A DNA stretch of 16,584 bases, taken from Candidatus Heimdallarchaeota archaeon (GTDB lineage Archaea > Asgardarchaeota > Heimdallarchaeia > Hodarchaeales > Hodarchaeaceae). Positions 1 through 16,584 of this stretch are shown here, one piece after another. Position numbers and translations under genes: made by a program. The DNA is taken from the NCBI GenBank assembly GCA_011364965.1, contig RDOB01000013.1:1-16584 (forward strand), read 5' to 3'. The notes beneath the pieces are model-generated. The model made no database searches. It was given only the letters and a program-made list of their open reading frames with translations, and was not told the origin of the DNA. The first letter of the stretch is position 1. The number at the start of each line of letters is the position of its first letter.

Positions 1-1830
1 CTAGAAAAAACAGCCTTAAACCCGAAAAATGGTGGTAACATTGATAACAAAGCAGAAGCATTAGATAATTTATATAAATTGACAGTTGAAGATTTAAGAG
101 CGAATGTAGATATCAATCCAACCATTGATGTGACTCTAGCTCTTGAAGAGTATGTTGAGGGAGATACAAAATTATTTTGGGTTCCTGATTTAACAGAATA
201 CCCCTATACTTTTTATAAAATTAATGCAACACTAAGAGCGATTGGAAGTCATACTTTAATATATTCAAATTTAACTACAAGTGCTGTCCCTATTTCTTAC
301 TTGGTGAATATGAATAATACCTTTGAAAATCTGATTTTTCCAGAATTAACAGACTTTTTTGGGACCCCCCCAGACATTGATTCAAATGAAAAAATTATTA
401 TATTGATATATGATATTCTGGATATAATGAGCGGAACACAATATGTGGCGGGTTTCTTTTATGCTCTAAACGAATATCTTAACAGTGAGCTTCACCCTAC
501 AGATCCTTTAAAGGGTTACAGCAATGAGGCTGAAATTCTTAATATAGATGGCGTTGAAGGGTTATCCAGTTTAGCTACTAATGATTTTGATACGGTAGCT
601 CATGAGCTTCAACATATGATTCATTGGGGAAATGATAATGATGAGAATTTATGGTTTGACGAGGGAGCTTCGATGTTTTCAGAATACCTTATTGGGGAGG
701 ATCCTTTTGAATCAGGAACCTATAAATCACGATTTGAATCAACACCAGATGTTTCATTAACATACTGGGATTATTATGACGCAGAAGGTTTAGTTTTAAC
801 CAATTATGGAGCCGCTTTTGCATTTTATCTCTATCTAGCAGAGCATTATGGTGGATCTGATTTCATTCGCGATATGGTTCTCCAATCGACAAATGGAATT
901 GAAAGTATTGAGAAAACGTTTCTAGACATGGGAAAAACGGTAAAGTTTTCAGAAATCTTTAGAAATTGGACTATTGCTAATTTTCTAGATGATACTTCCT
1001 TTGCAGGAGGTTCATATGGATATTATAATACCTCATTATCGATGGCTGTCGAATCAACTTATAATTATGCTCCTATACCCCGTACTGAAAATTCAGTCCC
1101 GTACTGGGGAACTGATTACTTAAAATTTAATCTACCATCTGAATTGCCCTTTGATTTAGAATTTCAAGGATCTATTGCAGCCAGGTTTTTAGTTTCTATA
1201 ATATTGAAGAATACTACTTCTGTTCCTCTCAATACGAAGGTAATTCCATTAAAGTTACAAACTGATAACACAGTATCATTTTCAATAAGTGATTTCGGAT
1301 TCAAAGCGGATGAAATCACTCTTACAATATCTTCTTATCCAAAACTGGGAATCCCAGATCATGATGATGAAAATCCAGGCCCTCCACAGACCTACTGGTT
1401 CTTAATTAATCCAGAGGGGATTTTAATTTCAACTGGAGACATAATCCTTCTTGAAGATGGTATAAACATACAAGTAGTAAATATTACAGTTCAAGATACT
1501 AATGAATTTGTCTGGGAGGAGGCTGATGGAGCAACGTGGGAACTATATACCTCATTTGGTAACTTTACAGAACTCACTGGAAATTTTACTTTCAATAATC
1601 AAATGAACTATTGGGAATCTACTACAATTGATATTTCACTCCTATCTGAAGGAGATTATCAATTTAGATATTATTTTTATAACACCACAGCCATTGGGGT
1701 GGCTTATTCTAATATTTTTACTCTCTCTCGTGATACACCCACTACGCCAACAACGATTTCCCTGATACCAGGATTTTTCGTGGTTCTTTCAGTTCTAGCA
1801 TTAGCGGGGTTAAAAATTACTCGTGATTAA
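1..1830 (+). CDS. Surface-anchored zinc metallopeptidase (HExxH; M30/hyicolysin- or M6-like), 5'-truncated, with PGF-CTERM-like anchor
   Basis: Frame 1 is open from base 1 (LEKTALNPKNGG...), so the track's TTG at 79 is probably not the true start. Motifs AGFF, AHELQHMIH and WFDEG. C-terminus has a Thr/Pro linker, IPGF, a hydrophobic helix and a basic tail (TPTTPTTISLIPGFFVVLSVLALAGLKITRD). Confidence 0.8.
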   Translation, partial: LEKTALNPKNGGNIDNKAEALDNLYKLTVEDLRANVDINPTIDVTLALEEYVEGDTKLFWVPDLTEYPYTFYKINATLRAIGSHTLIYSNLTTSAVPISYLVNMNNTFENLIFPELTDFFGTPPDIDSNEKIIILIYDILDIMSGTQYVAGFFYALNEYLNSELHPTDPLKGYSNEAEILNIDGVEGLSSLATNDFDTVAHELQHMIHWGNDNDENLWFDEGASMFSEYLIGEDPFESGTYKSRFESTPDVSLTYWDYYDAEGLVLTNYGAAFAFYLYLAEHYGGSDFIRDMVLQSTNGIESIEKTFLDMGKTVKFSEIFRNWTIANFLDDTSFAGGSYGYYNTSLSMAVESTYNYAPIPRTENSVPYWGTDYLKFNLPSELPFDLEFQGSIAARFLVSIILKNTTSVPLNTKVIPLKLQTDNTVSFSISDFGFKADEITLTISSYPKLGIPDHDDENPGPPQTYWFLINPEGILISTGDIILLEDGINIQVVNITVQDTNEFVWEEADGATWELYTSFGNFTELTGNFTFNNQMNYWESTTIDISLLSEGDYQFRYYFYNTTAIGVAYSNIFTLSRDTPTTPTTISLIPGFFVVLSVLALAGLKITRD

Positions 1831-1852
1831 TCTTCAAAAATTGGAAAGATAC

Positions 1853-3562
1853 TCACTTTCTAAATACCAATATACTTTGATGTACAACACTTGGTATATA
1901 GGAAAAAGGATATCCAAAAATATGTAGGGCTTTATCAGGTGCGTACCAGATTAATTCATGTTGGAACTGATATCCAATTTCTACCAGAGTTCTTGCTAGA
2001 CTAGTGGTAAGGAGAAGATATTGCCCTTTTTTTGGGGACATTTTCTTATCTGGAATTGTCATCGTACGATACATATTCCCAATAAAAACAATTAAATACT
2101 TTTGAGGAGTTAATTTTGCATAACACGCCATAAATACCTCTTTTAACAATTCTAACCATACCTCCAAAGTTGGAATTTCTGTTTCGTTGAATTTACTTAA
2201 TGAGGAATGGAGTTTGTCTCGTGAGGGTTCTCCAGCTCTAGAAAATTTTCCCCGAGTTTTTTCCAATTTATCCATAGCCCAATATGGTACATCTGTCAAA
2301 ATAAGATCAATACTGCTATCAGGTATTTTTTCTGGGATCAAATTTCTTGAATCTCCAACAAAAAAGGGATAAACAGGAAGATCAAATTCTTTTGATACAT
2401 TTTCATAGATCATTTTCCATTCTTTGTTAATATCGATTCCAACTGCATCTTTATTAGCAAGTGCAGCACCTATTAACGTACCTCCAACCCCAGCAAAGGG
2501 ATCAAGAATTTTTATTCCTTCTTCTGGACAATAAATCTCGATTAATAACTGAGTTAACTCGGGAGGTTTCATTCCTCCGTGTTGACGTCTTAATGCATGA
2601 TTATATGAGGGAGGATAAGATTTGTGGATAATTAGAGAACTTCCTACTAATAAGGGAGAAATGATGGCAGAATCAATCAGAAAACTTGTTGAAGAACCTT
2701 TGAGTTCTTTTCGAAAAACCAAGATTCGTCGTTCAATTGGAATTAATTCAGTATGAATTGAATTAGGAGCTGGCTGAAACCAAATTCTCTCTGATTTTAG
2801 CGTTAAGCCATAAACAGACAATATATTGGTAATTAAACCAGTTAGAAAAAAATTTATTGAGCTTGTTCTGGTGAATTGGGAGGATTCTGAACTCAGAAAC
2901 TCGAAATTACCTGGAAGAGAAAGGATGAGGTATTTTTCCATCTTAAGTTTAACAAAAATCTCTTTAAGCAAGTGGACAACCATATTAAGCCAATTTAAAA
3001 TTTTTTTTTCAGGGTCGGTCATGATATCGGTATAATTGAGGCAAAATGAGTTTTGAGAATTTTTATTTGTCGGATTCCAGACAGGAAAATCTGTAATGAC
3101 AAGATCTATGGACTCTGGGGGGATTGAAGAATGTTCTGAGAACTTTAAAAGAGAGATGCTACTTTCAGGTTTAAGGTGTAAATCACTCATGATTTTAGTG
3201 AATTGCACGAAAAATTCTTCCTGCAATTCCAAACCAATAATATTTCTCCTTGGGGGAGGGATATAAGCATTTGCAAATAAAGCTCCGATAAGAAAAGATC
3301 CAGCTCCGAAAAAAGGATCCAAAACTGTTTCTTTTGGTTTGGAAAATGTCTCTACAAGTTCTGTGCAAAGCTGTACAGGGATCGGAGAAAGATTTCTCGT
3401 GATTATATTTTCTCCAAGTATATCGGGATAAGATTTGGGAATAACTGTCTTAGTTGAAAATAACCATTCTTTACCAGTCAAATCATTTAAGGGATTTCTC
3501 TTATCATAAACCCCTCTGTCTTTCCTGTCTTCTTGGTAGTCCTTTAATTCAAATCTTGTCAA
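1853..3562 (-). CDS. Tandem two-domain SAM-dependent amino-methyltransferase (DNA N4-C/N6-A or Trm11-like)
   Basis: Two repeats of KSYP...P..L...L.E...LDPFxGxG followed by DL(V/I)(I/L)TD(F/V)P(V/Y)W and a W(F/Y)xP...(R/S)ILVFRK end. TTG start with an in-frame stop just upstream. Confidence 0.8.
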   Translation of the reverse strand: MTRFELKDYQEDRKDRGVYDKRNPLNDLTGKEWLFSTKTVIPKSYPDILGENIITRNLSPIPVQLCTELVETFSKPKETVLDPFFGAGSFLIGALFANAYIPPPRRNIIGLELQEEFFVQFTKIMSDLHLKPESSISLLKFSEHSSIPPESIDLVITDFPVWNPTNKNSQNSFCLNYTDIMTDPEKKILNWLNMVVHLLKEIFVKLKMEKYLILSLPGNFEFLSSESSQFTRTSSINFFLTGLITNILSVYGLTLKSERIWFQPAPNSIHTELIPIERRILVFRKELKGSSTSFLIDSAIISPLLVGSSLIIHKSYPPSYNHALRRQHGGMKPPELTQLLIEIYCPEEGIKILDPFAGVGGTLIGAALANKDAVGIDINKEWKMIYENVSKEFDLPVYPFFVGDSRNLIPEKIPDSSIDLILTDVPYWAMDKLEKTRGKFSRAGEPSRDKLHSSLSKFNETEIPTLEVWLELLKEVFMACYAKLTPQKYLIVFIGNMYRTMTIPDKKMSPKKGQYLLLTTSLARTLVEIGYQFQHELIWYAPDKALHIFGYPFSYIPSVVHQSILVFRK

Positions 3563-3599
3563 TAGCTGTCATCTATAACCATACTGGGTGTTATTCGGT

Positions 3600-3902
3600 T
3601 CAGAAAAAAATATTCAATATAAACCAGAGAATAAAGGGTCCAACAAGAAGAATGAATAATCCTAGATATGCAATTAGTCTCATACGCTGTACTCGTTTCT
3701 GACAGGGTGAACAATATACCCTTTTCACGAACTCGCGCTTCTTTCCCACAAATTGGTACAGAAAATTTTCATGCCAATCTTCTATATAACATTCAGCACA
3801 AAAAAATTTATGACATCGTTCGCACTCTTCAGTATCGGCATTAGAGGGGTGATTTGAACAGGGTTGGCTTTGTTCCTTCCTTTTAGGTTTCTTCGTGCTC
3901 AT
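3600..3902 (-). CDS. Small B-box-like zinc-finger protein with C-terminal transmembrane helix
   Basis: CSNH-x8-CERC-x4-CAEC plus a later CSPC pair; hydrophobic C-terminal ~24 aa. Confidence 0.7.
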   Translation of the reverse strand: MSTKKPKRKEQSQPCSNHPSNADTEECERCHKFFCAECYIEDWHENFLYQFVGKKREFVKRVYCSPCQKRVQRMRLIAYLGLFILLVGPFILWFILNIFF

Positions 3903-4033
3903 ATGCTTAACATGCCTTATTAATGATATTCTAGGTAAAAAGAGGGAGATTTTTCTCTTCGCTACTTGCCCAGAAAAAAACCTTATTATGTGTACTTATC
4001 TGGAATAATTGCAGAATAAGGAAGATTTAGAAT

Positions 4034-5257
4034 ATGCAAGATCATTTTATATTTCGAGAGGCAACAGACCAGGATGCTCAATCAATCAAAAATATCATGA
4101 GATACGCGTTTGAAGGGCATAAAAACCAATATGAAGACCCTGAAAAACCAGATCCTCGCCGAGATTTAACCCATACTTACCCCACAAAAAATTATGTTAT
4201 CGAAGAAAATGGATCCATTGCTGCAAACCTTGGAGTAATTCAATTTCAAGAGCAAATTCGGGGGACTTTTATAAAAATGGCTGGAATTACAGGTGTAGCA
4301 TGTAAACCAGAATATCGACGCTCAGGGTACATGAAACAATTATTTGAATATGTTTTTAAGCTGCTTTATGAGCAAGAATATCTCGTATCAACCTTATATC
4401 CATTTAAATTTGAATTCTATGAGGGATTAGGGTATGGACAGATGGATTCCTTGCACGTTTTTACATTAAAAACCTCTGATATTATCCAAAAGCCAACTCC
4501 TAATCGGATAATTCAAGAAGACTTTGATCCAAATTATAAGCGCTGCCAACCTCTTTATGATATAATTGCTTCTCAATTAGATGGCTTAGCAAAAAGAGAA
4601 TCTTTTATTTGGAAATCTATGCCTGGTTGGACATGGAGAAATCAAGGATATCAGTTTATTTGTCAGGATAAGAATGGGAAAGATTTGGGGTATATTATAC
4701 TTCGGTTTGAGAAAGCAGATGAAAAGAATCCTTTCCCACATATCTTGGTTCGAGAAATGGTGTACTTTGATTCAGAAACTAAACAAGCATTCCTAAATTT
4801 TCTTGCAAATCATGATTCTCAGAGAGAGTTTGTTAAACTAGCCCCATTTGAACATAATATCCTACCATATCTAAGAACACCCCGGATGAAGGAAAATAGG
4901 ATTCAAGATAACTCAATGTTTCGTATAATAAACCTCAATGAGTTATTATTAAGATTAAACTATCCAAATGACGTAAATGAGATGATTACATTTCAAGTGA
5001 CTGATCCTGCAAGTCAGTGCCCCTGGAATAATAAGACGTTAACATTAAAGGTGGAAAATGGAAAGGGTCAAATTGTTACGTCCTCTAATCGCTATCCAAT
5101 AAAAATTGGAATAAAGGAATTGAGTCAGATAGTCATCGGTTTTTATGATCCCTTTGAGTTATTCGAAGCAGGACTTATTTCAGGTGAGAAACATGCGTTT
5201 TCAGCGTTAGGCCAGATCTTCCCTAAGCAAAATACTGCCTTAAGAGAATATTTTTAG
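4034..5257 (+). CDS. Eis-family (enhanced intracellular survival) GNAT acetyltransferase
   Basis: 407 aa; GITGVACKPEYRRSG acetyl-CoA motif, STLYPF..FYEGLGY, SCP2-like C-terminal region, terminal EYF. Confidence 0.88.
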   Translation: MQDHFIFREATDQDAQSIKNIMRYAFEGHKNQYEDPEKPDPRRDLTHTYPTKNYVIEENGSIAANLGVIQFQEQIRGTFIKMAGITGVACKPEYRRSGYMKQLFEYVFKLLYEQEYLVSTLYPFKFEFYEGLGYGQMDSLHVFTLKTSDIIQKPTPNRIIQEDFDPNYKRCQPLYDIIASQLDGLAKRESFIWKSMPGWTWRNQGYQFICQDKNGKDLGYIILRFEKADEKNPFPHILVREMVYFDSETKQAFLNFLANHDSQREFVKLAPFEHNILPYLRTPRMKENRIQDNSMFRIINLNELLLRLNYPNDVNEMITFQVTDPASQCPWNNKTLTLKVENGKGQIVTSSNRYPIKIGIKELSQIVIGFYDPFELFEAGLISGEKHAFSALGQIFPKQNTALREYF

Positions 5258-5310
5258 AAACAGAAGCCATTTTTAGGCTCATTTCGTCAATTAAGAGGTA
5301 GAATTTGACT

Positions 5311-5326
5311 AGAAAAGGAAAAAAGA
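5311..5326 (-). terminator. U-rich archaeal terminator of tRNA-Tyr
   Basis: Minus strand reads TCTTTTTTCCTTTTCT immediately after discriminator A73. Confidence 0.6.
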
Positions 5327-5362
5327 TCCCTTGGCCGTGATTTGAACACGGGACAACTCGGT

Positions 5363-5419
5363 CGCCGCTCATTATTGCTGACACACTCATCACTGTTTCC
5401 TCAGAGGTGCGAACTAGGT
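5363..5419 (-). other. tRNA intron 2, canonical position 37/38, 57 nt
   Basis: Central helix C32-T-G-T35 / GCGG (two G-U pairs), bulges AG|A and CG|A, outer helix CTCGG/CCGAG. The inner helix is weak (relaxed BHL type). Confidence 0.88.
5377..5412 (-). ncRNA. Intron-embedded C/D-type K-turn (K-loop) hairpin; candidate H/ACA-like guide domain
   Basis: Box D CTGA (5404-5401), G-GAAA-C cap, AGT bulge and perfect box C GTGATGA (5393-5387) on stem GCAC-CTC/GAG-(T)-GTGT. The K-turn is directly visible; guide function is inference. Confidence 0.55.
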
Positions 5420-5425
5420 CTACAG

Positions 5426-5475
5426 CCGAGGGCTCTTGGAGGCTTGGATTTATAATCCGAGGGCTCTTCCAGGCT
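5426..5475 (-). repeat. 19-nt imperfect direct repeat (17/19 identical, 12-nt perfect core), period 31
   Basis: AGCCTGGAAGAGCCCTCGG (5475-5457) versus AGCCTCCAAGAGCCCTCGG (5444-5426). Confidence 0.95.
5435..5465 (-). other. tRNA intron 1, non-canonical position 22/23, 31 nt
   Basis: BHB-like motif: central helix TGGA/TCCA, each strand followed by an AG|A bulge and closed by single G-C pairs; internal hairpin GGATT-ATA-AATCC. Removal restores the D-stem. Among the registers allowed by the direct repeat, this is the only one I found that gives a 4-bp central helix. Confidence 0.8.
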
Positions 5476-5505
5476 GAGCTACCAAGGGAATTATTGCATT
5501 AAAGT

Positions 5506-5516
5506 CGCTTAAACGC
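5506..5516 (-). promoter_or_regulatory. Possible TATA box for tRNA-Tyr
   Basis: Minus-strand GCGTTTAAGCG, with TTTAAG about 20-25 nt upstream of the mature 5' end. Confidence 0.35.
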
Positions 5517-5718
5517 ATAAGATTCCTATTAGGAATTGGGGAATGCCCTAACCTAACTAATAGCACTTTTTTGTAGTATTCTTAAATTCATTCTGATAAT
5601 CTTTGTGATTGAATAGAATGGAATTAGTTTCATGAATTTATATGAATTTTCTTGTACAGCTTCATAAAAAAGCTGGTTTTCAAGTCTAAAATACATGTGA
5701 TTTGGTGCTTTTCTAAGA

Positions 5719-7011
5719 ATGGATTATTCAAACCTTAAAGTCTTCCTTTATTGGGATAAATATACGTGGTATGCATTAGGGGCATTATCGGCTAGCTTAC
5801 AAAAACATCAAATTCCCTATGAAGTTATCAAGGGAAATGTCAAGCAACCTATCTCTAAAGCATTGAATACGGATTATAGAGTAATTTACGCAGAATCATC
5901 GCGTAGCTGGACCATTGAAGCATTGAAAAATCGCCTTAAAATAATTAAGAAGGCATTTACTTCTGCTGATATCTTAGTTGTAGTTGGGGGACCTCATGCA
6001 ACAGGAGTACCAGAGGAGATTTTAAACATGGGAGGCGATGTAGTAGTAATAGGAGAAGGAGAGGAGACTTTTCCACATCTAGTTAAAACATTTGCCCAAA
6101 AACCAATAACAAATGGTGATTTGGAAACAATCCCTGGAATTGCTTATTTAGATCAATATAAAACTGTACAAAGAACCAAGCGTCGCCCCAGTATTGATTT
6201 GGATTCCTATTGTCCTTATTCTGATAATCCAAAATTTTCAATCCATCCTCCCATTGAACTCATGAGAGGGTGCGCATTTCGATGTCGGTTCTGTCAAGTT
6301 CCTTATATGTATGGTAATCCTCGTTTTCGCTCAATAAAAAATATTGAAACCATTGTTAAGCATTATATCAATCATTTTAAGCCAATAAAGAAAACTGTTG
6401 ACATTCGGTTCATTGCACCTAACTCCCTAGGTTATATGGAGAAAAAAAGGGGAATTCCAAATGTATCCCGACTTAAGGAATTAATCGATTGTCTAACTCA
6501 ATATGATATTCGTCTTTTTTTTGGAACCTTTCCTTCAGAGGTTCGGCCTGAATATATTACTGAAGAGACGATTTCTCTCTTTGAAAAAATTAGTAATAAT
6601 TCAATTTCAATCGGTTTTCAAAGTGGATCAGACAATATTTTAACCAATATGAGACGCGAGCACACCGTACAAGATGGTTTAGCCGCGTTTGAAATTATGA
6701 AATCACATGGATATCTTCCTGTTTTTGATTTCATCCTAGGGACTCCTTCCGAAACTTTAAGCGCACAATGGGAGACCCTAGATCTTGTTCGGCAGTTTCA
6801 GGGAAAAGCACTTGTTCGATTACATTATTTTATGCCACTTCCAGGTACCCCCTGGCAGGATCTGATTCCTGTCCCTCTTAGTTCAGAAATTTTAACAGAA
6901 ATCGGACGTCTTGCCAAAGCTAAGATTATTACAGGAGAGTTCGTCAAACAGATGAATCAAATAGAAAAACTTCTTGAGTCTCGAAATCCTCAAGTCTTGA
7001 GTAATTCTTGA
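5719..7011 (+). CDS. B12-binding domain/radical SAM protein (resembles TIGR04013, MJ_1487 family)
   Basis: VVVGGPHAT...DVVVIGEGE cobalamin-binding-domain motifs; CAFRCRFC (CxxxCxxC); RFIAPNSLGY and FFGTFPSEVRPE, which I recall as family motifs. Confidence 0.85.
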   Translation: MDYSNLKVFLYWDKYTWYALGALSASLQKHQIPYEVIKGNVKQPISKALNTDYRVIYAESSRSWTIEALKNRLKIIKKAFTSADILVVVGGPHATGVPEEILNMGGDVVVIGEGEETFPHLVKTFAQKPITNGDLETIPGIAYLDQYKTVQRTKRRPSIDLDSYCPYSDNPKFSIHPPIELMRGCAFRCRFCQVPYMYGNPRFRSIKNIETIVKHYINHFKPIKKTVDIRFIAPNSLGYMEKKRGIPNVSRLKELIDCLTQYDIRLFFGTFPSEVRPEYITEETISLFEKISNNSISIGFQSGSDNILTNMRREHTVQDGLAAFEIMKSHGYLPVFDFILGTPSETLSAQWETLDLVRQFQGKALVRLHYFMPLPGTPWQDLIPVPLSSEILTEIGRLAKAKIITGEFVKQMNQIEKLLESRNPQVLSNS

Positions 7012-7038
7012 CATAAAATTACTTTGATTTTAATCTGA

Positions 7039-7054
7039 GAAAGAGGTTTTATAG
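7039..7054 (+). promoter_or_regulatory. BRE/TATA-like promoter of lig (probably near-leaderless)
   Basis: GAAAGAGG-TTTTATAG ending 26 nt before the ATG at 7081. Confidence 0.45.
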
Positions 7055-7080
7055 GGACTAATTTGTTTTGATCTTTATAT

Positions 7081-8790
7081 ATGTTATTTCTTGATTTCTG
7101 TCTAGTAATGGAACAAATTCAAGCTACCACGAAGAAAAACGAGAAAGTTGAGCTTTTTGCGAATTTTCTTCGTCAACTTATTGATAAAGAACTCCCCCTT
7201 GTATGTTATTATGCCTCAGGAAGAGCATTTTCAAAAATATCTCCTTTAAAAATCCAAATGGGATGGAGCTCTTGTCAAGCAGTTGTAAACAAGCTAACAA
7301 AATACACTCGTTCTGAATTATCTTCTTTTTACAGAAAAAATTCTGATTTTGGAAGCATGGTTGAATTTGCATTAAATAAACGGAAACCTCAAGCACAACC
7401 ACTTGAAAGTTATTTCAGCGTAACCAAACAAGAACCCAAACTTACAATTCTTATGTTAAATGAATTTTTCACTGAAATCGCTACAATTTCAGGAAAAAGA
7501 GCAATTGAAACAAAGAAAAATCGCCTACTCTCTTTTCTTCAACTTACTTCCCCTTTAGAGGCCAAATATGTAACCCGAATAATTACCTCTGATACCCGAA
7601 CAGGCTTTCGGGAAGGATTGGTTCTAGACTCAATCGTGAAAGCGTTTAACCGAGAGAAAGAAGAGGTAGAATATGCTCATATGATACTAAGCGACATAGG
7701 GAAAACAGCAGTAAGGGCAAAAGACTCAAAAATTAACTTATTCGCTCTTAAGCCTGAACTCTTCAATCCATTGAAATCTATGCTGGCAACGAAGGTTGAA
7801 ACTATTTCAAAAGCTCTTGAAGCTTTTCCTTTGTTGATTTGTGAACCAAAAATTGATGGATTCCGTGCCCAACTACACATTTCTAAAAAAGAGTGTAAGC
7901 TTTATTCCCGGAATCAGGAGGATATCACTCAAGGTTTTCCTGAAATTATTGATGATGTTTCTATTCAAGTTAGACATGATTATCAGAATACAATTATTGA
8001 TGGCGAAGTAGTTGCTATTGTAGATGGAAAGCCAGTTTTTTTCCAGGATTTGCTTACACGAGTTTTACGTAAACAAGAGGTGGAAGAGTCTATTTTAAAA
8101 ACTCCCTGCTATTTCTATATGTTCGATATAACCCTATCCAAAGGGGAGTCTCTTTTAAATAAACCTCTTCTAGACAGAAAAAAAGCATTAAATACAATTC
8201 CAACCTTAAAGCATTTAGAGATTATTAGGTACAAATTACTATCAGATGAAACCGAAATAAAAAACTTCTTTCAACAAATGATAAAACGGGGGTTCGAAGG
8301 ACTTATGCTAAAAGATCCACACTCTAAATACCTGGCAGGTAAACGAGGTAAAAACTGGTTGAAGTTAAAAACCTCACTTCCCACCTTAGATCTTGTCATA
8401 ATTGCTGCGGAGTGGGGACATGGACGACGGACTGGATGGTTATCTAATTATCATCTCGCTGCAAGAGATAAGAATAATTATCAGGTTATTGGAAAAACGT
8501 TCAAGGGTTTGACTGATAGTGAATTTCAATACCTAACAGATCTATTAAATTCAATAAAAACCAGCTCAAAATCTTGGGGGATCGCTGTTAAACCTCAGGT
8601 TGTTGTAGAAGTTGAATTTGACAATATTCAGCAATCATCCAAATATGAATCTGGGATGGCACTTCGATTTGCTCGGATTAAACGAATTCGACCTGATAAG
8701 TCTGTGGAGGAAATTGACACAATTAAGAGTGTCCAACAGCTATATGAAAACCAGTTAGAAAGACAAGAACGTTCTAAACAAAGCCAATGA
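7081..8790 (+). CDS. lig: ATP-dependent DNA ligase (archaeal Lig1 type)
   Basis: Motif I EPKIDGFR, III IIDGEVV, IIIa FYMFDI, IV EGLMLK, V WLKLK, VI LRFARIKRIRPDK. N-terminal DNA-binding domain has a PIP-like loop QAQPLESYF. Confidence 0.97.
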   Translation: MLFLDFCLVMEQIQATTKKNEKVELFANFLRQLIDKELPLVCYYASGRAFSKISPLKIQMGWSSCQAVVNKLTKYTRSELSSFYRKNSDFGSMVEFALNKRKPQAQPLESYFSVTKQEPKLTILMLNEFFTEIATISGKRAIETKKNRLLSFLQLTSPLEAKYVTRIITSDTRTGFREGLVLDSIVKAFNREKEEVEYAHMILSDIGKTAVRAKDSKINLFALKPELFNPLKSMLATKVETISKALEAFPLLICEPKIDGFRAQLHISKKECKLYSRNQEDITQGFPEIIDDVSIQVRHDYQNTIIDGEVVAIVDGKPVFFQDLLTRVLRKQEVEESILKTPCYFYMFDITLSKGESLLNKPLLDRKKALNTIPTLKHLEIIRYKLLSDETEIKNFFQQMIKRGFEGLMLKDPHSKYLAGKRGKNWLKLKTSLPTLDLVIIAAEWGHGRRTGWLSNYHLAARDKNNYQVIGKTFKGLTDSEFQYLTDLLNSIKTSSKSWGIAVKPQVVVEVEFDNIQQSSKYESGMALRFARIKRIRPDKSVEEIDTIKSVQQLYENQLERQERSKQSQ

Positions 8791-8860
8791 TATATTAATA
8801 TAAATTTCATGCGAGATTTAATTACAAGGAGCTTCTAGAAATGAGTTTTTGCTTTAATTT

Positions 8861-9259
8861 TTATTCTGAGTGGGGTTCAAGCATCTCTTGGATTTTATCC
8901 AAGCGTTTATTCATTCTCTGCATCTCTGAAATAATAATAGCTAATTTTCGATCTAATTCACTAGATTCTCCACTCAATTCAAATTCTGGTGGAAGTAAAG
9001 CTTTACCAGCACCAAGTCCTGATGCTTTGTAGAGATCTTCAGCTACTTTAGTTAGCATCTGTTCAGATACCTGATGTTCAATATCACATTGAGTACAAGC
9101 CATTTTAAGTGCAGATAAGATAGCGCCATCTGTTAAGCGCTCACCTAAATCCACGGAGGCCATACTATCTCCCTTAAATATCAACTCAACAACATTTTGT
9201 CCCTTCACTTTTGATAGACGCGCACGGAAAGCCATTCCGGGTATTGGTACCTCTGGCAT
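8861..9259 (-). CDS. Hypothetical protein with C-terminal coiled coil
   Basis: 132-aa ATG ORF preceded by GAAGGT; heptad-like LDRKLAIIISEMQRMNKRLDKIQEML. Confidence 0.75.
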   Translation of the reverse strand: MPEVPIPGMAFRARLSKVKGQNVVELIFKGDSMASVDLGERLTDGAILSALKMACTQCDIEHQVSEQMLTKVAEDLYKASGLGAGKALLPPEFELSGESSELDRKLAIIISEMQRMNKRLDKIQEMLEPHSE

Positions 9260-9386
9260 TATTTTTACCTTCTATTTTTTCAGACAACTCTTATTTTCTG
9301 TAGGGATTATTCGATCTTTGTATTCAAACTTTCAGAGTAAATCCTACTTTTTAACTATTGAGTTATTCAAATAATATCAAAGATAG

Positions 9387-9746
9387 TTATCGTTCCCCAA
9401 ATAGCTCCCGAAACGATTTACGGATTCCATCAATAACAGAAAGGCCCTGTAGCATTAATTTTTGCACCTCTTGTAGATATTGGCGTCTTTCCAACGTTTC
9501 TTGCAAGAGAAAATAACCGATGACTAAATTAATTATTGCAGATAAACTAACGAAGATCTTAACAAGAAGTAAATTCCCATTTAAGCCCGAAATGGATAAT
9601 ATTAAAATAAGACAAAAGAGAATAAAACTTGTAGAGAACGCGAGAAAGGTCAGTATTAACCAGAGGTGGTATTCTCTTTCGAGTTGCCGTATTTCTCCTC
9701 TCCCAGAATCTAAAATTTTCCGAATGCTTGGAGGAATAGACGACAT
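9387..9746 (-). CDS. Hypothetical membrane protein (2 TM)
   Basis: Two long hydrophobic stretches flanked by charged helices; co-oriented with the ECF operon. Confidence 0.72.
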   Translation of the reverse strand: MSSIPPSIRKILDSGRGEIRQLEREYHLWLILTFLAFSTSFILFCLILILSISGLNGNLLLVKIFVSLSAIINLVIGYFLLQETLERRQYLQEVQKLMLQGLSVIDGIRKSFRELFGER

Positions 9747-9820
9747 AGTTTTATCAACTTCTTCTTTTCACATTGCTTAGTGGATTCACACACTAATATT
9801 ATTTTCGCAAGAGAGTGCAT

Positions 9821-10486
9821 TTACAATAGTATGATCATTAAAAAGATAATTATAGTGGATGAAATCCATAACCAATCGTTTTTTTCCATTTTCAGAGGAT
9901 TTAGGAATGCTTTAGGACTATCAGGATCCCAATCACGGGCTGTAAGGGCCTCTGCAAACCGATTCGATTTATCTTGACTCATTACTACCAGAGGAATTAT
10001 TATACTTGAGATAAATCGTAAACGAGAGATCATCCCTCTATCAAGCGGGATACCACGAGAAATTTGTGCATTGTACAATTGTAAACTTTCCTCTTGAAAC
10101 ATTGGAAGAAATCGGTAAGCTAAACTCACTTGCCAAGCATATTTATATGGAATTTTGTACGATACTAATGCTTGGGTTAATAGATCAGGATCTACGGCAT
10201 ATAAAAACCAATTAAATAACCAAGCAAGTCCCCAGAATCTAATGAGTATTACAATAAGATAATCAGAGTCTTGGGAAACAAATAGTATATTTAGAATCAA
10301 AATTATAACAGAAGGGATTAATAGTAGGAGAGTAACATAAAGTACCTTTCGATAAGAAGCTTCAGTCAGATAAAAGACCAGAAACATAAGCATGATGAAA
10401 GTTAACCAGCCTATTCGCGTTTCGAGGAAAATGATAATGAAAAACCCTATCAGGTGCAGAATTGCCACACGAGGGTCTGGTTTCAT
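9821..10486 (-). CDS. ecfT: ECF transporter T component (EcfT/CbiQ family)
   Basis: DPR start motif, multiple TMs, LAYRFLP, AQISRG and ALTARD conserved Arg motifs; 4-nt overlap with the upstream ATPase. Confidence 0.9.
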   Translation of the reverse strand: MKPDPRVAILHLIGFFIIIFLETRIGWLTFIMLMFLVFYLTEASYRKVLYVTLLLLIPSVIILILNILFVSQDSDYLIVILIRFWGLAWLFNWFLYAVDPDLLTQALVSYKIPYKYAWQVSLAYRFLPMFQEESLQLYNAQISRGIPLDRGMISRLRFISSIIIPLVVMSQDKSNRFAEALTARDWDPDSPKAFLNPLKMEKNDWLWISSTIIIFLMIILL

Positions 10487-11334
10487 GATTTTATTTCCTC
10501 CAAAGATTTCTCTATTAGAAATAATCGTTCAGAAGTACTCGAAAGAGTAAAAAAATTCTCAATAAGTTTTGAAGTTGTTTTGTCTTTTTCTAGTAGCTCA
10601 AGAAAGTGATAAATTTCTGGTATACATATGAAGTCGTGTTTCAAATACTCAGCTGATGTGAGAAATTCTTGAGGAGTCCCAAAAAACTGAATTATACCAT
10701 TATTAAGGACAAGAATTTTATCGCAAACATTAAGCTGAAACTCCACATCATGAGATGCTATCAACACTCCTTTTCCCTGATTTCTAAGCTTAATTATAAA
10801 ATCTGCGAGAAAAAGACGCGAGGGGCGATCAATGTTCGCAGTTGGCTCATCAAACAAAAAGAAATCAGCATTACTCGCATAAGCTATTGCTAAAGAGAGC
10901 CGTTGTTGCTCTCCCCCAGAGAGAGAGTATGGATGACGATATTGTAATTCTAAAAGTGAAAAAAGAGAGAGAATTTCACTTGGTAAATCATGATCATTCT
11001 CTTTCTTGTTCCTGCTGAAATGTAAGGATTGCAGAATCTCTTCATTAACAGATGAACAATAGAAATGTAAACGACTAAATTGGAATGTAGTGTGAATTCT
11101 GTTTGCTAATTGACTTGTTTTGAATTTATGAATACTTTCCTGATTTAAATAGATGGTTCCAGAGGTAGGTTTTAATAAACCATTGGATAAACGAAGTAAA
11201 GTGGTTTTTCCTGAGCCATTAGAACCTAGTATTCCTACAATTTGAGATGAAAGCACTTCAAAGCTTATTTTTTTTAAAATTGGCATACCAGCATTGTAAT
11301 AAAAGCCCACATTAAAATAGCTAAGATTATTCAA
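10483..11334 (-). CDS. ecfA2: ECF transporter ATPase (A' component)
   Basis: Walker A GSNGSGKT, signature LSGGEQQR, Walker B FLFDEPT, H-loop ASHD. Confidence 0.9.
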   Translation of the reverse strand: MNNLSYFNVGFYYNAGMPILKKISFEVLSSQIVGILGSNGSGKTTLLRLSNGLLKPTSGTIYLNQESIHKFKTSQLANRIHTTFQFSRLHFYCSSVNEEILQSLHFSRNKKENDHDLPSEILSLFSLLELQYRHPYSLSGGEQQRLSLAIAYASNADFFLFDEPTANIDRPSRLFLADFIIKLRNQGKGVLIASHDVEFQLNVCDKILVLNNGIIQFFGTPQEFLTSAEYLKHDFICIPEIYHFLELLEKDKTTSKLIENFFTLSSTSERLFLIEKSLEEIKS

Positions 11335-12190
11335 TGTTTTCCCTCCTTAAAAGAGAATAAAGCTCTTTTGCAGATCGAAATACTGGTTTCACACCCTGTT
11401 TCTCACATAATGGTATTCCAAGACGAAATATTTCTGGTAGATTCAGGTAATTCTGGAGAATTGAGTAGTTTGCTTCAAGTATTTGCGTTCGAGCTGTATG
11501 AAGGACAATCTCTCCCTTATCCATGACAATGATTTCATCTACTAAATCTAACGTATCCTCAAGCTGATGGGAGACTATTACAACAGTATGCTTCTCATCT
11601 TGATGAGATTTAATAGCTCTCAAGACTTTTTTCCTTGCTGGATAATCCAAAAATGCTGCAAACTCATCCAGTAGTAAAAAAGGAGGATTTAAAATTAGGA
11701 TAGAAGCAAGAGAAACAAGTGATATTTCCCCCCCAGATAGAGTAGATGTTTTTCGTTCTAATAATTCCTCAATACCCAGCTCTTGACTAATTTCCATTAT
11801 TCTGTTCTGAATATGAGAGGAAGGAAACCCTTTGTTTTCTAATCCGAAGGCAAGATCCTTCTCAACAGTAGACCCCACTGTTTGAAGAGCTGGATCCTGA
11901 AATAAAAAACCAAAACACCCCTGGTATTCCCAGAATTCCTCAATGGAGATCTGAGATCCATTGAGGAGAATTTCACCGGTTATTGTGGCTGGATAAAATA
12001 AAGGGATAAAACCTTTTAGAAACCGTAATAATGAACTCTTCCCACTAGCAGTAGTACCTGTTAAAAGATATGATTTTCCTTGCAGGAATGTAAAATGAGC
12101 ATTCGATATTGCATTAGAGTGTTTAGAATAGCTGATTGAAAAATCCCGAAGTTCTAGTGACTTAATTGAGGATTTAGAATAAGTACTCAT
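11327..12190 (-). CDS. ecfA1: ECF transporter ATPase (A component)
   Basis: Walker A GTTASGKS, FQDP Q-loop, TVEKDLAFGLEN, LSGGE, LLLDEF, VSHQ. Confidence 0.9.
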   Translation of the reverse strand: MSTYSKSSIKSLELRDFSISYSKHSNAISNAHFTFLQGKSYLLTGTTASGKSSLLRFLKGFIPLFYPATITGEILLNGSQISIEEFWEYQGCFGFLFQDPALQTVGSTVEKDLAFGLENKGFPSSHIQNRIMEISQELGIEELLERKTSTLSGGEISLVSLASILILNPPFLLLDEFAAFLDYPARKKVLRAIKSHQDEKHTVVIVSHQLEDTLDLVDEIIVMDKGEIVLHTARTQILEANYSILQNYLNLPEIFRLGIPLCEKQGVKPVFRSAKELYSLLRRENIE

Positions 12191-12195
12191 CTGCG

Positions 12196-12669
12196 CTATC
12201 CTTCTTCAAAACTAAATTTAATAAAATACTCATTGTCTAAACGAATAGAAGATGCCCCAACAGGAGCGTACGTCCAAGTTTGAGTACCAGGTAAATGAAA
12301 ATATATCCTCCAACTCCAATTGGAGTTTTCAGATGCATTAAAAATTCTAGTTACAAACCAGCCTCCAGGAGTATAGTATCTACCTTCCCAATTATCAATA
12401 CCAATTGTATTATTCAAATGTTCAATTAAAGTAATATTGATTGTTACATTTGTTAAATAAGAATGATTAAACAAATAATCAGGATGGGTAGATTCAATAA
12501 TTAAATTAATCGTTACATAAGTTTTTTCATGGTTCTCATCGGGTGGTGGAAAAAAGGTTTCAGCGAAAAAAATAAAACTAAAACTAAGGCCAGCGATATA
12601 TATAAGGAAAATAGCAATAATAATAGCTTGTAATGGTATATATTTCGAATATTTCTGAAAATACCCCAT
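12196..12669 (-). CDS. Membrane-anchored DUF4430-like (transcobalamin C-terminal beta-domain-like) putative cobalamin-binding protein
   Basis: N-terminal TM, then GWFVTRIF...WSWRIY...YAPVGASSIRL...IKFSF, matching the DUF4430 pattern as I recall it; embedded in the ECF operon. Confidence 0.7.
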   Translation of the reverse strand: MGYFQKYSKYIPLQAIIIAIFLIYIAGLSFSFIFFAETFFPPPDENHEKTYVTINLIIESTHPDYLFNHSYLTNVTINITLIEHLNNTIGIDNWEGRYYTPGGWFVTRIFNASENSNWSWRIYFHLPGTQTWTYAPVGASSIRLDNEYFIKFSFEEG

Positions 12670-13352
12670 TATACTGGCCTCACCTTATTTAAAGCATCAA
12701 TTATAGAAGGAAATGTTGAAAATAATACTGCATTAGTTATTTGATGAAGAATAAAGAAAGGCAATCCTGTGATAAAGCTAGCAAGAACCGCTTCCCAAGT
12801 TGGGACAAAAACGATCAAACTTAATGATGTAAAAATATCAAAGACTATAGTTAATGCAAATCCAAGTTGAGCGAGAAGAAAACGCTCATAAAATGAAAAT
12901 TCTGACTGGGAGATGTGTAATTGATCAGGAATTTGATAGAGAATCTTAGAATGCGTTTGGTTCAAAGAGGATTGGGAAACAGAGGGGAATTCAGATTCAG
13001 TCTCATTGATACTTCTAAAATATACTCCCATAAACATAACCAAAAGAAAAGGAGGAAATTTAAGAAGAAATGGAATCAATCCTCCTGATCCATAAAATTG
13101 AGAAGCAAAGAATTCAAATACAGTAACAGACGTAATAACAGTCATTAATCCAGCAGATTTACCATATTGATATCCGACAATAAAAAAGAAGATGGTAAGT
13201 GTTTCAAGATTTGGGATTGCAAGCAAAGCGGTTGAAGACGCAACTGCGATTGCAGAAAAAATTACACTTGTAGAGAATATTTGAATAGCTCTAGAACGCT
13301 CCTGAGGGGAGATTTTATTTTTTCTGAGATTTTGATGCTCTTCTGGTTCCAT
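12669..13352 (-). CDS. ECF transporter S component, CbrT-like (probable cobalamin)
   Basis: About six TMs; IPNLETLT motif after TM1 and TIVFDIFT...GLPFFILHQITNAVLF, resembling CbrT-type S components; 1-nt overlap with the DUF4430-like gene. Confidence 0.72.
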   Translation of the reverse strand: MEPEEHQNLRKNKISPQERSRAIQIFSTSVIFSAIAVASSTALLAIPNLETLTIFFFIVGYQYGKSAGLMTVITSVTVFEFFASQFYGSGGLIPFLLKFPPFLLVMFMGVYFRSINETESEFPSVSQSSLNQTHSKILYQIPDQLHISQSEFSFYERFLLAQLGFALTIVFDIFTSLSLIVFVPTWEAVLASFITGLPFFILHQITNAVLFSTFPSIIDALNKVRPV

Positions 13353-13368
13353 TAGACTCTAGGCACCT

Positions 13369-14100
13369 TCAGTTCCTCTTTTGAGAGTTCTGAAATATAC
13401 TCATACACAAGAAAGGCAAGATAATTGAGTAAAATGCAATATCTGTAAGAAAATTTTTAGACTCATTCACCTTTATGAGATCAGAGTAGACTAACTGTAG
13501 ATCAATGACATAATAGTAATCAAAAAAAATCTCAGAAAATCCCTCTAAAAGGACTCCTGTTTCCTTATCATACACTAATGAAGTATTTTGGTTACCAAGT
13601 GCTGAATTTTGGGAGTATGTAAAATTAATAGCTTTACGAACAGAATTAGAATAAGAATATAGATGTTCAGAGATATACAAGTCTCCTTCAGTCCAAAAAC
13701 CTGATGCAGCTTCCATTGCAACTTCCTTTTGCAGCTCCCAGTCGCCAGAAGAGGTCACTAAACCAGGAAACCACCCATAGATTGAAAGAAGAAGGCTTTC
13801 CGCGGTCTTATTATTAGTTGCAATGGTTGTTAAATTTCCTATTTCCACTTTACCTGAACTTGGATGAGTAAAATTATTAGGATTAAATTCTTCAAGAGTA
13901 TAATTAAGATAAGAATCAATAGTGGCAGTAAAATTAATATCTGGCCAGTTCCAACTGACAGGGCGAGCTTCATTCCAGTTATTAATTCTCCATTGGGATT
14001 TATAGCTAGAATTTTGGGCAATAGATGTAATAACAAGAGGAACTCCAAATATTAAAATAATTAAGAATAAAATAAATATTAAACTTTGTTTATTCATCAT
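13369..14100 (-). CDS. Hypothetical extracytoplasmic glycoprotein with N- and C-terminal hydrophobic segments
   Basis: Signal/TM at the N-terminus, many N-x-S/T sequons, YDKETGVLLE beta-hairpin, hydrophobic C-terminus with basic tail; 16 nt upstream of the S component. Confidence 0.75.
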   Translation of the reverse strand: MMNKQSLIFILFLIILIFGVPLVITSIAQNSSYKSQWRINNWNEARPVSWNWPDINFTATIDSYLNYTLEEFNPNNFTHPSSGKVEIGNLTTIATNNKTAESLLLSIYGWFPGLVTSSGDWELQKEVAMEAASGFWTEGDLYISEHLYSYSNSVRKAINFTYSQNSALGNQNTSLVYDKETGVLLEGFSEIFFDYYYVIDLQLVYSDLIKVNESKNFLTDIAFYSIILPFLCMSIFQNSQKRN

Positions 14101-14399
14101 TATACCAACTAATTATCTATTATTCCAAATACACTGGTTTATATCTTTAATTTTTATGGCGTTTTAGCCTATATTTTAGAATGAAATAATGCATATAATA
14201 GATTTAAAATTGCACTGAAGTGTATAGAATGCAATATATCTATATTAACACCAATTTTTGTTATAAAAGGTTTAAAAACTTGATAAAATGTCTTAATTTC
14301 GATAATACTAATTAAAATACTTAAATAACATACAACCGAAAGATACATAATGAATGAAGTAAAAATGAATCTTAAGGATTACTATTATGGGTGAAATAA

Positions 14400-14858
14400 G
14401 TGGAAATTTTCCCAATAGGATATGTGGACGAAGATAATGAGGGAAAGTACCTAGATATCCTCCCTGAATATGAGGTTGGACTGTACCGTCTGAACATGGT
14501 TTCACACATGTTTGTTCTATGGTGGATCCATCAAAACGATTCAAAAGAGAATCGAAAGGCGAAAAAGTCTATCCCACGAGTAAAGAATCCCCCAGAACCT
14601 CCTCAAGAAATGGGTACATTCGCTACTCGATCTCCAAGACGTCCAAATCCAATTGGATTGACACTTGTCAAAATAAATGAAATAATGGGCTGTAGAATTC
14701 GGATAGATCATATTGATGCATTTGCAGGTACTCCGATCATTGATTTAAAGCCTTATTTACCGAGTGGTGATCGTGTGGATGAAAATATTTCTCTACCACC
14801 ATGGTTCGGCCACTTACGTGAATCTCGGCCATTCAATCTACAAGAAAAATCTAGTTAG
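14400..14858 (+). CDS. trmO: TrmO/TsaA (YaeB-like) SAM-binding protein, putative tRNA m6t6A37 methyltransferase, single-domain form
   Basis: IFPIGYV, SHMFVLWWIH, GTFATRSPRRPNPIGLT, IDAFAGTPIIDLKPY; GTG start preceded by GGGTGA. Confidence 0.88.
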   Translation: MEIFPIGYVDEDNEGKYLDILPEYEVGLYRLNMVSHMFVLWWIHQNDSKENRKAKKSIPRVKNPPEPPQEMGTFATRSPRRPNPIGLTLVKINEIMGCRIRIDHIDAFAGTPIIDLKPYLPSGDRVDENISLPPWFGHLRESRPFNLQEKSS

Positions 14859-15507
14859 ATATCCCACGAATTTTTTCTTTAATGTATATTGGAACTAAGA
14901 GAAGAGCCGCGGAAATTGCTCCAACCTGAGCGGATGCAACTGATTCACCAGATCCCACCACCATTATAATATCCGTCCAATCACTCTCGTGAAATAATCG
15001 CGCAAGCTTGCGTTTAATCTTTCGATCACTTAGGGAAATGTCAGGTTTAGGGGGGTAGACCGCACCCAATAAATATATTTCCTCGAATTCGTCTTTAAGA
15101 AAAACTGTACACCCCGAGGCCCCATTAATGAGGGATTCATCGCGTAAAACCACGGTATTTAACTGATCAATTCCAGTTGCCTCCACACCAACAGCTGCAT
15201 CTTTTAATCCAACAGTATACTTTTTTCCCAAATGAATTCTCTTAGGAGGGATGTAGATATATTGCTGACATTTATTTAAAAATCTCTGACCGTCCTCGGT
15301 TAGTTTATGACCATGACGCTTACTAGATTTTTCTATTAAACCGCGGGAAGCTAAATTACATAAGATAGTTCTTGCTTGTGCCTCTGATATCTCCAAAGTC
15401 TGTGATAATTTGTAACGACCCAATTTTTCATTCATTGAAATCAAATGGAGGGCTAAGTAGGTCAAAGAAGCTACTAGAGATCGAGATTTCGTACTCACAA
15501 GAACCAT
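14851..15507 (-). CDS. Winged-helix protein, DUF4443-like putative transcription regulator
   Basis: LGRYKLSQTLEISEAQARTIL...GLI...GHKLT wHTH followed by VVLRDESLINGASG. ATG at 15507 preferred over the TTG at 15534. 8-nt convergent overlap with trmO. Confidence 0.72.
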   Translation of the reverse strand: MVLVSTKSRSLVASLTYLALHLISMNEKLGRYKLSQTLEISEAQARTILCNLASRGLIEKSSKRHGHKLTEDGQRFLNKCQQYIYIPPKRIHLGKKYTVGLKDAAVGVEATGIDQLNTVVLRDESLINGASGCTVFLKDEFEEIYLLGAVYPPKPDISLSDRKIKRKLARLFHESDWTDIIMVVGSGESVASAQVGAISAALLLVPIYIKEKIRGISN

Positions 15508-15674
15508 CAAGCCTGCAATTACAGAGCATATCAAATGATTTTTGCTTAATGCAATCTCATATCAGTGCAAAAAAGACATGAAAGTTATCAATGGATTGAT
15601 ATTTTAGAAATTTATTTTCTAAAAGCTGATAGAAAATTATGTAAGGGGGAAAGACGACAGAGACACGATAACAA

Positions 15675-16584
15675 ATGGCTCAACTAGATAAGTTTTCAAC
15701 CTTAAAGGCAATTAAAGAGAAACAAAAAATCCCCCAAGTTCCCTATTCTCTGTGGAAACATTTTATTGAAGCAGATAAAACACCAGAAGGATTGGCGCGA
15801 GCTCAGGTGGACTTTCAAAGGAGATACAATAGCTTATTCATGAAAATCTCTCCTCATGGAAGTTATTGTGTTGTGGATTTTGGAGGACTTCTAGGAGGAT
15901 ATCGCCCAATCTCGGGATCAAGAATTTGTGAACGTATGCCTATCCTTTCATTAAGCGATTGGGAAACAGTAGAACCAGTTGATCCAAATGCAGGAGAGTT
16001 TGGAGCCCAAATTCAAGCAGTAAAATTAATACATCAAGAAATCGAGAATGAAGTCCCTTCAGTGATGACCGTTTTCTCCCCTTTCATGGTAGCATCCAAA
16101 CTCGATCCAAATCTTCTAGAACACTTAAATCAAGATCGAAAGCTCATCCTAGAGCAGATTTCCATGTTAACGGAACTCATGGGGGAGTTCGCAAAATCAT
16201 CCCTAGAAACAGGAGCAGATGGAATCTTCCTTGCAACTCAGCATTTCAACGCAAATTTAAAACCCCAGGACCTGAGGGAATTTGAATTCACCCCTATGAG
16301 TAAAATTCTCCAAAAGGTGCATCCAAAGTCTATCTTTAACCTTTTACATTTACATGGGGAGACCCCCTACTTCCGTTTGGCATCAGAATTGCCAAATGTT
16401 CATGCCATTAATTGGCACGATCAAACTACCTCTCCTAGTCTGTTAGAGGCACGACAAGATTTCACTGGAGTACTCGTTGGGGGACTAGATGAAATGGGAC
16501 TGCTCCGTGAAGGTACAAAAGAAGAAATTTCTGAAATGATACGCACAGTTTACCGCAGCTTTGATGATCGAGGTTTAATCTTTG
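15675..16584 (+). CDS. Uroporphyrinogen decarboxylase/MtaA-CmuA superfamily protein, 3'-truncated
   Basis: Hand translation MAQLDKF...VPYSLWKHF...SDWETVEP...MTVFSPF...GADGIFLA...LLHLHG...INWHD...VGGLDE...RGLIF is open to the window end (303 codons); absent from the ORF track. Confidence 0.88.
   Translation, partial: MAQLDKFSTLKAIKEKQKIPQVPYSLWKHFIEADKTPEGLARAQVDFQRRYNSLFMKISPHGSYCVVDFGGLLGGYRPISGSRICERMPILSLSDWETVEPVDPNAGEFGAQIQAVKLIHQEIENEVPSVMTVFSPFMVASKLDPNLLEHLNQDRKLILEQISMLTELMGEFAKSSLETGADGIFLATQHFNANLKPQDLREFEFTPMSKILQKVHPKSIFNLLHLHGETPYFRLASELPNVHAINWHDQTTSPSLLEARQDFTGVLVGGLDEMGLLREGTKEEISEMIRTVYRSFDDRGLIF

Follow-up and report, generated by a model that had tools for sequence, protein, structure and literature searches.

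The tRNA-Tyr gene considered here raises the question of what is done by an intron that sits beside the anticodon, folds into a K-loop hairpin and carries, on both flanks of this hairpin, short sequences complementary to the anticodon arm and to its own first base. The window, i.e. the whole stretch of 16,584 nucleotides that was analysed (contig RDOB01000013.1 of a Candidatus Heimdallarchaeota archaeon), holds this gene among ordinary neighbours, namely genes for a GNAT acetyltransferase, a B12-binding radical SAM enzyme and a DNA ligase. Proteins in MAGs assigned to Hodarchaeota, Heimdallarchaeota and Promethearchaeota resemble the ligase at 57-60% identity, which marks the organism as an Asgard archaeon of the Hodarchaeales type. 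A preliminary description of the window had proposed that the intron encodes a guide for the pseudouridylation of anticodon base U35. We lean towards a reading of this kind, in which intron 2 of pre-tRNA-Tyr would be an atypical H/ACA-like pseudouridylation guide, free of lower stem and ACA box, that is built into its own substrate.

The tRNA-Tyr gene and its introns

The gene is the single tRNA-Tyr gene in the assembly of this genome (G000; assembly 87% complete) and is composed of three exons and two introns.

5327-5488, minus strand: tRNA-Tyr(GUA) gene from C1 to discriminator A73, with two introns; CCA is not encoded
5488-5466, minus strand: exon 1
5435-5465, minus strand: intron 1, 31 nt long, inserted in the D stem after G22
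5434-5420, minus strand: exon 2, A23 to G37
5363-5419, minus strand: intron 2, 57 nt, at the canonical position 37/38; junctions taken from the alignment with relatives
5362-5327, minus strand: exon 3
5324-5319: run of six T, 3' of the gene

In the alignment, the exons agree with those of relatives having fewer introns. The gene was missed in the window by ARAGORN without the intron option and by Rfam at gathering thresholds; ARAGORN with introns allowed detected it and misread the anticodon. Intron 1 is bounded by a perfect 10-nt direct repeat, GAGCCCTCGG (5457-5466 and 5426-5435), which leaves its boundaries ambiguous at the level of the sequence, and the cut after G22 is the only choice that provides a BHB central helix with 4 of 4 pairs (UGGA/UCCA). 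In intron 2, the BHB central helix is formed by C32-U35 and G5368-C5367-G5366-G5365 and is flanked by two 3-nt bulges, A36-G37-A5419 and C5364-G5363-A38, i.e. the arrangement of a BHB intron; the inner helix is weak.

Relatives of the same genus (L003 in G012, L004 in G009 and L008 in G008) do not have the D-stem intron and carry an intron of approximately 27-30 nt within the T-loop instead. Hence, introns outside position 37/38 turn over quickly, whereas the one at 37/38 is retained. Furthermore, partial extra copies of the tRNA-Tyr gene were found 1-2.5 kb from the real gene in some relatives (L007 in G002, L028 in G008, L127 / L017:427-500 in G014). They consist of the 5' part of the gene, sometimes together with half of the intron, and one of them has a mutated anticodon loop and is devoid of the 3' half. 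These copies look like attachment-site duplications originating from elements integrated into the tRNA gene.

The guide-like fold of intron 2 and its conservation

The elements of the hairpin, of the pocket below it and of the competing splice helix are located as follows.

5411-5412, minus strand: putative 5' guide strand UC, directly 5' of the hairpin
5410-5381, minus strand: hairpin of intron 2, eight stacked layers plus two sheared G.A pairs
5403-5410, minus strand: 5' strand of the GA stem, with the sheared pairs above its 8 layers; double-sided changes at 6 of 8 pairs
5390-5402, minus strand: K-loop with G5402-A5401, 9-nt loop 5400-5392 and G5391-A5390; predicted L7Ae site
5381-5389, minus strand: 3' strand of the GA stem, including the bulged U5385
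5377-5380, minus strand: putative 3' guide strand CAGC, directly adjoining the closing pair of the hairpin
5423-5426, minus strand: target strand of the 3' pocket helix (PS1), G34-U33-C32-G31
5421-5422, minus strand: U35 (5422) and A36 (5421), the sole bases free of pairing between the pocket helices, with U35 as proposed target
5365-5368, minus strand: GCGG, intron strand of the BHB central helix, pairing with C32-U35

The layers of the stem follow each other in the order G.U, C-G, A-U, C-G, the bulged U5385, C-G, U-A, C-G and U.U. In the lower part the strand G5410-C5407 is paired with G5384-U5381, and in the upper part C5406-U5405-C5404 is paired with G5386-A5387-G5388, with U5403.U5389 as a non-canonical layer. 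On the 3' side of the hairpin, C5380-A5379-G5378-C5377 is complementary to G34-U33-C32-G31 (5423-5426); on the 5' side, C5411 is complementary to G37 (5420) and U5412 to the first intron base, A5419. The preliminary description had given the stem as GCAC/GUGU, a U bulge and CUC/GAG, with the strands CAGC and UC as its flanks and with exactly U35-A36 left unpaired under it, and all of this is found base for base. With U35-A36 at the foot of the stem, the fold follows the H/ACA rule for placing a target U and the nucleotide 3' of it.

In a single sequence, such a pocket is close to what chance can offer. According to rough estimates, the chance of finding 4 + 2 bp in this one sequence is approximately 0.003 in a fixed register and approximately 0.05 if any U of the tRNA is accepted as target. 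Single-sequence folding of the naked RNA gave results no better than those for shuffled sequences (z = 0.5 and -0.1). It is the comparison with relatives that raises the pocket above chance. The short helices of 4 and 2 bp, which had been mentioned as a caveat from the beginning, make the pocket of this genome the weakest of the 66-sequence set described below.

Relatives were gathered by BLAST, with an exon-anchored pattern and with the covariance model R1, which held the anticodon stem and the hairpin stem only, i.e. the pocket pairs were not built in. R1 detected exactly one locus per genome in 60 of the 83 genomes of the class, the exception being one weak second match to a degenerate copy, and it also detected loci in three other Asgard families; the pattern search contributed the families f17 and f9. 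The resulting comparison set comprises 66 distinct Asgard tRNA-Tyr introns, for which positions were numbered from the kink and the pocket was not fitted.

On the 5' side of the pocket, the pair between G37 and C is retained in 66 of 66 sequences and the pair with the first intron base (i1) equally in all 66, with changing bases (AU 34, UA 22, GC 8, GU 1, CG 1). Shuffled sequences reached a mean of 0.48 for the pairing of i1, and the observed value was attained by 0 of 5000 shuffles. The switches between pair types arose several times independently, as judged by family and genus labels, and four pair types occur inside the genus of G000 alone. A next, third pair is present in 73% of the 66 sequences, and the 5' helix extends to up to 4 bp in relatives, compared with 2 bp in this genome. 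The 5' strand covaries with i1 rather than with A38, and such a guide must therefore act on the unspliced precursor.

On the 3' side, the flank pairs with G34, U33, C32 and G31 in 66, 66, 65 and 66 of the 66 sequences, respectively, and only C/U and A/G changes are seen; because the target strand is invariant, PS1 is able to show one-sided changes only. This helix reaches 5-7 bp in 49 sequences, compared with the 4 bp found here, and in family f17 (L179-L184) an A is kept opposite C32. The hairpin stem covaries as well, with both sides changing at six of the eight upper-stem pairs. Over the whole structure, 91.5% of the cells are paired, versus 22-44% when the partners are slid by 1-3 columns.

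The kink is conserved in its essentials. GA and (R)UGA of the K-loop are invariant across the class in our alignments, and a 10-layer GA stem (8 + 2 G.A) with at most one bulged base occurs in G000 and in all 33 K-loop sequences among the 34 that were parsed from the class, whereas certain other classes possess 7 + 2 layers plus a bulge. In some lineages (L061 in G078, L144-L149 in f14, L179-L184 in f17), a full K-turn, which has a 3-4 bp stem of its own and a 3-nt bulge, stands in place of the K-loop, and in family f14 (L144-L149) the 5' side of the kink often reads AA and not GA. An unbiased pattern search also returned introns without K-turn in f10, f16, f23 and f26, which fold as plain BHB rods. 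Conservation and covariation among relatives had been named as a check of the proposal before, and the K-loop, the length of the upper stem and both pocket strands indeed hold in the 66 distinct Asgard introns.

A pairing in trans with another precursor molecule had also been described (CUAGUUC with GACCUAG, 6 of 7 positions). In G000 this pairing does exist; it depends, however, on a local CUAG palindrome missing in other lineages and was discarded, since it brings no gain over the cis stems.

The BHB helix is conserved, too, with 4 of 4 pairs in 39 and 3 of 4 pairs in 22 of the 66 sequences. It has C32-G34 in common with the guide-like fold and hence competes with the 3' guide strand; the earlier statement that one fold excludes the other was correct. 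Since both folds are conserved, both are under selection, and the precursor has two mutually exclusive states. In the guide-like state, the 5' splice site (the G37/i1 phosphate) lies within a helix, and the central helix used for splicing cannot form. Formation of PS1 moreover requires the opening of G31-C39 and, in relatives, of additional pairs. Calculated nearest-neighbour energies, which ignore the kink and bound proteins, amount to -13.6 kcal/mol for the BHB fold vs -7.9 kcal/mol for the guide-like fold in this genome, and under the same simplification the BHB fold is favoured in four of the five relatives tested. We regard these model values as mild evidence against spontaneous formation of the guide-like state here.

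Among the 11 further tRNAs for which ARAGORN reported introns in this genome, none shows a solid K-loop. The D-arm intron of the tRNA gene G000:C1:10505-10611 contains UGAUGA and a K-loop-like candidate with 7 of 7 stem pairs; one such candidate among the 12 intron-bearing tRNAs scanned is at about chance level.

Relation to known guide RNAs

Guides of the H/ACA as well as the H/ACA-like type require ten stacked layers, counted from the pair that closes the pocket up to the sheared G.A pairs (PMC4652768), and a bulged base is at times stacked to reach this number (Toffano-Nioche et al., PMC4652768). Intron 2 offers ten layers, eight plus the two G.A pairs, and its K-loop with the tandem sheared G.A pairs at 5402-5401 and 5391-5390 is a predicted L7Ae site. 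Its pocket is bipartite, with U35-A36 free and with flanks that pair from the bases adjoining the closing pair onwards, in short duplexes of 4 + 2 bp. The lower stem of 7-9 bp is absent, i.e. there are no complementary strands outside the pocket of intron 2; on the 5' side the pocket is closed by a loop of 3-6 nt, and on the 3' side it continues into the BHB strand. Likewise, this genome has no ACA/ANA box 14-16 nt 3' of the closing pair, which had already been conceded in the preliminary description. Among the 66 sequences, ANA is found at +14 to +16 in 15 and ACA in 2, compared with a background expectation for ANA of 0.215 (approximately 14 of 66).

Without lower stem and ACA box, intron 2 is hence not a canonical H/ACA RNA. 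It fits the atypical H/ACA-like class, with which it shares the single kink hairpin, the 10-layer GA stem and the single-stranded guide flanks as well as the two absences. The latter are not disqualifying, because guides that have neither ACA nor lower stem are active in S. islandicus, where they direct modification in vivo and in vitro (PMC11077068). The proteins of P. furiosus accept these atypical guides (PMC11077068). Moreover, Cbf5 modifies uridines in the guides' own 5' tails, making use of 2-4 bp duplexes that the 3' guide forms with bases upstream of the uridine (PMC11077068).

The atypical guides of Pyrobaculum (sR203-sR210) and S. islandicus (sR109, sR136, sR148, sR563) resemble intron 2 in that they consist of a single K-turn or K-loop hairpin with a 10-layer GA stem, use their 5' and 3' flanks as guide strands and possess neither lower stem nor ACA (PMC4652768, PMC11077068); the modification of the own 5' tail in S. 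islandicus has the same topology as proposed for intron 2 (PMC11077068). However, they are free-standing crenarchaeal small RNAs with mainly rRNA targets (PMC4652768, PMC11077068). The putative guide module described here lies within an Asgard tRNA intron, it would act on a functional base in the anticodon of its host tRNA, and splicing would remove the guide afterwards.

Guides for the same base are known as well. Sso1, Sto1, Sac1, Mse2 and Ape7 are stand-alone H/ACA sRNAs guiding Psi35 on intron-containing pre-tRNA-Tyr (PMC2651775), and sR115 guides Psi35 of pre-tRNA-Tyr in vivo (PMC11077068). As proposed for intron 2, these guides target U35 of tRNA-Tyr(GUA) in the unspliced precursor, and their 3' guide pairs with the anticodon arm and their 5' guide with G37 and intron bases (PMC2651775, PMC11077068). 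They differ in having the classic lower stem and ACA, in being encoded elsewhere and acting in trans, and in forming unusually long duplexes (PMC2651775, PMC11077068), whereas in the case of intron 2 guide and substrate are part of one transcript and the duplexes are short.

Intron-borne guides have been described for another modification. The C/D guide in the pre-tRNA-Trp intron of Haloferax and other euryarchaea (cited in PMC11408192) is, as proposed for intron 2, an L7Ae-binding module directed at its own anticodon region before splicing; it differs in the fibrillarin-Nop5 RNP, in the 2'-O-methylation of C34 and U39, in the full set of C, D', C' and D boxes and in its reported action in trans. 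In eukaryotes, Psi35 of tRNA-Tyr is made by Pus7 on the same base of the same tRNA and with the dependence on an intron at 37/38 that is proposed here (references in PMC2651775); this reaction is protein-only, and eukaryotic tRNA-Tyr introns are without a K-turn hairpin. The tRNA-Tyr intron is the most widely conserved tRNA intron of eukaryotes (PMC12168002).

A pseudouridylation guide inside a tRNA intron was not found described in the full-text literature searched, a non-exhaustive collection, and a 2024 review of intron-dependent tRNA modification lists no intron-borne guide other than the C/D module of tRNA-Trp. H/ACA-like guides themselves are already known; the new aspect would be one that is both embedded in an intron and self-targeting.

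Alternative readings and a possible order of events

G000 encodes a dyskerin-type Cbf5 with DKCLD, TruB_N, TruB_C_2 and PUA domains, Nop10 and two L7Ae-family genes, and a 107-aa protein that matches Gar1 below threshold across nearly the whole profile is probably Gar1. The preliminary description had looked to this machinery, which is present with Gar1 as its probable member, and also to a loss or decay of Pus7/TruD, an expectation that was not borne out. Each of the 41 relatives encodes Pus7/TruD, in nearly every case in a single open frame of approximately 400 aa. In G000 the gene is split over two overlapping frames (G000:C12:327550-328699; locus L031, ORFs 1429-2154 and 2126-2728), which may be an assembly error. 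In addition, motif II is changed in the whole order of G000 (f1, f2), where Ala follows the catalytic Asp (AGLKD-A-x-A) in place of a basic residue. Sulfolobales Pus7 enzymes with a comparable replacement leave U35 unmodified (PMC2651775). Nevertheless, families f3 and f4 have the canonical AGTKDK motif and yet the same K-loop intron, i.e. the Ala does not track the intron module and hence is not evidence for the guide reading.

These observations bear on an alternative that we regard as unlikely, in which the L7Ae-bound three-way fold is the same but serves only to hold U35-A36 single-stranded, as a fixed dinucleotide, for the stand-alone enzyme Pus7, as an archaeal version of the eukaryotic intron-dependent formation of Psi35. 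A protein-only route does exist, as Pus7 is present in the relatives and the G31-G37 context of U35 in this tRNA fits the published Pus7 consensus (PMC2651775), and the coexistence of the canonical motif with the K-loop intron in f3 and f4 is in line with it. The enzyme of P. abyssi makes Psi35, but it requires no intron for this (PMC2651775). Furthermore, no need of Pus7 for a K-turn at a fixed distance of ten layers is known, whereas this spacing is the assembly rule of Cbf5-Nop10-L7Ae, and the order to which G000 belongs carries just the Ala seen in Sulfolobales enzymes that do not modify U35, with the gene of G000 itself being split over two frames. Still less probable, in our view, is that the hairpin and its flanks serve solely for folding or timing; the 5' splice site would then stay hidden until freed by L7Ae or another factor, with no base being modified. 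The position of the G37/i1 phosphate inside a helix of the guide-like fold, the competition with the BHB helix and the conservation of both folds would all be accounted for in this way. However, a mere timing device leaves unexplained the ten layers counted from the G.A pairs, the fact that exactly U35-A36 is free in every lineage, and the restriction of the module to tRNA-Tyr, where it occurs once per genome, compared with the 11 other intron-bearing tRNAs that have no solid K-loop.

It is very improbable that the excised intron is a small RNA acting in trans on some other target, be it as a methylation guide of box C/D type, comparable to the one in the euryarchaeal tRNA-Trp intron, or as a guide for rRNA pseudouridylation. 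Intron-borne C/D guides are already known, and the K-loop of G000 reads CUGA...GUGAUGA, which resembles boxes D' and C'. But the terminal C and D boxes are absent, only one kink motif is present, and the sequences flanking the K-loop, i.e. the would-be guide positions, are paired to each other, whereas a box C/D sRNA has free guides of 10-12 nt upstream of D and D'; the reading as box C/D sRNA was rejected for these reasons. The box-like letters are not conserved either: relatives retain only GA...(R)UGA, for example as UGGA...UGAAAA, and the CUGA/UGAUGA appearance is confined to this genome and its nearest kin. Judged from these retained letters, the kink motif is a general K-loop and not a box C'/D' pair. 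The kink with its G.A pairs had thus been recognized correctly in the preliminary description, but its naming as a C/D K-turn was too specific. Moreover, the 5' flank covaries with the first base of the intron itself, which points to the own precursor as partner. Altogether, the reading as an intron-encoded guide passes the structural and comparative tests, whereas the persistence of Pus7, the energies in favour of the splice fold, the short duplexes of this genome, the required opening of G31-C39, the absent lower stem, the A opposite C32 in f17 and the AA in f14 stand against it.

If intron 2 acts as such a guide, L7Ae would bind the K-loop and Cbf5-Nop10(-Gar1) would dock on the GA stem, whereupon U35, in the same molecule or in another precursor, would be isomerised to pseudouridine. 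Refolding into the BHB structure and splicing would then follow. This scheme predicts a two-state precursor in which modification gates splicing. If true, intron 2 would represent the first pseudouridylation guide within a tRNA intron and the first one designed to act on its own transcript, and H/ACA-like guides without ACA, described in Crenarchaeota, would be known from the Asgard group as well. The tRNA-Tyr intron would also gain a concrete role in those archaea that are most closely related to eukaryotes. A wider version of this reading is possible but rather doubtful: Asgard-wide, the tRNA-Tyr intron might house a self-targeting RNP site of H/ACA-like type at which Psi35 is made in cis, ahead of splicing, and the intron dependence of Psi35 in eukaryotes as well as the near-universal retention of their tRNA-Tyr intron might descend from it, with Pus7 having taken over the chemistry later.

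A further observation concerns the foot of the stem. In alignment A5, the pocket-closing pair (columns 24/92) is nearly fixed as R.U, with G.U in 40, A-U in 23 and G-C in 2 of 67 sequences, and the second pair (columns 25/91) is an invariant C-G (67 of 67), whereas the remaining stem covaries freely. These near-fixed closing pairs may reflect a protein contact beside the target base.

Follow-up and report, generated by a model that had tools for sequence, protein, structure and literature searches.

The intron at position 37/38 of the tRNA-Tyr gene in a genome of the Heimdallarchaeia contains a hairpin that ends in a kink-turn (K-turn) or kink-loop (K-loop) of the type recognised by L7Ae, and this element is, as judged by comparison of sequences, conserved across two archaeal phyla. 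The intron probably helps either to modify its own tRNA, through the formation of pseudouridine 35 (Psi35), or to time the processing of that tRNA before the intron is excised. The preferred explanation, which is put forward tentatively and falls somewhat short of an even chance, is that the intron could act as an L7Ae-bound, cis-acting Psi35 module. The observations on which this is built, namely the gene, the motif and its conservation, the covariation of two hairpins (H1 and H2), the fixed length of the H2 stem and the presence of the protein genes, were all obtained by computation.

Psi35 of tRNA-Tyr has so far been credited to Pus7 or to trans-acting H/ACA RNAs, and the only guide module so far known in an archaeal tRNA intron is the box C/D RNA of tRNA-Trp. 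A K-turn module within the tRNA-Tyr intron of the Heimdallarchaeia, of other Asgard classes and of DPANN would represent a second, and different, case. A search of the full-text literature on K-turns and L7Ae in tRNA introns, on Psi35 guides and on Asgard tRNA introns returned no description of a K-turn in the intron of tRNA-Tyr. A 2024 review lists the C/D intron of tRNA-Trp as the sole embedded guide, and a 2026 preprint on Asgard tRNA introns mentions neither Tyr, nor the K-turn, nor L7Ae.

The tRNA-Tyr gene and its introns

The window, by which is meant the whole stretch of DNA that was analysed (16,584 nucleotides of contig RDOB01000013.1, from Candidatus Heimdallarchaeota archaeon), holds a tRNA-Tyr(GUA) gene that is interrupted twice (Table 1). 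Removal in silico of a 31-nt and a 57-nt intron leaves a cloverleaf that ARAGORN calls as tRNA-Tyr(gta), and the earlier note on this DNA, which had placed a K-turn within a tRNA-Tyr intron, was thus correct about the host gene. In its unspliced form the gene is missed both by ARAGORN in default mode and by Rfam at the gathering threshold, and matches to it in Rfam at E values up to 10 are at chance level only. The assembly (2.97 Mb, 35% GC, 87% complete) has no other Tyr gene when it is searched genome-wide by ARAGORN with introns allowed. Orthologous introns at 37/38 range in length from 42 to 67 nt.

Table 1. Features of the tRNA-Tyr gene, its introns and the elements within the second intron; positions are those of the window
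Feature	Positions	Strand	Basis
tRNA-Tyr(GUA) gene, two introns	5327-5488	minus	in-silico splicing gives a cloverleaf called tRNA-Tyr(gta) by ARAGORN
Intron 1, 31 nt, somewhere within this range	5426-5468	minus	repeat period of 31
Intron 2, 57 nt, canonical 37/38 position	5363-5419	minus	orthologous introns at the same position
Anticodon loop G31-G37; U35 = 5422, A36 = 5421	5420-5426	minus	sequence
Hairpin H1: G37 (5420) pairs with an invariant C (5411); 2 bp here	5411-5420	minus	covariation, RNAalifold
Hairpin H2: 7-bp stem, one bulged U on the 3' strand, K-loop cap	5381-5410	minus	covarying stem
K-loop core: 5' C-U-G-A (5401-5404), loop, 3' R-U-G-A-U-G (5388-5393)	5388-5404	minus	GA and UGA invariant
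CAGC, complement of G31-C32-U33-G34, site of a would-be 3' guide	5377-5380	minus	directly 3' of H2
AUGA, the "degenerate D box" of the earlier note	5369-5372	minus	absent from same-genus orthologous introns
GCGG (5365-5368), pairs with C32-U35 to give the 4-bp central helix of the bulge-helix-bulge; C-G-A38 (5362-5364), 3' bulge	5362-5368	minus	helix 96% paired in orthologues

A conserved kink-turn hairpin

The reverse complement of 5385-5406 parses as CUGA (5401-5404), G-GAAA-C, AGU and GAUG (5388-5391), exactly as had been read before, and the pairing given for it is likewise confirmed. The possible pairs are a C-G pair, U5403.U5389 at the 3n.3b position, and the two sheared pairs G5402.A5390 and A5401.G5391. 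The helix continues past the stretch that had previously been described, and it is this continuation that produces the 7-bp stem with its one bulged U.

How much weight can be placed on such a hairpin when it is seen in one sequence? A loose K-loop pattern, consisting of at least 7 bp followed by NGA, a loop of 3-14 nt and RUGAN, occurs 301 times when both strands of the 2.97-Mb genome are taken together, so that a single copy alone is weak evidence. The expectation for this loose pattern is ~0.3% per 57-nt stretch, and the z-score for the fold of the whole precursor is just -0.8. It is conservation, rather than the single occurrence, that can be regarded as decisive for the reality of the motif.

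Orthologous tRNA-Tyr genes of the same genus and class were aligned, and a covariance model was then run on wider groups. The model finds the element in 60 of the 83 Heimdallarchaeia genomes, spread over 12 of 18 genera and with one copy per genome, together with further copies in other Asgard classes. A pattern scan of prokaryotic genomes returned 96 matches, which include about 30 Asgard copies, about 60 chance matches in bacteria (the number expected from the information content of the pattern) and two tRNA-Tyr introns from outside Asgard, one of which belongs to a Woesearchaeota genome. The variants found in the DPANN phylum to which the Woesearchaeota match belongs had been missed by the first covariance model; once the model was rebuilt from a wider alignment the element was found in 44 of 151 sampled genomes of this phylum. 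All 14 of the DPANN copies that were inspected are tRNA-Tyr introns at 37/38 and carry the kink.

Within this collection, an alignment of 62 orthologous introns shows no variation in the GA and UGA columns, which answers the proposal of the earlier note that conservation of the two GA elements be checked in orthologues. Conservation of the letters that define the K-turn is confined to N-G-A and R-U-G-A-N. The 3n.3b position varies freely across the orthologues, and it is likewise variable in known K-turns. The H2 stem is 98.9% paired, with both partners changed in 6 of 14 pairs, a result that was matched by none of 500 shuffles. Moreover, in nearly all of the 67 distinct orthologues the stem is exactly 7 bp in length (plus the 3n.3b position), with or without one bulge on the 3' side, and such a fixed length would fit a molecular ruler set between the kink and the junction below it.

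Other letters of the sequence are not retained. Neither the G-GAAA-C cap, nor the complete GUGAUGA box, nor the AUGA at 5369-5372 is conserved, and on this comparison all three are local accidents. In the Heimdall set R-U stands before the 3' GA, U being the usual base at L3 of a K-turn, and the loop is 5-9 nt long; within the genus the cap is a plain loop, and the element there is thus a K-loop. The introns of other Asgard classes and of DPANN have a true C-stem and a 3-nt bulge where the loop would be, and so form a full K-turn of the textbook kind. The description of the element as a consensus C/D K-turn with a GAAA cap is therefore upheld for the K-turn pairs, with their invariant GA and UGA, and not for the C/D type or for the GNRA cap, which is found in this lineage only. 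The associated prediction of an L7Ae-type K-turn and an L7Ae RNP has fared better, given strong purifying selection that falls exactly on the K-turn-defining bases, a covarying stem and the presence of an L7Ae gene. Comparison of the introns thus supports the hairpin as a genuine L7Ae-type K-turn/K-loop, to which L7Ae would be predicted to bind.

The junction with the anticodon loop

Below the K-turn stem the intron can pair with the anticodon loop in two ways. One of these involves H1, which is weak in the present sequence, extends to 3-4 bp in most relatives and is absent from several DPANN introns. H1 averages 2.86 nested bp over 44 distinct segments, whereas shuffling of the interiors gives 1.56 +/- 0.12. 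The second position of H1 is occupied by UA in 18 segments, AU in 15, GC in 8, and CG, GU and AG in one each, such that 43 of the 44 have UA, AU, GC, CG or GU at this position, and RNAalifold gives the same H1 pairs. The invariant C of H1 lies just 5' of the K-turn stem, so that H1 abuts the stem.

On the other side of H2 the tetramer that follows the hairpin is CAGC in 45 cases, UAGU in 8, CAGU in 7, UAGC in 2, UGGC in 1, CAAC in 2 and AGCC in 1 (one shifted parse), and every one of these except CAAC can pair with GCUG. Since G31-G34 is invariant, pairing with CAGC shows compatibility rather than covariation. When H1 and the CAGC pairing are combined into what may be called the pocket fold, U35 and A36 alone are left unpaired, and they come to lie exactly at the foot of the K-turn stem.

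The second mode of pairing generates the splicing motif. The central helix is 96% paired across the orthologues, varying between GCGG, GCAG and ACAG, and the 3' bulge holds the 3' splice site, between C-G and A38. Both the central helix and the 3' bulge of the bulge-helix-bulge motif are canonical; at the 5' splice site, which is part of a three-way junction, there is no adjoining outer helix, and the motif is for this reason of the relaxed kind. The CAGC pairing and the GCGG pairing are mutually exclusive, and in the pocket fold the 5' splice site is contained within H1. In the shortest introns the two complements of the anticodon overlap as one CAGCAG. The nearest-neighbour energies calculated for the present sequence are -13.6 kcal/mol for the splicing fold versus -7.8 to -9.4 kcal/mol for the pocket fold, so that in the naked RNA the splicing fold is favoured and the pocket fold does not have the lowest energy.

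A possible Psi35 module acting in cis

What, then, might be the role of a kink held at a constant distance from the anticodon loop? The union of a K-turn hairpin of fixed length with a 3' segment and a free U35 and A36 corresponds to the lower-stem-less layout known from S. islandicus, and this correspondence favours a module that acts in cis. In its most specific form, which is held more guardedly still, the proposal is that the tRNA-Tyr intron of Asgard and DPANN may be a self-targeting module of the H/ACA type, devoid of a lower stem, that would make Psi35 on its own precursor. The intron has the layout of an atypical H/ACA-like RNA in that it has no lower stem or ACA, CAGC faces G31-G34, G37 pairs with C, and U35 and A36 are free, although the pairing here indicates compatibility only.

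In the proposed pathway the kink would initially be bound by L7Ae. The Cbf5-Nop10-Gar1 complex would then dock on the stem and convert U35 to pseudouridine, with the K-loop held exactly 7 bp plus 3n.3b above a junction that is made with the anticodon loop of the tRNA itself. Subsequently the RNA would refold, allowing the distal GCGG to pair with C32-U35, after which the bulge-helix-bulge would form and the intron would be excised. In this scheme L7Ae binding, the action of Cbf5, Psi35 formation and the refolding are all steps that we infer.

There are precedents for the individual elements. In the Sulfolobales, H/ACA RNAs acting in trans guide Psi35 formation on pre-tRNA-Tyr by pairing across both the anticodon loop and the intron (PMC2651775). 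H/ACA RNAs of S. islandicus that are without a lower stem or an ACA are active, one of them through a 3' guide only, and two of the S. islandicus RNAs are themselves substrates, in which a uridine of the 5' flank is modified by Cbf5 once the 3' guide has formed 2-4 bp (PMC11077068). This last geometry, with the target in the RNA's own 5' flank, would seem to be the one that is seen in the tRNA-Tyr intron. The proteins of Pyrococcus are also able to work with atypical guides (PMC11077068). In classic H/ACA RNAs the kink is located 5-6 positions above the pocket (PMC2651775, PMC7991803), compared with 7 bp plus 3n.3b in the intron, a comparison in which the counting conventions may differ. The cis-module is weakened by the near-universal presence of Pus7, by the energetic preference for the splicing fold, by the weakness or absence of H1 in some introns and by the invariance of its partner in the exon.

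Some of the same features lend themselves to a structural interpretation, which we regard as unlikely, in which the element serves as a clamp or splicing timer. L7Ae bound at the kink would in this case delay or license cleavage by the endonuclease, or else aid folding at the relaxed 5' site, with no catalysis directed by the intron. Such a function would make sense of two folds that exclude each other, one of which has the 5' splice site within H1, and of the minimal introns in which both anticodon complements are merged as one CAGCAG. It also agrees with the behaviour of human intronic K-loop RNAs, which are reported to be bound by 15.5K, a homologue of L7Ae, and to suppress excision of the host intron (preprint 10.64898/2026.08.03.742641), and with the co-occurrence of Pus7 and the intron, through which a guide is not strictly needed. 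However, a clamp has no obvious need for a stem of exactly 7 bp, or for a tetramer by which U35 is positioned precisely at the stem base. Furthermore, neither model matched the intron of any other tRNA, although this is a weak test because both models include the Tyr anticodon arm.

Protein partners and the question of Pus7

The genome encodes L7Ae, Cbf5 and Nop10, and Gar1 is present as a weak match. A Pus7/TruD gene is present in 80 of 83 genomes within the class and, among the 44 DPANN genomes with the intron, in 43; across these two sets no anticorrelation was found between Pus7 and the intron. As the usual Psi35 enzyme co-occurs with the intron, the module does not replace a missing enzyme. 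S. islandicus, though, keeps a Pus7 that acts on U13 and not on U35 (PMC11077068), and the co-occurrence of Pus7 therefore weakens the cis-guide model without killing it.

The near universality of Pus7 wherever the intron occurs leads to a further explanation, which is distinctly doubtful, whereby the fold of the intron would present U35 within UGUAG to Pus7 for an intron-dependent formation of Psi35 similar to that of yeast and plants, with L7Ae merely stiffening the RNA. To our knowledge no Pus7 substrate requires a kink-turn, and this counts against such a scaffold. The sequence G31-G37 does match the Pus7 consensus quoted in PMC2651775, and Psi35 formation in eukaryotes is intron-dependent (PMC2651775, PMC11408192), but the Pus7 of P. 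abyssi modifies a tRNA-Tyr that is without an intron (PMC2651775) and the S. islandicus enzyme, as noted above, works at U13 rather than at U35 (PMC11077068).

A separate observation concerns the Pus7/TruD gene of the present assembly. The sole copy (C12:327478-328777; L241 179-1478) is split into overlapping frames of 241 and 200 aa, where the relatives have a single frame of ~400 aa, for which a frameshift and an error of assembly are the two possible causes. Were the split real, the organism would be without a stand-alone Psi13/Psi35 enzyme. In one other genome, G011, only short TruD pieces were returned by the search.

Readings as a guide or RNP acting in trans

The hairpin could, in principle, exert its function after excision, with the linear or circular intron persisting as a stable L7Ae RNP that acts in trans; it might guide the modification of another RNA in the atypical H/ACA manner, or serve as a sponge for protein. 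Small archaeal RNAs are known to gain stability from a K-turn. Archaeal tRNA introns do circularise (PMC7994747), and a stable 57-nt circle had been proposed in the earlier note. This outcome is nevertheless quite improbable, as the sequence of the 5' flank varies freely and keeps only its own hairpin, CAGC, which is the sole conserved single-stranded element, matches the anticodon loop of the host itself, and a perfect match to the longer flanks is found nowhere else in the genome.

A classic H/ACA RNA was considered and rejected. In the classic archaeal form a lower stem is followed by ACA at 14-16 nt from the target uridine; in the intron both ACA and a conserved lower stem are missing, and the stem is followed by a spacer that varies between 0 and ~25 nt. 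A genome scan for the classic architecture (lower stem, pocket, K-loop stem and ACA at 13-16 nt) gave 10 raw matches at 6 places, which are AT-rich and unconvincing, and provided no comparator for the length of the stem.

Finally, the C'/D' pair of a box C/D methylation guide, suggested in the earlier note as an alternative, is very improbable because its two putative guides are the two strands of one covarying stem, terminal C and D boxes are absent, and neither AUGA nor the box letters beyond GA and UGA are conserved. In this one sequence CUGA and GUGAUGA do fit the box consensus, and the tRNA-Trp intron of the Euryarchaeota is itself a C/D guide (PMC7994747); the match to Rfam snoR130, at 13.6 bits against a threshold of 40 bits, is at chance level. 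The AUGA that had been proposed as a degenerate D box is missing from orthologues of the same genus. Two reservations made alongside that suggestion, that there is no terminal C box and that the putative guides pair with each other, both hold, and the stem so formed covaries. The search for targets of these guides that had been advised gave no second perfect match to the guide complements in the genome, and the matches with one mismatch lie outside RNA genes. The assembly has no match to SSU rRNA and contains only the last ~250 positions of LSU rRNA (C12:515019-515329), so that any rRNA-target search in this genome is incomplete.

Relation to known systems

The systems closest to the proposed cis-acting module are the atypical H/ACA guides, which include sR109, sR136, sR148 and sR563 of S. 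islandicus and examples from Pyrobaculum. These also consist of a single K-turn hairpin with short flanking guides and without a lower stem or ACA, and in those of S. islandicus the 3' guide begins directly at the base of the stem (PMC11077068). In contrast to the tRNA-Tyr element, which is intronic and would be aimed at its own host, they are stand-alone small RNAs that mostly serve rRNA. The helix corresponding to their 5' guide is, in the intron, a covalently closed hairpin, and the association with Cbf5 and the formation of Psi35 are here predictions made from sequence.

Classic H/ACA sRNAs such as Sso1 and sR115, of the Sulfolobales and Aeropyrum, share the proposed target, U35 of an intron-containing precursor (PMC2651775, PMC11077068), as well as pairing across the anticodon loop and intron and a K-turn in the upper stem. 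They are found, however, where Pus7 is defective at U35, whereas the tRNA-Tyr element is in cis and exists alongside Pus7. In Haloferax and other Euryarchaeota the 37/38 intron of tRNA-Trp carries an L7Ae-binding box C/D guide that acts on the anticodon loop of its own tRNA (PMC7994747, PMC11408192), features that the tRNA-Tyr element would share if its putative L7Ae binding and target are correct. The tRNA-Trp RNA differs in having the full set of terminal and internal C/D boxes, along with guides of 10-12 nt for 2'-O-methylation, whereas the tRNA-Tyr intron has one kink only and the sequences adjoining it form a stem. The human intronic K-loop RNAs (10.64898/2026.08.03.742641) share the intronic K-loop; theirs is bound by 15.5K and acts on the fate of the host intron. 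Unlike the tRNA-Tyr element, they reside in spliceosomal pre-mRNA introns, have terminal C/D motifs and have no link to tRNA or to base modification.

The element offers a concrete reason for the retention of the tRNA-Tyr intron, and it would provide a simple substrate for the study of minimal H/ACA-type recognition or of L7Ae-controlled splicing. Among the Heimdallarchaeia are the nearest archaeal relatives of eukaryotes so far known. A cis-guide, if confirmed, would connect the near-universal intron of tRNA-Tyr, the intron-dependent Psi35 of eukaryotes and the origin of intron-encoded guide RNAs within the archaeal relatives of eukaryotes.

Other features of the locus

The neighbouring genes in the window (1853-3562 (-), 4034-5257, 5719-7011, 7081-8790 (+)) are ordinary, and no functional link to the tRNA was seen among them. 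Their products are a DNA methylase, a GNAT acetyltransferase with an SCP2 domain, a B12-binding radical SAM protein and an ATP-dependent DNA ligase.

The first intron of the tRNA-Tyr gene is separate from the K-turn module, and its exact splice register is ambiguous owing to a 12-nt direct repeat that flanks it. This repeat-flanked 31-nt intron is absent from the relatives inspected within the genus, a few of which have a different insertion in the D-arm (L005, L007, L008), and it has the appearance of an intron gained recently through tandem duplication. Three relatives (L003, L004 and L009, from genomes G012, G009 and G008, respectively) have an extra insertion in the T-loop of tRNA-Tyr. The intron content of the gene thus changes fast within the genus, while the K-loop intron at 37/38 is always retained.

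One further genome contains a degenerate second copy, L083 (G014:C279:5669-5742), which lies ~1.1 kb from the real tRNA-Tyr of that genome and comprises the 5' half of the anticodon arm together with the K-loop of the intron. As bases of its anticodon stem have changed and the matching 3' exon is absent, this copy was probably left behind as a pseudogene fragment when the region was duplicated locally.

Follow-up and report, generated by a model that had tools for sequence, protein, structure and literature searches.

The window, by which we mean the whole 16,584-nt stretch of DNA that was analysed, is a 16.6-kb contig of a MAG from the Asgard order Hodarchaeales (Candidatus Heimdallarchaeota) of 2.97 Mb that is assembled in 16 contigs and is 87% complete. 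On its reverse (−) strand lies a tRNA-Tyr(GUA) gene of 162 nt (5327–5488), for which we derive a mature product of 74 nt, with the CCA not encoded. All features of the gene described below are on this same (−) strand, and pre-tRNA positions are numbered as i = 5489 minus the window coordinate.

The gene is divided into three exons by two introns. The 5′ exon (5466–5488; pre-tRNA nt 1–23, tRNA positions 1–22) ends in ...UGGAAG and is followed by a 31-nt intron at the non-canonical site 22/23 in the D-arm (5435–5465; pre-tRNA A24–G54), which we call intron 1. The middle exon (5420–5434; positions 23–37), AGCCCUCGGCUGUAG, starts at pre-tRNA A55 and is followed by a 57-nt intron at the canonical site 37/38 (intron 2; 5363–5419), which holds a conserved CUGA...UGAUGA kink-turn-like hairpin. 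The 3′ exon (5327–5362; positions 38–73) completes the gene. Directly 3′ of the discriminator base is a T-rich tract (5317–5326), read from the sequence as a likely transcription stop; upstream of the gene we saw no clear TATA box like that of several relatives.

Standard tools miss the gene, both ARAGORN at its default settings and an Rfam gathering search of the window. When the 31 nt of intron 1 are deleted, ARAGORN reports tRNA-Tyr(gta) and places an intron of 57 nt at the canonical site, and when both introns are deleted the remainder is a perfect 74-nt cloverleaf with the conserved residues. Run with introns on the undeleted sequence, ARAGORN calls a tRNA-Tyr(ata) with a 67-nt intron at this locus, which we rejected as a mis-parse.

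The mature tRNA is identical at 74/74 positions to that of two congeners (G004 and G013) and at 73/74 to that of two others (G002 and G010). Exons that have stayed unchanged, while the spacer inside intron 1 has changed at 5/11 positions, carry the signature of selection on a working gene, and for a working tRNA-Tyr gene the insert must be removed. A search of the genome against itself found this gene as its only tRNA-Tyr copy, and no further tRNA-Tyr fragment; as the MAG is 87% complete, a second tRNA-Tyr copy in the unassembled part cannot be excluded.

Direct repeat, spacer and splice motif

Intron 1 shares both of its ends with a direct repeat of 19 nt. The copy that is upstream in the tRNA sense, AGCCUGGAAGAGCCCUCGG (5457–5475, i 14–32), is made up of 10 nt of exon and then the first 9 nt of intron 1; the other copy, AGCCUCCAAGAGCCCUCGG (5426–5444, i 45–63), is made up of the last 10 nt of intron 1 and then 9 nt of exon. 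The repeat search reproduced what the original prediction had claimed of this arrangement, finding the copies identical at 17/19 positions, with a lag of 31 that equals the length of intron 1, and with GG versus CC (tRNA strand) as their sole differences. Put in terms of the intron, its start is the start of the downstream exon (9/9 nt), and its end matches the end of the upstream exon at 8/10. The 12 bases after the GG/CC site do not differ between the copies, so that the product is the same whichever 31-nt register of excision is used within that stretch.

A chance origin of the repeat is excluded. Its score (13) was reached, at any lag, by one of 5000 dinucleotide-preserving shuffles of the gene. 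Across the 2.97 Mb of the genome, 29 repeats with at least 17/19 identity at lags of 20–120 remained after a low-complexity filter; they are mostly protein repeats, three are scaffold-gap artefacts (lag 87, beside NN), and only the tRNA-Tyr repeat falls in a tRNA gene. We also compared the whole 31-nt intron with the sequence predicted for a tandem duplicate, in which the first bases of the downstream exon are followed by the last bases of the upstream one; the match has z = 6.0, and 0/300 shuffles were as good.

Between the repeat copies is a spacer of 12 nt, AUUAUAAAUCCA (5445–5456), which aligns to CUGUAGACCUA, the sequence following copy 2, composed of the anticodon loop and the beginning of intron 2. 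If one inserted A is allowed for, TTATAAATCCA set against CTGTAGACCTA gives 6 identities, 5 transitions and 0 transversions, the purine/pyrimidine class being kept at 11/11 spacer positions. Measured against random genomic 12-mers or shuffled spacers, this level of match has p ~0.002–0.006 in a test that was post hoc. The remainder of the intron had originally been likened to a decayed anticodon arm, an idea that this better alignment supports; from the sequence comparison, and with the test being post hoc, we regard as supported the view that the spacer may be a decayed copy of the anticodon loop and the start of intron 2.

Since the spacer aligns in this way, the whole of intron 1 reads as a decayed 30-nt tandem duplicate, from which it departs by one insertion, five transitions and two G>C transversions. 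The changes are unevenly spread. The spacer is far more diverged (5/11 positions changed) than the 19-nt repeat (0/17 outside the helix described next), and to account for this gap one has to invoke a structural constraint, counter-selection of a decoy splice site, or an origin of the spacer that is separate.

The two bases that differ between the copies fall in a putative splice motif. Its central 4-bp helix would be formed by an exon strand, UGGA (H5; 5468–5471, i 18–21), which includes G18 and G19, and an intron strand, UCCA (H3; 5437–5440, i 49–52), whose CC are the only two differences of the repeat. An AGA is found at each splice site, as A22 G23 A24 at the 5′ site (5465–5467) and as A53 G54 A55 at the 3′ site (5434–5436), with the cut predicted at AG/A in both. 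The two AGA triplets are identical, each lying beside GCC and right after UGGA or UCCA, in the symmetric positions of a BHB layout.

The UGGA/UCCA helix is present in the unconstrained MFE fold of the local segment, and in the full precursor its pair probabilities are 0.54–0.96, dropping to 0 when CC is reverted to GG. This agrees with the claim that the GG>CC change is what turns TGGA/TGGA into a TGGA/TCCA helix. The accompanying claim of a BHB with AGA bulges fared less uniformly: the 4-bp helix and the AGA at both sites hold up, but the flanking helices have 2 bp each (GCC versus GCC, with one C unpaired or mismatched) and, in the MFE fold, the energy model favours pairing of the middle G of each AGA. 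Because the flanks are weak and this G tends to pair, we describe the motif as relaxed and BHB-like, not as a textbook hBHBh′. Holding both AGA open, as the strict BHB conformer requires, carries a penalty of +1.6 kcal/mol for the full precursor and of +3.8 kcal/mol once intron 2 is removed, and without intron 2 the folding model prefers D-stem formation over the 3′ cut site.

Two genes with an EndA domain were found in the genome. Their products are 25% identical to each other; one has the Tyr/His/Lys pattern, and the other is without the His. By analogy with other archaeal endonucleases we infer that the pair may be the catalytic and structural partners of an alpha/beta-type heteromer, presumably with a broad substrate range. 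That the insert is a BHB-type intron which EndA would excise by cutting twice at AG/A is inferred from the modelled folds, with no RNA or cleavage data, so that both actual splicing and the exact cut sites have the standing of inferences.

Relatives and alternative origins

The reference set holds 22 species of the genus, and we recovered the tRNA-Tyr gene of 16 further species, plus one allele on a metagenome contig. A homologous canonical intron is present in 17/17 of these alleles, and the 31-nt insert is absent from 17/17. Sister taxa had been proposed in the original prediction as the place to look both for absence of the insert and for intermediate forms. Absence was thus the rule throughout, but no intermediate allele (the duplication with GG or with CC) was found in scans of metagenome and genome contigs, among which close strains are poorly sampled. 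Hits to the core of intron 2 came from one metagenome contig and from four contigs of MAGs, and none of the five has the D-arm insert. For independent assemblies of the locus, exact matching of the proteins of the two flanking genes gave no record, in a set from which this genome's own entries may be absent.

Eleven of the 17 alleles have the canonical intron only, and three (G012, G009 and G008) have an extra intron in the T-loop. The other three (G004, G002 and G013) have a different D-loop intron of ~30 nt at 21/22–22/23, which is almost the same site. In it exonic UGGA pairs with UCUA (pair probabilities 0.34–0.74), and it has a hairpin with compensatory changes; it has no significant similarity to intron 1 of the present gene (p 0.09–0.25). 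Strings of TGTAGA and CTTAG-like type are present in it. We considered whether the D-loop intron of these three species could itself be an older duplication product, but the fit reached only p 0.04–0.15 with a reference that was chosen post hoc, and we do not claim it.

In the loci that extend far enough, the same radical-SAM gene adjoins tRNA-Tyr, and from this conserved neighbour we take the locus to be orthologous across the genus. Intron 2 is closest to that of G019 and G012 (84% identity), and a tree of the radical-SAM gene groups this genome with G006. All three of these are without a D-arm intron, and the insert is therefore a gain on this lineage. The locus is clearly unstable in the genus, as the orientation of the tRNA relative to the radical-SAM gene varies among species and the intron-2 types disagree with the neighbour-gene tree. 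Dating of the event by the radical-SAM tree was dropped, since neither intron-2 type nor tRNA orientation follows that tree.

Our preferred reading is that the insert is probably a young, lineage-specific BHB-type intron, built from the gene's own sequence by a 30-nt tandem duplication and presumably spliced by EndA. We observe the duplicate register, the absence from relatives, the helix made by GG>CC, the intact exons and the two EndA paralogs. The claim that the intron came from a local duplication gains support from a register that extends over its whole length, from relatives that have no insert, and from the lack of a copy elsewhere.

Of the rival origins, the most serious would have only the 19 nt duplicated, with the AT-rich 12-nt spacer as unrelated filler. 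Such filler could be the trace of a double-strand break within the anticodon stem that was sloppily repaired, or of the collapse of a larger partial duplication of the gene, of the type produced by a LAGLIDADG homing cassette: an old front end, the cassette and a new gene, from which a later deletion spared 12 nt. Duplicated exon and GG>CC would then still be the raw material of the intron, though a plain 30-nt tandem duplication would not be the mechanism. Something comparable is seen at the tRNA-Tyr locus of G002 (L007), where a 1.2-kb cassette containing a LAGLIDADG ORF separates a decayed copy of positions 1–29, D-loop intron included, from the intact gene behind it. The frequent rearrangement or replacement of the locus (varied tRNA orientation, intron-2 type off the radical-SAM tree) and a repeat that looks much younger (0/17 neutral changes) than the spacer (5/11) point the same way. 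Against it, the spacer keeps the purine/pyrimidine pattern of the anticodon loop and the start of intron 2 at 11/11 positions (p ~0.002–0.006, as above), and the junction in G002 is at position ~29, while the first copy here reaches at least 31. With the G002 protein as query we found no homolog of its endonuclease in this genome, which leaves a homing endonuclease as the source of the break no more than a possibility; what lies between the repeat copies is 12 nt only, without a long insert or mobile-element genes. Two events would be needed and not one, with an unspliceable GG/GG intermediate still unsolved, and altogether we consider this origin unlikely. It is very unlikely, in our estimate, that the insert is instead retained, the locus being a dead or dying tRNA-Tyr or the duplication an assembly error, while the functional gene sits in the 13% of the genome that is missing from the assembly. 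No flaw is seen in the exons (74/74 versus relatives) despite the 5/11 changes in the spacer, and the only two changes inside the repeat are those that make the splice helix; a T-tract follows the gene, and the assembly has no other tRNA-Tyr fragment. The MAG is 87% complete and does contain three scaffold-gap duplications (lag 87, near NN), but these are unlike the present repeat, which has a unique, diverged spacer, is 5.4 kb from the contig end and has no N nearby. Rejection of the locus by standard tRNA finders and the lack of a clear TATA box upstream also have to be counted on the side of a non-functional gene.

Two further origins would bring in the intron from outside the present gene or from its past. 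We find it scarcely credible that it is an old D-loop intron shared with G004, G002 and G013, lost elsewhere and here largely overwritten by gene conversion from the exons. The ~30-nt intron of these three congeners at 21/22–22/23 uses the same UGGA exon strand, and the mature tRNA is the same in G004 and G013 and 73/74 in G002; but the D-loop introns are not significantly similar (p 0.09–0.25), the canonical introns are only 56–60% identical, and the species belong to different clades of the neighbour-gene tree, so that many losses would be needed. Conversion would also have to bring two exon segments that lie apart into a 31-nt intron, and to do so in tandem register. Least credible of all, to us, is a mobile or horizontally acquired BHB intron that resembles its flanks by chance, since agreement with its flanks at 23/30 positions in duplicate register is not what a foreign element would show. 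Transposition between tRNA genes is published for Thermoproteales (Fujishima et al. 2010, as cited in PMC4090602), and in this genome tRNA-Lys(CTT) carries a D-arm intron that likewise measures 31 nt and occupies the same site, but that intron is not similar (p 0.06) and no similar sequence occurs anywhere else in the genome. A search of the genome for a donor of intron 1 gave only chance matches, the best of them in a coding-like region, and the spacer had no own-genome match at up to 2 mismatches. With no copy elsewhere and an unrelated intron in tRNA-Lys(CTT), transposition is not supported; nor was the same intron found in other tRNA genes of this genome, which favours local origin over transposition as had been proposed.

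Proposed route and its generality

For an origin by 30-nt tandem duplication the following order of events is inferred. From D-loop A14 to the fourth base of intron 2, 30 nt of the ancestral tRNA-Tyr gene would have been duplicated in tandem, the unit spanning the D-stem, the 5′ anticodon stem and the anticodon loop and running into the canonical intron that already existed. A fresh, perfect duplicate forms no helix, because UGGA faces UGGA, and it should be lethal in a single-copy essential gene. It could still give a normal tRNA, because the 5′ splice site of intron 2 was part of the duplicated unit: splicing would run from the upstream of the two resulting 5′ sites to the single 3′ site, and the extra copy would be carried along within a longer intron 2. 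Such an enlarged-intron-2 stage is the likely way past the lethal intermediate, although it is an inference.

The downstream copy of G18 G19, intronic at that time, would then have changed to CC and opened a second splice route. The upstream anticodon loop would from then on have been free, or selected, to decay, by five transitions of which four are GC to AT, with one base inserted; these changes would also destroy the decoy CUGU helix strand. Intronic UCCA would pair with exonic UGGA, which would place the two AGA at pseudo-symmetric positions of a relaxed BHB, and after EndA had cut AG/A twice, ligase would join the exons into a tRNA identical to that of the relatives. Two substitutions suffice because the exon motif GCC-UGGA-AGA-GCC is almost self-complementary except for GG, and this near self-complementarity may explain the double use of the site in the genus.

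Exon-matching repeats had also been proposed for other tRNA introns. An acceptor/T-arm rule yielded 31 tRNA genes in this genome, ~20 of them interrupted, and we found no second case among them: under two scoring schemes no other gene of the 31 has a significant internal direct repeat, and the next-best genes (p ~0.04) have lags that do not fit their introns. Either the other introns of this genome are too old to show a repeat or they have a different origin. A scan of GC islands for hidden tRNAs was dropped, as it gave 1748 islands and missed 10/35 known genes.

It is a rather doubtful conjecture at present that local tandem duplication, spanning a quasi-palindromic exon motif or the splice site of an existing intron, regularly brings BHB introns into Asgard tRNA genes, and perhaps into genes for rRNA, SRP RNA and mRNA as well. 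If it were true, the donor would be the gene itself and the copy would decay fast, leaving no shared intron families, mobile elements or reverse-transcription footprints. This would explain the empty results of earlier tests and the repeated use of D-loop sites of the UGGA-AGA-GCC type.

Comparison with known intron gains

Recent work on Asgard archaea (bioRxiv 10.64898/2026.10.13.758758), with a census of 1,062 intervening sequences, reconstructs 129 high-confidence tRNA intron gains, most of them recent and lineage-specific. It describes repeated gains on terminal branches and D-arm introns that annotators miss and that are often without canonical motifs, and it calls the arrival of the intron DNA "the central open problem". 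Copying from tRNA to tRNA, mobile elements and reverse transcription were tested in that work, and local duplication was not. The interrupted Asgard tRNAs of this preprint and of Valentin-Alvarado et al. (2024, as cited in it) are like the present one in having a short D-arm insert, missed by annotators, at a BHB-capable site; a further likeness is a lineage-specific gain on a terminal branch beside a canonical intron. Unlike in those studies, which arrived at no route of entry and left local duplication untested, the sequence of this intron is traced to flanking sequence of the gene.

A known route of late gain is the transposition of introns in Thermoproteales (Fujishima et al. 2010, summarised in PMC4090602), and the present case resembles it as a late BHB gain at the DNA level and at a non-canonical position. 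The Thermoproteales model rests on near-identical introns across tRNA genes, whereas the present intron has no copy and its donor would be the same gene. Our full-text literature search found no paper proposing BHB intron gain by tandem duplication.

The LAGLIDADG cassette of G002, in the same genus, is similar in that a stretch of this very tRNA-Tyr gene is directly repeated. Repeats due to integrating elements or homing cassettes bracket at least 1 kb and leave a dead fragment outside the gene; unlike these, the copies described here are 12 nt apart and both lie inside one transcription unit.

Rogers' model explains the gain of spliceosomal introns by tandem duplication of an exon segment, and a segmental duplication has reportedly produced a functional intron in an experiment. 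As in that model, the duplication proposed here would give both splice signals at once, with an intron that consists of the end of one unit and the start of the next and with an unchanged product. Unlike in that model, a protein endonuclease would here read an RNA fold and not AG/GT signals. The two copies of a direct repeat are not complementary to each other, so that the helix needed two further substitutions (GG>CC).

The insert is of a known kind, a non-canonical Asgard tRNA intron, and its origin by local tandem duplication appears to be readable in the letters of the gene; this is supported for this locus, and splicing, the order of events and generality are not shown. Asgard archaea have the most interrupted tRNA genes known. 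Here the donor of a new intron can apparently be read from the sequence as the gene's own adjacent 30 bases, and two substitutions account for the splice helix. The locus gives rare sequence-level evidence for the birth of enzyme-spliced archaeal introns and makes the question of their arrival testable. Among the prokaryotes closest to eukaryotes it would also offer a parallel, for introns spliced by an enzyme, to the tandem-duplication model of how spliceosomal introns are gained.

Introns beyond the canonical site

A 31-nt D-arm intron is also carried by the tRNA-Lys(CTT) gene of the genome under study (105 nt; contig C1, 109632-109736 in minus-strand coordinates, minus strand), at the same site as in tRNA-Tyr (20/21 to 22/23). 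We sought a clean central helix for this intron and found none; it does contain an inner hairpin, TTGGTC/GACCAA. In the same genome, on contigs C12 and C13, the T-loop of at least 16 tRNA genes is interrupted by an insert of about 29-41 nt (T-arm gap of 36-48). Two or three inserts occur in several genes, among them a 195-nt tRNA-Trp gene (C12:367106) and a 185-nt gene (C12:268014).

In three other species of the genus, G012, G009 and G008, the T-loop of tRNA-Tyr is interrupted at 59/60 by an additional intron of about 30 nt (loci L003, L004, L009 / L050, L051, L053). Its central helix pairs TTCA or TTCG with TGAA, TGGA or CGAA, and the intron sequence varies from species to species.

The canonical tRNA-Tyr intron (window 5363-5419, minus strand), like its counterparts in loci L002-L017, carries a conserved hairpin with CUGA ... 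UGAUGA that is kink-turn-like and box C'/D'-like; this motif is retained genus-wide with divergent flanks.

Splicing endonuclease paralogs and exact duplications

Two divergent paralogs of the tRNA splicing endonuclease EndA, of 156 and 214 aa with 25% identity, are encoded in the genome under study (C13:74167-74421 and C13:105545-105805; loci L046 and L047). The 214-aa paralog is without the catalytic histidine and also has a weak match to Sen15.

Exact duplications of about 82 nt with a lag of 87 occur in this genome at C11:272850-273018, C12:180280-180448 and C13:251938-252105, each adjoining NN. All three appear to be assembly artefacts, left at scaffold gaps where overlapping contigs were not merged.

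The tRNA-Tyr locus and its neighbors

Among the four neighboring genes of the window, which encode an N6/N4 DNA methylase (1853-3562, minus strand), a GNAT acetyltransferase that also carries an SCP2 domain (4034-5257, plus strand), a B12-binding radical-SAM protein (5719-7011, plus strand) and an ATP-dependent DNA ligase (7081-8790, plus strand), nothing was found that links them to the tRNA feature.

In another species of the genus (G002), locus L007 (G002:C87, approximately 1657-2926, minus strand) holds a decaying second tRNA-Tyr copy, comprising positions 1-29 with the D-loop intron included. The intact gene follows 1.27 kb downstream of it, with a LAGLIDADG ORF of 285 aa (1964-2821, plus strand) between the two copies, and the arrangement looks like a homing-type cassette that has replaced the front of the tRNA-Tyr gene.

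Across the genus (loci L001-L053) the orientation of the tRNA-Tyr gene varies, so that its conserved radical-SAM neighbor lies ahead of it in some species and behind it in others, and the canonical intron type is discordant with the radical-SAM gene tree, with the sister species G008 and G003 differing in intron type. This variable orientation and discordance together suggest that the tRNA-Tyr gene has been repeatedly replaced or inverted in the genus.
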